A DNA stretch of 64,000 nucleotides from Escherichia coli (GTDB taxonomy: Bacteria; Pseudomonadota; Gammaproteobacteria; Enterobacterales; Enterobacteriaceae), in assembly GCF_041886205.1 (NCBI RefSeq), contig NZ_CP169029.1, one strand, 5' to 3'. Made by a program: the position numbers and the translations under genes. The notes under the pieces were generated by a model, which was not told the DNA's origin, did not search any database, and saw nothing but the letters and a program-made list of their open reading frames with translations. Positions 1 through 64,000 of this stretch are shown here, in pieces (positions within the stretch are counted from its first letter, which is position 1; the number at the start of each line of letters is the position of its first letter).

Positions 1-1542
1 AATTTCGGTGGCGATCGGCGCGTAGGGGATGTTACCCAGCTCCGGTTTTGATACCACCATCATTGAGATGTAACTGATAGGCAGATAAACCGCCTCGTCA
101 TGCAGACGGGTCAGAATGTCGCGATACAGTGCCTGACGTTGCGTTTCGTCATGGGTCGCCAGCACTTCGCCGATCTCTTTATCAATCAGCGGTTTGTCGG
201 CTAATCCTTGCTGTGCCTGGAAGTCAGCGTGCGACGGTACGCGCATTGAACTCAGGAAGGCGTGTGGATCGTATGGCGCGCCCCAGGTGCGGTGGAAAAT
301 CATGCCAAAACGACCGTCGCGCTGACGAGCATAGATACTGCTCTCTTCTTCGCCGATCAGCGTGACATCTGCGCCAATCTGGCGCATATCAGCCTGAATG
401 ATTTCCGCCATCGATTTGCTTAGCGCATCGGTGCCGATGAACGAAAGTTCAATGCGCAGCGGCTGACCATTTTTCTCGCGGATGTCTTTACCCGCAGGCA
501 GCGTCCAACCGGCTTTTTCCAGCAACGCTTTCGCTTTCTGCGGATCGTACTGGCGCGGTTTCAGGCCGAGGTTGGCGTAGGGCACAGAAGGGGCAAACAG
601 GGTGTCGGCGACCTGCTGGGTGCCATACAACGCGTTATCAATCAGCGATTTTTTGTTCACCGCGTAATTAAGAGCTTCCCGTACTGCCAGCTCGTTGGTG
701 GGGGCTTTGGCGGTATTGAGTGCCAGCATCACGGTTTCGATCGGCTGTGACAGTTGGGTGTGGTAAGCCGGGTTCTGGCTAAAGCGGGCGAAGGTATCGA
801 GCGGTAATAACCCTTCGTTTCCGTACAGCAGGTCGATATCGCCAGTTTCAAACGCCACCGCGCGGGTAGTCGGGTCCGGGATGACGTTAAAAGTGATCTT
901 CTTAATCGCCGGCTTTGCGCCCCAGTAGTTTTCGTTACGGACGAAGACATCGTACTGATTCAGTTTCGATTCCTGCAAAATCCACGGTCCGGTGCCAATC
1001 GGCGCTTTAATTCCGTTCATGGTTTCATGGTTTTTAAACTGCGAGGGGGCGATAAAACGGAAAGGGCGCGGCAGGGCCAGTTCTTGCAGGAAAGGATAGT
1101 AGGCGCTTTTCAGGGTGATTTGCAGCTCTGTTTTACTGAGTGCTTTAACATCAACAATCTGGTTTGCCAGCTCCAGCCAGGCGTGACGTTGACGGTTATC
1201 GAGCACTGCGCGGAAGTTTTCTGCCGCCGCCTCTGCATCAAACGGTTCGCCGTTAGAGAATTTCACGTCATCACGCAGGGTGAAGGTCCAGGTTTTACCA
1301 TCTTCCGAATGGGTCCAGCTTTTTGCCAGCCACGGGATCACCGAACCGCCTGCCTGATATTTCACCAATGGTTCATAAACCATGCTCTGGGCGAACATCT
1401 GGTTAGGCGTGTAAAGGTGCGGGTTTAGTGGCCCGACATTCACCGGCCAGGCGGTGGTGATTTCATCTGGTGCAGCGGCATGGACGATAAAAGACGCACA
1501 AGCCAGCAGCGCAAATAGAGTGCGGCGGAGTGTGGAGAGCAT
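1..1542 (-). CDS. nikA: Nickel ABC transporter periplasmic binding protein NikA, 3' end truncated by window edge (last ~11 codons missing)
   Basis: Reverse complement of 1519..1542 encodes MLSTLRRTLFALLA; reverse complement of the first bases encodes ...APIATEI, matching remembered NikA. Not in ORF track because no stop lies in the window. Confidence 0.85.
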   Translation of the reverse strand, partial: MLSTLRRTLFALLACASFIVHAAAPDEITTAWPVNVGPLNPHLYTPNQMFAQSMVYEPLVKYQAGGSVIPWLAKSWTHSEDGKTWTFTLRDDVKFSNGEPFDAEAAAENFRAVLDNRQRHAWLELANQIVDVKALSKTELQITLKSAYYPFLQELALPRPFRFIAPSQFKNHETMNGIKAPIGTGPWILQESKLNQYDVFVRNENYWGAKPAIKKITFNVIPDPTTRAVAFETGDIDLLYGNEGLLPLDTFARFSQNPAYHTQLSQPIETVMLALNTAKAPTNELAVREALNYAVNKKSLIDNALYGTQQVADTLFAPSVPYANLGLKPRQYDPQKAKALLEKAGWTLPAGKDIREKNGQPLRIELSFIGTDALSKSMAEIIQADMRQIGADVTLIGEEESSIYARQRDGRFGMIFHRTWGAPYDPHAFLSSMRVPSHADFQAQQGLADKPLIDKEIGEVLATHDETQRQALYRDILTRLHDEAVYLPISYISMMVVSKPELGNIPYAPIATEI

Positions 1543-1652
1543 GGTAACCCCAATGGATTAAAATAGATGGCGGAAATAAGTATGACGATTTTAAGTATTC
1601 GTCATACTGATTACCTGTTCTGGATCAATAGATGGGCAGTCGGGTGGGCGGA

Positions 1653-2240
1653 TCAGTTAACTGAATCGATCCATTGCACACTGTCGGCGGAGAGCGTAAA
1701 GGGGGTAGGGGTGCAGATCGCCAGACTTAAATTTTCTAGCTGACAATGGCTGACTGACAGCGAGGAGTGATAGGTGCTATCTACGCTGACGATTTGCCAG
1801 GCGCTGCCGCCACGCTGTTTAACGATGGCTTCTTTGCGCGTCCAGATGCGCCAGAACATTTCCAGTTGCTGATCAGGATGCACGGCGTCCATTTCAGCGT
1901 GTTCCCCGAGGCTGAACACGGCGTTCGCCAGCCAGCGCCAGTTGGCGCGCGGGCGAATCACTTCGATATCGCAGCCGACTTCGCCTTCATCGCTCAACAG
2001 CAGAGCGATATCGTCACCGCTATGGCTTAAGTTGAACCATAGCGGTGTTTCCGGCGCGAATGCCGGTTTGCCTTGTTCGCCATAGATGATCTCCGGTAGC
2101 GGGGAAAGCGTGTGCGAAAGCAATGCACGCCCCGCCAGCCAGCGTTCGCGTCGTGGACCTTGCGGTGCTTGCTCGCGTAAACCCGGTGGCAGTGGAGCTG
2201 CGCTTAAGGTCGAAACTTTCCCCAGAACTATCCGATACAT
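1653..2240 (-). CDS. acpT: 4'-phosphopantetheinyl transferase AcpT
   Basis: 195 aa ORF matches remembered AcpT over full length; position next to nikA as in K-12. Confidence 0.9.
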   Translation of the reverse strand: MYRIVLGKVSTLSAAPLPPGLREQAPQGPRRERWLAGRALLSHTLSPLPEIIYGEQGKPAFAPETPLWFNLSHSGDDIALLLSDEGEVGCDIEVIRPRANWRWLANAVFSLGEHAEMDAVHPDQQLEMFWRIWTRKEAIVKQRGGSAWQIVSVDSTYHSSLSVSHCQLENLSLAICTPTPFTLSADSVQWIDSVN

Positions 2241-2294
2241 ATCAGGGCCAACGTATAATGGAAAATGAAAGTGCGTATCGTATCACTTGTCGCC

Positions 2295-3344
2295 TCATCC
2301 CGGTAACCGACTTTTCGGTCTGCCCGGCCCCAGTAAAATCGCCAGTTTGCTGCCGCCTTTCGTCGTTTCCATCCAGATTTTACACACGCTGGTTAATGGC
2401 ACCGAAAGTAGCATCCCTACCGGGCCGAGCAGCCATCCCCAAATTAACAATGAAAGAAATACCACCATGGTGGACATCCCCAGGCGATGGCCCATCATCC
2501 GTGGTTCTAAAATATTGCCGATGACCATATGGACCACTAAAAACAATGCGCCGACCAGAATACATTCGTAAATACCATTAAACAGCAGCACCTGAATCAT
2601 TGGCGGTACGGCGGAAATTACCGCGCCGATATTAGGCACGTAGTTGAGCAAAAACGCCAGTACTGCCCACATCAGCGCAAACTGCACCCCCATCAGCTCC
2701 AGCCCCAGCCAGACGATGACACCCGTCCATAAACTGAGTAGCGTCTTTAACGCCAGATAATGCGAAACGCCTTTAAGTGCGCGGTGTAATCCCGCGATGT
2801 GAATCTGTGGGTTATTCAGCGCAAAACGCATTTTGTAAGGGACGTGGCGCACTTCAAATAGCATGAAAACAACGGTCATCACCAGCAAAAGTACGCTCGC
2901 CATTGCCCCGGAAAGCCCGGTCATTAGCGCCGTGGTGAAGGTAACTACTTTTTCCGAGTCCATCCGCTGCAGCATTCGCTCCGGCGACATATGCAAATTA
3001 AGAAAAGGCAACATCTCCTGCAATTTAAAAAGTTTGCGCGTCAGCTCCTTATTAAACTTCGGCAGCATAGAGATAAATTCGTTAAACGATGCCGCCAGTA
3101 CGCCGACCAGCGCGGTTAGTGTGATCAGCATCACCACCACCACAATCGTAATGGCAACGGGGCGTTTTACTCCCCGTCGAATAAACCAGGTAACGAGCGG
3201 GTTGAGGACGATGGCAAAAAACAGCGCCAGTAACAGCTGCACAATGATATCTGCAGCTGCGTGAATGCCCGCGAGGATCACTACCAGCGAGGCCAGCTTG
3301 AGCAGAATGTGCATGCCCGTTTTATCGGGTTGAGGGGTTTCCAT
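2295..3344 (-). CDS. yhhT: AI-2E family transporter YhhT
   Basis: ORF track frame 2295..3425; chosen start METPQPDK at 3344 is preceded by a good SD (AGGAAG, complement of 3351..3356) and gives the 349 aa K-12 length. Confidence 0.85.
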   Translation of the reverse strand: METPQPDKTGMHILLKLASLVVILAGIHAAADIIVQLLLALFFAIVLNPLVTWFIRRGVKRPVAITIVVVVMLITLTALVGVLAASFNEFISMLPKFNKELTRKLFKLQEMLPFLNLHMSPERMLQRMDSEKVVTFTTALMTGLSGAMASVLLLVMTVVFMLFEVRHVPYKMRFALNNPQIHIAGLHRALKGVSHYLALKTLLSLWTGVIVWLGLELMGVQFALMWAVLAFLLNYVPNIGAVISAVPPMIQVLLFNGIYECILVGALFLVVHMVIGNILEPRMMGHRLGMSTMVVFLSLLIWGWLLGPVGMLLSVPLTSVCKIWMETTKGGSKLAILLGPGRPKSRLPG

Positions 3345-3475
3345 TGGGGCTTCCTTGTGACTTTTTGTATTAAGTGTAGCGGGAGTCACGCCAGCAATAT
3401 TCTGATTCTTACTGCTGATTTTCACGTCAGCACGTGGTAAAAATGAAACACTGTTGTAAAAATGTGGTGATCCTC

Positions 3476-4693
3476 ATGCCCGAACCCGTAGCCGAACCCG
3501 CGCTAAACGGATTGCGCCTGAATTTGCGTATTGTCTCCATTGTCATGTTTAACTTCGCCAGCTACCTCACCATCGGGTTGCCGCTCGCTGTATTACCGGG
3601 CTATGTCCATGATGTGATGGGCTTTAGCGCTTTCTGGGCAGGATTGGTTATCAGCCTGCAATATTTCGCCACCTTGCTGAGCCGTCCTCATGCCGGACGT
3701 TACGCCGATTTGCTGGGCCCCAAAAAGATTGTCGTCTTCGGTTTATGCGGCTGCTTTTTGAGCGGTCTGGGATATCTGACGGCAGGATTAACCGCCAGTC
3801 TGCCCGTCATCAGCCTGTTATTACTTTGCCTGGGACGCGTGATCCTTGGGATTGGGCAAAGTTTTGCCGGAACGGGATCGACCCTGTGGGGCGTTGGCGT
3901 GGTTGGCTCGCTGCATATCGGGCGGGTGATTTCGTGGAACGGCATTGTCACTTATGGGGCGATGGCGATGGGTGCGCCGTTAGGTGTCGTGTTTTATCAC
4001 TGGGGCGGCTTGCAGGCGTTAGCGTTAATCATTATGGGCGTGGCGCTGGTGGCCATTTTGTTGGCGCTCCCGCGTCCGACGGTAAAAGCCAGTAAAGGCA
4101 AACCGCTGCCGTTTCGCGCGGTGCTTGGGCGCGTCTGGCTGTACGGTATGGCGCTGGCACTGGCTTCCGCCGGATTTGGCGTCATCGCCACCTTTATCAC
4201 GCTGTTTTATGACGCTAAAGGTTGGGACGGTGCGGCTTTCGCGCTGACGCTGTTTAGCTGTGCGTTTGTCGGTACGCGTTTGTTATTCCCTAACGGCATT
4301 AACCGTATCGGCGGCTTAAACGTAGCGATGATTTGCTTTAGCGTTGAGATAATCGGCCTGCTACTGGTTGGCGTGGCGACTATGCCGTGGATGGCGAAAA
4401 TCGGCGTCTTACTGGCGGGGGCCGGGTTTTCGCTGGTGTTCCCGGCATTGGGTGTAGTGGCGGTAAAAGCGGTTCCGCAGCAAAATCAGGGGGCGGCGCT
4501 GGCAACTTACACCGTATTTATGGATTTATCGCTTGGCGTGACTGGACCACTGGCTGGGCTGGTGATGAGCTGGGCGGGCGTACCGGTGATTTATCTGGCG
4601 GCGGCGGGACTGGTCGCAATCGCGTTATTACTGACGTGGCGATTAAAAAAACGGCCTCCGGAACACGTCCCTGAGGCCGCCTCATCATCTTAA
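3476..4693 (+). CDS. yhhS: MFS transporter YhhS
   Basis: ORF 3434..4693; start taken at MPEPVAEP (3476) to match the remembered 405 aa protein; multi-TM MFS-like sequence. Confidence 0.85.
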   Translation: MPEPVAEPALNGLRLNLRIVSIVMFNFASYLTIGLPLAVLPGYVHDVMGFSAFWAGLVISLQYFATLLSRPHAGRYADLLGPKKIVVFGLCGCFLSGLGYLTAGLTASLPVISLLLLCLGRVILGIGQSFAGTGSTLWGVGVVGSLHIGRVISWNGIVTYGAMAMGAPLGVVFYHWGGLQALALIIMGVALVAILLALPRPTVKASKGKPLPFRAVLGRVWLYGMALALASAGFGVIATFITLFYDAKGWDGAAFALTLFSCAFVGTRLLFPNGINRIGGLNVAMICFSVEIIGLLLVGVATMPWMAKIGVLLAGAGFSLVFPALGVVAVKAVPQQNQGAALATYTVFMDLSLGVTGPLAGLVMSWAGVPVIYLAAAGLVAIALLLTWRLKKRPPEHVPEAASSS

Positions 4694-4696
4694 AAC

Positions 4697-5254
4697 TTAC
4701 TGAATAACCAGCGTATTAATGATGTTTTCTGCGGTGGTCTGCGCTTTTTGCTGATCGTCAGCTGGCAGAGTAATTTGCATGGTCAGCAGTTGATTACCCA
4801 CGTTACCCAGAATAACGGAAGAGTACGCCGTCTGGCCTTTCGCGGAGATAATACTGTCTAACTGCTGCATTTTGTGACCTTTCAGCTCAATGGCTTTATT
4901 GGTTACCACTTGCAGCTGCGGATCGCGGCTACGTTGCTGATCTTCCAGACGCTTCGCCAGCACCGCCAGATCTTCTTTCGGATCATCGCCCATGATGACG
5001 ATGACTGCTTTCTGCCCGGTGGCGTCGGACCAGACATGCATGTTATTGGCCTGCGTTCCCAGCTTACCGCTCTGGTCGGTCATATCCGCTGGCAGCGAGA
5101 AACTTAACTTGCCATCAAGCAGGTTGACGGGATTCCCGGTAGCGTTACTTTCCGCGACCGAACCCTGCGCCGTAGCGTTAGTGTCTTTATCATCACAGGC
5201 CGCAAGCCCCATAACCAGCAGGCCAATTCCGACATATTTAACCAGATTGCGCAT
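4697..5254 (-). CDS. dcrB: Periplasmic lipoprotein DcrB
   Basis: ORF 4697..5308; internal start [20 protein letters not shown] (lipoprotein signal plus lipobox) gives 185 aa matching remembered DcrB. Confidence 0.85.
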
Positions 5255-5326
5255 TGACTTCTTCCTTTCGATAAACGGCCATAACGGCTCATTCATCCAT
5301 CTTATCACAACTCTGATAACGAACCT

Positions 5327-5992
5327 TTAACTCGCCTGCAAAGCGTTGATTTCGGATTTATCTGCCAGTCTTTTCAACAGCATATTGAGTAATACACCAT
5401 ACATTGGCAGGAAGAAAACGATACTGATTAACACTTTGAAACAGTAATCGACTAGCGCGATTTCCATCCAGTGTTCAGCCATAAAGGCATCCGGGCTACG
5501 CCAGAAGGCAATGAAGAAGAAGGCCAGTGTGTCGCTGACGTTACCGAACAGTGTGGACGCTGTCGGTGCCAGCCACCAGCGGCGACTCTGACGCAGGCGG
5601 TTAAAAACGTGCACGTCGAGGATCTGTCCCAGCGCGTAGGCCATGAAACTGGCGGTGGCGATACGGGCGACAAACAGGTTGAAGTGGGCGAGTGCGCCGA
5701 ATCCCTGCCATGACCCCATATAAAACAGCGATGAGATGACGTAGGAGATCAGCAATGCGGGGATCATCACCGCAAAGATGATACGACGGGCCAGCGGTGC
5801 GCCAAAAATACGCACAGTCAGGTCGGTAGCGAGAAAGATAAACGGAAAGCTAAACGCGCCCCAGGTGGTGTGAAAACCAAAAATGGAGACGGGAAGCTGA
5901 ACCAGATAGTTACTGGAGGTGATCACCAGAAGATGAAATAACGATAACCAGAACAACGCCTTATAGCGTTGAGTTTGCGAGAAAACGTTCAT
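5327..5992 (-). CDS. yhhQ: Queuosine precursor transporter YhhQ
   Basis: 221 aa polytopic membrane protein matching remembered YhhQ. Confidence 0.9.
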   Translation of the reverse strand: MNVFSQTQRYKALFWLSLFHLLVITSSNYLVQLPVSIFGFHTTWGAFSFPFIFLATDLTVRIFGAPLARRIIFAVMIPALLISYVISSLFYMGSWQGFGALAHFNLFVARIATASFMAYALGQILDVHVFNRLRQSRRWWLAPTASTLFGNVSDTLAFFFIAFWRSPDAFMAEHWMEIALVDYCFKVLISIVFFLPMYGVLLNMLLKRLADKSEINALQAS

Positions 5993-6212
5993 ATTGTACC
6001 TTTTTGATTAACCATTGGGGTGAGGGAACCCAATACGTACGACACGTCTGTTACCTTAACATAATAACGTGCTTACCCTTTTTTCGAGCCGCCGCATGAT
6101 ACTGCTTTACGTTGACAATGCAATGGTTAATTTTCACGCAATCGTTAACCTGGTTTGCTTACGGACTCACAGGGCGTAAACTAGCGCCGTTTTTTTATGT
6201 GATGAGAAGAAA

Positions 6213-6458
6213 ATGACCGATCTCTTTTCCAGCCCTGACCACATACTCGACGCACTTGGCCTGCGCTGCCCGGAACCCGTAATGATGGTGCGCAAAACAG
6301 TGCGCAATATGCAGCCAGGTGAAACGTTGCTGATTATTGCTGACGATCCGGCGACGACCCGCGATATTCCTGGGTTTTGTACCTTTATGGAACACGAACT
6401 GGTTGCGAAAGAGACGGATGGACTGCCTTATCGTTATTTGATTCGCAAAGGCGGTTGA
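6213..6458 (+). CDS. tusA: Sulfur carrier protein TusA
   Basis: 81 aa ORF with the LRCPEP active-site Cys motif; matches remembered TusA. Confidence 0.92.
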
Positions 6459-6502
6459 TGGGGGCTGATTGGCTTCGATGCCGCCTTTTCCCCTCACCCT
6501 AA

Positions 6503-6556
6503 CCCTCTCCCCAGAGGGGCGAGGGGACCGATCGCGCTCAATGTTGCGATCGGTTT
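6503..6556. terminator. Two adjacent hairpins between convergent tusA and zntA (likely bidirectional terminator)
   Basis: Inverted repeats ccctctcccc/ggggcgaggg (6503..6525) and accgatcgc/gcgatcggt (about 6527..6556) sit between the two stop codons. Confidence 0.5.
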
Positions 6557-6559
6557 GCC

Positions 6560-8758
6560 TTATCTCCTGCGCAACAATCTTAACGCATTCGCCGTCACCA
6601 GCACCGTCGCACCCGTATCTGCCAGCACCGCCAGCCACAACCCGGTCATCCCTAACAGCGTGGTGACGAGGAAGATCCCTTTCAGCCCCAGCGCAATGGT
6701 GATGTTCTGGCGGATATTGGCGTGAGTGGCGCGTGCCAGTTCAATCATTTGCACCAGGCCGCGCAGGTGGTTATGGGTTAATGCTGCGTCGGCGGTTTCC
6801 AGCGCCACGTCTGTGCCACTGCCCATTGCAATCCCAATGGCGGCAGCTTTCATCGCTGGCGCGTCGTTAATACCGTCACCGACCATCGCCAGCGGCGCAT
6901 GTTGATTCAGCTCGGTCACCGCTTTGACTTTATCTTCCGGCAACAGGCCCGCTTTAAACTCCAGCCCCAGCTCCCCGGCAATTGCCGCCGCTGCGCGTGG
7001 ATTATCGCCGGTGAGGATCACTCCTTTAACCCCCAGCGCGTTCAGTTCACTGATGGCAGTTGCAGCGTCGGCGCGCAGGGTATCCTGCAATGCAATGATA
7101 CCCAGCACGTCATCATTACGTACTACCAGCACAACCGTTTGCCCGGCGCTTTCCAGTTCATTAATCAAACCAGCAAATGCATCAGCGGGATGTTTCCCGG
7201 CAGCGCAAATCAATACGCGCTCACCGTTAACCTGCGCTTCAATGCCAGACCCGACCAGCGCCCGCTGTGATTCGGCGGCGGGAATGGCGAGTGCAGCAAC
7301 CTGTGCTTCGCGCACGATGGCTTGCGCCAGTGGATGCGTCGCGCCTTGCTCGACCGCCGCCGCCAGTGTCAGCAGTTCAGATTCACTAATACCCGTTGCC
7401 GGATGAATCGCGGTAACGCGCGGTTTACCGACGGTCAGCGTACCGGTTTTATCAAACGCCACCTGAGTAACACGACCTAGTTGTTCCAGCGCCGCTCCGC
7501 CTTTAATCAACGCCCCACGACGCGCTGCTGCCGCCAGCCCGGAGGTAATCGCCGCGGGCGTGGAGATAACTAACGCACACGGGCAGCCAATCAGCAGCAG
7601 CGTCAGGCCTTTATAAATCCACTCCTGCCAGCTGGCGGCAAACAGCAGCGGTGGCACCAGCGTCACCAGCAGGGCGACGGCCATAATCGCTGGCGTATAA
7701 ATACGGCTGAAACGGTCGATAAACCGCTCAATGGGGGCGCGGCGCTCTTCGGCTTCTTCGATCAGTTTCAGAATCCGGTCAATGGCGCTGGCACCCGGTT
7801 CTGACAGCACTTCCAGCGTTACCAGACGGTCTACGCTGGTGGCTCCTGCAGGAACTTTATCGCCCGTTGCGCGCTCCACCGGAATGGATTCTCCGGTCAG
7901 GGCGCTTTCATCAAAACTGGCAAACGGTGAGAGCAGTTTACCGTCGGCAGGCAAACGCCCACCTGCGGCGACTTCAATCACATCGCCAGGCCGCAGGCTG
8001 TTAATCGCCACCTCTTCCCGCTCACCGTTACGCAGGCGCGTGGCGGTTTCTGGTTTCAGCGCCATTAAAGCGCTAACGCCCTGACGCGCGCGGCTGGCGG
8101 CCCAGCCTTCCAGTCGTTCACCAATCAAAAACAGCAGCAACACCATCGCAGCTTCAGCCGTTGCGCCAATAAACAGTGCACCAATAGCGGCTACGCTCAT
8201 TAAGGTTTCAATGGCGAAGTAGCTGCCGGATTTGATCAGCCGTAATGCCTGACGAGCAATCGGGTACAGCCCAACCAGCGTGGTCGCGATAAACGCCAGT
8301 TGCCCGAACGGATGATTAAATTGCTCCAAACCCCAGCTGATTGCCATCATCACGATAAGCGTAATCAGCGGCAGATTCTCTTTCAGGCGCGATGCTTGTG
8401 GCTCGTCGGCGGCCTGCTCATCGCGCAGGGAATAGCCCGCTTTTTGCACCGTAGATTCAACCTGGGCACGGATGTCATTGTCGGCATCAACCACCAGTTT
8501 TTCGGTGGCGAACAACACCTGCACCTGATTCACGCCTGCAAGCTGGCGCACGGCATTTTCTACCTTGCGCGCACAGGCGGCGCAGTCCATGCCGCTGACT
8601 TTCCAGCTATAGCGGGTGCCGGAGACGTTTTCAGAGAGCGTTGGCGAGCTGGAACATGCGCCGTCGCAGCAACAGTCGTTGGCGTTCTGTACCGTGGTTA
8701 GCGGTTTGAACGCAGCAAATTGAGGGGCTTTCTTGCCGTGATTGTCAGGAGTCGACAT
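6560..8758 (-). CDS. zntA: Zn/Cd/Pb-translocating P-type ATPase ZntA
   Basis: 732 aa ORF with N-terminal CCCDGAC and GMDCAAC metal-binding motifs, CPC transmembrane motif and DKTGTLT phosphorylation motif. Confidence 0.95.
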   Translation of the reverse strand: MSTPDNHGKKAPQFAAFKPLTTVQNANDCCCDGACSSSPTLSENVSGTRYSWKVSGMDCAACARKVENAVRQLAGVNQVQVLFATEKLVVDADNDIRAQVESTVQKAGYSLRDEQAADEPQASRLKENLPLITLIVMMAISWGLEQFNHPFGQLAFIATTLVGLYPIARQALRLIKSGSYFAIETLMSVAAIGALFIGATAEAAMVLLLFLIGERLEGWAASRARQGVSALMALKPETATRLRNGEREEVAINSLRPGDVIEVAAGGRLPADGKLLSPFASFDESALTGESIPVERATGDKVPAGATSVDRLVTLEVLSEPGASAIDRILKLIEEAEERRAPIERFIDRFSRIYTPAIMAVALLVTLVPPLLFAASWQEWIYKGLTLLLIGCPCALVISTPAAITSGLAAAARRGALIKGGAALEQLGRVTQVAFDKTGTLTVGKPRVTAIHPATGISESELLTLAAAVEQGATHPLAQAIVREAQVAALAIPAAESQRALVGSGIEAQVNGERVLICAAGKHPADAFAGLINELESAGQTVVLVVRNDDVLGIIALQDTLRADAATAISELNALGVKGVILTGDNPRAAAAIAGELGLEFKAGLLPEDKVKAVTELNQHAPLAMVGDGINDAPAMKAAAIGIAMGSGTDVALETADAALTHNHLRGLVQMIELARATHANIRQNITIALGLKGIFLVTTLLGMTGLWLAVLADTGATVLVTANALRLLRRR

Positions 8759-8793
8759 GGCATCCTCCGGTTAAGTTTTTTCTCATTAACCGA

Positions 8794-8826
8794 AGGATAC
8801 ACTCTGGAGTCGACTCCAGAGTCAAG
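8794..8826 (-). promoter_or_regulatory. zntA promoter with ZntR (MerR-type) operator palindrome
   Basis: Perfect 22 bp palindrome actctggagtcgactccagagt at 8801..8822 between a -35-like CTTGAC (complement of 8821..8826) and a -10-like TATCCT (complement of 8794..8799), i.e. the long-spacer MerR-family promoter layout. Confidence 0.75.
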
Positions 8827-8831
8827 TTTTA

Positions 8832-9458
8832 TCAGAGATACAGCGAGCGGACGATCAGGAAGTGACCGGCAAAGTAGCAGGCCGCAGCAATCGCGTTATC
8901 CGCACGGAAGCGTCGGCGATAGTGGCTCCCCAGCCAGACAAAGTTACTGATAAACAGCAACGAAGCGCCAACAAACGCAGAGAGCGCCGGAGCGGTCGGA
9001 CGGAAGAACCACAGTTCACCTGCCAGCCACACCATCACCAGCGTCATGCCGATAAACGTGCAGATAGGCCAACGGTACTCTTCCAGCCGCGTCCAGATAA
9101 TCGCCAGTAACAGCGCGCCCAGAACCAGCAGCACCAGTGGCAGAGGCCAGAAGAAAGAGAGCGTCATCTGACTGGCGAAATAGATGGTGTACAGCAGGTG
9201 CGAGAGGAAAAACGCGCCGATGGCGTACATCAGACGTTGACGTGGCAACAGGGTTAGCGCATCGCCCAGCAGTGAGGCGCACAGCCCTGCCAGCACCAGA
9301 TAGCTAATGGCGTCGAACATCGGCGCTTGCCAGGCCAGTAACAGCAGGAGAAGAAGGGTTAACGGTTTAAACACCCAGCGTTGCCAGGTTGGCCCACGAT
9401 ACGATGCATCCACAGATAGCCATGCGGAAAGACAGACAGCGATAAACGACCAAAGCAT
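8832..9458 (-). CDS. yhhN: YhhN family membrane protein (TMEM86-like, putative lysoplasmalogenase)
   Basis: 208 aa polytopic ORF matching remembered YhhN. Confidence 0.88.
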
Positions 9459-9598
9459 CTTAGTTCCTTGAATTCGTTATTTTTTCGTAAGCGGAATGCC
9501 TACGGTCTTGCTTCCAGTTTAGTGGCGAGGGTGGACGGATGACAACACCATAACTGGCAGGGTATGCTTAATTCCGCATTTTCCGATGAGGGATAAAG

Positions 9599-9958
9599 AT
9601 GAGTAAACCACCTCTTTTCTTTATTGTTATCATTGGCTTAATCATCGTCGCCGCATCGTTTCGTTTTATGCAACAGCGACGGGAAAAAGCTGATAATGAT
9701 ATGGCTCCGCTCCAGCAAAAGCTGGTGGTGGTGAGCAACAAGCGGGAAAAACCGATTAACGATCGCCGTTCGCGCCAGCAGGAAGTGACTCCGGCAGGCA
9801 CCAGTATGCGCTATGAGGCAAGCTTCAAACCGCAAAGCGGAGGAATGGAGCAGACGTTTCGCCTCGACGCCCAGCAGTACCACGCCCTGACAGTGGGCGA
9901 TAAAGGTACGCTGAGCTATAAAGGAACGCGCTTTGTCAGCTTTGTAGGCGAACAATAA
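9599..9958 (+). CDS. yhhM: DUF2500 protein YhhM
   Basis: 119 aa ORF with N-terminal TM segment; matches remembered YhhM. Confidence 0.85.
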   Translation: MSKPPLFFIVIIGLIIVAASFRFMQQRREKADNDMAPLQQKLVVVSNKREKPINDRRSRQQEVTPAGTSMRYEASFKPQSGGMEQTFRLDAQQYHALTVGDKGTLSYKGTRFVSFVGEQ

Positions 9959-9960
9959 GG

Positions 9961-10230
9961 TTATTTTTTAACTTTAAATTTCTTCTGCCAGACCAGCAGT
10001 TCAAACACGCCGAAAAGGAAAATCCGTACCTTTTCGGCGGTGGTCATCTGCGGGCCATCTTTCGGTAAAGTGGATTTCAATAGCGCCAGCTGCATACCAT
10101 GCATCAGCACGGTAAAAATCAGCGCCACGTTAACGAAAATATTCAGCGGGCGCGGGAAGGGATGCACCAGATTGAGGATTAAAAATCCCCAAACGCAGAG
10201 CATTAACAAACGACCAATATTAATCAGCAT
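9961..10230 (-). CDS. yhhL: DUF1145 small membrane protein YhhL
   Basis: ORF 9961..10353; internal start MLINIGRLLM at 10230 gives the 89 aa remembered protein and overlaps the rsmD stop. Confidence 0.75.
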   Translation of the reverse strand: MLINIGRLLMLCVWGFLILNLVHPFPRPLNIFVNVALIFTVLMHGMQLALLKSTLPKDGPQMTTAEKVRIFLFGVFELLVWQKKFKVKK

Positions 10231-10816
10231 CACTTTCTCCTTGTGCTTCGCGTTGATACAGCCGATAAGCCACCTGACCCGCCACTTTTTCCCGATGTAA
10301 TGACCAGTTTGCCGGAACAGTGGGCAGACCGTTTTCGACTTCGCTTTCGACATAAATCAGGGCTTCGTCAGCCAGCCAGCCGTTATCTTCCAGTAAATTT
10401 ATCGTCTCTTCTAACAAGCCACGGCGGAACGGTGGATCGACAAACACGATATTATGCGGTGTGCCTTTTTGCGCCAGGAATGACATTGCGTTGCTGTTCA
10501 CCACGCGTGCATTGCCTGCTTTTAGTGTCGCCAGATTCTTAATTAACTGCTGAGAAACCACGCGATCCATCTCAATCAACGTTGCCCCCGCAGCGTAGCG
10601 CGATAACGCTTCCAGCCCCAGCGCGCCGCTCCCGGCGAAGCAATCCAGACATTGGGCGTCAACAATGACCGGAGCCAGCCAGTTAAACAACGTTTCGCGT
10701 ACGCGGTCGGTGGTGGGGCGCAGACCTGGGCTATCAGGAACCGGGAGTTTACGGCCTCGCCACTGCCCGCCAATAATGCGGATTTGGCCGCTGCCGGAAT
10801 GATTCGGTTTTTTCAT
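10220..10816 (-). CDS. rsmD: 16S rRNA (guanine966-N2)-methyltransferase RsmD
   Basis: 198 aa ORF with the methyltransferase motif LDCFAGSGALGLEALSR and DPPF motif. Confidence 0.92.
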   Translation of the reverse strand: MKKPNHSGSGQIRIIGGQWRGRKLPVPDSPGLRPTTDRVRETLFNWLAPVIVDAQCLDCFAGSGALGLEALSRYAAGATLIEMDRVVSQQLIKNLATLKAGNARVVNSNAMSFLAQKGTPHNIVFVDPPFRRGLLEETINLLEDNGWLADEALIYVESEVENGLPTVPANWSLHREKVAGQVAYRLYQREAQGESDAD

Positions 10817-10965
10817 GATAAATTGCTCAATCCGCCAGATAACACATACTTGCAGGCGGTGATGTGAATTAAGTTAAGTGATAGACTATTTCATCATTTT
10901 TTTAGCTGCTATGTACATAGCGTTAACGCTGTGCCATGAAGCAACAGCGAGGAGTGTAGTCGCAA

Positions 10966-12462
10966 ATGGCGAAAGAAAAAAAACGTGGCTTTTTTTCCTG
11001 GCTGGGCTTTGGTCAAAAAGAGCAGACCCCGGAAAAAGAGACAGAAGTTCAGAATGAACAACCGGTTGTAGAAGAAATCGTTCAGGCGCAAGAGACTGCG
11101 AAGGCTTCGGAACACGCCGTTGAAGAGCAGCCGCAGGCGCATACTGAGGCCGAAGCGGAAACTTTTGCTGCCGAAGTTGTGGAAGTCACTGAACAGGTTG
11201 CTGAAAGTGAAAAAGCGCAGCCTGAAGCGGAAGTCGTTGCACAGCCGGAACCGGTCGTAGAAGAAACGCCGGAGCCAGTGGTTATCGAGCGTGAAGAGCT
11301 GCCGTTGCCGGAAGACGTCAACGCCGAAGCGGTTTCGCCAGAAGAGTGGCAGGCTGAAGCGGAAACCGTAGAGATTGTCGAAGCGGCGGAAGAAGAAGCG
11401 GCTAAAGAAGAAATCACCGACGAAGAGCTGGAAGCACAGGCGCTGGCTGCCGAAGCGGCAGAAGAGGCGGTGATGGTGGTTCCTCCGGCAGAAGAAGAGC
11501 AGCCGGTGGAAGAAATCGCTCAGGAGCAGGAAAAACCGACCAAAGAAGGTTTCTTCGCGCGCCTGAAACGCAGCCTGTTAAAAACCAAAGAAAATCTCGG
11601 TTCCGGATTTATCAGCCTGTTCCGCGGTAAAAAAATCGACGATGATCTGTTTGAAGAGCTGGAAGAACAGCTTTTGATCGCCGATGTGGGCGTGGAAACC
11701 ACACGTAAAATTATCACCAATCTGACGGAAGGCGCATCCCGCAAGCAGCTTCGTGATGCCGAGGCGCTCTATGGCCTGCTGAAAGAAGAGATGGGCGAGA
11801 TTCTGGCGAAAGTCGATGAGCCGCTGAATGTTGAAGGTAAAACGCCGTTCGTGATCCTGATGGTGGGCGTCAACGGTGTGGGTAAAACCACGACGATTGG
11901 TAAGCTGGCACGTCAGTTTGAGCAGCAGGGTAAATCGGTGATGCTGGCGGCGGGCGATACTTTCCGTGCAGCAGCGGTTGAACAGCTTCAGGTCTGGGGT
12001 CAGCGCAACAATATTCCGGTGATTGCCCAGCATACCGGTGCGGATTCCGCCTCTGTTATCTTCGACGCCATTCAGGCAGCTAAAGCGCGTAATATCGACG
12101 TCCTGATTGCCGATACCGCCGGACGCCTGCAGAACAAATCGCACCTGATGGAAGAGTTGAAGAAAATCGTCCGCGTGATGAAGAAACTCGACGTTGAAGC
12201 GCCGCATGAAGTTATGCTGACTATCGATGCCAGCACCGGGCAGAACGCGGTAAGCCAGGCCAAACTGTTCCATGAAGCCGTTGGTTTAACCGGCATCACG
12301 CTAACGAAACTGGACGGCACGGCGAAAGGCGGGGTAATTTTCTCGGTGGCTGACCAGTTTGGTATCCCTATCCGCTACATTGGTGTCGGCGAACGTATTG
12401 AGGATTTGCGTCCGTTTAAGGCGGACGACTTTATAGAGGCACTTTTTGCCCGAGAGGATTAA
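10966..12462 (+). CDS. ftsY: Signal recognition particle receptor FtsY
   Basis: 498 aa ORF; acidic Glu/Ala-rich N-terminal domain followed by NG GTPase domain (GVNGVGKTTT, DTAGR). Confidence 0.95.
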   Translation: MAKEKKRGFFSWLGFGQKEQTPEKETEVQNEQPVVEEIVQAQETAKASEHAVEEQPQAHTEAEAETFAAEVVEVTEQVAESEKAQPEAEVVAQPEPVVEETPEPVVIEREELPLPEDVNAEAVSPEEWQAEAETVEIVEAAEEEAAKEEITDEELEAQALAAEAAEEAVMVVPPAEEEQPVEEIAQEQEKPTKEGFFARLKRSLLKTKENLGSGFISLFRGKKIDDDLFEELEEQLLIADVGVETTRKIITNLTEGASRKQLRDAEALYGLLKEEMGEILAKVDEPLNVEGKTPFVILMVGVNGVGKTTTIGKLARQFEQQGKSVMLAAGDTFRAAAVEQLQVWGQRNNIPVIAQHTGADSASVIFDAIQAAKARNIDVLIADTAGRLQNKSHLMEELKKIVRVMKKLDVEAPHEVMLTIDASTGQNAVSQAKLFHEAVGLTGITLTKLDGTAKGGVIFSVADQFGIPIRYIGVGERIEDLRPFKADDFIEALFARED

Positions 12463-12464
12463 CA

Positions 12465-13133
12465 ATGATTCGCTTTGAACATGTCAGCAAGGCTTATCTC
12501 GGTGGGAGACAGGCGCTGCAGGGCGTTACGTTCCATATGCAGCCGGGTGAGATGGCGTTTCTGACCGGTCATTCCGGCGCAGGGAAAAGTACCCTCCTGA
12601 AGCTGATCTGTGGGATTGAGCGGCCCAGCGCCGGGAAAATCTGGTTTAGCGGCCATGACATCACGCGTCTGAAAAACCGTGAAGTTCCGTTTCTGCGCCG
12701 CCAGATTGGCATGATTTTCCAGGATCACCATCTACTGATGGACCGTACTGTCTACGATAACGTGGCGATCCCGCTGATTATCGCTGGTGCCAGCGGTGAC
12801 GATATTCGTCGCCGGGTGTCGGCGGCACTGGATAAAGTCGGGCTACTGGACAAAGCGAAGAACTTCCCTATTCAGCTTTCGGGCGGTGAACAACAGCGTG
12901 TTGGCATTGCCCGCGCGGTGGTGAATAAGCCCGCGGTACTGCTGGCGGACGAACCGACTGGTAACCTGGACGACGCGTTGTCGGAAGGGATTCTACGTCT
13001 GTTTGAAGAGTTTAACCGCGTTGGGGTAACCGTATTGATGGCAACGCACGACCTCAACCTGATTTCACGGCGTTCCTATCGCATGCTCACCCTGAGCGAT
13101 GGTCACTTGCATGGAGGCGTGGGCCATGAATAA
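12465..13133 (+). CDS. ftsE: Cell division ABC transporter ATP-binding protein FtsE
   Basis: 222 aa ORF with Walker [10 protein letters not shown] and ABC signature LSGGEQQR. Confidence 0.95.
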
Positions 13134-14184
13134 GCGCGATGCAATCAATCATATTCGGCAGTTTGGCGGGCGTCTGGATCGCTTCCGTAAATCGGTCGGC
13201 GGCTCAGGCGATGGCGGTCGTAACGCACCGAAACGCGCGAAATCCTCGCCAAAACCGGTAAATCGCAAAACCAACGTTTTCAACGAACAGGTGCGCTATG
13301 CCTTCCACGGCGCATTGCAGGATCTGAAAAGCAAACCGTTCGCCACATTTTTAACGGTGATGGTTATCGCCATCTCCCTGACGCTGCCCAGCGTCTGTTA
13401 TATGGTGTACAAAAACGTTAACCAGGCGGCGACGCAGTATTATCCGTCACCGCAAATCACTGTTTATCTGCAAAAAACGCTGGACGATGACGCTGCTGCG
13501 GGCGTGGTGGCACAGTTGCAGGCCGAGCAAGGCGTGGAGAAAGTGAATTATCTTTCTCGTGAAGACGCGCTGGGCGAGTTCCGTAACTGGTCTGGCTTTG
13601 GCGGCGCGCTGGATATGCTGGAAGAAAACCCGCTTCCGGCAGTGGCGGTGGTGATCCCGAAACTCGATTTTCAGGGGACGGAATCACTCAATACGCTGCG
13701 TGATCGTATCACGCAGATTAACGGCATTGACGAAGTGCGGATGGATGACAGCTGGTTTGCCCGTCTGGCGGCGTTGACTGGGCTGGTCGGGCGCGTTTCG
13801 GCGATGATCGGCGTATTGATGGTGGCGGCCGTGTTCCTCGTCATCGGCAACAGCGTACGTCTGAGCATCTTTGCTCGCCGTGACTCCATTAACGTGCAGA
13901 AACTGATTGGTGCGACGGATGGTTTCATCCTGCGCCCGTTCCTGTACGGTGGCGCACTGCTGGGATTTTCTGGCGCATTGTTGTCACTAATTTTGTCAGA
14001 AATTCTGGTACTGCGATTGTCATCGGCGGTTGCGGAAGTGGCACAGGTTTTCGGAACGAAGTTTGATATCAATGGTTTATCGTTTGATGAATGCCTGCTG
14101 TTGCTGCTGGTATGCTCGATGATTGGCTGGGTGGCAGCGTGGCTTGCCACGGTACAACATTTACGCCACTTTACGCCTGAATAA
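13126..14184 (+). CDS. ftsX: Cell division ABC transporter permease FtsX
   Basis: ORF 13099..14184; start taken at MNKRDAINH (13126), overlapping the ftsE end, giving the remembered 352 aa protein. Confidence 0.9.
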
Positions 14185-14308
14185 TAAAAGCGTGTTATAC
14201 TCTTTCCCTGCAATGGGTTCCGTAGCAGGGAAAGAGACCCCGTTGTCTCTTCCCGGTATTTCATCTCTATGTCACATTTTGTGCGTAATTTATTCACAAG
14301 CTTGCATT

Positions 14309-14335
14309 GAACTTGTGGATAAAATCACGGTCTGA
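14309..14335 (+). promoter_or_regulatory. rpoH sigma-E-dependent promoter (P3)
   Basis: GAACTT at 14309..14314 and TCTGA at 14331..14335 with a 16 bp spacer, matching the sigma-E consensus, about 95 bp upstream of rpoH. Confidence 0.7.
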
Positions 14336-14428
14336 TAAAACAGTGAATGATAACCTCGTTGCTCTTAAGCTCTGGCACAGTTGTTGCTACCACTGAAGCG
14401 CCAGAAGATATCGATTGAGAGGATTTGA

Positions 14429-15283
14429 ATGACTGACAAAATGCAAAGTTTAGCTTTAGCCCCAGTTGGCAACCTGGATTCCTACATCCGGGCAGCTAAC
14501 GCGTGGCCGATGTTGTCGGCTGACGAGGAGCGGGCGCTGGCTGAAAAGCTGCATTACCATGGCGATCTGGAAGCAGCTAAAACGCTGATCCTGTCTCACC
14601 TGCGGTTTGTTGTTCATATTGCTCGTAATTATGCGGGCTATGGCCTGCCACAGGCGGATTTGATTCAGGAAGGTAACATCGGCCTGATGAAAGCAGTGCG
14701 CCGTTTTAACCCGGAAGTGGGTGTGCGCCTGGTCTCCTTCGCCGTTCACTGGATCAAAGCAGAGATCCACGAATACGTCCTGCGTAACTGGCGTATCGTC
14801 AAAGTTGCGACCACCAAAGCGCAGCGCAAACTGTTCTTCAACCTGCGTAAAACCAAGCAGCGTCTGGGCTGGTTTAACCAGGATGAAGTCGAAATGGTGG
14901 CCCGTGAACTGGGCGTAACCAGCAAAGACGTACGTGAGATGGAATCACGTATGGCGGCACAGGACATGACCTTTGACCTGTCTTCCGACGACGATTCCGA
15001 CAGCCAACCGATGGCACCGGTGCTCTATCTGCAGGATAAATCATCTAACTTTGCCGACGGCATCGAAGATGATAACTGGGAAGAGCAGGCGGCAAACCGT
15101 CTGACCGACGCGATGCAGGGTCTGGACGAACGCAGCCAGGACATCATCCGCGCGCGCTGGCTGGACGAAGACAACAAGTCCACGTTGCAGGAACTGGCTG
15201 ACCGTTACGGCGTTTCCGCTGAACGTGTACGCCAGCTGGAAAAGAACGCGATGAAAAAACTGCGCGCTGCTATAGAAGCGTAA
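14429..15283 (+). CDS. rpoH: RNA polymerase sigma-32 (heat shock sigma factor)
   Basis: 284 aa ORF matching remembered RpoH, including the RpoH box QRKLFFNLR. Confidence 0.97.
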
Positions 15284-15302
15284 TTTCCGCTATTAAGCAG
15301 AG

Positions 15303-15336
15303 AACCCTGGATGCGAGTCCGGGGTTTTTGTTTTTT
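15303..15336 (+). terminator. rpoH rho-independent terminator
   Basis: Stem aaccctgga/tccggggtt with loop tgcgag followed by tttttgtttttt. Confidence 0.75.
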
Positions 15337-15553
15337 GAGCCTCTACAATAATCAATTTCCCCTCCGGCAAAACGCCAATCCCCACGCAGATTGTTAATAA
15401 ACTGTCAAAATAGCTATTCCAATATCATAAAAATCGGGTATGTTTTAGCAGAGTATGCTGCTAAAGCACGGGTAGTCATGCATAAAACGAAATAAAGTGC
15501 TGAACAACAACATCACAACACACGTAATAACCAGAAGAATGGGGATTCTCAGG

Positions 15554-16657
15554 ATGAACATAAAGGGTAAAGCGTTACTGGCAGGATGTATCGCGCTGGC
15601 ATTCAGCAATATGGCTCTGGCAGAAGATATTAAAGTCGCGGTCGTGGGCGCAATGTCCGGTCCGGTGGCCCAGTACGGTGACCAGGAGTTTACCGGCGCA
15701 GAGCAGGCGGTTGCGGATATCAACGCTAAAGGCGGCATTAAAGGCAACAAACTGCAAATCGTAAAATATGACGATGCCTGTGACCCGAAACAGGCGGTTG
15801 CGGTGGCGAACAAAGTCGTTAACGACGGCATTAAATACGTGATTGGTCACCTCTGTTCTTCATCAACGCAGCCTGCGTCTGATATCTACGAAGACGAAGG
15901 CATTTTAATGATCACCCCAGCGGCAACCGCGCCGGAGCTGACCGCCCGTAGCTATCAGCTGATCCTGCGCACCACCGGCCTGGACTCCGACCAGGGGCCG
16001 ACGGCGGCGAAATATATTCTTGAGAAAGTGAAACCGCAGCGTATTGCTATCGTTCACGACAAACAGCAATACGGCGAAGGTCTGGCGCGAGCGGTGCAGG
16101 ACGGCCTGAAGAAAGGCAATGCTAACGTGGTGTTCTTTGATGGTATCACCGCCGGGGAAAAAGATTTCTCAACGCTGGTGGCGCGTCTGAAAAAAGAGAA
16201 TATCGACTTCGTTTACTACGGCGGTTATCACCCGGAAATGGGGCAAATCCTGCGTCAGGCACGCGCGGCAGGGCTGAAAACTCAGTTTATGGGGCCGGAA
16301 GGTGTGGCTAACGTTTCGCTGTCTAACATTGCGGGCGAATCAGCGGAAGGGCTGCTGGTGACCAAGCCGAAGAACTACGATCAGGTTCCGGCGAACAAAC
16401 CCATTGTTGACGCGATCAAAGCGAAAAAACAGGACCCAAGCGGCGCATTCGTCTGGACCACCTACGCCGCGCTGCAATCTTTGCAGGCGGGCCTGAATCA
16501 GTCTGACGATCCGGCTGAAATCGCCAAATACCTGAAAGCGAACTCCGTGGATACCGTAATGGGACCGCTGACGTGGGATGAGAAAGGCGATCTGAAAGGC
16601 TTTGAGTTCGGCGTATTTGACTGGCACGCCAACGGCACGGCGACCGATGCGAAGTAA
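15554..16657 (+). CDS. livJ: Leu/Ile/Val-binding periplasmic protein LivJ
   Basis: ORF 15497..16657; start at [23 protein letters not shown] signal peptide (15554) gives the remembered 367 aa protein. Confidence 0.92.
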
Positions 16658-16713
16658 TCATTAATCGGCAACTTTGGGTTGCCGCCAAATTGCTAATATC
16701 GAGTACGTTGCTT

Positions 16714-16818
<105 letters not shown>

Positions 16819-16855
16819 TTCTCGTTGGTCATCACTTTTGAAATCAACTTGACGA

Positions 16856-17239
16856 TTAACGCTTCTCCCAGCCGCCCTGTTGCGCCGTAAATCCCAGTGC
16901 CTGCATAAACGCCGTCATCACACCGCGATCTTCCACGCCTGCATCCGCCATCCACCAGCATGAAACGCCAGGATTGTTACGCAAAACCTCTTCCAGCAGA
17001 TATTGCCCCACACCGCGACGTCGGGTGACTTCCCGCACACGCAGGGAATCCAGTGCTCCCTCGGTGCCGCTTAAGGTTACCCGTACGGCAGCGAGCAGGC
17101 GCTCGTTAAAACGCGCGGCGTAGATACGGTGGTTATCGTCAACCTGTAAAGAGGAAGGGGAATACTCCGGCCAGATCTTTTGCAGGTCAATCCGGTCCTG
17201 GTCGCTAAAGTTTTCTAATCGAATGATGGTCAGCTTCAT
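16856..17239 (-). CDS. panM: PanD maturation factor PanM/PanZ (GNAT fold)
   Basis: 127 aa ORF matching remembered YhhK/PanM; lies between livJ and livK on the opposite strand as in K-12. Confidence 0.88.
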   Translation of the reverse strand: MKLTIIRLENFSDQDRIDLQKIWPEYSPSSLQVDDNHRIYAARFNERLLAAVRVTLSGTEGALDSLRVREVTRRRGVGQYLLEEVLRNNPGVSCWWMADAGVEDRGVMTAFMQALGFTAQQGGWEKR

Positions 17240-17662
17240 GGGTAACCCGTGTAAATCACAAAAGTGGAACCAGTGTAGCGAAATAATTTAATCGGAGGCT
17301 TTCTCTTTTTTCTTTCTTTTGGCAGGTGATTAATTTTTTAACAGCAATAATTACAAAGTTAAAACATTAGAGAATGAAAAATACCCAGCATAATCCCCTG
17401 AATGGTAGTGAATTATTCCGCCCTTCGTGCCGTTATTTTATGCTGACAAAGGCACTTTTTTCTGTTTATCTATCAATAAATTCAGAATATTATCTGTTCT
17501 TAATCGACTGAAAAATATGGATTTTAATCGCTATTATCACAAAATACTGCGCTAAACCCTTAATCAGACAGGCAAAAACAGTGCAGTATAAAAAAAGAAC
17601 AGTCTGATTTGTTAACACATAAAAACAAAGCAACACAACATCACGAATGGGGATTTTTGACT

Positions 17663-18772
17663 ATGAAACGGAATGCGAAAACTATCATCGCAGGGATGAT
17701 TGCACTGGCAATTTCACACACCGCTATGGCTGACGATATTAAAGTTGCCGTTGTCGGCGCGATGTCCGGCCCGATTGCCCAGTGGGGCGATATGGAATTT
17801 AACGGCGCGCGTCAGGCGATTAAAGACATTAATGCCAAAGGGGGAATTAAAGGCGACAAGCTGGTGGGCGTGGAATATGACGACGCCTGCGACCCGAAAC
17901 AAGCCGTTGCGGTCGCCAACAAAATCGTTAACGACGGCATTAAATACGTTATTGGTCATTTGTGTTCTTCCTCTACCCAACCTGCATCAGATATTTACGA
18001 AGACGAAGGTATTCTGATGATCTCGCCGGGAGCGACCAACCCGGAGCTGACTCAACGCGGTTATCAATACATCATGCGTACTGCCGGGCTGGACTCTTCC
18101 CAGGGGCCAACGGCGGCAAAATACATTCTTGAGACGGTGAAGCCCCAGCGCATCGCCATCATTCACGACAAACAACAGTATGGCGAAGGGCTGGCACGTT
18201 CGGTGCAGGACGGGCTGAAAGCGGCTAACGCCAACGTCGTCTTCTTCGATGGCATTACCGCTGGCGAGAAAGATTTCTCCGCGCTGATCGCCCGCCTGAA
18301 AAAAGAAAACATCGACTTCGTTTACTACGGCGGTTACTACCCGGAAATGGGGCAGATGCTGCGCCAGGCCCGTTCCGTTGGCCTGAAAACCCAGTTTATG
18401 GGGCCGGAAGGTGTGGGTAATGCGTCGTTGTCGAATATTGCCGGTGATGCCGCCGAAGGCATGTTGGTCACTATGCCAAAACGCTATGACCAGGATCCGG
18501 CAAACCAGGGCATCGTTGATGCGCTGAAAGCAGACAAGAAAGATCCGTCCGGGCCTTATGTCTGGATCACCTACGCGGCGGTGCAATCTCTGGCAACTGC
18601 CCTTGAGCGTACCGGCAGCGATGAGCCGCTGGCGCTGGTGAAAGATTTAAAAGCTAACGGTGCAAACACCGTGATTGGGCCGCTGAACTGGGATGAAAAA
18701 GGCGATCTTAAGGGATTTGATTTTGGTGTCTTCCAGTGGCACGCCGACGGTTCATCCACGGCAGCCAAGTGA
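17663..18772 (+). CDS. livK: Leucine-specific periplasmic binding protein LivK
   Basis: ORF 17609..18772; start at [23 protein letters not shown] signal peptide (17663) gives the remembered 369 aa protein; paralog of livJ. Confidence 0.92.
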
Positions 18773-18819
18773 TCATCCCACCGCCCGTGAAATGCGGGCG
18801 GGTTTAGAAAGGTTATCTT

Positions 18820-19746
18820 ATGTCTGAGCAGTTTTTGTATTTCTTGCAGCAGATGTTTAACGGCGTCACGCTGGGCAGTACCTATGCGCTGATAGCCATC
18901 GGCTACACCATGGTTTACGGCATTATCGGCATGATCAACTTCGCCCACGGCGAGGTTTATATGATTGGCAGCTACGTCTCATTTATGATCATCGCCGCGC
19001 TGATGATGATGGGCATTGATACCGGCTGGCTGCTGGTGGCGGCGGGATTCGTCGGCGCAATCGTCATTGCCAGCGCCTACGGCTGGAGTATCGAACGGGT
19101 GGCCTATCGCCCGGTGCGTAATTCTAAGCGCCTGATTGCGCTCATCTCAGCAATCGGTATGTCCATCTTCCTGCAAAACTACGTCAGCCTGACTGAAGGT
19201 TCGCGCGACGTGGCGCTGCCGAGCCTGTTTAACGGGCAGTGGGTGGTGGGCCATAGCGAAAACTTCTCTGCCTCTATTACCACCATGCAGGCGGTGATCT
19301 GGATTGTCACCTTCCTCGCCATGCTGGCGCTGACGATTTTCATTCGCTATTCCCGCATGGGGCGCGCCTGTCGTGCCTGCGCGGAAGATCTGAAAATGGC
19401 GAGCCTGCTTGGCATCAACACCGACCGGGTGATTGCGCTGACCTTTGTGATTGGCGCAGCGATGGCGGCGGTGGCAGGTGTGCTGCTCGGTCAGTTCTAC
19501 GGCGTCATTAACCCCTACATCGGCTTTATGGCCGGGATGAAAGCCTTTACCGCTGCGGTGCTCGGTGGGATTGGCAGCATTCCGGGAGCGATGATTGGCG
19601 GGCTGATTCTGGGGATTGCGGAGGCGCTCTCTTCTGCCTATCTGAGTACGGAATATAAGGATGTGGTTTCATTTGCCCTGCTGATTCTGGTGCTGCTGGT
19701 GATGCCGACCGGTATTCTGGGTCGCCCGGAGGTAGAGAAAGTATGA
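18820..19746 (+). CDS. livH: Branched-chain amino acid ABC transporter permease LivH
   Basis: 308 aa polytopic ORF, first permease of the livKHMGF operon. Confidence 0.93.
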
Positions 19747-21020
19747 AACCGATGCATATTGCAATGGCGTTGCTCTCTGCCGCGATGTTTTTTGTCCTGG
19801 CGGGCGTCTTTATGGGCGTACAACTGGAGCTGGATGGCACCAAACTGGTGGTCGACACGGCTTCAGACATCCGTTGGCAGTGGGTGTTTATCGGCACGGC
19901 GGTGGTCTTTTTCTTCCAGCTTTTGCGACCGGCTTTCCAGAAAGGGTTGAAAAGCGTTTCCGGACCGAAGTTTATTCTGCCCGCCATTGATGGCTCCACG
20001 GTGAAGCAGAAACTATTCCTCGTGGCGCTGCTGGTGCTTGCGGTGGCGTGGCCGTTTATGGTGTCGCGTGGGACGGTGGATATCGCCACCCTGACCATGA
20101 TCTACATTATCCTCGGCCTCGGGCTGAACGTGGTTGTTGGTCTTTCTGGTCTGCTGGTGCTGGGGTACGGCGGCTTTTACGCCATCGGCGCTTACACCTT
20201 TGCGCTGCTCAATCACTATTACGGCCTGGGCTTCTGGACCTGTCTGCCGATTGCCGGGTTAATGGCAGCGGCGGCGGGCTTCCTGCTCGGCTTCCCGGTG
20301 CTGCGTCTGCGCGGCGACTATCTGGCGATCGTTACCCTCGGTTTCGGCGAAATTGTGCGCATATTGCTGCTCAATAACACCGAAATTACCGGCGGCCCGA
20401 ACGGAATCAGTCAGATCCCGAAACCGACACTCTTCGGACTCGAGTTCAGCCGTACCGCTCGTGAAGGCGGCTGGGACACGTTCAGTAATTTCTTTGGCCT
20501 GAAATACGATCCCTCCGATCGTGTCATCTTCCTCTACCTGGTGGCGTTGCTGCTGGTGGTGCTAAGCCTGTTTGTCATTAACCGCCTGCTGCGGATGCCG
20601 CTGGGGCGTGCGTGGGAAGCGTTGCGTGAAGACGAGATCGCCTGCCGTTCGCTGGGCTTAAGCCCGCGTCGTATCAAGCTGACTGCCTTTACCATCAGCG
20701 CCGCGTTTGCCGGTTTTGCCGGAACGCTGTTTGCGGCGCGTCAGGGCTTTGTCAGCCCGGAATCCTTCACCTTTGCCGAATCGGCGTTTGTACTGGCGAT
20801 AGTGGTGCTCGGCGGTATGGGATCGCAGTTTGCGGTGATTCTGGCGGCAATTTTGCTGGTGGTATCGCGCGAATTGATGCGTGATTTCAACGAATACAGC
20901 ATGTTAATGCTCGGTGGTTTGATGGTGCTGATGATGATCTGGCGTCCGCAGGGCTTGCTGCCCATGACGCGTCCGCAACTGAAGCTGAAAAACGGCGCAG
21001 CGAAAGGAGAGCAGGCATGA
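19743..21020 (+). CDS. livM: Branched-chain amino acid ABC transporter permease LivM
   Basis: 425 aa polytopic ORF overlapping livH stop and livG start. Confidence 0.93.
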
Positions 21021-21784
21021 GTCAGCCATTATTATCCGTTAACGGGCTGATGATGCGCTTCGGCGGCCTGCTGGCGGTGAACAACGTCAATCTCGAACTG
21101 TACCCGCAGGAGATCGTCTCGTTAATCGGTCCTAACGGTGCCGGAAAAACCACGGTCTTTAACTGCCTGACCGGATTCTACAAACCCACTGGAGGCACCA
21201 TTTTACTGCGCGATCAGCATCTGGAAGGTTTACCGGGGCAGCAAATTGCCCGCATGGGCGTGGTGCGTACCTTCCAGCATGTGCGTCTGTTCCGTGAAAT
21301 GACGGTGATTGAAAACCTGCTGGTGGCGCAGCATCAGCAACTGAAAACCGGGCTGTTCTCTGGCCTGTTGAAAACGCCATCCTTCCGTCGCGCCCAGAGC
21401 GAAGCGCTCGACCGCGCCGCGACCTGGCTTGAGCGCATTGGTTTGCTGGAACACGCCAACCGTCAGGCGAGTAACCTGGCCTATGGTGACCAGCGCCGTC
21501 TTGAGATTGCCCGCTGCATGGTGACGCAGCCGGAGATTTTAATGCTCGACGAACCTGCGGCAGGTCTTAACCCGAAAGAGACGAAAGAGCTGGATGAGCT
21601 GATTGCCGAACTGCGCAATCATCACAACACCACTATCTTGTTGATTGAACACGATATGAAGCTGGTGATGGGAATTTCGGACCGAATTTACGTGGTCAAT
21701 CAGGGGACGCCACTGGCAAACGGTACGCCGGAGCAGATCCGTAATAACCCGGACGTGATCCGTGCCTATTTAGGTGAGGCATAA
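21017..21784 (+). CDS. livG: Branched-chain amino acid ABC transporter ATPase LivG
   Basis: 255 aa ORF with Walker [10 protein letters not shown] and Walker [10 protein letters not shown]. Confidence 0.93.
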
Positions 21785-21785
21785 G

Positions 21786-22499
21786 ATGGAAAAAGTCATG
21801 TTGTCCTTTGACAAAGTCAGCGCCCACTACGGCAAAATCCAGGCGCTGCATGAGGTGAGCCTGCATATCAATCAGGGCGAGATTGTTACCCTGATTGGCG
21901 CGAACGGGGCGGGGAAAACCACCTTGCTCGGCACATTATGCGGCGATCCGCGCGCCACCAGCGGGCGAATTGTGTTTGATGATAAAGACATTACCGACTG
22001 GCAGACGGCGAAAATCATGCGCGAAGCGGTAGCGATTGTCCCGGAAGGGCGTCGTGTTTTCTCGCGGATGACGGTGGAAGAGAACCTGGCGATGGGCGGT
22101 TTCTTTGCCGAACGTGACCAGTTTCAGGAGCGCATAAAGTGGGTGTATGAGCTGTTTCCACGTCTTCATGAGCGTCGTGTTCAGCGGGCGGGCACCATGT
22201 CCGGCGGTGAACAGCAGATGCTGGCGATTGGTCGCGCGCTGATGAGCAACCCGCGTTTGTTGTTGCTTGATGAGCCATCGCTCGGTCTTGCGCCGATTAT
22301 CATCCAGCAAATTTTCGACACCATCGAGCAGCTGCGCGAGCAGGGGATGACTATCTTCCTCGTCGAGCAGAACGCCAACCAGGCGCTAAAGCTGGCGGAT
22401 CGCGGCTACGTGCTGGAAAACGGCCATGTGGTGCTCTCCGATACCGGCGACGCGCTGCTGGCGAACGAAACGGTGAGAAGTGCGTATTTAGGCGGGTGA
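21786..22499 (+). CDS. livF: Branched-chain amino acid ABC transporter ATPase LivF
   Basis: ORF 21774..22499; start MEKVMLSFDK at 21786 gives the remembered 237 aa protein; Walker A GANGAGKTT. Confidence 0.92.
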   Translation: MEKVMLSFDKVSAHYGKIQALHEVSLHINQGEIVTLIGANGAGKTTLLGTLCGDPRATSGRIVFDDKDITDWQTAKIMREAVAIVPEGRRVFSRMTVEENLAMGGFFAERDQFQERIKWVYELFPRLHERRVQRAGTMSGGEQQMLAIGRALMSNPRLLLLDEPSLGLAPIIIQQIFDTIEQLREQGMTIFLVEQNANQALKLADRGYVLENGHVVLSDTGDALLANETVRSAYLGG

Positions 22500-22508
22500 T
22501 TTATCAAT

Positions 22509-22541
22509 AACCCGGCAGCTAAGTTCTGCCGGGTTATTTGT
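22509..22541 (+). terminator. liv operon rho-independent terminator
   Basis: Stem aacccggcag/ctgccgggtt with loop ctaagtt followed by atttgt. Confidence 0.75.
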
Positions 22542-22599
22542 CCGTATACAGACTTGTTTCAACTGACCGGGAGGATTAAAAACTGTCCACTTATTTGCC

Positions 22600-32882: not shown

Positions 32883-33578
32883 ATGATCTACTTACGCAAA
32901 GCAAATGAACGTGGTCATGCAAATCATGGCTGGCTGGACTCCTGGCATACTTTCTCTTTTGCCAACTACTACGACCCGAACTTTATGGGCTTCTCCGCGC
33001 TGCGCGTGATTAACGACGACGTGATTGAAGCAGGGCAGGGCTTCGGCACTCACCCGCATAAAGATATGGAAATTTTGACCTACGTCCTGGAAGGTACTGT
33101 TGAACATCAGGACAGCATGGGCAATAAAGAGCAGGTTCCGGCGGGTGAGTTCCAGATTATGAGTGCGGGTACGGGTATCCGTCACTCTGAGTACAACCCA
33201 AGCAGCACCGAGCGTCTGCATCTGTATCAGATCTGGATCATGCCTGAAGAAAACGGCATTACACCGCGTTATGAACAGCGTCGCTTCGATGCCGTACAGG
33301 GCAAACAGCTGGTGCTCTCGCCGGATGCGCGAGATGGTTCATTGAAAGTGCATCAGGATATGGAACTGTATCGTTGGGCGTTGCTGAAAGATGAGCAGTC
33401 GGTACATCAGATTGCCGCTGAACGTCGCGTCTGGATCCAGGTGGTGAAAGGCAATGTCACCATTAACGGCGTGAAAGCCTCGACCAGCGATGGTCTGGCA
33501 ATCTGGGATGAGCAGGCAATCTCCATCCATGCGGATAGCGACAGCGAAGTGTTATTGTTCGATTTGCCGCCGGTTTAA
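32883..33578 (+). CDS. yhhW: Pirin-like quercetin 2,3-dioxygenase YhhW
   Basis: 231 aa cupin ORF with the metal-binding His region HPHKDMEILTYVLEG. Confidence 0.9.
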   Translation: MIYLRKANERGHANHGWLDSWHTFSFANYYDPNFMGFSALRVINDDVIEAGQGFGTHPHKDMEILTYVLEGTVEHQDSMGNKEQVPAGEFQIMSAGTGIRHSEYNPSSTERLHLYQIWIMPEENGITPRYEQRRFDAVQGKQLVLSPDARDGSLKVHQDMELYRWALLKDEQSVHQIAAERRVWIQVVKGNVTINGVKASTSDGLAIWDEQAISIHADSDSEVLLFDLPPV

Positions 33579-33801
33579 AGCTCAACGGCATCTTTGAAGC
33601 CTGACTTTTTGCAGGCTTCCACGCTCGCTCCGGTCGCGTGCTGATGTACGCTTCCGGGGTTTTGCCGTGTCGTTAGCACAATGCGATGCAATTGATTTAG
33701 TGTATATCTAATAATTGTAAACAAGCACTGTTTTCCCCGGGAAGGTTCTGATGCGTCCGTGTTAAACTAAGAGAATCTATCTCTTTTGTACCTTCAGGAC
33801 G

Positions 33802-34797
33802 ATGAAAAAGAAAAGACCCGTACTTCAGGATGTGGCTGACCGTGTAGGCGTGACCAAAATGACGGTCAGCCGCTTTTTGCGTAACCCGGAGCAGGTTTCC
33901 GTCGCTCTACGCGGCAAGATTGCCGCCGCTCTTGATGAACTGGGTTATATTCCCAATCGTGCGCCCGATATCCTCTCTAACGCCACCAGCCGGGCGATTG
34001 GCGTCCTGTTACCTTCTCTCACCAACCAGGTTTTCGCGGAAGTATTACGCGGAATCGAAAGCGTCACCGACGCGCACGGTTATCAAACCATGCTGGCGCA
34101 CTACGGTTATAAACCGGAAATGGAGCAAGAACGCCTCGAATCCATGCTCTCATGGAATATCGATGGACTGATCCTCACCGAACGTACTCACACGCCACGC
34201 ACCTTAAAGATGATTGAAGTGGCGGGGATCCCGGTGGTGGAGTTGATGGACAGCAAGTCGCCGTGCCTCGATATTGCCGTCGGTTTTGATAACTTTGAAG
34301 CGGCACGCCAGATGACCACCGCCATTATTGCTCGCGGGCATCGCCACATTGCTTATCTCGGCGCACGTCTCGACGAACGTACTATCATCAAACAGAAGGG
34401 ATACGAACAGGCGATGCTGGATGCAGACCTGGTGCCATATAGCGTGATGGTTGAGCAATCTTCTTCTTACTCTTCCGGTATTGAACTGATTCGCCAGGCG
34501 AGGCGGGAATATCCGCAGCTGGATGGCGTGTTCTGTACTAATGATGACCTGGCGGTCGGCGCGGCGTTTGAATGCCAGCGTCTGGGGTTAAAAGTTCCTG
34601 ACGATATGGCGATTGCCGGTTTCCACGGTCATGACATTGGTCAGGTGATGGAACCACGGTTGGCGAGCGTACTGACGCCGCGTGAGCGGATGGGCAGTAT
34701 TGGCGCTGAACGCCTGCTGGCGCGTATTCGTGGCGAATCTGTGACACCGAAAATGTTAGATTTAGGTTTCACCTTGTCACCGGGCGGATCTATTTAA
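33802..34797 (+). CDS. gntR: Gluconate operon repressor GntR (LacI family)
   Basis: 331 aa ORF with N-terminal HTH (LQDVADRVGVTKMTVSRFL) and LacI-type sugar-binding domain. Confidence 0.93.
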   Translation: MKKKRPVLQDVADRVGVTKMTVSRFLRNPEQVSVALRGKIAAALDELGYIPNRAPDILSNATSRAIGVLLPSLTNQVFAEVLRGIESVTDAHGYQTMLAHYGYKPEMEQERLESMLSWNIDGLILTERTHTPRTLKMIEVAGIPVVELMDSKSPCLDIAVGFDNFEAARQMTTAIIARGHRHIAYLGARLDERTIIKQKGYEQAMLDADLVPYSVMVEQSSSYSSGIELIRQARREYPQLDGVFCTNDDLAVGAAFECQRLGLKVPDDMAIAGFHGHDIGQVMEPRLASVLTPRERMGSIGAERLLARIRGESVTPKMLDLGFTLSPGGSI

Positions 34798-34875
34798 GCC
34801 CACAAATTTGAAGTAGCTCACACTTATACACTTAAGGCACGGATGGATATTGCTTCTGATATTGTCCGGTCGGAC

Positions 34876-34906
34876 AATGTTACCGATAACAGTTACCCGT
34901 AACATT
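34876..34906 (+). promoter_or_regulatory. GntR operator sites in the gntKU promoter
   Basis: Two overlapping palindromic sites of the ATGTTACCCGTAACAT type (aatgttaccgataacagt and agttacccgtaacatt) just upstream of gntK. Confidence 0.7.
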
Positions 34907-34935
34907 TTTAATTCTTGTATTGTGGGGGCACCACT

Positions 34936-35463
34936 TTGAGCACGACTAACCATGATCACCACATTTACGTCTTGATGGGCGTATCGGGCAGCGGCAAATC
35001 TGCGGTCGCCAGTGAAGTGGCGCATCAACTTCATGCCGCGTTTCTTGATGGCGATTTCCTCCATCCACGGCGCAATATCGAAAAAATGGCGTCTGGTGAA
35101 CCGCTGAATGACGACGACCGCAAACCGTGGTTGCAGGCGCTGAACGACGCCGCGTTTGCTATGCAGCGTACCAATAAAGTGTCGCTGATCGTCTGTTCTG
35201 CACTGAAAAAACACTATCGCGACTTGCTGCGTGAAGGTAATCCGAATCTCTCGTTCATCTACCTGAAAGGCGATTTTGATGTGATTGAAAGCCGCCTGAA
35301 AGCGCGCAAAGGCCATTTCTTTAAAACCCAAATGTTGGTGACGCAGTTTGAAACGCTGCAGGAGCCGGGTGCGGACGAAACCGATGTACTGGTGGTGGAT
35401 ATCGATCAACCGCTGGAAGGTGTTGTGGCAAGCACCATTGAGGTTATTAAAAAAGGCAAATAA
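34936..35463 (+). CDS. gntK: Thermoresistant gluconokinase GntK
   Basis: ORF track frame 34915..35463; K-12-like start is the TTG at 34936 giving (M)STTNHDHHIYVLMGVSGSGKS; P-loop kinase. Confidence 0.88.
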   Translation: MSTTNHDHHIYVLMGVSGSGKSAVASEVAHQLHAAFLDGDFLHPRRNIEKMASGEPLNDDDRKPWLQALNDAAFAMQRTNKVSLIVCSALKKHYRDLLREGNPNLSFIYLKGDFDVIESRLKARKGHFFKTQMLVTQFETLQEPGADETDVLVVDIDQPLEGVVASTIEVIKKGK

Positions 35464-35466
35464 GTA

Positions 35467-36807
35467 GTGACTACATTAACGCTTGTTTTAACAGCAGTAG
35501 GGTCTGTTTTACTGCTGCTGTTTTTAGTCATGAAGGCGCGTATGCACGCTTTCCTGGCTTTAATGGTGGTGTCTATGGGGGCTGGCCTTTTTTCCGGTAT
35601 GCCGCTCGATAAAATCGCAGCGACGATGGAAAAAGGGATGGGAGGCACCCTCGGCTTCCTGGCGGTGGTTGTCGCCCTGGGAGCTATGTTTGGCAAGATC
35701 TTACATGAAACCGGCGCAGTCGATCAGATTGCCGTCAAAATGCTCAAATCCTTCGGCCACAGCCGCGCGCATTATGCCATTGGCCTTGCGGGGCTGGTTT
35801 GTGCGCTACCGCTGTTCTTTGAAGTGGCGATTGTTCTGCTGATTAGCGTTGCTTTCTCAATGGCGCGCCACACCGGTACGAACCTGGTGAAGCTGGTAAT
35901 CCCATTATTCGCAGGCGTGGCGGCAGCGGCGGCGTTCCTGGTGCCAGGGCCAGCGCCAATGCTGCTGGCATCGCAGATGAACGCCGATTTTGGCTGGATG
36001 ATCCTGATTGGCCTGTGTGCGGCAATTCCGGGAATGATTATTGCCGGGCCGCTGTGGGGTAACTTCATCAGCCGTTACGTTGAGCTGCATATTCCTGACG
36101 ACATCAGCGAACCGCATCTCGGCGAAGGCAAAATGCCATCTTTCGGATTCAGCCTGTCGCTGATCCTGCTGCCGCTGGTGCTGGTAGGGCTGAAAACCAT
36201 TGCCGCGCGTTTTGTGCCGGAAGGATCAACTGCTTACGAATGGTTTGAGTTTATCGGTCATCCGTTTACCGCGATTCTGGTTGCTTGTCTGGTGGCGATT
36301 TACGGTCTGGCAATGCGTCAGGGCATGCCAAAAGACAAAGTGATGGAGATTTGCGGTCACGCGCTGCAACCGGCGGGGATCATTCTGCTGGTGATTGGTG
36401 CGGGCGGCGTGTTCAAACAGGTGCTGGTTGACTCTGGCGTAGGTCCGGCACTGGGCGAAGCGTTAACCGGCATGGGCCTGCCGATTGCTATCACCTGCTT
36501 CGTGCTGGCCGCTGCAGTGCGCATCATTCAGGGGTCTGCCACCGTAGCCTGTTTAACGGCGGTGGGACTGGTGATGCCAGTCATTGAACAACTGAACTAC
36601 TCTGGTGCGCAAATGGCGGCACTGTCGATTTGTATCGCTGGTGGTTCGATTGTTGTCAGCCACGTTAACGACGCTGGTTTCTGGTTGTTCGGTAAATTTA
36701 CCGGCGCGACCGAAGCCGAAACGCTGAAAACCTGGACCATGATGGAAACCATCCTCGGCACTGTCGGTGCCATCGTTGGGATGATTGCGTTCCAGCTGTT
36801 GAGTTAA
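35467..36807 (+). CDS. gntU: Low-affinity gluconate transporter GntU (GntP family)
   Basis: 446 aa polytopic ORF matching remembered GntU. Confidence 0.93.
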   Translation: MTTLTLVLTAVGSVLLLLFLVMKARMHAFLALMVVSMGAGLFSGMPLDKIAATMEKGMGGTLGFLAVVVALGAMFGKILHETGAVDQIAVKMLKSFGHSRAHYAIGLAGLVCALPLFFEVAIVLLISVAFSMARHTGTNLVKLVIPLFAGVAAAAAFLVPGPAPMLLASQMNADFGWMILIGLCAAIPGMIIAGPLWGNFISRYVELHIPDDISEPHLGEGKMPSFGFSLSLILLPLVLVGLKTIAARFVPEGSTAYEWFEFIGHPFTAILVACLVAIYGLAMRQGMPKDKVMEICGHALQPAGIILLVIGAGGVFKQVLVDSGVGPALGEALTGMGLPIAITCFVLAAAVRIIQGSATVACLTAVGLVMPVIEQLNYSGAQMAALSICIAGGSIVVSHVNDAGFWLFGKFTGATEAETLKTWTMMETILGTVGAIVGMIAFQLLS

Positions 36808-36820
36808 TTACTGCGACAAA

Positions 36821-36852
36821 TTACTGCGAGCTTGCTCGCAGTAATTCATTTC
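36821..36852 (+). terminator. gntU rho-independent terminator
   Basis: Stem ttactgcgag/ctcgcagtaa with loop cttg followed by a T-rich run. Confidence 0.7.
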
Positions 36853-36946
36853 TCTTATCTCCTCTCTTCATCTTTTTGATCCCTCTCGCAAATTTACCTG
36901 CTAATAATCCGTTCTAATCACTGCCTAAAGATCGCAGGAGATAAAG

Positions 36947-39043
36947 ATGGAAAAGCACGGAGCTGAATTGCTTTTACAGCGGATGTTAGGAAATACCACC
37001 GCTACTTTCAGGAAAGGGCAATGGGAAGCCATAGACGCGGTGGTGAACCAACGGCGAAAACTGCTGGTTGTCCAACGCACTGGCAGGGGGAAAAGTGCCG
37101 TGTACTTCATCGCCAGTAAAATCTTCCGCGATCGCGGTGCTGGCCCGACAATTATCATCTCTCCTTTGCTTGCCCTGATGCGTAACCAGGTTGCCGCCGC
37201 TGAACGGTTAGGTATTACGGCTGAAACGTTGAATTCTACAAACAGGGAAGAATGGCAGCGTATTAGCGATAAGTTGCTGCAAGGTGAGGTCGATTGCTTG
37301 CTGGTTTCCCCGGAACGTTTGGCAAACCAGGACTTTATCGAAACGGTTTTATATCCTATAGCCGATCGTATTGGCTTGCTTGTGGTCGACGAGGCGCACT
37401 GCATCTCTGATTGGGGCCACGATTTTCGCCCGGATTACCGACGTATATTAGATATTTTGCGCCAACTGCCTGCGAATATCCCAGTTCTGGGTACAACCGC
37501 GACAGCGAATAACCGTGTCGTTGAGGATATCCGTCAGCAATTGGGTGACATTGTGATTCAGCGTGGAACGCTGGCTCGCGAAAGTTTGGCGCTTGATGCC
37601 TTAGTCTTAGGTGAACAGTCATCCCGTCTGGCATGGTTAGCAACGGTTATCCCTCAGTTTTCCAAATCGGGAATTGTTTATACCCTGACTACTCGCGATG
37701 CCGAACTTGTCGCCGAGTGGTTAAGGACAAATGGTATCAGTGCATTTGCTTACTACAGCGGCGTGACTTGTGAAGGCGCGGAAGATTCTAATACTGCCAG
37801 GGAATATCTGGAGCAGGCGCTGCTGGCAAATAAAATCAAAGTGCTGGTCGCGACGACGGCATTAGGTATGGGGTTTGATAAACCTGATTTAGGTTTCGTC
37901 ATTCATTATCAAATGCCGGGGTCTATTGTCGGTTACTACCAACAGGTAGGGCGTGCCGGGCGTGCTATAGATTCCGCTGTTGGCATATTGCTTTGTGGTG
38001 GTGAAGACCGCGCTATTCATAAATTCTTCCGTGAAAGCGCCTTTCCTGCGGAGGCGCAAATTCATGAAATACTCAACGTACTTAGCGAGAATGACGGTCT
38101 TACCCTACGAGGCATTGAACAACGGACGAATCTCCGTTATGGGCAAATAGAAAAAGCACTGAAATTATTGGTAGCTGAAAATCCATCGCCTGTGGTGTAT
38201 ACCGAGAAATTATGGCGCAGAACTATCGTCAGTTTCTCTCCTGACCATGAACGAATTAACCATTTGATGAATCAGAGAAAAAATGAGCTGGCAGATGTTG
38301 AAAGCTATATCACGACCAAGGAGTGCAAAATGCAATTTCTGCGCCGCGCACTCGATGAGCCAAGTGCCGAACGTTGTGGTAAATGTAGCAGTTGTCTTCA
38401 GCATCCGTTGCTGTCGCCCGATATTGATAGCGGCTTACTCCATGCGGCAAATTTATTTATTAAACACGCTGACCTGCCATTAAATCTCAATAAACAGGTA
38501 GCATCTGGGGCTTTTACGCAATACGGATTTAAAGGGAACTTGCCTGCGGGTTTACAAGGATCTACGGGGCGAGTCCTTTCTCGTTGGGGAGATTCCGGGT
38601 GGGGAAAGCAGGTAGCACAGGAGAAAAAAACGGGGCGATTCAGTGATGAGCTGGTGGAGGCATGTGCGGAAATGGTTCGCCAACGCTGGAATCCGCATCC
38701 TGAACCAACCTGGGTATGCTGCGTTCCTTCATTAAGGCACCTCGACCTGGTTCCTGATTTTGCCCGGCGACTGGCGGCGAAACTTGGCTTACCTTTTATT
38801 GATGCCATTGAAAAAGTCGTGGACAATCCACCGCAGAATATGCAGCAAAACCGTTTTCACCAGTGTCAAAATCTCGACGGGGCGTTTGTGATTACCCCTC
38901 CTTTGATGCCAGGTCCGGCGTTGCTGGTTGACGATATCGTGGATTCTGCATGGACGCTGACAGTTCTGACAGCACTGTTACGCCAGGCAGGTTGCCCGAC
39001 GGTTTATCCTCTTGCCCTTGCTTCTACCTCGGTAAAAAATTGA
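36947..39043 (+). CDS. RecQ-family DEAH-box helicase with zinc-binding motif and C-terminal phosphoribosyltransferase-like (ComF-like) domain; accessory gene absent from the K-12 gntU-yhgN junction
   Basis: 698 aa ORF with strong SD (aggag, 36936..36940). Motifs: Walker A TGRGKSAVY, RecQ-type motif II VVDEAHCISDWGHDFRPDY, TATA motif, helicase-C QQVGRAGR, Cys cluster C..CGKCSSC, C-terminal PRTase-like LLVDDIVDSAWTL. Confidence 0.88.
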   Translation: MEKHGAELLLQRMLGNTTATFRKGQWEAIDAVVNQRRKLLVVQRTGRGKSAVYFIASKIFRDRGAGPTIIISPLLALMRNQVAAAERLGITAETLNSTNREEWQRISDKLLQGEVDCLLVSPERLANQDFIETVLYPIADRIGLLVVDEAHCISDWGHDFRPDYRRILDILRQLPANIPVLGTTATANNRVVEDIRQQLGDIVIQRGTLARESLALDALVLGEQSSRLAWLATVIPQFSKSGIVYTLTTRDAELVAEWLRTNGISAFAYYSGVTCEGAEDSNTAREYLEQALLANKIKVLVATTALGMGFDKPDLGFVIHYQMPGSIVGYYQQVGRAGRAIDSAVGILLCGGEDRAIHKFFRESAFPAEAQIHEILNVLSENDGLTLRGIEQRTNLRYGQIEKALKLLVAENPSPVVYTEKLWRRTIVSFSPDHERINHLMNQRKNELADVESYITTKECKMQFLRRALDEPSAERCGKCSSCLQHPLLSPDIDSGLLHAANLFIKHADLPLNLNKQVASGAFTQYGFKGNLPAGLQGSTGRVLSRWGDSGWGKQVAQEKKTGRFSDELVEACAEMVRQRWNPHPEPTWVCCVPSLRHLDLVPDFARRLAAKLGLPFIDAIEKVVDNPPQNMQQNRFHQCQNLDGAFVITPPLMPGPALLVDDIVDSAWTLTVLTALLRQAGCPTVYPLALASTSVKN

Positions 39044-40245
39044 TGAATCTTTCAGCCAATGCACAAGCGACTCTCCTGCTAACCAGCGATTTTTCTCGCG
39101 CGGCGGCGAGTGAGCATAAACCTCTTAGTAATAGTGAATGGGGGAAGTTTGCATTATGGCTGAAGCACCAACGTATCAGTCCCGCCGAGCTTCTGGTGCC
39201 GCAACCGCAAGAGAAACTTACAGGCTGGAGCGATCCGCGTATTTCTCAGGAGCGTATTCTTGGCTTGCTGGCGCGCGGTCATAGTCTGGCGTTGGCGGTA
39301 GATAAGTGGCAACGCGCCGGTTTATGGATCATAACCCGAGGAGATGCTGATTATCCCGTTCGCTTGAAAAACCGATTGCGAACGGATGCACCTCCCGTTT
39401 TATTTGGCTGCGGGAATAAAGCATTACTGCAAGCGGAAGGTATGGCGATTGTTGGCTCGCGAGATGCTCCGACTGACGATTTGCGCTATACCCAACAACT
39501 GGCCGCGAAACTGGCCCAACAGGGGATTTGCGTTATCTCTGGTGGTGCGCGAGGTATTGATGAATGTGCAATGGCGTCGGCACTGGAGGCCGGGGGAACT
39601 GCCGTTGGCGTATTAGCTGATAGCTTGTTAAAAACGAGTACGTTAGTGAAATGGCGTGAAGGGCTTATAGCAGGCAACCTGGTGTTGATTTCGCCGTTTT
39701 ACCCAGAGGTGCGTTTCACCGTCGGCAATGCGATGGCGCGAAATAAATATATTTATTGCCTTGCTGAAAGCGCAATGGTTGTACGTGCGGGAATGACCGG
39801 TGGAACGATAACCGGGGCGATAGAGGCATTAAAACATCAGTGGCTGCCTGTGCAGGTTAAACCAAATCAGGATATGCAATCAGCCAATTCACGATTAGTA
39901 GAAAATGGGGCGTCATGGAGTGCTGAACAGGCTGAGAATGTGCCGATCAGACTGTCAGACGTTCCTGGGCTGATGTATGACAGAGCACTCCGTAACGCTC
40001 AACCAGAACTGTTTTCGCTGTATGAAGATGACGCAAATTACGCAGTAATGCCCGCGCATACGCCTGTCGATTTTTATCAACTCTTTGTGGCGGAACTGGC
40101 GATCTTTGCAAAGGAATCGATAAGTATTGAAAGGCTGTCGTCTTGTACTGGTTTAACCATCGAACAAATTAGTGTGTGGCTGAACCGCGCAGAAGAAGAG
40201 GGAAGGGTTATCCGATTGGGCGAAGGTCATTATCAGTTCAGGTAA
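39043..40245 (+). CDS. DprA/Smf-like protein (Rossmann/SLOG-fold core with N-terminal extension and C-terminal winged-helix-like tail); accessory
   Basis: ORF track frame 38950..40245; start taken at MNLSANAQ (39043), whose ATG overlaps the upstream TGA stop (TGATG). Core motifs IVGSRDAP, VISGGARGIDECAMASALEAGG and LISPFYPEVRFTVGNAMARN resemble DprA. Confidence 0.85.
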   Translation: MNLSANAQATLLLTSDFSRAAASEHKPLSNSEWGKFALWLKHQRISPAELLVPQPQEKLTGWSDPRISQERILGLLARGHSLALAVDKWQRAGLWIITRGDADYPVRLKNRLRTDAPPVLFGCGNKALLQAEGMAIVGSRDAPTDDLRYTQQLAAKLAQQGICVISGGARGIDECAMASALEAGGTAVGVLADSLLKTSTLVKWREGLIAGNLVLISPFYPEVRFTVGNAMARNKYIYCLAESAMVVRAGMTGGTITGAIEALKHQWLPVQVKPNQDMQSANSRLVENGASWSAEQAENVPIRLSDVPGLMYDRALRNAQPELFSLYEDDANYAVMPAHTPVDFYQLFVAELAIFAKESISIERLSSCTGLTIEQISVWLNRAEEEGRVIRLGEGHYQFR

Positions 40246-40248
40246 TAA

Positions 40249-40284
40249 AACAGGTGCCGCGTCTGGTTGTGTGCAGCACCTGTT
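40249..40284. terminator. Hairpin between the DprA-like gene and convergent yhgN
   Basis: Perfect 9 bp inverted repeat aacaggtgc/gcacctgtt around an 18 nt loop, immediately after the stop at 40245. Confidence 0.5.
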
Positions 40285-40290
40285 TGAACC

Positions 40291-40884
40291 TTACCCCTTC
40301 ATCCACATTCGAATGCCGTCGAGGAACATCTGGGTTGCCATCATCACCAGAATCAATCCCATCAGGCGTTCAAGTGCGTTCACCCCTTTCTCGCCCAGCA
40401 GACGTAAAAATAGCGAAGACTGTAGCAGGATGACAAAGGTGCCGCCCCAGGCCAGCAGCAGAGCAATCACCAGATGTCCCATCTGATTTGGGTACTGATG
40501 AGACAACAACATCAGCGTGGCGAGAATAGTCGGCCCGGCGACTAACGGAATTGCCAACGGCACGATAAATGGCTCTTCACCTGCCGGAAGCCCGCTGCTA
40601 TTTCCTGAAGCGCTGGGGAAAATCATCTTAATGGCGATCAGAAACAGTATGATGCCGCCAGAAATGGAGACGGTTTCTGCTCGCAGGCTAAGAAATGCCA
40701 GAATTTTCTCACCCGCAAACAGGAACACCAGCATCACCAGGAGAGCAATAAGCAACTCTCGCACCATGATTGCCCGCCGTCTTTTCGGTTCAGTATGTTT
40801 CAGTACGGACATGAAAATAGGTAGGTTTCCGAGCGGATCCATAATCAGGATCAATAAAACTGCTGCAGAAATGATTTCATTCAT
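40291..40884 (-). CDS. yhgN: MarC family inner membrane protein YhgN
   Basis: 197 aa polytopic ORF matching remembered YhgN. Confidence 0.9.
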   Translation of the reverse strand: MNEIISAAVLLILIMDPLGNLPIFMSVLKHTEPKRRRAIMVRELLIALLVMLVFLFAGEKILAFLSLRAETVSISGGIILFLIAIKMIFPSASGNSSGLPAGEEPFIVPLAIPLVAGPTILATLMLLSHQYPNQMGHLVIALLLAWGGTFVILLQSSLFLRLLGEKGVNALERLMGLILVMMATQMFLDGIRMWMKG

Positions 40885-41075
40885 AACTCAAATTCCCTGA
40901 TAATTGCCGCGGACTTTCTGCGTGCTAACAAAGCAGGATAAGTCGCATTACTGATGGCTTCGCTATCATTGATTAATTTCACTTGCGACTTTGGCTGCTT
41001 TTTGTATGGTGAAAGATGTGCCAAGAGGAGACCGGCACATTTATACAGCACACATCTTTGCAGGAAAAAACGCTT

Positions 41076-42179
41076 ATGAAAAATGTTGGTTTTATCGGCT
41101 GGCGCGGTATGGTCGGCTCCGTTCTCATGCAACGCATGGTTGAAGAGCGCGACTTCGACGCCATTCGCCCTGTCTTCTTTTCTACTTCTCAGCTTGGTCA
41201 GGCTGCGCCGTCTTTTGGCGGAACCACTGGCACACTTCAGGATGCCTTTGATCTGGAGGCGCTAAAGGCCCTCGATATCATTGTGACCTGTCAGGGCGGC
41301 GATTATACCAACGAAATCTATCCAAAGCTTCGTGAAAGCGGATGGCAAGGTTACTGGATTGACGCAGCATCGTCACTGCGCATGAAAGATGACGCCATCA
41401 TCATTCTTGACCCCGTCAATCAGGACGTCATTACCGACGGATTAAATAATGGCATCAGGACTTTTGTTGGCGGTAACTGTACCGTAAGCCTGATGTTGAT
41501 GTCGTTGGGTGGTTTATTCGCCAATGATCTTGTTGATTGGGTATCCGTTGCAACCTACCAGGCCGCTTCCGGCGGTGGTGCGCGACATATGCGTGAGTTA
41601 TTAACCCAGATGGGCCATCTGTATGGCCATGTGGCAGATGAACTCGCGACCCCGTCCTCTGCTATTCTCGATATCGAACGCAAAGTCACAATCTTAACCC
41701 GTAGCGGTGAGCTGCCGGTGGATAACTTTGGCGTGCCGCTGGCGGGTAGCCTGATTCCGTGGATCGACAAACAGCTCGATAACGGTCAGAGCCGCGAAGA
41801 GTGGAAAGGGCAGGCGGAAACCAACAAGATCCTCAACACATCTTCCGTAATTCCGGTAGATGGTTTATGTGTGCGTGTCGGGGCATTGCGCTGCCACAGC
41901 CAGGCATTCACTATTAAATTGAAAAAAGATGTGTCTATTCCGACCGTCGAAGAACTGCTGGCTGCGCACAATCCGTGGGCGAAAGTCGTTCCGAACGATC
42001 GGGAAATCACTATGCGTGAGCTAACCCCAGCTGCCGTTACCGGCACGCTGACCACGCCGGTAGGCCGCCTGCGTAAGCTGAATATGGGACCAGAGTTCCT
42101 GTCAGCCTTTACCGTGGGCGACCAGCTGCTGTGGGGGGCCGCGGAGCCGCTGCGTCGGATGCTTCGTCAACTGGCGTAA
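41076..42179 (+). CDS. asd: Aspartate-semialdehyde dehydrogenase
   Basis: ORF 41016..42179; start [15 protein letters not shown] (41076) gives the remembered 367 aa protein. Confidence 0.95.
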
Positions 42180-42451
42180 TCTTTATTCATTAAATCTGGG
42201 GCGCGATGCCGCCCCTGTTAGTGCGTAATACAGGAGTAAGCGCAGATGTTTCATGATTTACCGGGAGTTAAATAGAGCATTGGCTATTCTTTAAGGGTGG
42301 CTGAATACATGAGTATTCACAGCCTTACCTGAAGTGAGGACGACGCAGAGAGGATGCACAGAGTGCTGCGCCGTTCAGGTCAAAAAAATGTCACAACCAG
42401 AAGTCAAAAATCCAATTGGATGGGGTGACACAATAAAACAGGAAGACAAGC

Positions 42452-44638
42452 ATGTCCGATCGTATCGATAGAGACGTGATTAACGCGCTAATTGCAGGCC
42501 ATTTTGCGGATCCTTTTTCCGTACTGGGAATGCATAAAACCACCGCGGGACTGGAAGTCCGTGCCCTTTTACCCGACGCTACCGATGTGTGGGCGATTGA
42601 ACCGAAAACCGGGCGCAAACTCGCAAAACTGGAGTGTCTCGACTCACGGGGATTCTTTAGCGGCGTCATTCCGCGACGTAAGAATTTTTTCCGCTATCAG
42701 TTGGCTGTAGTCTGGCATGGTCAGCAAAACCTGATTGATGATCCTTACCGTTTTGGTCCGCTAATCCAGGAAATGGATGCCTGGCTATTATCTGAAGGTA
42801 CTCACCTGCGCCCGTATGAAACCTTAGGTGCGCATGCAGATACTATGGATGGCGTCACAGGTACGCGTTTTTCTGTCTGGGCTCCAAACGCCCGTCGGGT
42901 CTCGGTGGTTGGGCAATTCAACTACTGGGACGGTCGCCGTCATCCGATGCGCCTGCGTAAAGAGAGCGGCATCTGGGAACTGTTTATCCCTGGGGCGCAT
43001 AACGGTCAGCTCTATAAATACGAGATGATTGATGCCAATGGCAACTTGCGTCTGAAGTCCGACCCTTATGCCTTCGAAGCGCAAATGCGCCCGGAAACCG
43101 CGTCTCTTATTTGCGGGCTGCCGGAAAAGGTTGTACAGACTGAAGAGCGCAAAAAAGCAAATCAGTTTGATGCGCCAATCTCTATTTATGAAGTTCACCT
43201 GGGCTCCTGGCGTCGCCACACCGACAACAATTTCTGGTTGAGCTACCGCGAGCTGGCCGATCAACTGGTGCCTTATGCTAAATGGATGGGCTTTACCCAC
43301 CTCGAACTACTGCCCATTAACGAGCATCCCTTCGATGGCAGTTGGGGTTATCAGCCAACTGGCCTGTATGCACCAACCCGCCGTTTTGGTACTCGCGACG
43401 ACTTCCGTTATTTCATTGATGCTGCACACGCAGCTGGTCTGAATGTGATTCTCGACTGGGTGCCAGGCCACTTCCCGACTGATGACTTTGCGCTTGCCGA
43501 ATTTGATGGTACGAACTTGTATGAACACAGCGATCCGCGCGAAGGCTATCATCAGGACTGGAACACGCTGATTTACAACTATGGTCGCCGTGAAGTCAGT
43601 AACTTCCTCGTCGGTAACGCGCTTTACTGGATTGAACGTTTTGGTATTGATGCGCTGCGCGTCGATGCGGTGGCGTCAATGATTTATCGCGACTACAGCC
43701 GTAAAGAGGGGGAGTGGATCCCGAACGAATTTGGCGGGCGCGAGAATCTTGAAGCGATTGAATTCTTGCGTAATACCAACCGTATTCTTGGTGAGCAGGT
43801 TTCCGGTGCGGTGACAATGGCTGAGGAGTCTACCGATTTCCCTGGCGTTTCTCGTCCGCAGGATATGGGCGGTCTGGGCTTCTGGTACAAGTGGAACCTC
43901 GGCTGGATGCATGACACCCTGGACTACATGAAGCTCGACCCGATTTATCGTCAGTATCATCACGATAAACTGACCTTCGGGATGCTCTACAACTACACTG
44001 AAAACTTCGTCCTGCCGTTGTCGCATGATGAAGTGGTCCACGGTAAAAAATCGATTCTCGACCGGATGCCGGGCGACGCATGGCAGAAATTCGCTAACCT
44101 GCGCGCTTACTATGGCTGGATGTGGGCATTTCCGGGCAAGAAACTGCTGTTCATGGGGAACGAATTTGCCCAGGGCCGCGAGTGGAACCATGACGCCAGC
44201 CTCGACTGGCATCTGTTGGAAGGCGGCGATAACTGGCACCACGGTGTCCAGCGTCTGGTGCGCGATCTGAACCTCACCTACCGTCACCATAAAGCGATGC
44301 ATGAACTGGATTTTGACCCGTACGGCTTTGAATGGCTGGTGGTGGATGACAAAGAACGCTCGGTGCTGATCTTTGTGCGTCGCGATAAAGAGGGTAACGA
44401 AATCATCGTTGCCAGTAACTTTACACCGGTGCCGCGTCATGATTATCGCTTCGGCATTAATCAGCCAGGCAAATGGCGTGAAATTCTCAATACCGATTCC
44501 ATGCACTATCACGGCAGTAATGCAGGCAATGGCGGCACGGTACACAGCGATGAGATTGCCAGCCACGGTCGTCAGCATTCACTAAGCCTGACGCTACCAC
44601 CGCTGGCCACTATCTGGCTGGTTCGGGAGGCAGAATGA
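42452..44638 (+). CDS. glgB: 1,4-alpha-glucan branching enzyme GlgB
   Basis: 728 aa ORF matching remembered GlgB (GH13). Confidence 0.96.
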
Positions 44639-46608
44639 CACAACTCGCCATTGGCAAGCCCGCTCCCCTCGGCGCGCATTACGACGGTCAGGGCGTCAAC
44701 TTCACACTTTTCTCCGCTCATGCCGAGCGGGTAGAGCTGTGTGTCTTTGACGCCAATGGCCAGGAGCATCGCTATGACTTGCCAGGGCACAGTGGCGACA
44801 TTTGGCACGGTTATCTGCCGGATGCGCGCCCGGGTTTGCGTTATGGTTATCGCGTTCATGGCCCCTGGCAACCCGCCGAGGGGCATCGCTTTAACCCGGC
44901 GAAGTTGTTGATTGATCCTTGCGCGCGGCAAATTGACGGGGAGTTTAAAGATAACCCGCTGCTGCACGCCGGTCATAATGAACCTGACTATCGCGACAAC
45001 GCCGCCATTGCGCCGAAATGCGTAGTGGTGGTTGATCACTATGACTGGGAAGATGATGCCCCGCCGCGCACGCCGTGGGGCAGCACCATCATTTATGAAG
45101 CCCATGTCAAAGGATTAACGTACCTGCACCCGGAGATCCCGGTCGAGATCCGTGGCACTTATAAAGCCCTCGGGCATCCGGTGATGATCAACTATTTGAA
45201 ACAGTTGGGCATTACCGCGCTGGAACTGCTGCCGGTGGCGCAGTTTGCCAGTGAACCACGTCTGCAACGCATGGGACTAAGTAACTACTGGGGTTACAAC
45301 CCGGTGGCGATGTTTGCGCTGCATCCGGCGTATGCCTGCTCGCCAGAAACGGCGCTGCATGAGTTTCGCGATGCAATCAAAGCACTGCATAAAGCGGGTA
45401 TCGAAGTCATTCTTGATATCGTGCTCAACCATAGTGCGGAACTGGACCTCGACGGCCCGTTATTCTCGCTGCGTGGGATCGACAACCGTAGCTATTATTG
45501 GATAAGAGAAGACGGCGATTATCACAACTGGACCGGTTGTGGCAACACGCTCAATTTGAGTCATCCGGCGGTGGTGGATTATGCCAGCGCCTGCCTGCGT
45601 TATTGGGTAGAAGCCTGCCACGTCGATGGTTTCCGCTTTGATCTGGCGGCAGTCATGGGCCGTACGCCAGAGTTCCGTCAGGATGCGCCGTTGTTTACCG
45701 CTATCCAGAACTGCCCGGTGCTCTCGCAGGTGAAGTTAATTGCTGAACCGTGGGATATCGCTCCTGGTGGTTATCAGGTGGGAAATTTCCCGCCGCTGTT
45801 TGCCGAGTGGAACGATCATTTCCGCGATGCTGCCCGTCGTTTCTGGCTACATTATGATTTGCCTCTGGGGGCGTTTGCCGGGCGTTTTGCTGCCTCCAGC
45901 GATGTTTTTAAACGTAATGGTCGTCTGCCGAGTGCCGCGATTAATCTCGTCACTGCGCATGACGGTTTTACGCTTCGCGACTGCGTTTGCTTCAACCATA
46001 AACATAATGAAGCAAACGGAGAAGAAAATCGCGACGGGACCAACAACAATTACAGTAACAATCATGGTAAAGAAGGGTTAGGCGGTTCTCTTGACCTGGT
46101 TGAACGGCGGCGCGACAGCATTCACGCCCTGTTAACAACGTTGTTGCTCTCCCAGGGTACGCCGATGTTACTGGCCGGTGACGAACATGGTCACAGCCAG
46201 CATGGCAATAACAATGCCTACTGTCAGGATAACCAATTAACCTGGTTGGACTGGTCGCAGGCAAGCAGTGGTTTAACCGCATTTACCGCCGCGTTAATCC
46301 ATCTGCGCAAGCGCATTCCCGCTTTGGTGGAGAATCGCTGGTGGGAAGAAGGCGACGGCAATGTCCGTTGGCTAAATCGATATGCTCAACCTTTAAGCAC
46401 GGATGAGTGGCAAAACGGGCCGAAACAGCTGCAAATTCTGCTCTCGGATCGCTTTTTGATCGCAATTAACGCCACGCTTGAGGTAACAGAGATTGTTTTA
46501 CCTGCTGGGGAGTGGCACGCCATTCCCCCATTCGCTGGAGAGGATAACCCAGTGATTACGGCTGTCTGGCAGGGACCTGCACACGGATTGTGTGTGTTCC
46601 AGAGATGA
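44635..46608 (+). CDS. glgX: Glycogen debranching enzyme GlgX
   Basis: 657 aa ORF overlapping the glgB stop; GH13 isoamylase-type. Confidence 0.95.
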
Positions 46609-46625
46609 TAAAAAAGGAGTTAGTC
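46579..46625 (+). promoter_or_regulatory. glgC leader CsrA binding region (GGA hairpin plus SD)
   Basis: Hairpin gcacacGGAttgtgtgtg with GGA in the loop (46579..46596) and SD aaGGAg (46613..46618) just upstream of the glgC ATG; matches the remembered CsrA target. Confidence 0.7.
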
Positions 46626-47921
46626 ATGGTTAGTTTAGAGAAGAACGATCACTTAATGTTGGCGCGCCAGCTGCCATTGAAATCTGTTGCCCTGATACTG
46701 GCGGGAGGACGTGGTACCCGCCTGAAGGATTTAACCAATAAGCGAGCAAAACCGGCCGTACACTTCGGCGGTAAGTTCCGCATTATCGACTTTGCGCTGT
46801 CTAACTGCATCAACTCCGGGATCCGTCGTATGGGCGTGATCACCCAATACCAGTCCCACACTCTGGTGCAGCACATTCAGCGCGGCTGGTCATTCTTCAA
46901 TGAAGAAATGAACGAGTTTGTCGATCTGCTGCCAGCGCAGCAGAGAATGAAAGGGGAAAACTGGTATCGCGGCACCGCAGATGCGGTCACCCAAAACCTC
47001 GACATTATCCGCCGTTATAAAGCGGAATACGTGGTGATCCTGGCGGGCGACCATATCTACAAGCAAGACTACTCGCGTATGCTTATCGATCACGTCGAAA
47101 AAGGCGCACGTTGCACTGTTGCTTGTATGCCAGTACCGATTGAAGAAGCCTCCGCATTTGGCGTTATGGCGGTTGATGAGAACGATAAAATTATCGAATT
47201 CGTTGAAAAACCAGCTAACCCGCCGTCAATGCCGAACGATCCGAGCAAATCTCTGGCGAGTATGGGTATCTACGTCTTTGACGCCGACTATCTGTATGAA
47301 CTGCTGGAAGAAGACGATCGCGATGAGAACTCCAGCCACGACTTTGGCAAAGATTTGATTCCCAAGATCACCGAAGCCGGTCTGGCCTATGCGCACCCGT
47401 TCCCGCTCTCTTGCGTACAATCCGACCCGGACGCTGAGCCGTACTGGCGCGATGTGGGTACGCTGGAAGCTTACTGGAAAGCGAACCTCGATCTGGCCTC
47501 TGTGGTGCCGGAACTGGATATGTACGATCGCAATTGGCCAATTCGCACCTACAATGAATCATTACCGCCAGCGAAATTCGTGCAGGATCGCTCCGGTAGC
47601 CACGGGATGACCCTTAACTCACTGGTTTCCGGCGGTTGTGTGATCTCCGGTTCGGTGGTGGTGCAGTCCGTTCTGTTCTCGCGCGTTCGCGTGAATTCAT
47701 TCTGCAACATTGATTCCGCCGTATTGTTACCGGAAGTATGGGTAGGTCGCTCGTGCCGTCTGCGCCGCTGCGTCATCGATCGTGCTTGTGTTATCCCGGA
47801 AGGCATGGTGATTGGTGAAAACGCAGAGGAAGATGCACGTCGTTTCTATCGTTCAGAAGAAGGCATCGTGCTGGTAACGCGCGAAATGCTACGGAAGTTA
47901 GGGCATAAACAGGAGCGATAA
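46626..47921 (+). CDS. glgC: Glucose-1-phosphate adenylyltransferase GlgC
   Basis: ORF 46590..47921; start [17 protein letters not shown] (46626) gives the remembered 431 aa protein. Confidence 0.95.
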
Positions 47922-49354
47922 TGCAGGTTTTACATGTATGTTCAGAGATGTTCCCGCTGCTTAAAACCGGCGGTCTGGCTGATGTTATTGGGGCATTACC
48001 CGCAGCACAAATCGCAGACGGCGTTGACGCTCGCGTACTGTTGCCTGCATTTCCCGATATTCGCCGTGGCGTGACCGATGCGCAGGTAGTATCCCGTCGT
48101 GATACCTTCGCCGGGCATATCACGCTGTTGTTCGGTCATTACAACGGGGTTGGCATATACCTGATTGACGCGCCGCATCTCTATGATCGTCCGGGAAGCC
48201 CGTATCACGATACCAACTTATTTGCCTATACCGACAACGTATTGCGTTTTGCGCTGCTGGGGTGGGTTGGGGCAGAAATGGCCAGCGGGCTTGACCCATT
48301 CTGGCGTCCTGATGTGGTGCATGCGCACGACTGGCATGCAGGCCTTGCGCCTGCGTATCTGGCGGCGCGCGGGCGTCCGGCGAAGTCGGTGTTTACTGTG
48401 CACAACCTGGCCTATCAAGGCATGTTTTATGCACATCACATGAATGACATCCAATTGCCATGGTCATTCTTTAATATTCATGGGCTGGAATTCAACGGAC
48501 AAATCTCTTTCCTGAAGGCCGGTCTGTACTATGCCGATCACATTACGGCGGTCAGTCCAACCTACGCTCGCGAGATCACCGAACCGCAGTTTGCCTACGG
48601 TATGGAAGGTCTGTTGCAACAGCGTCACCGTGAAGGGCGTCTTTCCGGCGTACTGAACGGCGTGGACGAGAAAATCTGGAGTCCAGAGACGGACTTACTG
48701 TTGGCCTCGCGCTACACCCGCGATACGTTGGAAGATAAAGCGGAAAATAAGCGCCAGTTACAAATCGCAATGGGGCTTAAGGTTGACGATAAAGTGCCGC
48801 TTTTTGCAGTGGTGAGCCGTCTGACCAGCCAGAAAGGTCTCGACCTGGTGCTGGAAGCCTTACCGGGCCTTCTGGAGCAGGGCGGGCAGCTGGCGCTACT
48901 CGGCGCGGGCGATCCGGTGCTGCAGGAAGGTTTCCTTGCGGCGGCAGCGGAATACCCCGGCCAGGTGGGCGTTCAGATTGGCTATCACGAAGCATTTTCG
49001 CATCGCATTATGGGCGGCGCGGACGTCATTCTGGTGCCCAGCCGTTTTGAACCGTGCGGCTTAACGCAACTTTATGGATTGAAGTACGGTACGCTGCCGT
49101 TAGTGCGGCGCACCGGTGGGCTTGCTGATACGGTTTCTGACTGTTCTCTTGAGAACCTTGCAGATGGCGTCGCCAGTGGGTTTGTCTTTGAAGATAGTAA
49201 TGCCTGGTCGCTGTTACGGGCTATTCGACGTGCTTTTGTACTGTGGTCCCGTCCTTCACTGTGGCGGTTTGTGCAACGTCAGGCTATGGCAATGGATTTT
49301 AGCTGGCAGGTCGCGGCGAAGTCGTACCGTGAGCTTTACTATCGCTTGAAATAG
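47921..49354 (+). CDS. glgA: Glycogen synthase GlgA
   Basis: 477 aa ORF beginning [22 protein letters not shown]. Confidence 0.96.
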
Positions 49355-51820
<2,466 letters not shown>

Positions 51821-51836
51821 GTTCACTAAAAAACAG

Positions 51837-51866
51837 AACGGGGCCAAAGGGTCCCGTTTTTTTTCG
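51837..51866 (+). terminator. glgP rho-independent terminator
   Basis: Stem aacggggcc/ggtcccgtt with loop aaag followed by a run of eight T. Confidence 0.8.
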
Positions 51867-51936
51867 CCATCATTTCGGAAAAGTGTCCAGAAGGGGCAAG
51901 GGGACTCGGGGAGTATAATTTCGCCATTCAGAAAGA

Positions 51937-53454
51937 ATGGAAAGAATAATGCAAAACAGAAAATGGATTTTGACCTCGCTGGTAATGACTTTTTTCGGCA
52001 TCCCCATACTGACGCAATTTTTGGCAGCGGTTGTTGCTATGCTGGGGGGCGGGCTTGCCGCTATTCTTGAGGTTTGCAATTTACTCTTTACGCCAGCAAT
52101 TTATCTTCTACTCAACGTCTTTATGCTGACTCTGGGGGCGATAATAATATTTTTCTCTGGTCGCGTGTGGGCGGGCGATAGTGCACCAGAAAAAAAAGAA
52201 ATAGCCGTCTGGCGACAATGTCTTTTTTTAGTACCTGCTTTATTCACCCTGGTTGGCTGGATAATCACGCTACATCTGGCAGATTATCAATTTCGCCAGA
52301 TGGGAGACGGTTGGTTGGCAAACCTTATGCTTCCCTGGTTGGGCATTTTTTTAGTCTCATTAGTGGGTGGTGAGTACTGGTGGATAGTCATTATACCCGT
52401 TGGCGCGCATATCAGTTTTTCGCTGGGGTACGGTTGGCCGACCAGACATCTTTTAACGGGCACGTCCGGGTTACGTTGCCGTAATTCCCTCTTGTTTATC
52501 CTTCTCATGCTTGGTTTTGTCGCCGGTTACCAGGCTTATTTATATAAACAGCTTAATCCCGGCGTCGGTGTCCGCGAAAATATTGATACCTGGGCCTGGC
52601 GACCCGATAAACTCAATAATCAACTGACACCATTACGTGGTAAACCGCAAATTCAGTTTACGCAAAACTGGCCGCGACTCGATGGTGCTACGGCGGCGTA
52701 CCCAATTTATGCCTCTGCCTTTTATGCGTTGAGCGTTATACCGGAAGATTTTCACACCAGGGAATATCTGGAGAACTCTCATACCCCCGATGCATATAAC
52801 AGGATTGTTAAAGGTGATGCCGATATTATTTTTGTGGCGCAACCCTCCGGTAGGCAGAAAAAACGCGCTGAGGAATCGGGCGTCACTTTGCTATACACGC
52901 CATTTGCCCGTGAAGCATTCGTTTTCATCGTCAATGCGGATAATCCGGTTAATTCCCTGACTGAACAACAGGTGCGTGACATCTTCAGTGGTGCAATTAC
53001 CAACTGGCGTACTGTTGGCGGTAACGATCAGGAGATCCAGACCTGGCAACGCCCGGAAGACTCTGGCAGCCAGACGGTGATGCAATCACAGGTCATGAAA
53101 AATGTCCGCATGATCTCGCCGCAGGAAACAGAAGTGGCAAGTATGATGGAGGGAATGATTAAAGTCGTTGCCGAATACCATAATACAAAGAACTCAATTG
53201 GCTACACCTTCCGCTATTACGCCACGCAAATGAACGCTGACAAGAATATCAAATTGTTAGCGATTAACGGTATTGCACCCACTGCGGAAAATATCCGTAA
53301 CGGCAAATATCCGTATATCGTCGAGGCATTTATGGTAACGCGGGAAAATATGACCTCAGAAACACAAAAATTGGTGGAGTGGTTTTTAACGCCGCAGGGG
53401 CAGAGCCTGGTGGAAGATGTAGGTTATGTGCCGATGTATAAGACGCTACCTTAA
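51937..53454 (+). CDS. Polytopic membrane domain fused to a C-terminal PstS-like (phosphate-binding-protein fold) periplasmic domain; K-12 has only the yzgL pseudogene here
   Basis: 505 aa ORF; N-terminal ~200 aa hydrophobic, C-terminal region with PBP-like motifs (DGATAAYPIY..., SGSQTV). A TATAAT-like element lies ~25 bp upstream. Start may be M1 (51937) or M5 (51949). Confidence 0.75.
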   Translation: MERIMQNRKWILTSLVMTFFGIPILTQFLAAVVAMLGGGLAAILEVCNLLFTPAIYLLLNVFMLTLGAIIIFFSGRVWAGDSAPEKKEIAVWRQCLFLVPALFTLVGWIITLHLADYQFRQMGDGWLANLMLPWLGIFLVSLVGGEYWWIVIIPVGAHISFSLGYGWPTRHLLTGTSGLRCRNSLLFILLMLGFVAGYQAYLYKQLNPGVGVRENIDTWAWRPDKLNNQLTPLRGKPQIQFTQNWPRLDGATAAYPIYASAFYALSVIPEDFHTREYLENSHTPDAYNRIVKGDADIIFVAQPSGRQKKRAEESGVTLLYTPFAREAFVFIVNADNPVNSLTEQQVRDIFSGAITNWRTVGGNDQEIQTWQRPEDSGSQTVMQSQVMKNVRMISPQETEVASMMEGMIKVVAEYHNTKNSIGYTFRYYATQMNADKNIKLLAINGIAPTAENIRNGKYPYIVEAFMVTRENMTSETQKLVEWFLTPQGQSLVEDVGYVPMYKTLP

Positions 53455-53556
53455 GCAGGATAATCATATGGATACCGGTATTATTCACCTGAACGCGGCG
53501 AATGTTCGTTTTGTTTATCAACCATTTACACGCGACCAGCGGAAGAGGGGGTAATT

Positions 53557-54333
53557 ATGCAACCCAGCCCCGCCATGCAGGCATTAATTGAGCAGATTTA
53601 TTATATTTTTCGTCGTTATCCTGTGCCATCGAGATTTCATGTTTGTTGTCCTTACTGTTTTAGCGAAGAACAACAACAAGCCTTAAGAGGGGTTTCACTG
53701 CGTGCCATACCTTTTCCTTTATTACATGCCTGGGGAACAAGTATTGGCCCTAACCCACAAAATGATGATGAGATTCGCTATTTATTACCCAGATTGTTTG
53801 AATTAATTGCCCAAAGGCAATTTCCAGGCATTTATGAAGGCTGCTGTTTACAGAGAATAGCAGAGGCAGATAACCAGAACTGGCGAAGGGATGAACTACA
53901 AATAATTAGCGATTTCGCCTATTTATATATGCAGGATTGGGTGTCGGCTAAGGAAGTCGTGGAACTGGAAATAATATTAGAAATGTTTTATCGCGGTGGT
54001 ATAAAGATTGAACCCTTACTTGACTCTATTATGTCCATTTCCGGTTACTGGCCGACGGCGTCTATGGCATGTTTGCTCTGGCGTAACAGTAAAGAATACG
54101 TCGAAAATAGCGATTTTGAGCAGAGTGATGATAATAAAACTATTACCACCCAAATCAATACTTGGGCTAGAAACAATCATCCTTTGCTGAAAGAAAGAGC
54201 GCGGCAAGCGATTGAGAACCCACTAAAACAGCCCGAACCAATGACAGAATATCAAGTCTGGGAAGACGACTGGATGATTGATGAGTGTTTATGCGCGATG
54301 TATGACGCATCACCTGAACAATCAGGACAATAA
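53557..54333 (+). CDS. Hypothetical cytoplasmic Cys-containing protein, AT-rich gene
   Basis: 258 aa ORF with strong SD (agaggggg) and no TM segments; codon usage visibly AT-rich compared with flanking glg/glp genes; no family recognised by eye. Confidence 0.65.
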   Translation: MQPSPAMQALIEQIYYIFRRYPVPSRFHVCCPYCFSEEQQQALRGVSLRAIPFPLLHAWGTSIGPNPQNDDEIRYLLPRLFELIAQRQFPGIYEGCCLQRIAEADNQNWRRDELQIISDFAYLYMQDWVSAKEVVELEIILEMFYRGGIKIEPLLDSIMSISGYWPTASMACLLWRNSKEYVENSDFEQSDDNKTITTQINTWARNNHPLLKERARQAIENPLKQPEPMTEYQVWEDDWMIDECLCAMYDASPEQSGQ

Positions 54334-54335
54334 AG

Positions 54336-54935
54336 ATGAAGAAAATCAGACTTTATATTTATCCGCTATATCTCGGCTTTGTTATTGTGCCGTTGTTGGT
54401 ATGGCCGACGGTGGTTGCGCTGGTTGTTGTTGGTATCACACTGAGTTTTCTGATGGAGATGCTGTTCTCAAATTCGTTCATGCACAGGCGTATTTCCCTT
54501 CTGGAATTACAACTTGGGTTATTGGCTGAATATACGCTTTTGTTCTGCGCCATATGTTACGTTGGTTGGCAATTTGCTTCCAGAACTCAATCTGAATTGA
54601 AAAGCAGACTGCATTGTTGGTTGGTATTTGCACCAGTTTATTTCTGGTTGTTCCTGTGGGATATCATTTTCTATGTCGCGCCAGCGAAAATTACATTGCT
54701 GGAAAATATGCGCAGTTTCTTTCTGACCGTTGTCTGGCTCCCACTGAATTTTTCGCCATTTTGGCCTCAGCCGTGGACTGACTTTATCGGTCCGATAAGT
54801 GCACAGCTTGGGTTTGCGTTAGGATATTACTGCCATTGGCGCAGCAAAAATAGAAGCCAGAGGCTGAAGTGGGGGGAGTGGGGAACGTGCCTGAGTTTTG
54901 TTACGTTGGGTATGATGGCGTGGGCTTTACGGTAA
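54336..54935 (+). CDS. Hypothetical small polytopic membrane protein
   Basis: 199 aa ORF starting 3 bp after the previous stop; 4-5 predicted hydrophobic helices; AT-rich. Confidence 0.6.
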   Translation: MKKIRLYIYPLYLGFVIVPLLVWPTVVALVVVGITLSFLMEMLFSNSFMHRRISLLELQLGLLAEYTLLFCAICYVGWQFASRTQSELKSRLHCWLVFAPVYFWLFLWDIIFYVAPAKITLLENMRSFFLTVVWLPLNFSPFWPQPWTDFIGPISAQLGFALGYYCHWRSKNRSQRLKWGEWGTCLSFVTLGMMAWALR

Positions 54936-54984
54936 TTCTCTGACTCAAAAAGTAGGTCAGATTGTTGACAAAGTGCACTTTGTT

Positions 54985-55066
54985 CATGCCTGATGCGGCG
55001 TGAACGCCTTCTCAGGCCTACAAAATCATGCAAATTCAATACATTGCATAAACCACGCATCAGGCA
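54985..55066. repeat. REP elements between the accessory module and the glpD 3' end
   Basis: tgcctgatgcggcgtgaacgccttctcaggcctaca (54988..55022) matches the REP consensus; a partial inverted unit (cgcatcaggca) lies near 55056. Confidence 0.7.
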
Positions 55067-55128
55067 ATTTTGTGTTTATCATCAGTCTCAGGTCAGATTG
55101 AAATCTGACCCGGCCACCTTACGTTAAA

Positions 55129-56634
55129 TTACGACGCCAGCGACAACTTCTGCTGCGTATACTCCACCAGCCATTGGCTAATGCGTGACTGCTGTTGCGC
55201 ATTCAGCCACATGCCTTGTTTTGTGCGACGCCACAGGGCATCGTCGGCGCGGCGGACCCATTCGTGATCCACCAGGTATTTCAGTTCCGCTTCGTAGAAC
55301 TCATGACCGAAATCCTCCCCGAGGTCGCTTACCGTCCCCGCATTGCCGAGCAGCAGCTCGCTGTTGCTGCCGTAAGTGCGTGCGTAATGACGCGCCAGCG
55401 ATTCGGTCAGGAACGGGTAACGGCGGCGCAGGCGGGCGGCGTAGTCATCGCGGTCGCCCTCGATGGCACCACCCGGCAGCACGCTCTCTTTCGTCCACGC
55501 CGGGCCAATGCCCTGATAATACGGCGTCAGTTTTTCCAGCGCATGTTCCGCCAGTTTGCGGTAGGTGGTCAGCTTACCGCCGAATACCGACAGCAGCGGT
55601 GCTTTGCCGTTTTCATCATGGATATCAAGGGTGTAATCACGGGTAATGGCTTGCGGCGAGTCGGACTCATCATCACACAGCGGACGCACACCGGAGTAGG
55701 TCCAGACGATATCGTCACGGCTTAGCTGCTTTTTAAAGTGCGCGTTATACACTTTCAGCAGGTAGTTGATTTCACTCTCTTCAATCTTCACCGCTTTTGG
55801 ATCGCCTTTGTATTCCACATCGGTGGTGCCGATGATGGAAAACTCGTCCATCCACGGGATCACGAACACAATACGTTTATCTTCGTTTTGCAGAATGTAG
55901 GCTTGCTTCTGGGTATGCACGCGTGGCACCACAATATGGCTGCCTTTGATCAGGCGAATGCCATAAGGCGAAGGCAGGTGCATCCCGTCGTCGAAGAACT
56001 GCTTCACCCACGGGCCGGTAGCATTAACCAGGCCGCGCGCCTGCCATGTATATTTTTTGCCGGTATCGATATCTTCCGCTTCCACAATCCACAGGCCGTT
56101 TTCGCGGCGAGCAGAGGTGGCGCGAGTCCGAGTAAGCACTTCGCCGCCTTTACGCACCACCATCTGGGCGTTGGCGAGTACCAGACGGGCGTCGTCTACC
56201 CAACAGTCAGAATATTCGAATCCGCGCTTAATTTCCGGTTTTAACACTGAGTTTGCGCCAAAACGCAAACCGGTTGATCCCGGCAGGCTGGTGCGTTTAC
56301 CCAGATGATCGTACATAAACAGACCAATGCGAATCATCCACGCCGGGCGCAGATGCGGACGATGCGGCAGGCGAAAACGCATCGGGAAGGCGATATGAGG
56401 GGCCATTTTCAGTAGCACTTCACGTTCAGCCAGCGCCTCGCTGACCAGGCGGAATTCATAGTGCTCAAGGTAGCGCAGGCCACCGTGAATGAGTTTTGAA
56501 CTGGCGGAGGAGGTCGCGCAAGCGAGATCCTGCGCCTCCAGCATCAGCACGGATAAACCGCGTCCAGCGGCGTCTGCCGCGATACCAGCACCATTGATGC
56601 CGCCCCCTATCACAATCAGATCTTTGGTTTCCAT
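55129..56634 (-). CDS. glpD: Aerobic glycerol-3-phosphate dehydrogenase GlpD
   Basis: ORF 55129..56649; start METKDLIVIGGGINGAGIA (56634) gives the remembered 501 aa protein. Confidence 0.95.
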   Translation of the reverse strand: METKDLIVIGGGINGAGIAADAAGRGLSVLMLEAQDLACATSSASSKLIHGGLRYLEHYEFRLVSEALAEREVLLKMAPHIAFPMRFRLPHRPHLRPAWMIRIGLFMYDHLGKRTSLPGSTGLRFGANSVLKPEIKRGFEYSDCWVDDARLVLANAQMVVRKGGEVLTRTRATSARRENGLWIVEAEDIDTGKKYTWQARGLVNATGPWVKQFFDDGMHLPSPYGIRLIKGSHIVVPRVHTQKQAYILQNEDKRIVFVIPWMDEFSIIGTTDVEYKGDPKAVKIEESEINYLLKVYNAHFKKQLSRDDIVWTYSGVRPLCDDESDSPQAITRDYTLDIHDENGKAPLLSVFGGKLTTYRKLAEHALEKLTPYYQGIGPAWTKESVLPGGAIEGDRDDYAARLRRRYPFLTESLARHYARTYGSNSELLLGNAGTVSDLGEDFGHEFYEAELKYLVDHEWVRRADDALWRRTKQGMWLNAQQQSRISQWLVEYTQQKLSLAS

Positions 56635-56664
56635 GCTGCCCTCATTCACTTTCGTTAAAGCTCA

Positions 56665-56690
56665 TAAATGTTCGTTATCGAACATATTAG
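56665..56690. promoter_or_regulatory. GlpR operator in the divergent glpD/glpEGR control region
   Basis: Palindrome aaatgttcgttatcgaacatatt matches the GlpR operator consensus. Confidence 0.7.
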
Positions 56691-56745
56691 CAAAGAATCG
56701 CGCTTTAGGTAACATTGAAAAAACATTTTAGAGTGATATGTATAA

Positions 56746-57150
<405 letters not shown>

Positions 57151-57182
57151 CGCTTTATACTGTCCCCTTTTGTGTGGAATAA

Positions 57183-58025
<843 letters not shown>

Positions 58026-58041
58026 TTCCAGGGATTTATAA

Positions 58042-58800
58042 ATGAAACAAACACAACGTCACAACGGTATTATCGAACTGGTTAAACAGCAGGGTTATGT
58101 CAGTACCGAGGAACTGGTGGAGCACTTCTCCGTCAGCCCGCAGACTATTCGCCGCGACCTCAACGAACTGGCAGAGCAAAACCTGATCCTGCGCCATCAT
58201 GGCGGTGCGGCGCTGCCTTCCAGTTCGGTTAACACGCCGTGGCACGATCGTAAAGCCACCCAGACCGAAGAAAAAGAGCGCATCGCCCGCAAAGTGGCGG
58301 AGCAAATCCCCAATGGCTCGACGCTGTTTATCGATATCGGCACCACGCCGGAAGCGGTGGCGCACGCGCTGCTCAATCACAGCAATTTGCGCATTGTGAC
58401 TAACAATCTCAACGTTGCTAACACGTTGATGGTAAAAGAAGATTTTCGCATCATTCTCGCCGGTGGCGAATTACGCAGCCGTGATGGTGGGATCATTGGC
58501 GAAGCAACGCTCGATTTTATCTCCCAGTTCCGCCTCGATTTCGGCATTCTGGGGATCAGCGGCATCGACAGCGACGGCTCGCTGCTGGAGTTCGATTACC
58601 ACGAAGTTCGTACCAAGCGCGCCATTATTGAGAACTCGCGCCACGTTATGCTGGTGGTTGACCATTCAAAATTTGGCCGTAATGCGATGGTCAATATGGG
58701 GAGCATCAGCATGGTTGATGCCGTCTACACCGACGCCCCGCCGCCAGTAAGCGTGATGCAGGTGCTGACGGACCACCATATTCAACTGGAGCTGTGCTGA
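58042..58800 (+). CDS. glpR: Glycerol-3-phosphate regulon repressor GlpR (DeoR family)
   Basis: 252 aa ORF with N-terminal HTH; matches remembered GlpR. Confidence 0.95.
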   Translation: MKQTQRHNGIIELVKQQGYVSTEELVEHFSVSPQTIRRDLNELAEQNLILRHHGGAALPSSSVNTPWHDRKATQTEEKERIARKVAEQIPNGSTLFIDIGTTPEAVAHALLNHSNLRIVTNNLNVANTLMVKEDFRIILAGGELRSRDGGIIGEATLDFISQFRLDFGILGISGIDSDGSLLEFDYHEVRTKRAIIENSRHVMLVVDHSKFGRNAMVNMGSISMVDAVYTDAPPPVSVMQVLTDHHIQLELC

Positions 58801-60380
58801 TCCTGCACGGCTTCCCACGTCAGACCAAAACGCGCCAGGTATTTGCGTAGCCGATCCGCGTCATTGACGCTGGCTTTGCCCTGGCGCGAAACATCAAAAA
58901 GCTGTCGTCCGGCAGCAGAAAGCGACTTTGCCTGGCGGCAGATAGCGATAACGTGTTCCAGTTGCAGCCGATCAAAGAGGTCGATATTTTCCGCTTCAGC
59001 GCCCAACAGCTGTGCAAGCACGGAAGGGCGACTTTCCTGCCAGTTATAGCGCAGACGGTTTATCTCATCTTCCACCACGTCCAGAGTGATGCGTCCGCTA
59101 GTGGCAAAGGTGGCCATCCGCGTGACGCTGGCAGAAAGTTCGCGAAAGTTACCGCGCCATGTTGCCTGGGGAGAGGTCGCGAAGGCCAGCCAGGCACGCC
59201 GCGCTTCGGTGTTAAAACGTACGCTGTCGCCAGTGAGTGAGGCGTGGCGCTCCACTTCATAATCCAGGTTGGGTTCAATATCTTCCTGGCGCTGGCTTAG
59301 ACCCGGCAGGGTGAAGGTCCAGAGATTGATCCGCGCGTACAAGTCTTCGCGAAATTTGCCTTCGGCAACCAGCTGGCGCAAATCGCGCACCGTTCCGGCG
59401 ATAAGCTGAAAATCACTGCTCACCTGGCGATCGCTGCCAAACGGATAAAAGGTTTTTTCTTCAATGGCTTTAAGCAGCATTGCCTGTTCGTCTGTGCCCA
59501 GTTCGCCAATCTCATCAAGAAACAACATTCCGCCGTTGGCGCTGCGTAATAATCCTTCACGAGATTCCCGCGCCCCGGTAAACGCGCCTTTCACATGACC
59601 AAACAGCGTCGACATGGCGGTATCGCCGCGCAGGGTTGCGCAGTTCACTTCCACAAACGCGCCGCTAAACTGATGCCGCGCCTGTTTTAATTCAAATATA
59701 CGTCGCGCCAGAAATGACTTACCTGCACCGGTCGGGCCATTAAGCAGAATTGGCGCGCGGGATTTGATCGCTACTTTTTCAATCTGCTCAATCATGCGGT
59801 TGAAGTGGGGGTTACGCGTGGCAATGCCGGACTTAAGAAAATCAAGCGTTTGCTGGCGTTCCTCGGCAAAGCGGCTGGCGATGGCGTTATAACGGCTTAA
59901 ATCGAGATCGATAATCGTCACTTCACCTGCGCCGCGCGGCTGTTCTTTTTTGCGCGGAGGGGAAGATTGTATCAGCCGGGCGGGCAGGTAACGCGCTTCC
60001 GCCAGCAGAAACCAGCAAATCTGTGCGACGTGGGTGCCAGTGGTGATGTGAATTAAATAATCTTCTTTATCAGGTTGAAACGCGTAGCCACGGGCGAAAT
60101 CATGCAGGCAGGCGTAAACCTCTTCGAAATCCCACGGGTTATGCAGTTCAGTCTCAACGCCTACCACTTCTGTTTCTGGCGAAACGCTGACGATATCGCG
60201 TTTAAGCGTTTCAAACAGCGAGCGCGAGCGGGCGTCATGCAATAATTCCAGTCGATCGATGACCAACGATTCTTGCTGGCATAAACAGAGTGTTGGACGC
60301 CATTTCGACCAGCGCTGACTGCCGCGCCCGGCATAATCCAGTACGGTGCCGACAAAGCCAAAAGCCACTGTTTTACGCAT
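58782..60380 (-). CDS. rtcR: Sigma-54-dependent transcriptional activator RtcR
   Basis: 532 aa ORF with AAA+ sigma-54 activator motifs ([14 protein letters not shown]); 3' end overlaps glpR convergently. Confidence 0.93.
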
Positions 60381-60514
60381 CTTAGATATCCTTATAAAAG
60401 ACGATTTTTCATTATCGGTAAATTGGCTTTGCGGGAAATCTCCGTTTACGGACTGGAAGATTTTATCTATTTAAAAACAATGAATTAAAAAATTAAGCAG
60501 CTTATTTAATTTTC

Positions 60515-60530
60515 TGGCACGACGGTTGCA
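60515..60530 (+). promoter_or_regulatory. Sigma-54 (-24/-12) promoter of rtcBA
   Basis: TGGCAC-N5-TTGCA at 60515..60530, about 37 bp upstream of the rtcB ATG. Confidence 0.8.
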
Positions 60531-60566
60531 ATTATCAGGACATACCAACGAAAAGAGAAAAACAAA

Positions 60567-61793
60567 ATGAATTACGAATTACTGACTACAGAAAATGCCC
60601 CGGTAAAAATGTGGACCAAAGGCGTGCCGGTAGAAGCCGATGCGCGTCAGCAACTTATTAATACGGCGAAGATGCCGTTTATTTTCAAACATATTGCGGT
60701 AATGCCTGATGTACACCTGGGTAAAGGTTCCACCATTGGTAGCGTGATCCCGACCAAAGGGGCGATTATTCCGGCGGCGGTGGGCGTGGATATTGGCTGT
60801 GGAATGAACGCGCTGCGTACCGCGTTAACGGCGGCAGACCTGCCTGAAAATCTGGCGGAGCTGCGTCAGGCGATTGAAACTGCCGTGCCGCACGGGCGTT
60901 CAAATAATCGTAGCCATCGTGATAAAGGCGCATGGGAAAATCCGCCTGTTAATGTCGATGCGAAATGGGCTGAGCTGGAAGCTGGTTATCAGTGGTTAAC
61001 GCAAAAATATCCCCGTTTCCTTAACACTAACAACTATAAACACCTGGGAACGCTGGGAACGGGTAACCACTTTATTGAAATCTGCCTTGATGAGTCGGAC
61101 CAGGTGTGGATTATGCTGCACTCCGGTTCACGCGGAATTGGTAATGCCATCGGGACTTACTTTATCGATCTGGCGCAAAAAGAGATGCAGGAAACGCTTG
61201 AAACATTGCCGTCGCGTGATCTGGCGTACTTTATGGAAGGTACGGAATACTTTGATGATTACCTGAAAGCCGTGGCCTGGGCGCAGCTTTTTGCCAGCCT
61301 TAACCGCGATGCGATGATGGAAAACGTGGTAACGGCGTTGCAGAGCATTACGCAGAAAACGGTAAGACAGCCACAAACGCTGGCGATGGAAGAGATCAAT
61401 TGTCACCACAACTATGTGCAAAAAGAACAGCACTTTGGCGAAGAGATCTATGTGACGCGTAAAGGCGCGGTGTCTGCGCGTGCTGGTCAATATGGAATTA
61501 TTCCAGGGTCGATGGGAGCGAAAAGCTTTATCGTCCGTGGGCTGGGAAATGAAGAGTCGTTCTGTTCGTGCAGCCACGGTGCCGGGCGGGTAATGAGCCG
61601 TACTAAAGCGAAAAAAATGTTCAGCGTGGAAGATCAAATTCGTGCCACCGCGCATGTGGAATGCCGTAAAGATGCCGAAGTGATCGACGAAATCCCGATG
61701 GCGTATAAAGATATTGATGCGGTGATGGCGGCACAAAGCGATCTGGTGGAAGTTATCTACACCCTGCGTCAGGTGGTGTGTGTAAAAGGATAA
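60567..61793 (+). CDS. rtcB: RNA-splicing ligase RtcB
   Basis: 408 aa ORF matching remembered RtcB. Confidence 0.95.
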   Translation: MNYELLTTENAPVKMWTKGVPVEADARQQLINTAKMPFIFKHIAVMPDVHLGKGSTIGSVIPTKGAIIPAAVGVDIGCGMNALRTALTAADLPENLAELRQAIETAVPHGRSNNRSHRDKGAWENPPVNVDAKWAELEAGYQWLTQKYPRFLNTNNYKHLGTLGTGNHFIEICLDESDQVWIMLHSGSRGIGNAIGTYFIDLAQKEMQETLETLPSRDLAYFMEGTEYFDDYLKAVAWAQLFASLNRDAMMENVVTALQSITQKTVRQPQTLAMEEINCHHNYVQKEQHFGEEIYVTRKGAVSARAGQYGIIPGSMGAKSFIVRGLGNEESFCSCSHGAGRVMSRTKAKKMFSVEDQIRATAHVECRKDAEVIDEIPMAYKDIDAVMAAQSDLVEVIYTLRQVVCVKG

Positions 61794-62813
<1,020 letters not shown>

Positions 62814-62855
62814 TGCAGAGATGTAAGCCGGATCTGGCGCGTTATCCGGCTAAAC

Positions 62856-64000
<1,145 letters not shown>

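What the first reader, a model, noticed from the sequence alone, without database searches (positions are those of the whole stretch)
51871..55128. Three-gene AT-rich module between glgP and glpD where K-12 has only a pseudogene remnant
Between the glgP terminator and the glpD 3' end lie three same-strand ORFs with their own promoter-like element (tataat near 51914). Codon composition is visibly AT-richer than the flanking glg and glp genes, indicating horizontal origin. From memory, K-12 carries only the short pseudogene yzgL here, so K-12 looks like the decayed state of this module. The function of the intact module is unknown to me.
Basis: partly seen in the sequence, partly recalled or inferred. 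Interest (0 to 1): 0.55.

Follow-up and report, generated by a model that had tools for sequence, protein, structure and literature searches.

The report
Old variable islet between glgP and glpD
The three genes are real and AT-rich, and K-12's yzgL is their deletion scar, but they are a rare allele of an old, much-reshuffled enterobacterial islet (O-island 133 of E. coli O157:H7) whose first gene encodes a membrane-anchored phosphate-binding-like protein of untested function.

Summary
Three intact same-strand genes lie between glgP and glpD: orf1 51946-53454, orf2 53557-54333 and orf3 54336-54935. Their GC is 42-47%, against 51-56% in the flanks.

K-12 yzgL is a scar. One deletion, equivalent to window 52171-54870, joins orf1 codon ~75 to the last ~21 codons of orf3.

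The horizontal-origin reading is only partly right. The islet has no mobility genes and no plasmid or phage copies. It occupies the same site in other Escherichia species, Superficieibacter, an unnamed Enterobacteriaceae bacterium and Salmonella. It is EDL933 O-island 133.

- orf1 is an N-terminal multi-pass membrane domain fused to a PstS-like binding domain that is probably periplasmic.
- orf3 is a stand-alone paralogue of that membrane domain.
- orf2 is a cytoplasmic helical protein from a large unnamed family.

The window form is itself reduced: the orf1-orf2 spacer holds the remnant of a fourth gene. Its orf2 allele occurs in only 16 of 5426 complete E. coli genomes, and other alleles differ at saturated synonymous sites (dS about 1.7-2).

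Function is untested. My best guess, at low confidence, is a membrane-tethered oxyanion-binding receptor.

The parts
51837..51864 (+). Imperfect hairpin plus T-run after glgP (AACGGGGCCAAAGGGTCCCGTTTTTTTT). It is the probable glgP terminator and the upstream boundary of the islet.
   Evidence: Sequence read. It is nearly identical in K-12. The simple terminator scan did not call it because the stem is imperfect.
51914..51919 (+). Perfect -10 hexamer TATAAT with no recognisable -35. It is a candidate activator-dependent or weak promoter for orf1.
   Evidence: Position. It is conserved in K-12. The two-hexamer scan did not call it and there is no Pho box nearby. K-12 yzgL is listed with a -2.0 value in a CpxR-regulon microarray table, so the region gives a measurable transcript signal (PMC2731931).
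51946..53454 (+). orf1: an N-terminal multi-pass membrane domain (about aa 1-200) fused to a PstS-like periplasmic-binding-protein domain (about aa 245-500). The start is uncertain: ATG 51937, RefSeq ATA 51946, or ATG 51949.
   Evidence: - Domain: Pfam PBP_like_2 at 2.1e-29, aa 247-482. NCBIfam TIGR02136 scores 122.6 bits, below its cut-off of 206.6. The closest solved structures are PstS proteins, E about 1e-18.
- Membrane part: five strong hydrophobic peaks. K+R bias is 9 in / 1 out for a 5-pass N-in/C-out model, against 6/4 for a 6-pass model.
- Distribution: the interior is present in 3342 of 5426 genomes.
52171..54870 (.). The stretch missing in K-12. One deletion joins orf1 codon ~75 to the last ~21 codons of orf3 and creates the 93-aa YzgL reading frame.
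   Evidence: By blastn, K-12 positions 1-471 match window 51700-52170 and positions 459-900 match 54871-55292, a 13-nt overlap. The same junction occurs in 1261 of 5426 genomes.
53468..53554 (+). A 28-codon remnant of a fourth gene (the 236-aa 'YbbD family' protein of the four-gene form). It keeps that gene's start, its last ~22 codons, and its stop next to the orf2 ribosome-binding site.
   Evidence: Alignment with the four-gene locus L002 and with SaT040. Protein tails: RLNAANARFVYQPFTRDQRARG against HLNAANVRFVYQPFTRDQRKRG. The gene is full-length in 2326 genomes and remnant-only in roughly 690.
53557..54333 (+). orf2: a 258-aa cytoplasmic all-helical protein with invariant C30 and C34 (motif VCCxYC). 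This is a rare allele of a large unnamed family.
   Evidence: - Databases: no Pfam, NCBIfam, PADLOC or PHROG match.
- Family size: 1600 clusters at E<=1e-3.
- Allele: only 16 of 5426 genomes are >=80% nt identical; 2995 are at 60-80%.
54336..54935 (+). orf3: a 199-aa membrane protein, a stand-alone paralogue of the orf1 membrane domain. Its start lies 2 nt after the orf2 stop.
   Evidence: hhalign of the orf3 family against orf1 N-termini gives probability 96%, E 4.8e-9; joint alignment. The AF2 model has pLDDT 67, and its best Foldseek hits are the N-terminal parts of PstS-family fusion proteins from Salmonella salamae and E. coli. Present in 3838 of 5426 genomes. Junction sequence.
54982..55018 (-). 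REP-type repeat in the orf3-glpD spacer (sub-threshold match to the REP-derived naRNA4 family). It marks the downstream boundary of the islet.
   Evidence: Rfam RF02564 at 28.6 bits against a gathering score of 59.5, E 0.027. K-12 carries a 20-nt insertion at this spacer.

Best explanation
**What it is (confidence about 0.9).** This is the glgP-glpD variable islet of E. coli, EDL933 O-island 133. It is an old, fast-evolving, low-GC accessory operon. It has sat at this site at least since the Escherichia-Salmonella-Superficieibacter ancestor and has been reshuffled and lost many times. This strain carries a rare three-gene allele that has already lost a fourth gene. K-12's yzgL is a single-deletion scar of the islet.

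**How it probably works (confidence about 0.3-0.35).**
- orf1 is an inner-membrane protein. Its multi-pass N-terminal domain tethers a PstS-like binding domain in the periplasm, where that domain binds a tetrahedral oxyanion (phosphate or a look-alike).
- The membrane domain is the docking partner of the binding domain. The two are fused in orf1. In BL21, O157 and E. marmotae they also occur split, as a lipoprotein binding protein followed by orf3.
- orf3 is therefore a second copy of the receptor's membrane half. Here it has no binding protein of its own.
- orf2, whose stop is 2 nt from the orf3 start, is a cytoplasmic partner.
- The output is unknown. It could be ATP-independent uptake, or a signal into phosphate or virulence regulation.

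**Shown:** gene structure, domain content, paralogy, deletion history, distribution and purifying selection.
**Inferred:** topology, ligand class, docking and any output.
For: **Identity and history**
- The window is 100% identical to NZ_AP045833.1, with the same three genes annotated.
- K-12 deletion endpoints and microhomology.
- Remnant of the fourth gene.
- Same site occupied in E. albertii, E. marmotae, E. whittamii, Superficieibacter, an unnamed Enterobacteriaceae bacterium and Salmonella.
- A 2026 paper describes a glp-glg 'hotspot A' with seven structural types (PMC13185298).

**Selection**
- dN/dS is 0.13-0.35.
- dS reaches 1.7-2.0 in orf2, against 0.14-0.18 in the flanks.

**Mechanism**
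- orf1 has a PBP_like_2 / PstS-like domain.
- Aligned with E. coli PstS, the equivalents of R135, S139 and G140 are kept and T141 becomes S. The WQRPEDSGSQT block is invariant between orthologues that are only 51% identical overall.
- The BL21 paralogue of the binding domain has a lipoprotein signal (LAGC). Its mature N-terminus aligns with the linker that follows the orf1 membrane domain. Together with the positive-inside count (9/1 against 6/4), this places the orf1 binding domain in the periplasm.
- orf3 is homologous to the orf1 membrane domain.
- A third paralogue of that domain is fused to a different C-terminal domain in E. albertii.
- The genes are tightly spaced.

**Weak functional hints**
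- Deleting OI-133 lowered type III secretion in a screen of EHEC island mutants (PMC3378721).
Against: - No experiment addresses any of these proteins.
- orf1 and orf3 are not obligate partners.
  - At least ~500 genomes keep orf3 without orf1. B2 strains carry a fimbrial operon in place of orf1.
  - Some genomes keep orf1 alone (L029 and L033).
- The PstS Asp56 equivalent is not conserved, and the N-lobe alignment at 22% identity is uncertain, so the ligand is not established.
- There is no Pho box and no adjacent permease or ATPase genes.
- The orf3 model is only moderately confident (pLDDT 67), and the membrane domain resembles no known transporter or sensor.
- Distant orf2 relatives never sit next to binding proteins or orf3-like genes.
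- Repeated loss shows the islet is dispensable.
Confidence: 0.4

Rival explanations
1. A conflict-system cassette array. The islet would be a recombination hotspot that collects immunity-type or defence-type genes. orf2, the YbbD-like gene and perhaps the membrane proteins would protect against toxins or phages from competitors. That would explain the deeply diverged alleles kept in the population.
For: - Within-species divergence is extreme at a syntenic site: orf2 dS 1.7-2.0 and orf3 dS 0.9, against 0.14-0.18 in the flanks.
- There are two linked allele classes of orf2 and orf3.
- Cassettes are swapped at conserved junctions: the YbbD tail, and the ASPESSGQ tail shared by orf2 and the BL21 lipoprotein.
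- Tandem orf2 paralogues occur in L008.
- Cargo in relatives includes an MkoA-like SF1 helicase with DUF2726 and an ankyrin-repeat protein that hits PADLOC models.
- Salmonella STM3527, at this site, is homologous (E 2e-12) to the K-12 ORF just downstream of an orphan Rhs fragment.
Against: - None of the three window proteins, nor the YbbD-like protein, matches any PADLOC model or any Pfam immunity family.
- There is no toxin gene in the islet in any form examined.
- Six contexts of distant orf2 relatives show no toxin neighbour.
- dN/dS is well below 1.
- This reading does not explain the conserved PstS-like domain of orf1, which is the most constant member of the islet across genera.
Confidence: 0.2
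2. The RefSeq label is literally correct. orf1 would be an extra PstS that delivers phosphate to the PstCAB ABC transporter, merely anchored to the membrane. orf2 and orf3 would be unrelated passengers.
For: - PBP_like_2 and TIGR02136 similarity.
- The closest solved structures are all phosphate-binding proteins.
- The R-x-x-x-S-G-S anion-binding motif is conserved.
Against: - The score is far below the curated family cut-off: 122.6 against 206.6 bits.
- orf1 is about 22% identical to E. coli PstS, and the Asp56 equivalent is lost.
- There is no Pho box, and pstCAB lies elsewhere on the chromosome.
- A ~200-aa conserved membrane domain with its own paralogues is much more than an anchor needs.
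Confidence: 0.15
3. One reading: a horizontally acquired island inserted between glgP and glpD in some E. coli lineages, with K-12 holding a decayed copy.
For: - Low GC and GC3 relative to the flanks and to the rest of the window.
- Patchy presence among strains.
- Catalogued as an O-island, that is, absent from K-12.
Against: - The same frame is at the same site in several genera whose flanking glgP and glpD are 88-91% identical in protein.
- There is no integrase, transposase, tRNA or flanking repeat.
- There are no genuine plasmid or phage copies. The three 'plasmid' hits are 4.8-4.9 Mb records and the 'phage' hit is a Salmonella chromosomal contig.
- An acquisition before these genera split cannot be excluded, but it would no longer explain the strain-to-strain pattern.
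Confidence: 0.1
4. A functionless relic: genes that drift and are being lost, with no current role.
For: - Independent losses and replacements:
  - the K-12-type deletion in 23% of genomes;
  - the fimbrial replacement in B2 strains;
  - orf1 fragments in Salmonella;
  - IS1 insertions.
Against: - Purifying selection (dN/dS 0.13-0.35) persists across divergences where synonymous sites are saturated.
- ORFs are intact in 55-71% of genomes.
- Binding-site blocks are strictly conserved between genera.
Confidence: 0.1

Closest known systems
PstS, the periplasmic phosphate-binding protein of the PstSCAB ABC transporter (E. coli PstS; NCBIfam TIGR02136 'PstS family'; Pfam PF12849 PBP_like_2)
   Same: - The C-terminal ~255 aa of orf1 have the same domain (Pfam E 2.1e-29).
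- Solved PstS proteins are the nearest structures.
- The R135 / S139 / G140 / T141 anion-binding positions are kept, as R, S, G, S.
   Different: - A conserved ~200-aa multi-pass membrane domain replaces the signal peptide.
- The score is below the curated cut-off.
- The Asp56 equivalent is not conserved.
- It is not next to pstCAB and has no Pho box.
[not shown]
   Same: - Same chromosomal site and same islet.
- yzgL is the 5' end of orf1.
   Different: - O157 and BL21 carry orf1 + lipoprotein PstS paralogue + orf3.
- The window carries orf1 + YbbD-gene remnant + a rare orf2 allele + orf3.
Substrate-binding proteins tethered to or dependent on membrane partners: binding domains fused to ABC permeases (OpuA / GlnPQ type) and the SBP-dependent secondary transporters (TRAP, TTT). 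Named from general knowledge.
   Same: A periplasmic binding domain is physically coupled to a multi-pass membrane domain. The same pair also occurs as separate genes (lipoprotein + orf3), as in families where binding protein and membrane component are fused or split.
   Different: - There is no ATPase and no ABC permease signature.
- The membrane domain matches no Pfam family. By structure it matches only its own relatives.
- Transport is not shown.
Orphan immunity-gene arrays and defence-island hotspots
   Same: - Cassette-like turnover between conserved flanks.
- Deeply diverged alleles.
- Tandem paralogues.
- Defence-like or ankyrin cargo in some relatives.
   Different: - There is no toxin or known defence gene in the window form.
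- There is no match to PADLOC or to Pfam immunity families.
- The first gene is a conserved binding protein.

Membership tests
PstS family phosphate ABC transporter substrate-binding protein (the RefSeq name of orf1) | PBP_like_2 / type II periplasmic-binding fold | tested here: met
   Pfam PF12849 at E 2.1e-29, aa 247-482. PDB PstS chains match at E about 1e-18.
PstS family phosphate ABC transporter substrate-binding protein (the RefSeq name of orf1) | Score at or above the curated family cut-off (TIGR02136, 206.6 bits) | tested here: not met
   122.6 bits, and only aa 284-500 match.
PstS family phosphate ABC transporter substrate-binding protein (the RefSeq name of orf1) | Phosphate ligands of E. 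coli PstS (T10, S38, D56, R135, S139, G140, T141; residue list from memory of the 1IXH literature) | tested here: inconclusive
   R135, S139 and G140 are conserved and T141 becomes S. S38 aligns with T. A GAT motif is present but is shifted by 2 in the MAFFT alignment. D56 aligns with A or Q. Overall identity is 22%.
PstS family phosphate ABC transporter substrate-binding protein (the RefSeq name of orf1) | Encoded with, or serving, PstC/PstA/PstB and under Pho-box control | tested here: not met
   There are no permease or ATPase genes in the islet. pstSCA lies elsewhere in K-12. The best Pho-box match upstream is 8 of 14 positions, which is background level. Functional service to PstCAB cannot be tested here.
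PstS family phosphate ABC transporter substrate-binding protein (the RefSeq name of orf1) | Exported soluble protein or lipoprotein (cleavable signal peptide or lipobox) | tested here: not met
   orf1 has about 200 aa of hydrophobic helices in place of a signal peptide. The BL21 paralogue does have a lipobox, LAGC.
Horizontally acquired genomic island | Composition unlike the host chromosome | tested here: met
   GC is 0.42-0.47 against a window mean of 0.535. orf2 is the lowest of 37 ORFs.
Horizontally acquired genomic island | Mobility genes, a tRNA or other attachment site, flanking direct repeats, or copies on mobile elements | tested here: not met
   None is annotated or found. There are no genuine plasmid or phage copies.
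Horizontally acquired genomic island | Absent from the syntenic site of related species | tested here: not met
   orf1 directly follows glgP in five other Escherichia lineages, Superficieibacter and an unnamed Enterobacteriaceae bacterium. Salmonella has an orf1 remnant plus a YbbD-like gene there.
Known anti-phage defence system (PADLOC-DB 2.0) | At least one protein matching a defence-system model | tested here: not met
   No hits at E<=1 for orf1, orf2, orf3 or the YbbD-like protein. Only cargo in other genera hits: an MkoA-like helicase and an ankyrin protein.
Polymorphic-toxin immunity genes | Adjacent cognate toxin, or membership of a described immunity family | tested here: not met
   No toxin in any form of the islet. 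No Pfam hit at E<=10 for orf2 or orf3. Six contexts of distant orf2 relatives lack toxin genes.
Polymorphic-toxin immunity genes | Hypervariable alleles at a fixed locus | tested here: met
   Alleles of orf2 and orf3 are 63% and 66% identical in protein within E. coli, while orf1 is 93%. orf2 dS is 1.7-2.0.

The most novel reading that the evidence does not exclude
The ~200-aa membrane domain shared by orf1, orf3 and the E. albertii 375-aa protein would be an undescribed docking module for periplasmic ligand-binding domains, confined to Enterobacteriaceae. It would form an ATPase-free, binding-protein-dependent receptor (uptake or signalling) for a phosphate-like anion. Its diverged alleles would be maintained by selection, for example because the periplasm-exposed complex is exploited by toxins or phages. 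The reported drop in type III secretion on deleting OI-133 in EHEC would then be a regulatory output of this receptor.
Probability: 0.2. Interest if true: 0.65.

Novelty: new variant of a known kind. Interest (0 to 1): 0.35.

Why it matters
The locus is already catalogued: as yzgL in K-12, as O-island 133 in O157:H7, and as a glp-glg 'hotspot' in a 2026 typing paper. I found no published description of what its genes are.

This work adds four things:
- an exact account of the K-12 scar;
- the recognition that even the 'intact' forms are reduced mosaics;
- the finding that the islet is ancestral to several genera rather than a recent import;
- a domain-level reading (a membrane-tethered PstS-like domain, a stand-alone copy of its anchor, and a split lipoprotein + anchor version in other strains) that gives concrete, cheap experiments.

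If the receptor idea is right, it would add a new way of coupling a binding protein to the membrane. It might also explain an unexplained virulence-screen phenotype in EHEC. If it is wrong, the islet is still a clear example of within-species divergence exceeding typical between-genus divergence at a fixed chromosomal site.

Tried and rejected
1. **Pho regulation.** A scan for the Pho-box repeat found nothing upstream of orf1 (8 of 14 positions, background level). The two-hexamer promoter scan did not call the TATAAT either.
2. **Defence system.** PADLOC gave no hit for the window proteins. PHROGs gave only the generic phosphate-binding family for orf1.
3. **orf2 fold assignment.**
   - Foldseek found only uncharacterised proteins.
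   - Six genomic contexts of distant relatives were heterogeneous and uninformative.
   - Two cluster look-ups returned almost no names.
4. **The 'YbbD family' label as a lead to Rhs immunity.** The 236-aa protein shows no BLAST similarity to the K-12 rhsD-ybbC-ylbH-ybbD region. It matches NF007301 only over 43 residues at 22.6 bits against a cut-off of 373, and it has no Pfam family. I dropped the link. A different Salmonella gene at this site, STM3527, does resemble the ORF after the orphan Rhs fragment.
5. **orf3 fold search.** Nothing was found beyond its own relatives, and the model is only moderately confident.
6. **Mobile-element origin.** There are no real plasmid or phage copies and no bounding repeats.
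7. **Known RNAs.** Only a sub-threshold REP/naRNA4 match.
8. **Not done.** A full-length orf1 model and any complex prediction were not possible within the structure-prediction cap.

Full report
**1. The observation**

The ORF list shows three same-strand ORFs between glgP (49373-51820) and glpD (minus strand, 55129-56634). They are 51937-53454 (505 aa), 53557-54333 (258 aa) and 54336-54935 (199 aa). The window is 100% identical to E. coli wlxctx60 (NZ_AP045833.1, from a bear faecal isolate). RefSeq annotates the same three genes there: a 'PstS family phosphate ABC transporter substrate-binding protein', with its start placed at 51946 (an ATA codon), and two hypothetical proteins.

- GC is 0.471, 0.417 and 0.450, against 0.512 for glgP and 0.564 for glpD.
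- GC3 is 0.50, 0.38 and 0.52, against 0.58-0.65.
- Among the 37 long ORFs of the window, orf2 has the lowest GC and GC3, about 3.7 and 3.1 sd below the mean. orf1 is about 2 sd low in GC.

The ORFs are real genes. Against other alleles, dN/dS is 0.13-0.15 for orf1, 0.14-0.17 for orf2 and 0.22-0.35 for orf3.

The TATAAT is at 51914-51919 and is conserved in K-12. It has no usable -35, and promoter-like sites in the region are no more frequent than in shuffles. No Pho box is present.

**2. K-12**

BW25113 has only the pseudogene yzgL between glgP and glpD. K-12 matches the window continuously from glgP through the promoter region and the first ~225 nt of orf1, up to window 52170. It resumes at window 54871, inside the last ~21 codons of orf3. 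The two matches overlap by 13 nt of imperfect microhomology: GGTCGCGTGTGGG in orf1 and GGGGGGAGTGGGG in orf3.

So yzgL is not simply a fragment of the 505-aa ORF. It is an orf1'-'orf3 fusion left by one deletion of about 2.7 kb, or more if the ancestor had four genes. The same junction is present in 1261 of 5426 complete E. coli genomes.

**3. The 'intact' module is itself reduced and is one of many forms**

The 102-nt orf1-orf2 spacer encodes a 28-codon mini-ORF (53468-53554). It keeps the start and the last ~22 codons of a 236-aa gene that lies between orf1 and orf2 in other strains. RefSeq calls that gene 'YbbD family protein' or hypothetical.

Counts in 5426 complete genomes:

| Feature | Genomes | Share |
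|---|---|---|
| orf3 | 3838 | 71% |
| orf1 interior | 3342 | 62% |
| orf2 family | 2958 | 55% |
| YbbD-like gene, full length | 2326 | 43% |
| K-12-type deletion | 1261 | 23% |
| Lipoprotein PstS paralogue replacing the middle genes (BL21, O157:H7) | 884 | 16% |

In B2 strains a seven-gene chaperone-usher fimbrial operon replaces orf1, while the YbbD-like gene, orf2 and orf3 remain.

The window's own combination is rare. Only 6 genomes match the whole 3.6 kb at >=99%. Only 16 carry an orf2 at >=80% nt identity; the other 2995 are at 60-80%.

Protein identity between the window and a common allele (L002) is 93% for orf1, but 63% for orf2 and 66% for orf3. Synonymous divergence is 0.27-0.33 in orf1, 1.7-2.0 (saturated) in orf2 and 0.3-0.9 in orf3, against 0.14-0.18 in glgP and glpD.

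The window's orf2 allele also occurs in a longer form: YbbD-like, a 40%-identical orf2 paralogue, then orf2 and orf3 (L008).

**4. Age and origin**

The islet is not on any genuine plasmid or phage record. It has no mobility genes, tRNA or bounding repeats.

It is at the same site in:
- E. albertii: orf1, a 375-aa protein, YbbD-like, orf2, orf3 and an ankyrin protein;
- E. marmotae, which has the BL21-like form;
- E. whittamii and two unnamed Escherichia lineages;
- Superficieibacter sp.: orf1, YbbD-like, an MkoA-like SF1 helicase with DUF2726, a second YbbD-like, orf2, orf3 and a secreted repeat protein;
- an unnamed Enterobacteriaceae bacterium: orf1 plus two secreted proteins.

In Salmonella Infantis/LT2 the site holds a secreted protein, the C-terminal third of orf1 (STM3528; 70% identity over 134 aa), a YbbD-like gene (55% identity over its full length) and the lipoprotein STM3527. 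A full-length 507-aa fusion exists in S. enterica subsp. salamae (Foldseek hit).

In Superficieibacter, glgP and glpD are 89-91% identical to the window proteins, whereas orf1, orf2 and orf3 are 51%, 51% and 35%. The simplest reading is an ancestral, fast-evolving, frequently lost and recombined islet, not a recent insertion. An acquisition before these genera diverged cannot be excluded.

**5. What the proteins are**

*orf1.*
- Pfam PBP_like_2 covers aa 247-482 at 2.1e-29.
- TIGR02136 (PstS family) scores 122.6 bits, below its cut-off of 206.6.
- The nearest solved structures are PstS proteins.
- Aligned with E. coli PstS, the equivalents of R135, S139 and G140 are kept and T141 becomes S. 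S38 aligns with T. A GAT motif corresponding to T10 is present but ambiguously aligned. D56 is not conserved. The residue list comes from my memory of the PstS literature.
- Blocks such as WQRPEDSGSQT are invariant between orthologues only 51% identical overall.
- The first ~200 aa are hydrophobic helices with no Pfam match.
- A five-pass N-in/C-out model gives K+R of 9 inside and 1 outside, against 6 and 4 for six passes.
- The BL21 paralogue of the binding domain is a lipoprotein (lipobox LAGC). Its mature N-terminus aligns with the orf1 linker after the last helix.
- Together these place the orf1 binding domain in the periplasm. This is inferred, not shown.

*orf3.*
- It has no family match.
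- It is homologous to the orf1 membrane domain: hhalign probability 96%, E 4.8e-9, with the shared motif A-Q/H-x-x-F-A/S-L-G-Y.
- The best structural matches of its AF2 model (pLDDT 67) are the N-terminal parts of PstS-family fusion proteins, and nothing else.
- A third paralogue of the domain is fused to an unrelated C-terminal region in the E. albertii 375-aa protein.
- The family was found only in Escherichia, Shigella and close relatives.

*orf2.*
- It has no match in Pfam, NCBIfam, PADLOC or PHROGs.
- The AF2 model is confident (pLDDT 89.5) and all-helical.
- It has many uncharacterised ~250-aa neighbours in AFDB from several phyla.
- A profile search finds 1600 clusters at E<=1e-3.
- C30 and C34 are invariant in the close family.
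- Contexts of six distant members are unrelated to one another and contain neither toxins nor binding proteins.

**6. How it most likely works**

The only component with a known biochemical precedent is the PstS-like domain. The strongest structural clue is of the fused-versus-split kind. Binding domain and membrane domain are fused in orf1. In BL21, O157 and E. marmotae a second pair occurs as separate adjacent genes, lipoprotein then orf3. That argues that the membrane domain is the functional partner of the binding domain rather than a passive anchor.

I therefore favour an inner-membrane, periplasm-facing oxyanion receptor, with orf3 as a second membrane half and orf2 as a cytoplasmic partner (its stop is 2 nt from the orf3 start). 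Whether the output is uptake or signalling is open.

Weak external hints:
- Deleting OI-133 lowered type III secretion in an EHEC island-deletion screen (PMC3378721; repeated in a review).
- STM3527 clusters with SPI-2 co-regulated genes (PMC2639726), but it is unrelated to the window genes.

Points against the model:
- orf1 and orf3 occur without each other in many genomes.
- The ligand is unproven.
- The membrane domain resembles nothing known.

I put the mechanism at about 0.3-0.35 and the identity and history at about 0.9.

**7. Rivals**

- *Conflict-system cassette array (0.2).* This fits the deep allelic divergence, the junction-mediated cassette swapping, the tandem paralogues, and the helicase, ankyrin and Rhs-linked cargo in relatives. 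Nothing in the window form matches a known defence or immunity family, and no toxin is nearby.
- *Extra PstS for PstCAB (0.15).* This is the literal RefSeq label. It fails the curated cut-off, lacks Pho control and leaves the conserved membrane domain unexplained.
- *Recent horizontal acquisition (0.1).* This is contradicted by synteny across genera and by the absence of mobility features.
- *Functionless relic (0.1).* This is contradicted by purifying selection across saturated synonymous divergence.

**8. Comparison with what is known, and novelty**

The locus is already catalogued: K-12 yzgL, EDL933 O-island 133, and 'hotspot A' with seven structural types in 83 strains (PMC13185298). I found no functional study. 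A search for yzgL returned only incidental mentions, including a -2.0 value in a CpxR-regulon table.

The existence of the module and the pseudogene status of yzgL are therefore known. Within the searched library, the following appear new:
- the exact deletion;
- the remnant of the fourth gene;
- the paralogy between orf3 and the orf1 membrane domain;
- the fused/split pairing with a PstS-like domain;
- the cross-genus antiquity of the islet.

I class it as a new variant of a known kind (a substrate-binding protein with an unfamiliar membrane partner) in an already known variable locus, and I rate interest as moderate to low (0.35).

Noticed in passing
window 54936-55128 (REP-like match at 54982-55018, minus strand): The orf3-glpD spacer holds a REP-type palindromic repeat with a sub-threshold match to the REP-derived naRNA4 family (28.6 bits against 59.5). 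K-12 has a 20-nt insertion at this spacer.
   Followed up: partly
window 51946: RefSeq starts orf1 at an ATA codon (51946), one codon before an in-frame ATG (51949) and three codons after another (51937). The same start is used in other strains and for K-12 yzgL. The true start is unresolved.
   Followed up: partly
[not shown]
   Followed up: partly
L011 4564-7263 and L032 11291-13987 (Superficieibacter sp.): An 899-aa SF1 helicase with AAA_11, AAA_12 and DUF2726 domains, resembling the Mokosh MkoA/MkoC helicase models (E 3e-44), lies inside the islet between two YbbD-like paralogues. This suggests defence-type cargo can lodge there.
   Followed up: partly
L026 8108-8527 (Salmonella STM3527) and L016 8097-8357 (K-12, just after the orphan Rhs fragment ylbH): The Salmonella lipoprotein STM3527, encoded next to glpD in the same islet, is 43% identical over 51 aa (E 2e-12) to the 86-aa K-12 ORF that follows an orphan Rhs C-terminal fragment, which is the usual place for an immunity gene. 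STM3527 is also listed among SPI-2 co-regulated genes (PMC2639726).
   Followed up: partly
L018 4094-5221 and 7400-8452 (E. albertii): The E. albertii islet has two extra genes. One is a 375-aa protein whose N-terminal ~195 aa are a third paralogue of the orf1/orf3 membrane domain, fused to an unknown C-terminal region. The other is a 350-aa ankyrin-repeat protein that hits PADLOC ankyrin models.
   Followed up: partly
L004 2780-3772 (BL21) against window 54310-54333: The BL21/O157 lipoprotein PstS paralogue ends in ...ASPESSGQ, the same tail as orf2 (...ASPEQSGQ). The middle cassettes seem to be exchanged at a conserved junction just upstream of orf3.
   Followed up: no
L034 (Terrisporobacter mayombei DSM 6539, 477-bp contig): A 477-bp, low-coverage contig in a Clostridia assembly encodes the first 25 residues of orf1 at 96% identity. 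This is almost certainly E. coli contamination of that assembly.
   Followed up: no
window 36947-40245: Two other long ORFs in the window (36947-39043 and 38950-40245) also have low GC3, about 0.47, against a window mean of 0.60. I did not examine them.
   Followed up: no
window 49373-51820 and 55129-56634 (glgP and glpD) against L002 and L007: The flanking core genes differ from other E. coli strains at dS 0.14-0.18. From memory this is high for within-species comparisons and might reflect recombination spreading out from the variable islet. It was not compared with a genome-wide baseline.
   Followed up: no

What the first reader, a model, noticed from the sequence alone, without database searches (positions are those of the whole stretch)
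51937..53454. Membrane-tethered PstS-like domain: possible phosphate or oxyanion sensor rather than ABC transporter component
PstS-type binding proteins are normally soluble periplasmic partners of ABC transporters. Here the PBP-like domain is fused to a ~200 aa polytopic membrane region and no ABC permease or ATPase is adjacent. That architecture suggests a ligand-gated membrane function or sensor. The actual ligand cannot be read from the sequence.
Basis: inference. Interest (0 to 1): 0.45.

Follow-up and report, generated by a model that had tools for sequence, protein, structure and literature searches.

The report
Membrane-anchored PstS-like binding protein
A common but unstudied E. coli/Salmonella gene (deleted in K-12) joins a phosphate-binding-protein domain facing the periplasm to a small, undescribed membrane module, and no ABC transporter genes lie next to it in any genome examined.

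Summary
Window 51937-53454 (+) is a real gene; its conserved start is the ATG at 51949. It encodes a ~200-aa helical membrane module, a conserved linker and a PstS-family (PBP_like_2) domain. The window is E. coli, and the gene lies between glgP and glpD.

The PBP assignment rests on Pfam (E 1.6e-29), a PDB profile match (E 2e-26) and a confident AlphaFold model whose best structural matches are all phosphate-binding proteins. Seven of eight classical E. coli PstS phosphate ligands are retained; only D56 is not.

A periplasmic location is inferred from two results:
- Sister forms of the same PBP unit are lipoproteins.
- The positive-inside count is 10.1 K+R inside against 1.3 outside.

No ABC, kinase or regulator gene accompanies the gene in 13 distinct genomic contexts. 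There is no cytoplasmic output domain either, so "sensor" is not shown.

New here:
- A stand-alone paralogue is encoded two genes downstream (54336-54935).
- In 877 E. coli genomes, a lipoprotein PBP gene is translationally coupled to such a module. That is a split version of the fusion.

The module is therefore probably a working partner of the PBP domain, not just an anchor. The ligand and the output remain untested.

The parts
51937..53454 (+). Whole ORF (505 codons plus stop). The conserved start is the ATG at 51949, which gives 501 aa; PGAP starts it at 51946.
   Evidence: ORF list; PGAP annotation of the identical genome; cross-genus 5' alignment; 2913 homologues; dN/dS 0.127.
51949..52554 (+). 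Membrane module, aa 5-206. Six predicted helices: 2-46, 53-82, 87-114, 124-144 (kinked at P133), 149-169 and 177-206. Invariant residues are P23, W108 and Q199; near-invariant residues include G75, R93, W148 and F161 in both alignments, plus P133 and P154 in the 37-sequence alignment.
52555..52677 (+). Conserved linker, aa 207-247 (…V.E.I….Y.P….N.LTPL.G.P…F), containing a short beta-strand at 211-216. The lipoprotein short forms share it.
   Evidence: Alignment; short-form sequences; AF2 secondary structure.
52678..53451 (+). PstS-family periplasmic-binding-protein domain, aa 248-505.
   Evidence: Pfam PF12849 E 1.6e-29. Profile against PDB: 4Q8R/4GD5 at E ~2e-26 over the whole domain. Foldseek: 9L8J, 4GD5, 4LAT and others at E 1e-12 to 3e-15, TM (target-normalised) up to 0.78. 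dN/dS 0.064.
52690..52695 (+). Codons T252-A253 of the DGATAAYP motif, equivalent to E. coli PstS T10-F11 (phosphate ligands).
   Evidence: hmmalign of 1IXH to the family profile. Both columns are invariant.
52783..52785 (+). Codon T283 of the S-R-T-P motif, equivalent to PstS S38.
   Evidence: invariant or near-invariant.
53050..53070 (+). Codons R372-P-E-D-S376-G377-S378, equivalent to PstS R135…S139-G140-T141, the core anion-binding motif.
   Evidence: R372, S376 and S378 are invariant and G377 is near-invariant.
51872..51919 (+). Conserved upstream region: ATTTCGGAAAA (51872-51882) through TATAAT (51914-51919). Probably the gene's own promoter; it contains no Pho box.
   Evidence: Conserved between E. 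coli, Klebsiella and Salmonella. Pho-box pattern search finds nothing near it. The -10 element is not picked up by the consensus scan, because no good -35 element accompanies it.
51838..51864 (+). glgP intrinsic terminator (ACGGGGCC…GGTCCCGT followed by a T-run). It separates the gene from the glg operon.
   Evidence: Read directly from the sequence. Conserved in E. coli and Klebsiella.
53557..54333 (+). 258-aa acidic protein with no signal peptide and no known family. Its stop lies 2 bp before the next gene.
   Evidence: The family is narrow and restricted to Escherichia.
54336..54935 (+). 199-aa stand-alone paralogue of the target's membrane module.
   Evidence: The N-domain profile A2 matches it end to end (HMM 1-187 of 202, 42.7 bits). 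81% identical to the FG31-1 module that is translationally coupled to a lipoprotein PBP gene. dN/dS 0.25.

Best explanation
The gene encodes an inner-membrane protein. A PstS-family binding domain faces the periplasm and is tethered by a small, previously undescribed helical membrane module.

Shown:
- The PstS-family fold, with conserved residues at seven of the eight classical PstS ligand positions.
- The membrane module is an autonomous family. It occurs fused to this PBP unit, alone, or as a separate gene translationally coupled to a lipoprotein version of the same PBP unit.
- No ABC, kinase or regulator gene is linked in any of the 13 distinct contexts examined.

Inferred:
- The PBP domain captures a tetrahedral oxyanion in the periplasm, most likely phosphate or a phosphoryl group.
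- It then acts on or through its own membrane module, possibly in a hetero-oligomer with the stand-alone paralogue encoded two genes downstream. It does not act by docking onto a dedicated ABC permease.
- The module has strongly hydrophobic helices, no conserved intramembrane charges and only very short cytoplasmic loops. I therefore think the output is more likely a ligand-dependent change in membrane-protein contacts (regulation or sensing) than translocation of the anion through the module. This last step is the weakest.
For: PBP identity:
- Pfam PF12849, E 1.6e-29.
- Family profile against PDB PstS 4Q8R/4GD5, E ~2e-26 over the whole domain.
- AF2 model with pLDDT 86.3. Its top ~38 Foldseek hits are phosphate-binding proteins.

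Ligand site: T10/F11/S38/R135/S139/G140/T141 of E. coli PstS map to T252/A253/T283/R372/S376/G377/S378, all invariant or near-invariant in the family. The PstS numbering was verified against 1IXH.

Periplasmic location:
- About 22 short forms of the same unit, 57-62% identical, carry lipoboxes.
- K+R is 10.1 inside against 1.3 outside for a five-crossing N-in/C-out topology, compared with 5.8 against 5.6 for a plain six-TM model.

Module as a partner rather than a mere anchor:
- The A2 profile matches the downstream 199-aa ORF end to end.
- In FG31-1, the stop of the lipoprotein PBP gene overlaps the start of a stand-alone module gene. This arrangement is present in 877 of 5426 E. coli genomes.
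- A second lineage has a stand-alone module 67 bp upstream of a module-PBP fusion.
- In the exhaustive search, the module's only fusion partner is PBP_like_2.

No ABC, histidine-kinase or response-regulator neighbours.

Under purifying selection: dN/dS 0.22 for the module and 0.06 for the PBP domain.

Precedent for PstS signalling through another membrane protein: PstS-CtpL in P. aeruginosa (PMC8050422).
Against: - No ligand binding, topology or phenotype has been measured.
- AF2 draws six helices. With N-in that would put the PBP domain in the cytoplasm, so the periplasmic placement requires one of helices 124-144 or 149-169 not to span the membrane. This is unverified.
- There is no output domain and no conserved partner, so nothing identifies what would be regulated.
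- Distant homologues are solitary genes. The stand-alone paralogue therefore cannot be essential to the core function.
- A genuine stand-alone module exists with no PBP gene nearby.
- The lipoprotein forms lack Asp at +2 and are predicted to go to the outer membrane. That sits awkwardly with docking onto an inner-membrane module.
- D56 of PstS, which selects protonated phosphate, maps to a variable Q302. TIGR02136 scores 122.6, below its cut-off of 206.6. The ligand may therefore not be orthophosphate.
Confidence: 0.4

Rival explanations
1. Tethered accessory PstS. The domain binds phosphate and delivers it to the unlinked housekeeping PstCAB transporter. The membrane module or the lipid anchor only keeps it at the membrane, as lipoprotein SBPs do in Gram-positive bacteria and as extra PstS paralogues do in many bacteria.
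For: - PstS-family fold with seven of eight ligand residues retained.
- Every source annotates it this way.
- E. coli has pstSCAB elsewhere on the chromosome (established knowledge).
- PPK2 is a neighbour in Leclercia and Brachymonas, which hints at phosphate metabolism.
Against: - Never linked to pstCAB in 13 distinct contexts.
- Below the TIGR02136 cut-off.
- No Pho box.
- A conserved six-helix module that has its own stand-alone paralogues and is translationally coupled to a PBP gene is far more than an anchor needs.
- The lipoprotein forms are predicted to be outer-membrane lipoproteins, away from PstCA.
Confidence: 0.25
2. Self-contained, binding-protein-dependent secondary transporter or channel. 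The PBP domain hands its anion to an oligomer of the membrane module, which conducts it across the inner membrane, by analogy with TRAP/TTT systems.
For: - Fused and split PBP-module arrangements.
- A conserved helix-breaking motif with a polar residue in helix 5 (I-P154-V-G-x-Q/H158) and a broken helix 4 at P133.
- Stand-alone and fused modules co-occur, which is compatible with hetero-oligomers.
Against: - There are no conserved charged residues inside the membrane, and the helices are strongly hydrophobic.
- The module diverges fast, at 16-43% identity.
- It has only 5-6 helices and no resemblance to any known transporter fold or family.
- There is no large 12-TM subunit of the kind found in TRAP/TTT systems.
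Confidence: 0.15
3. Envelope or conflict-related function with a ligand other than free phosphate. The domain would recognise a phosphorylated envelope molecule or an incoming polyanion. The gene heads a strain-variable island whose cargo changes between lineages.
For: - The island has 46% GC against 50-55% in the flanks.
- It sits in a described glp-glg variable hotspot (PMC13185298).
- The cargo differs between strains and has very deep alleles, with dS 0.9-1.8.
- In a Budviciaceae genome it lies beside resolvase, GmrSD and integrase genes.
- D56 is not conserved, and there is an extra invariant FRYY motif.
Against: - PADLOC finds nothing for any island protein.
- dN/dS of 0.06 in the PBP domain shows no arms-race signature.
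- In distant genomes the gene stands alone in housekeeping neighbourhoods.
Confidence: 0.15
4. Decaying or functionless remnant of a former transporter gene.
For: K-12-type strains have lost it and keep only yzgL.
Against: - Intact in 3347 of 5426 E. coli genomes and in thousands of sequence records from Salmonella.
- dN/dS is 0.06-0.22.
- Dozens of invariant residues are shared across several proteobacterial families.
Confidence: 0.02

Closest known systems
Short ('ptsS_2'/PBP_like_2) PstS phosphate-binding proteins, e.g. Clostridium perfringens PBP-1 (PDB 4Q8R/4GD5), Synechocystis Sll0540 (9L8J), Streptococcus pneumoniae PstS1 (4EXL/4LAT)
   Same: Same two-lobe fold (Foldseek E 1e-12 to 3e-15, target-normalised TM 0.70-0.78). 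Profile match over the whole domain. Shared G-(A/S)-T, (S/T) and R-x-x-x-S-G-(S/T) anion-binding motifs.
   Different: - Only ~20% sequence identity, and below the TIGR02136 cut-off.
- N-terminal six-helix membrane module in place of a signal peptide or lipobox.
- A-Q-P replaces the A-S-R motif.
- Extra invariant motifs: AREAFVF, SGSQ, GYTFRYY.
- Not encoded with pstCAB.
E. coli PstS (PDB 1IXH) of the PstSCAB transporter
   Same: PstS-family fold (E ~2e-9). Seven of eight phosphate-ligand positions are chemically conserved.
   Different: - 17% identity.
- D56, the proton-accepting specificity residue, maps to a variable Gln.
- PstS is soluble, Pho-regulated and encoded in the pstSCAB-phoU operon. 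The target is membrane-anchored, has no Pho box and has no ABC neighbours.
Substrate-binding domains fused to ABC permeases (e.g. GlnPQ, OpuA) - from general knowledge
   Same: An SBP-type domain is covalently attached to a polytopic membrane domain.
   Different: The membrane part here has no BPD_transp_1/EAA-type permease signature and matches no Pfam family. No ATPase gene is present.
SBP-stimulated receptors, e.g. PstS-CtpL chemoreceptor signalling in Pseudomonas aeruginosa (PMC8050422)
   Same: A PstS-family protein acts by docking onto a membrane protein other than an ABC permease.
   Different: CtpL has a large cytoplasmic signalling domain and the PstS is soluble. Here the membrane partner is a ~200-aa module with almost no cytoplasmic mass, and no signalling domain is present in the protein or in any neighbouring gene examined.
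TRAP/TTT binding-protein-dependent secondary transporters - from general knowledge
   Same: A binding protein works with non-ABC membrane components, and small 4-5-TM subunits exist (DctQ, TctB).
   Different: There is no 12-TM translocating subunit, and no sequence or fold similarity was found.

Membership tests
PstS family / Pfam PBP_like_2 (PF12849) | Sequence match to the family profile above the curated cut-off | tested here: met
   103.9 bits against a cut-off of 27, residues 250-485.
PstS family / Pfam PBP_like_2 (PF12849) | Two-lobe type II PBP fold superposable on solved phosphate-binding proteins | tested here: met
   AF2 pLDDT 86.3. Foldseek best hits are all PstS proteins, E down to 3e-15, target-normalised TM up to 0.78.
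PstS family / Pfam PBP_like_2 (PF12849) | Conserved phosphate-ligand residues (E. coli PstS T10, F11, S38, R135, S139, G140, T141) | tested here: met
   They map to T252, A253, T283, R372, S376, G377 and S378, all invariant or near-invariant.
PstS family / Pfam PBP_like_2 (PF12849) | Asp56-type carboxylate that selects protonated phosphate over sulfate | tested here: not met
   D56 aligns to Q302, a position that varies in the family (Q/E/R/L/A/M). The alignment is of low confidence here.
Phosphate ABC transporter substrate-binding protein (NCBIfam TIGR02136 ptsS_2) | Score above the curated subfamily cut-off | tested here: not met
   122.6 bits against a cut-off of 206.6; only profile positions 77-295 align.
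Phosphate ABC transporter substrate-binding protein (NCBIfam TIGR02136 ptsS_2) | Genomic linkage to pstC/pstA/pstB | tested here: not met
   No ABC permease or ATPase lies next to the gene in the window or in any of the 13 distinct contexts.
Phosphate ABC transporter substrate-binding protein (NCBIfam TIGR02136 ptsS_2) | Pho-regulon control (Pho box in the promoter) | tested here: not met
   No Pho-box-like site lies within ~28 kb of the gene at up to 3 mismatches. The conserved promoter region lacks one. A pattern search only; no expression data.
Phosphate ABC transporter substrate-binding protein (NCBIfam TIGR02136 ptsS_2) | High-affinity orthophosphate binding and delivery to PstCA | not testable with these tools
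   Needs ITC/DSF on the purified domain and transport assays.
SBP-type sensor domain of a signal-transduction receptor (kinase, chemoreceptor, GGDEF/EAL) | Cytoplasmic transmitter or output domain in the same polypeptide | tested here: not met
   No Pfam domain other than PBP_like_2. Predicted cytoplasmic segments are about 10-19 residues. All fused family members carry only PBP_like_2.
SBD-fused ABC permease (GlnP/OpuA type) | BPD_transp_1-type permease domain | tested here: not met
   Strongly suggested by the lipoprotein sister forms and the positive-inside count of 10.1 against 1.3. However, AF2 shows six helices, so one helix must be non-spanning. This needs reporter fusions.

The most novel reading that the evidence does not exclude
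The ~200-aa helical module defines a new class of binding-protein partner. It would be a minimal membrane receiver that, alone or as a hetero-oligomer of fused and stand-alone copies, converts occupancy of a periplasmic PstS-like domain into a transmembrane event without ABC, TRAP or TTT machinery and without a classical transmitter domain. That event could be anion conduction, or control of a cytoplasmic protein such as the 258-aa protein co-encoded with the stand-alone module.
Probability: 0.2. Interest if true: 0.75.

Novelty: new variant of a known kind. Interest (0 to 1): 0.5.

Why it matters
The gene is present in about 62% of complete E. coli genomes, including O157:H7, and in thousands of sequence records from Salmonella. 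It has probably escaped study because K-12 carries only a deletion remnant (yzgL).

Databases label it a phosphate ABC-transporter component, but it fails the subfamily score cut-off, the operon-linkage test and the Pho-box test. If the PBP domain really works through its own small membrane module, this would be a binding-protein-dependent membrane system of a kind not yet described. It would also be a new player in how enteric bacteria perceive or handle phosphate-like anions in the periplasm.

Even on the conservative reading, three results stand:
- The annotation should be corrected.
- A new membrane-protein family is defined.
- yzgL is explained as what is left after an internal deletion of the island.

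Tried and rejected
1. Polymorphic-toxin or orphan-cassette reading. In TA054 a full-length gene is followed by N-terminally truncated PBP copies and small variable genes. I rejected this because the short copies have their own lipoboxes and are complete lipoproteins. It is also the PBP half that is conserved while the N-terminal half varies, the opposite of the toxin pattern.

2. Anti-phage defence. PADLOC gave no hit for six island proteins.

3. Pairwise BLASTP of the membrane region against the 199-aa ORF was not significant (E 2.3). Only the family profile showed the relationship.

4. Weak Acyl_transf_3 hits in three family members (E ~1e-4). These align to inconsistent profile regions and are absent from the 26-member scan, so I treated them as hydrophobic-composition noise.

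5. The precomputed 'YbbD_head' and 'DUF4279' labels on cargo genes did not reproduce in my Pfam scan at E<=1.

6. Literature. Searches for yzgL, 'putative periplasmic phosphate-binding protein', PBP_like_2 plus transmembrane, Sll0540 and STM3527-9 found no functional study of this protein.

The afdb50 fold library was unavailable. Model coordinates cannot be downloaded, so I could inspect neither the membrane orientation of helices 4 and 5 nor the PBP-module interface.

8. The 258-aa neighbour has no annotated relatives.
Full report
**What is there.** The window is E. coli chromosome, 100% identical to strain wlxctx60 (NZ_AP045833.1). The flagged ORF lies between the glycogen operon (glgX-glgC-glgA-glgP) and glpD-glpEGR-rtcR.
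- An ORF of 505 codons occupies exactly 51937-53454 on the + strand.
- Alignment of the 5' region with other E. coli, Klebsiella oxytoca and Salmonella shows that the conserved start is the ATG at 51949 (MQNRKW…). It also shows a conserved upstream element, ATTTC(G/A)GAAAA…TATA(A/C)T, at 51872-51919.
- A glgP terminator hairpin with a T-run lies at 51838-51864, so the gene is not part of the glg operon.
- The island (target plus two downstream ORFs) has ~46% GC against 50-55% in the flanks.

**The C-terminal domain is a PstS-family binding domain.**
- Pfam PBP_like_2 matches residues 250-485 (E 1.6e-29).
- NCBIfam TIGR02136 (ptsS_2) matches at 122.6 bits, well below its cut-off of 206.6, and only over its C-terminal three quarters.
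- A profile built from 18 family PBP domains aligns over the whole domain to Clostridium perfringens PstS 4Q8R/4GD5 (E ~2e-26), Sll0540 9L8J, Borrelia 4N13 and others.
- The AlphaFold2 model from a 37-sequence alignment has mean pLDDT 86.3 and pTM 0.71.
- The best Foldseek matches of that model in the PDB are all phosphate-binding proteins, with E down to 3e-15 and target-normalised TM 0.75-0.78. Molybdate binders score far weaker.

**Ligand site.** I verified my recalled E. coli PstS sequence as identical to 1IXH and aligned it to the family profile. The ligand list itself is from memory (Luecke & Quiocho 1990).

| E. coli PstS | Target | Conservation in the family |
|---|---|---|
| T10 | T252 | invariant |
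| F11 | A253 | invariant |
| S38 | T283 | invariant or near-invariant |
| R135 | R372 | invariant |
| S139 | S376 | invariant |
| G140 | G377 | near-invariant |
| T141 | S378 | invariant |
| D56 | Q302 | variable |

- D56 is the carboxylate that makes PstS select protonated phosphate. The alignment around it is weak.
- The family also has its own invariant motifs (AREAFVF, SGSQ, GYTFRYY).
- My inference is that the pocket binds a tetrahedral oxyanion, most plausibly phosphate or a phosphoryl group. The exact specificity is open.

**The N-terminal region is a distinct, undescribed membrane module.**
- Residues 1-206 are hydrophobic.
- Modelled alone, they give a confident compact bundle (pLDDT 90.9, pTM 0.87). 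The helices are 2-46, 53-81, 87-114, a broken helix 119-144 kinked near P133, 149-169 and 177-205.
- None of 26 family modules matches any Pfam family.
- An exhaustive HMMER search of 1.84 billion representatives with the module profile found only 140 proteins. Those carrying a second domain carry PBP_like_2 and nothing else of significance.
- Within the family the module diverges faster (16-43% identity to the target) than the PBP domain (48-69%).
- Both halves are under purifying selection between E. coli alleles: dN/dS is 0.22 and 0.06, against 0.016 for glgP.

**Topology.**
- The family-averaged K+R content is high in three segments: the N-terminus (2.3), residues 76-94 (3.4) and residues 165-183 (4.4). 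It is low in 36-55, 114-126 and 144-149.
- A five-crossing N-in/C-out model therefore gives 10.1 K+R inside against 1.3 outside. A plain six-TM model gives no bias, 5.8 against 5.6.
- Independently, about 22 sister proteins consist of the same linker plus PBP unit (57-62% identical) behind a canonical lipobox. They must be exported.
- Together these place the PBP domain in the periplasm. This requires that helix 124-144 or helix 149-169 does not span the membrane.
- Some support for a non-spanning helix: helix 4 is broken in the models, and it is proline-rich in the stand-alone paralogue (…WLPLNFSPFWPQPW…).
- All of this is inference and needs reporter fusions.
- None of the lipoproteins has Asp at +2, so by the E. 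coli Lol rule (established knowledge) they are predicted outer-membrane lipoproteins.

**Genomic context.**
- No ABC permease, ATPase, histidine kinase, response regulator or chemoreceptor gene lies next to the gene in any context examined. These were the window; other E. coli (EH031, TA054, FG31-1, ZH193); Klebsiella oxytoca; Salmonella; a Budviciaceae genome; Leclercia; Leminorella; Brachymonas; and three further genomes or metagenomic contigs.
- In Escherichia, Klebsiella and Salmonella it sits at the glgP/glpD junction and is followed by strain-variable small genes.
- In distant relatives it is a solitary gene.
- The only recurring neighbour is PPK2, immediately downstream in Leclercia and three genes upstream in Brachymonas. 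This is a weak, post-hoc hint of a link to phosphate.
- No Pho-box-like site lies near the gene.

**The module is more than an anchor.** Four results point this way:
- The module profile matches the 199-aa ORF at 54336-54935 end to end (42.7 bits, HMM 1-187 of 202). The family's conserved P23, G75, W108 and P154…F161-LGY positions line up in that alignment. That ORF is under purifying selection (dN/dS 0.25).
- In strain FG31-1 the locus is long fusion, then lipoprotein PBP (LLAGC|VDRE), then a 200-aa stand-alone module. The module is 81% identical to the window's 199-aa ORF. The stop of the lipoprotein gene overlaps the start of the module gene. This split arrangement is present at >=80% coverage in 877 of 5426 complete E. 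coli genomes.
- In an unrelated 40.6%-GC metagenomic contig, a 215-aa stand-alone module lies 67 bp upstream of a module-PBP fusion, and the two modules are 60% identical.
- Stand-alone modules also exist with no PBP gene nearby (P0204).

Fused and split configurations of the same two units are classical evidence that they function together. In the window itself, the stand-alone module is coupled (2-bp gap) to a 258-aa acidic protein that has no signal peptide and belongs to a narrow, unannotated Escherichia-only family.

**Distribution and why it has gone unstudied.**
- A copy covering at least 80% of the gene is present in 3347 of 5426 complete E. coli genomes, always chromosomal, including O157:H7.
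- Clusters with thousands of sequence records exist in E. coli and Salmonella, all named by homology only.
- K-12-type genomes keep only yzgL. It matches the first ~235 bp of the gene and the last ~60 bp of the module gene. K-12 therefore lost the island by one internal deletion.
- I found no functional study.
- yzgL appears once as about 2-fold down on Cpx induction (PMC2731931).
- The glp-glg region is described as a variable hotspot (PMC13185298).

**How it most likely works.**
- Shown: a real, selected gene; a PstS-family domain with a conserved anion-binding site; a dedicated, autonomous membrane module; no ABC or signalling genes linked.
- Inferred: the domain is periplasmic and binds phosphate or a related oxyanion. 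It acts through its own module and not through a dedicated ABC permease.
- The module has no conserved intramembrane charges, is strongly hydrophobic, diverges quickly and has almost no cytoplasmic mass. I therefore rank a ligand-dependent regulatory or sensing role through membrane-protein contacts above anion translocation.
- PstS-CtpL signalling is a precedent for the regulatory role (PMC8050422).
- Rivals, in order: a tethered accessory PstS feeding PstCAB; a minimal binding-protein-dependent transporter; an envelope or conflict role with a different phosphorylated ligand.

**Verdict.** I file it as a new variant of a known kind, namely a PstS-family binding domain with a novel membrane-module partner. 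Interest is moderate (0.5).

Noticed in passing
window 54336-54935 (+): A 199-aa multi-helix membrane protein annotated as hypothetical is a stand-alone paralogue of the target's N-terminal membrane module (profile match 42.7 bits, end to end). One source names a cluster member 'Ybl142'.
   Followed up: yes
window 53557-54333 (+): A 258-aa acidic protein with no signal peptide and an N-terminal Cys cluster (…FHVCCPYCF…). Its stop lies 2 bp before the stand-alone module gene. The family is restricted to Escherichia and close relatives, has no Pfam, NCBIfam or PADLOC match, and shows very deep allelic divergence (dS 1.8 against the EH031 allele).
   Followed up: partly
L003 1644-1865 (K-12-type strain); window equivalents 51937-52171 and ~54876-54935: The K-12 pseudogene yzgL is the remnant of a single deletion that removed everything from about codon 78 of the module-PBP gene to the last ~60 bp of the stand-alone module gene. 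yzgL is listed as ~2-fold down on Cpx induction in PMC2731931.
   Followed up: partly
L022 2180-3774 (E. coli FG31-1): A lipoprotein PBP gene (330 aa) has a stop codon that overlaps the start of a 200-aa stand-alone module gene. This is a split version of the fusion and is present in 877 of 5426 complete E. coli genomes.
   Followed up: yes
window 51872-51882: A near-palindromic element, ATTTCGGAAAA (TTTC-N-GAAA), lies ~30 bp upstream of a TATAAT and is conserved between E. coli, Klebsiella and Salmonella. It could be an operator or activator site. No regulator was identified.
   Followed up: no
L012 8625-9449 (Leclercia) and L016 2074-2979 (Brachymonas): A PPK2 polyphosphate kinase gene lies immediately downstream of, or three genes upstream of, the module-PBP gene in two unrelated lineages. 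In Leclercia a ccdB-like toxin gene lies beyond the PPK2 gene.
   Followed up: no
L010 3987-4412 and 9636-10064 (E. coli TA054): Two paralogous ~141-aa secreted proteins (52% identical) made of repeated '(R/K)D(R/K)xGNxxG(T/S)' units flank the island in TA054. A 120-aa lipoprotein also lies inside it. None matches a known family.
   Followed up: no
L008 8564-9109 (Salmonella) / PMC2639726: The small gene between the module-PBP gene and glpD in Salmonella is probably STM3527; this mapping is inferred from gene order only. STM3527 is listed among 123 genes co-regulated with SPI-2 virulence genes. The 181-aa protein is a mosaic: its first ~44 aa match the 234-aa cargo family and the rest matches the 139-aa family found in Klebsiella.
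   Followed up: partly
target residues 399-407 (window 53131-53157): This is the only segment of the model with pLDDT below 50 (…QETEVASMM…). It nevertheless contains the near-invariant residues E399 and M404. It may be a loop that becomes ordered only on contact with a partner.
   Followed up: no
L007 14224-17473 (Budviciaceae): In this genome the homologue lies near resolvase, GmrSD-type nuclease and phage-integrase genes, that is, in a mobile or defence island.
   Followed up: no

Follow-up and report, generated by a model that had tools for sequence, protein, structure and literature searches.

A hypervariable, recombining cassette gene in the glgP-glpD island of Escherichia coli and its large unnamed family

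Introduction

Two small adjoining genes of no recognised family, ORF2 and ORF3, lie between glgP and glpD in the stretch of Escherichia coli chromosome analyzed here (64,000 nucleotides, hereafter the window). The initial annotation read them as a tightly linked pair, in which a soluble cysteine-containing protein is followed by a small multi-spanning membrane protein, and mentioned immunity or accessory pairs as a layout of this kind. The locus thus raises two questions: whether the two genes belong together, and what ORF2 might do.

Results

A polymorphic island between glgP and glpD

The 3.3 kb from 51800 to 55130 are 100% identical to strain wlxctx60, where PGAP annotates, in order, glgP, a 'PstS family' protein, two hypothetical proteins and, on the opposite strand, glpD. 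ORF1, ORF2, and ORF3 form a polymorphic island flanked by glgP and glpD, with the following features:

51937-53454, + strand: ORF1, 505 aa (PGAP start 51946), first gene of the island
53481-53554, + strand: 3' remnant of a 236-aa gene, inside the 102-bp ORF1-ORF2 spacer
53557-54333, + strand: ORF2, 258 aa, ATG start; RefSeq WP_001183166.1, 'hypothetical protein' in wlxctx60
53611-54150, + strand: divergent core of ORF2, 55-65% nucleotide identity to common alleles (sliding-window identity)
54296-54333, + strand: final ~12 codons of ORF2, common to the 3' end of the O157-type PstS2 gene; right cassette junction
54336-54935, + strand: ORF3, 199 aa, ATG start; RefSeq WP_000723863.1, 'hypothetical protein' in wlxctx60
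54982-55018, - strand: REP-like element between the convergent ORF3 and glpD, outside both genes

ORF1 combines five to six N-terminal transmembrane helices, predicted by hydropathy, with a C-terminal PstS-like periplasmic binding domain (PBP_like_2, E = 1.6e-29; TIGR02136, 122.6 bits, under its cut-off of 206.6). Its dN/dS is 0.12-0.17 and its dS 0.17-0.44, compared to a dS of 0.02-0.10 for glgP. The other neighbor of the island, glpD (55129-56649), has a between-strain dS of 0.13-0.22, also above that of glgP; this raised synonymous divergence is consistent with hitch-hiking or recombination near a long-lived polymorphism. The REP-like element gave sub-threshold Rfam matches to naRNA4 (28.6 bits; gathering score 59.5) and CssrE, and Rfam recovered no RNA families inside ORF2 or ORF3. 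Promoter and terminator scans returned signals at or under chance level, and only trivial internal repeats were observed.

At least five architectures were found in the glgP-glpD interval:

Architecture A (this window): ORF1, ORF2, and ORF3 without the 236-aa gene; rare, in 36 of 5426 complete genomes at ≥80% query coverage
Architecture B: ORF1, the 236-aa gene, a 255-aa ORF2 allele, and ORF3
Architecture C (O157-type): ORF1, a 330-aa PstS-like lipoprotein (PstS2), and ORF3
Architecture D (B2 strains, e.g., Nissle): a fimbrial operon replacing ORF1, then the 236-aa gene, an ORF2 allele, and ORF3
Architecture E (K-12): a deletion from ~52170 to 54871 that left yzgL behind

The O157 PstS2 lipoprotein carries the lipobox LLAGC and shares 57% identity with the ORF1 binding domain. 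In K-12, yzgL is a deletion remnant in which ~74 codons from the 5' end of ORF1 are fused to the last ~65 bp of ORF3 (L022). The operon that stands in place of ORF1 in Nissle 1917 (L020, 1-2614) encodes a chaperone and fimbrial subunits; strain GF130 (L019, 1-1809) shows further variation at the island site, with a fimbrial operon upstream of ORF1.

The remnant upstream of ORF2 comprises the last ~21 codons of the 236-aa cassette gene, which is found whole in most other strains. Homology by blastn to L002 and L020 begins at 53480/53481, within the 3' end of their 236-aa gene, and the remnant frame ends LNAANVRFVYQPFTRDQRKRG where the intact gene ends RLNAANARFVYQPFTRDQRARG. PGAP labels the intact gene (L002, 4668-5378; L003, 4669-5379) 'YbbD family protein' or 'hypothetical protein' depending on the genome. 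We rejected its assignment to the YbbD family, and with it a bridge to Rhs orphan immunity genes: NF007301 scored 22.6 bits against a cut-off of 373, and tblastn against the K-12 rhsD-ybbD region detected no similarity to ybbD.

ORF2 and ORF3 are genuine genes of distinct character

Neither protein matched Pfam or PADLOC at E ≤ 1. NCBIfam gave no match for ORF2 and, for ORF3, a best match that stayed sub-threshold (NF002597, E 0.079; 13 bits, cut-off 120); a search of PDB sequences with ORF2 profiles was likewise negative. The initial annotation was therefore right to recognize no family, and no toxin or nuclease domain, in either protein, and no homology to a housekeeping family emerged. Its description of the composition also holds: ORF2 has a GC content of 0.417 (GC3 0.378) and ORF3 of 0.450, compared to 0.526 for the whole window, and the 15 lowest-GC positions of a 1379-bp sliding frame all start within 53051-53751, so that no other segment of this length in the window is poorer in GC. 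A second low-GC kilobase (GC 0.442) lies at 17001-18000.

Sequence comparisons show that both are real genes under purifying selection. Among 5426 complete E. coli genomes, 2958 carry ORF2-like DNA and 3823 carry ORF3-like DNA spanning at least 80% of the respective gene. Most carrier strains have intact ORFs, with all sampled rows annotated as intact CDSs except for one IS1 disruption. Pairwise dN/dS is 0.13-0.27 for ORF2 and, in informative pairs, 0.22-0.38 for ORF3.

The contrast of a soluble cysteine-containing protein with a small multi-spanning one was likewise borne out. ORF2 has no hydrophobic segment by hydropathy, a cysteine cluster at C30/C31/C34, the motif EIRYLLPRLFEL, a pI of 4.6, and a net charge of -15. 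Its AlphaFold2 (AF2) model is all-alpha, with 13 helices (pLDDT 91, pTM 0.89), and forms a helical-repeat scaffold with no enzyme-like structural match; ORF2 is thus predicted to be a cytoplasmic, acidic, all-alpha protein. ORF3 is basic (pI 9.45) and polytopic, with four to six hydrophobic helices by hydropathy and AF2 secondary structure, the AF2 model itself having six helices at pLDDT 45. Homologs of ORF3 were found in Escherichia and Shigella only. An hhalign comparison of ORF3 with the membrane domain of ORF1 was colinear over 149 columns (probability 11%, E 0.003) and paired GPISAQLGFALGY with IPVGAHISFSLGY at that probability; the BLASTP comparison was not significant. On this alignment, ORF3 may be a distant paralog of the ORF1 membrane domain.

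ORF2 is a recombining cassette gene

The ORF2 allele of the window shares 61-64% amino acid identity with the common E. coli alleles, from which it is separated by a saturated dS of 1.7-2.2, compared to ~0.09 for glgP. Alleles of the window type (≥80% DNA identity) occur in only ~16 genomes. The window protein is 98% identical to the second of two tandem ORF2-family paralogs (262 and 267 aa) in another E. coli genome (L023, GCA_021486775.1), and tandem paralogs of the family also occur in L005 and L009. The window thus carries a rare allele of a cassette gene.

On either side of the divergent core, identity to the type B locus L002 rises to 90-97% (53526-53610 and 54151-54300). Homology by blastn to the locus L004 picks up again at 54296, and the C-terminal tails of ORF2 (YDASPEQSGQ) and O157 PstS2 (YEASPESSGQ) are closely similar; the last ~12 codons of ORF2 appear to derive from the 3' end of an O157-type lipoprotein gene. 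The cassette junctions accordingly fall in remnants of adjoining genes. In L023 (2200-2254), the window-like paralog ends ...ASSESSESSESSESSGQ, compared to ...ASPEQSGQ in the window ORF2: at this right-hand junction, an (SSE)n repeat has expanded by 9 bp. We conclude with high confidence that ORF2 is a hypervariable cassette gene subject to recombination and belongs to a large family without a name; alleles would be exchanged by homologous recombination through the conserved 5' and 3' ends.

The pairing of ORF2 with ORF3 is incidental

As the initial annotation stated, the two genes are separated by only 2 bp (TAA-AG-ATG). Such spacing could reflect translational coupling within a functional two-protein module, in which the soluble protein docks to or regulates the membrane protein. 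The 2-bp gap does recur in all ORF2-containing architectures, two ORF3 allele classes exist, and a check of co-occurrence with the PstS-like ORF1 found that B2 strains such as Nissle keep ORF2 and ORF3 together without ORF1. We nevertheless consider such a module improbable. In O157, ORF3 is present without ORF2 and follows the unrelated PstS-like lipoprotein gene through an equally tight junction (0-2 bp) and the same tail codons. The ORF3 of the window is closest to the O157-type allele (82% amino acid identity, compared to 65-67% to type B) and does not co-vary with ORF2 class. Relatives of ORF2 elsewhere travel alone: outside Escherichia none had an ORF3-like neighbor, and none of 24 tight downstream neighbors was a multi-spanning protein.

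The reading of the genes as a pair is therefore not supported, ORF3 being the constant element of the locus, and the pairing is incidental rather than co-evolved. We conclude with high confidence that ORF3 occupies a fixed 3' position in the island, as part of a membrane and PstS-like frame. It probably works with PstS-like periplasmic proteins, namely ORF1 and, in O157, also the lipoprotein PstS2.

The ORF2 family is acidic, widespread, and recurrently linked to RNA repair

A profile search of 1.84 billion representatives recovered 1545 proteins at E ≤ 1e-3 (427 at E ≤ 1e-10), mostly of 230-280 aa. Near-invariant residues of the family are Y15, F18, C30, C34, P78, R79, E113, F187, and W203, and its consensus, LDVCTxCC ... 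E.K(Y/H)FLPRxLEL, contains the cysteine cluster and an FLPRxLE motif. Sixty-three diverse relatives gave no credible Pfam match and no NCBIfam match. Acidity is general in the family (median pI 4.95, median net charge -13), with 89% of members below pI 5.5 compared to 23% of neighboring proteins.

Bacteroidota contributed most of the 80 loci that a scan of GTDB species genomes yielded; the rest belong to Planctomycetota, Verrucomicrobiota, Chloroflexota, Bacillota, and Alpha- and Betaproteobacteria. Carriage by phages or plasmids was considered and set aside: two viral-contig scans and tblastn against phages gave no match, and plasmid matches were limited to two megaplasmid relatives and one mislabeled chromosome.

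The commonest recurrent neighbor was the RNA ligase RtcB. Among 74 loci with a called family gene, eight had it within 6 kb and seven had it adjacent; RlaP came second, with 15 ORFs. The main survey of bacterial RNA-repair operons, which include the RtcB-RtcA, RtcB-RlaP, and Pnkp-Hen1 types, is that of Burroughs and Aravind (2016), cited by two later papers (PMC12776372; PMC6514570), and the ORF2 family may already be listed in that survey. Four lineages carry the family gene (FAM) in such settings:

Flavobacteriaceae: RtcB-X156-FAM-(CCA-adding-like NTase+HD)-RlaP-RlaP-...
Acidovorax (L062): FAM-RtcB-RlaP-MoxR-vWA/metallopeptidase
Verrucomicrobia (L085): FAM-RtcB
Pirellulaceae (L075): Hen1-x-FAM-x-Pnkp

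The flavobacterial members group in a single clade and the remaining three each fall apart from it, with the signature residues kept in all. By our rough estimate, chance would give fewer than 0.1 such adjacencies in 74 loci. Approximately 86% of sampled family loci have no RNA-repair gene nearby and no conserved partner, and the E. coli protein sits in an enterobacterial clade distant from the RNA-repair-linked members. Its link to RNA repair consequently rests on family-level homology. No toxin gene was seen beside family members in ~95 contexts (judged by Pfam among the top 25 families listed for 99 neighbors, so that single cases could escape).

The flavobacterial RtcB-RlaP operons also hold two more conserved proteins that Pfam does not match, X156 (~156-211 aa, three loci) and a ~231-aa protein (six loci), along with an SDR-like 451-aa protein; the extra proteins were seen in L100 (5525-5992 and 8532-9224), L086, L096, L074, L103, and L104. 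Elsewhere, one member lies within a type I restriction-modification and reverse-transcriptase island (L012), and a conjugative plasmid (L108) carries the family gene among arrays of small hypothetical genes. On a metagenomic contig (L009, 2705-7570), three tandem paralogs of 252, 307, and >184 aa adjoin two GreA/GreB-like genes and a DUF4149 membrane protein.

In the window, rtcR (58782-60380, - strand), rtcB (60567-61793), and rtcA (61794-62813) lie downstream of ORF2. The distance from ORF2 to rtcB is 6.2 kb, with glpD and glpEGR between, and rtcB belongs to a separate transcription unit. This nearness may be due to chance, since the tandem pair on another enterobacterial contig (L005) is not near rtcB.

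Discussion

What might ORF2 do? Our preferred reading, to which we give a probability of only about 0.35, is that ORF2 is a stand-alone, immunity-like inhibitor of an RNA-targeting nuclease. It draws on the acidic, non-enzymatic scaffold predicted for the protein, the RNA-repair context of its relatives, and population genetics of the immunity type, namely hypervariable alleles, paralogous arrays, and a sporadic distribution across phyla. ORF2 would act alone, binding and neutralizing a basic nuclease that targets RNA and reaches the cell from competitors or mobile elements, either as an orphan immunity-like inhibitor or as a nucleic-acid mimic. In other phyla, RtcB/RlaP/CCA-type and Pnkp/Hen1 operons would have taken up members of the family to block the nuclease during RNA repair. 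The immunity or accessory idea mentioned in the initial annotation thus gains some support for ORF2, through its divergent alleles, mosaic structure, tandem paralogs, patchy spread, and acidity; the part that concerned ORF2 and ORF3 as a pair is not supported.

Several observations argue against an inhibitor. Immunity proteins normally track variable toxins, and the conservation across phyla of the cysteine cluster, P78-R79, E113, and W203 is unusual for such proteins. No toxin gene adjoins any family member in the contexts surveyed, most sampled loci lack a nearby RNA-repair gene, and the E. coli clade is distant from the members that have one. Whole-gene dN/dS is well under 1, and E. coli K-12 has rtcBA yet lacks the whole island.

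The same conserved motif argues for a single conserved molecular function, as expected under the main rival explanation: that ORF2 is an accessory subunit of RNA repair, which might, for instance, sense damaged tRNA or serve RtcB, RlaP, or Pnkp/Hen1 as an adaptor or regulator, and would act in E. coli in trans with rtcBA. That the family gene is embedded in the operons of two unrelated ligase systems, and that rtcB lies 6.2 kb from ORF2 in the window, would fit such a role. We consider it unlikely given that most family loci lack RNA-repair genes, that the E. coli alleles differ by 35-40% in protein sequence, and that ORF2 is absent from 45% of genomes, which presumably keep rtcBA-type loci. 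Its acidic charge also speaks against direct RNA binding, and the enterobacterial tandem pair lies away from rtcB. Absence from 45% of genomes would also suit a near-neutral passenger, decaying or poor in function and kept by linkage in a recombination hot spot, as would the low GC content (suggestive of foreign origin), the IS1 disruption in one strain, and the loss of the island from K-12 without known cost, with yzgL left as a remnant. The literature on yzgL and the O157 locus tags yielded nothing beyond one passing microarray entry; one study (PMC2907692) gives a low microarray signal for an O-island 133 gene in EDL933, which would also suit a passenger. This explanation is very improbable in our view: dN/dS is held at 0.13-0.27 across alleles with saturated dS, ORF2 is full length and intact in 2958 genomes, its AF2 fold is confident, and its invariant residues are common to relatives in other phyla.

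Extended to the whole family, the inhibitor reading becomes a more doubtful proposition: that the family is an unrecognized, widespread component of defense against RNA-damaging toxins, in which its acidic helical proteins serve as decoys or inhibitors. It would be wired into RtcB/RlaP and Pnkp/Hen1 operons in Bacteroidota, Planctomycetota, Verrucomicrobiota, and Betaproteobacteria, and be present in E. coli as divergent, balanced, recombining alleles near rtcBA. Little is known of what physiologically triggers bacterial RNA-repair operons (RtcB, RlaP, Pnkp/Hen1) or of their partners. The ORF2 family is large and unnamed, recurs in these operons, and is also found, as a hypervariable cassette, in over half of E. 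coli genomes; it thereby offers a cheap and tractable handle on the nucleases that they answer.

What appeared as a mystery gene pair is better described as a recombining cassette site within a fixed membrane and PstS-like frame, a picture that explains both yzgL of K-12 and O-island 133 of O157. The O157 island lies at the same glgP-glpD site and also has ORF1 and ORF3, but carries a PstS-like lipoprotein where the window has ORF2. ORF1 shares the PBP_like_2 fold of PstS phosphate-binding proteins; unlike canonical PstS, it falls under the TIGR02136 cut-off, is fused to an N-terminal domain of five to six transmembrane helices, and lacks pstCAB partners.

Compared with accessory genes of RNA-repair operons, ORF2 is similar in having relatives that are operonic with RtcB, RlaP, CCA-adding-like NTase/HD, MoxR-vWA, and Pnkp/Hen1 across four lineages, and different in that the E. 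coli gene lies outside the rtc operon and most family members stand alone. At 258 aa, it is larger than classic RNase immunity proteins and matches no Pfam Imm family. It also departs from the orphan immunity genes of Rhs, CDI, and colicin arrays and of acquired interbacterial defense clusters, in that no cognate toxin was found beside any family member and its motif is strongly conserved across phyla. Yet its resemblance to these genes is broad: ORF2 is small, predicted to be cytoplasmic and non-enzymatic, and acidic in a manner typical of nuclease inhibitors, and it combines extreme allele divergence within the species and tandem paralogous or heterogeneous arrays with exchange by recombination at conserved flanks and a patchy phyletic spread.

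Follow-up and report, generated by a model that had tools for sequence, protein, structure and literature searches.

The rtcR-rtcB gap in this stretch of E. coli chromosome (64,000 nucleotides, hereafter the window) is almost certainly the native control region of rtcR and rtcBA, with a sigma-54 promoter from which RtcR would drive rtcBA. The promoter motif, its matrix score, identity to K-12, the intact genes and conservation among orthologues come from our analysis; dependence on sigma-54 and RtcR and the existence of an enhancer (UAS) and an IHF site are taken from the literature. On the K-12 core, which the window shares, transcription from PrtcBA is reported to depend on rpoN and on ATP hydrolysis by its activator RtcR, and the CARF domain of RtcR is inhibitory (Genschik 1998, cited in PMC5175333, PMC9650030 and PMC7790460); these citing papers bear out the description of the locus as a known arrangement in an initial sequence-only reading of the window. 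Activating signals include tRNA fragments ending in 2',3'-cyclic phosphate, as shown in Salmonella (PMC7790460), and in E. coli both RtcA and RtcB are required for RtcR activation (PMC9650030).

Beyond a correct annotation, the result adds little: that rtcBA transcription needs RtcR and sigma-54 has been known since 1998, and the promoter remains under study. The Rtc RNA-repair switch of this strain is complete and apparently functional, whereas roughly one sequenced E. coli genome in nine has lost it by deletion, and comparative footprinting yields a concrete candidate for the RtcR enhancer. That candidate and the description of a rare allele are our additions to the known system. The features discussed below are as follows.

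58782-60380, minus strand: rtcR, a 532-aa sigma-54 enhancer-binding activator with a CARF-type RtcR domain, an AAA+ domain and a C-terminal DNA-binding part
60381-60566: rtcR-rtcB intergenic control region, 186 bp
60402-60417: dyad CGATT-TTTCAT-TATCG (consensus CGATA-N6-TATCG), candidate RtcR enhancer (UAS), centred at about -131
60411-60438, minus strand: best sigma-70-like candidate for an rtcR promoter, with -35 TTTCCC (60438-60433), a 16-bp spacer and -10 GATAAT (60416-60411)
60475-60487, plus strand: IHF-like site AAACAATGAATTA, 12 of 13 matches to WATCAANNNNTTR, centred at about -60
60514-60530, plus strand: sigma-54 core CTGGCACGACGGTTGCA, with -24 TGGCAC (60515-60520), spacer GACGG (60521-60525) and -12 TTGCA (60526-60530)
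60541-60566, plus strand: predicted start C60541 (A60540 at -1) and 26-nt leader containing AACGAAAAGAG (60547-60557) with a Shine-Dalgarno-like AAGAG
60567-61793, plus strand: rtcB, 408-aa ligase joining RNA 3'-phosphate or 2',3'-cyclic phosphate to 5'-OH ends
61797-62813, plus strand: rtcA, 338-aa RNA 3'-terminal phosphate cyclase, start taken from RefSeq

The open reading frames, together with the RefSeq annotation of the 100%-identical strain LHM10-1, give the order glpE, glpG, glpR, rtcR (minus strand), the 186-bp gap, rtcB and rtcA (both plus strand) and a convergent malT. Assignment of 60381-60566 to rtcR-rtcBA control by the sequence-only reading agrees exactly with this gap, and the divergence from rtcR that it described for the element upstream of rtcB is plain in the open reading frames. 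We found no annotated feature under the rtcR-rtcB gap in RefSeq genomes. An Rfam scan of 58500-63000 (E-value 1 or better) gave no match, so no Y RNA, riboswitch or small RNA; sigma-70 and terminator scans of 60381-60566 returned nothing; and the sole terminator-like match near the end of rtcA was weak and lay inside malT.

Judged from their translations, RtcR, RtcB and RtcA are all full length and keep their key motifs. RtcR matched the NCBIfam equivalog NF038308 with 845 bits (cutoff 650) over residues 1-527, with PF06956 (RtcR/CARF) at residues 2-185 and PF00158 (Sigma54_activat) at 187-354, and has GAFTGA at residue 265 and a Walker A motif, GPTGAGKS, at 215. RtcB is identical to the K-12 protein at 401 of 408 residues (98.3%), including the catalytic His337; no NCBIfam RtcB model matched at its cutoff, and RtcB was identified by its likeness to the K-12 protein and by the RefSeq annotation of LHM10-1. 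RtcA scored 778 bits against NF003247 (cutoff 333), shares 333 of 338 residues with K-12 (98.5%) and retains the catalytic His308. Because rtcA starts 3 nt past the rtcB stop codon, an operon is indicated.

Both rtcB and rtcR contain hypervariable patches, at 60900-60917 and 59673-59772, respectively, where 100-nt bins differ strongly from K-12 and E. albertii. In the rtcB patch, RtcB residues 112-117 read SNNRSH instead of the K-12 TTGRCK, that is, five changes in six residues.

Sigma-54 promoter core and predicted start

The TGGCAC-N5-TTGCA element named in the sequence-only reading was found at 60515-60530 on the plus strand, in rtcB orientation; the rtcB ATG (60567) follows 36 nt downstream, and the rtcR ATG (60380, minus strand) is 135 nt away. 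As required of a sigma-54 promoter, the GG and GC doublets of its -24 and -12 elements lie exactly 10 bp apart within TGGCAC-N5-TTGC(A/T). The exact motif occurs once in the 64 kb window, and a search tolerating one mismatch gave six matches against 2.0 expected.

Scores were obtained with a log-odds position weight matrix (PWM) built from 40 intergenic sites bound by sigma-54 in E. coli ChIP-seq (Bonocora et al. 2015, PMC4591121), omitting two sites that lie in the window. With 17.09 bits, the rtcB site ranked second in the window, below rpoH P6 (17.82 bits), and in a leave-one-out PWM it took rank 12 among the 42 real sites (range 5.8 to 21.5), placing it in the upper third; the promoter call of the sequence-only reading thus passed the weight-matrix check. 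A score of this height was reached somewhere in 48 of 200 simulated 64 kb sequences (24%) and is alone not significant window-wide; calculated from the same rate, the expectation is about 2e-6 per position and about 4e-4 for the correct strand inside the 186-nt gap. The significance of the site therefore rests on its position, its context and its identity to the confirmed K-12 site. That site, OS35 upstream of rtcB, was bound by sigma-54 in ChIP-seq with a fold-above-threshold score of 17 and is marked 'C', denoting an experimentally confirmed promoter in EcoCyc (PMC4591121). The window 17-mer is identical to OS35, as is a 43-bp stretch around it (60500-60542, -41 to +2) to K-12.

For comparison beyond E. 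coli, we chose orthologues by RtcR protein similarity (73-83% identity), independently of promoter sequence, and aligned nine enterobacterial rtcR-linked intergenic regions. TGGCAC and TTGCA were invariant across these nine Enterobacteriaceae regions, and every enterobacterial and Ralstonia region selected by RtcR similarity carried TGGCAC-N5-TTGCA; the distance to the rtcR start is 133 to 135 nt in the enterobacteria and about 160 nt in Ralstonia.

One alternative is that the motif binds sigma-54 polymerase and is transcriptionally inert, or that it is a chance match, like many intragenic E. coli sites. Many sigma-54 ChIP-seq sites have no known transcript (PMC4591121), 17 bits or more arose by chance in the simulations described above, and the native K-12 PrtcBA is reported to be very weak in vitro (PMC9650030). 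However, the site is intergenic and in sense orientation, its predicted start lies 26 nt before the rtcB ATG, and it adjoins the gene of a dedicated activator. The core is also that of a confirmed promoter and unchanged in orthologues picked independently of the motif, and a 175-nt K-12 fragment gives RtcR-dependent reporter activity (PMC5175333). We consider an inert or chance motif very improbable.

The same low probability applies to a reading in which a sigma-70 promoter in the gap, or read-through, accounts for most rtcBA expression and the sigma-54 element is a secondary contributor. The AT-rich gap does hold weak hexamer matches, the best of which on the rtcB strand agreed at 7 of 12 positions in a relaxed scan, but no sigma-70-like promoter for rtcB at the scan threshold; the divergent orientation of the upstream gene precludes read-through; and the corresponding Salmonella promoter region was picked by its authors for lacking predicted sigma-70 promoters (PMC3844500). 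A sigma-54 promoter activated by RtcR remains the strongly preferred reading.

Two further matches were rejected. A one-mismatch motif inside rtcR (60024-60039, minus strand, TGGCACCCACGTCGCA) scored below 10.9 bits, outside the top 15 of the window, and is absent from the high-stringency K-12 sigma-54 ChIP-seq sites (PMC4591121); we regard it as a chance match. A minus-strand matrix hit at 60527-60543 (12.4 bits) is an artefact of the self-complementary TTGCAA and has no GG at -24.

The spacer of rtc promoters is rich in G and C. Among the four spacer bases before TTGC, two to four are G or C in eight orthologues (three or four in seven of the eight), compared with a mean of 1.3 at the same positions of 41 other E. 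coli sigma-54 sites, none of which has the GG that directly precedes TTGC at rtcB. It is speculation that this spacer causes the weakness of the promoter in vitro.

We placed the transcription start 12 nt past the GC of the -12 element, equivalent to the motif centre +19, following the rule of PMC4591121. The predicted bases at -1, +1 and +2 are A, C and A, which fits the ApC primer and ATP used for native PrtcBA in vitro (PMC9650030). The resulting leader is 26 nt long, compared with 28 nt in K-12, owing to a 2-bp deletion at +3/+4, and contains a motif, AACG(A/G)AAA, that is conserved in the alignment of the nine enterobacterial gaps.

Upstream elements and related rtc loci

Apart from TGGCAC, TTGCA and the leader motif, the conserved blocks of the nine-region alignment are the rtcR ribosome-binding region, a dyad and an IHF-like core. 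The literature describes a UAS at K-12 rtc and, without giving coordinates, an IHF site that separates it from the promoter (PMC5175333, PMC9650030), and the K-12 rtc promoter in multicopy titrates RtcR (PMC5175333, PMC9650030). Published UAS coordinates were not found in the accessible rtc literature. From the sequence comparison, we infer that the dyad at 60402-60417 is the best candidate for the RtcR enhancer: its arms are invariant or nearly so in the nine Enterobacteriaceae regions and its 6-bp centre is variable, related dyads occupy the same place in Chitinimonas (CGATAAATCAGTATCT) and Ralstonia (CGATCTTACAGGATCG), and it lies inside the stretch matching the 175-nt K-12 reporter fragment of PMC5175333. 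The dyad and the rtcR start codon are only about 22 bp apart, and conservation of the dyad could instead reflect the rtcR -10 element or 5' UTR. Only one copy was found at rtc, whereas many such activators use two or more sites. Another palindrome, TCCGTTTACGGA (60443-60454), was discarded as an enhancer candidate, being confined to Escherichia and not conserved in other Enterobacteriaceae.

The candidate rtcR promoter, with 8 of 12 consensus matches, emerged from a relaxed scan, and a stricter scan gave none. Its -10 element overlaps the right arm of the dyad, so RtcR binding there may also autoregulate rtcR. In Salmonella, a sigma-70 rtcR promoter divergent from the sigma-54 promoter has been described (PMC9879122). 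The IHF-like site reaches the exact consensus AATCAA-N4-TT(A/G) in four orthologues, namely both Salmonella, the P0039 locus and Ralstonia.

Taken together, these elements suggest the following sequence of events. Sigma-54 RNA polymerase would sit on 60514-60530 as a closed complex that does not start unaided, and RtcR, made from the divergent gene, would be kept inactive by its N-terminal CARF domain. RNA damage signals would release RtcR from this inhibition; the active protein would oligomerise on the upstream enhancer and be brought to the polymerase by an IHF-induced bend at about -60. ATP hydrolysis, acting through the GAFTGA loop of RtcR, would then open the promoter, and transcription would run from about C60541 through rtcB and rtcA.

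A comparable architecture is found at E. coli pspF-pspABCDE, where the activator gene is divergent from the sigma-54 operon and an IHF site lies between enhancer and promoter. The pspF enhancer sites are close to or over the sigma-70 promoter of the activator gene, resulting in autoregulation. PspF differs in having no sensory domain, in being controlled by PspA and in its enhancer sequence. The likeness is one of architecture only, with autoregulation a possibility for rtcR.

The closest known system, K-12 PrtcBA, has the same gene order (glpR-rtcR and rtcB-rtcA-malT), the same 17-mer, the same predicted A/C start, the same IHF-like site and Rtc proteins about 98% identical to those of the window. 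It differs in the length of the gap (188 bp vs 186 bp in the window, with 14 differences) and of the leader. Salmonella Typhimurium Prsr, which drives rsr-yrlBA-rtcBA in an RtcR-dependent manner, likewise has a divergent rtcR, and its core, TGGCACGCTGGTTGCAAT, differs from that of the window in two spacer bases only. The IHF consensus stands at the same position, the leader motif is AACGGAAAT and the dyad is one base off (CGAGA-N6-TATCG). This Salmonella core was enriched 15-fold in ChIP-chip, the operon was induced 71-fold by a constitutive activator, and the site scored 21.2 in the matrix of that study (PMC3844500). Unlike the window, the Salmonella operon begins with rsr (Ro60), after which, ahead of rtcB, come the Y RNAs YrlA and YrlB, both of which were found by Rfam in one Salmonella locus (L137). 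By open reading frames and the Rfam scan of 58500-63000, the window has neither rsr nor Y RNAs between promoter and rtcB, and rtcB follows the promoter directly. Some Salmonella enterica (L133) have this E. coli-type layout with rtcB first.

At greater distance, the nearest non-enterobacterial RtcR relatives are betaproteobacterial, in Chitinimonas, Chitinolyticbacter, Chitiniphilus, Ralstonia and Caballeronia (70-73% identity). Chitinimonas and Ralstonia also have a similar IHF-like site, dyad and leader motif, which hints at horizontal transfer of the whole rtc regulatory module. A scan of reference genomes for TGGCACGNNGGTTGCAAT favours loci with that pattern; it served as a lead only and was replaced by the RtcR-anchored orthologues. 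Among the matches listed, the motif stood divergent beside RtcR homologues in E. albertii, Chitinimonas and four Riflebacteria metagenome-assembled genomes, and an extended core, TGGCACG-NN-GGTTGCAAT, was common, again among the matches listed, to these distant phyla.

At distant rtcR loci, in the four Riflebacteria genomes and in Chitinolyticbacter, a tRNA-like element lies downstream of the divergent sigma-54 promoter, within about 100 nt. The elements gave Rfam tRNA matches of 42-58 bits and are probably the tRNA-like domains of Y RNAs.

Rare intergenic allele and loss of the locus

The intergenic allele of the window is rare: at an identity of at least 99% it occurs in 9 of 5426 complete E. 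coli genomes, and it is 92.6% identical to the K-12 sequence. Over 60373-60570 we counted 4 differences from E. albertii against 14 from K-12, although most of the flanking rtcR and rtcB sequence resembles K-12 more, a pattern that suggests a short mosaic or recombination patch. Relative to K-12, the allele has the 2-bp deletion at +3/+4, a cluster of changes at 60453-60470 and an A-to-T change in the left arm of the dyad, which is specific to this allele; there is no difference in the -24/-12 core.

Promoter strength could therefore differ from that of K-12, and we weighed the possibility that the core is intact and this E. albertii-like allele has been retuned in RtcR binding, bending or early transcription, with an altered basal level or inducibility. 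The clustered changes and the deletion would be candidate causes, as would the one substitution in an otherwise near-invariant dyad arm (CGATT for CGATA), and the rarity of the allele and its closeness to E. albertii amid K-12-like flanks point the same way. On the other hand, the -24 and -12 elements, the IHF-like core, 9 of 10 dyad arm bases and the leader motif are all kept, and E. albertii, with its nearly identical region, has intact rtcR and rtcB. We judge retuning rather unlikely, and it would in any case be compatible with an RtcR-activated sigma-54 promoter for rtcBA.

A broader combined interpretation takes the single dyad as the enhancer, from which RtcR would activate rtcBA at about -131 and repress rtcR; the GC-rich spacer may hold the promoter tightly off, and the window allele would be a natural variant with altered tuning. 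We advance this tentatively, as a possibility that is somewhat doubtful as a whole. No earlier description of a dyad enhancer with autoregulation, or of the GC-rich rtc spacer, was found in the accessible literature.

Within the species, 4850 of 5426 genomes (89%) carry the rtc control region, and about 579 of 5425 match only 46% of the glpR-malT segment. Strain CD306 is one such example: here a deletion with one end in rtcR and the other in rtcA has taken out the promoter together with rtcB. As about 11% of complete E. coli genomes have no rtc promoter through an rtcR-to-rtcA deletion, the word 'intact', which the sequence-only reading applied to the promoter, is a meaningful one.

Damage of other kinds was also observed. 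In strain 720632, IS1 has inserted into the gap and separates the upstream elements from the -24/-12 core, and rtcA is frameshifted; in strain 142, rtcB is a pseudogene with an internal stop; and other damaged E. coli loci, ESBLEC_MG32 among the examples, show a truncated rtcR or a TGGTAC variant of the -24 element.

PsyrTA cassette and other sigma-54 sites in the window

The helicase/DprA cassette mentioned in the sequence-only reading (36947-39043 and 38950-40245) was identified by PADLOC as PsyrT (1057 bits) and PsyrA (660 bits), with the Pfam domains DEAD/Helicase_C and DNA_processg_A. PsyrTA, a toxin-antitoxin and anti-phage defence module of a RecQ-like helicase and a DprA-like protein, is inserted between gntU and yhgN; 1650 of 5426 complete E. 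coli genomes (30%) carry it. The distance to the rtc promoter, put at about 20 kb in that reading, is 20.1 kb, and 14 genes of other function lie between: yhgN, asd, glgBXCAP, a three-gene accessory cluster, glpD and glpEGR. Given these unrelated intervening genes and the differing occurrence (30% vs 89% for rtc), we rejected a functional link between the two loci; their proximity looks coincidental, as the sequence-only reading had supposed, and PsyrTA is unrelated to rtc.

The three-gene accessory cluster (51946-54935, between glgP and glpD) encodes a 502-aa PstS-family/PBP_like_2 protein and two hypothetical proteins of 258 and 199 aa, neither of which matched Pfam or PADLOC. A sigma-54-like site of 14.8 bits (TTGGCAAACCTTATGCT, 52315-52331) lies inside its first gene.

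Two other sites in the window correspond to K-12 sigma-54 ChIP-seq sites. The top matrix hit (14372-14388, plus strand, CTGGCACAGTTGTTGCT, 17.8 bits) is the sigma-54 promoter P6 upstream of rpoH (OS36 in K-12). The other, 48417-48433 (plus strand, AAGGCATGTTTTATGCA) inside glgA, is identical to the intragenic site IS43, with a fold-above-threshold score of 49, and is listed for Salmonella glgA as well.
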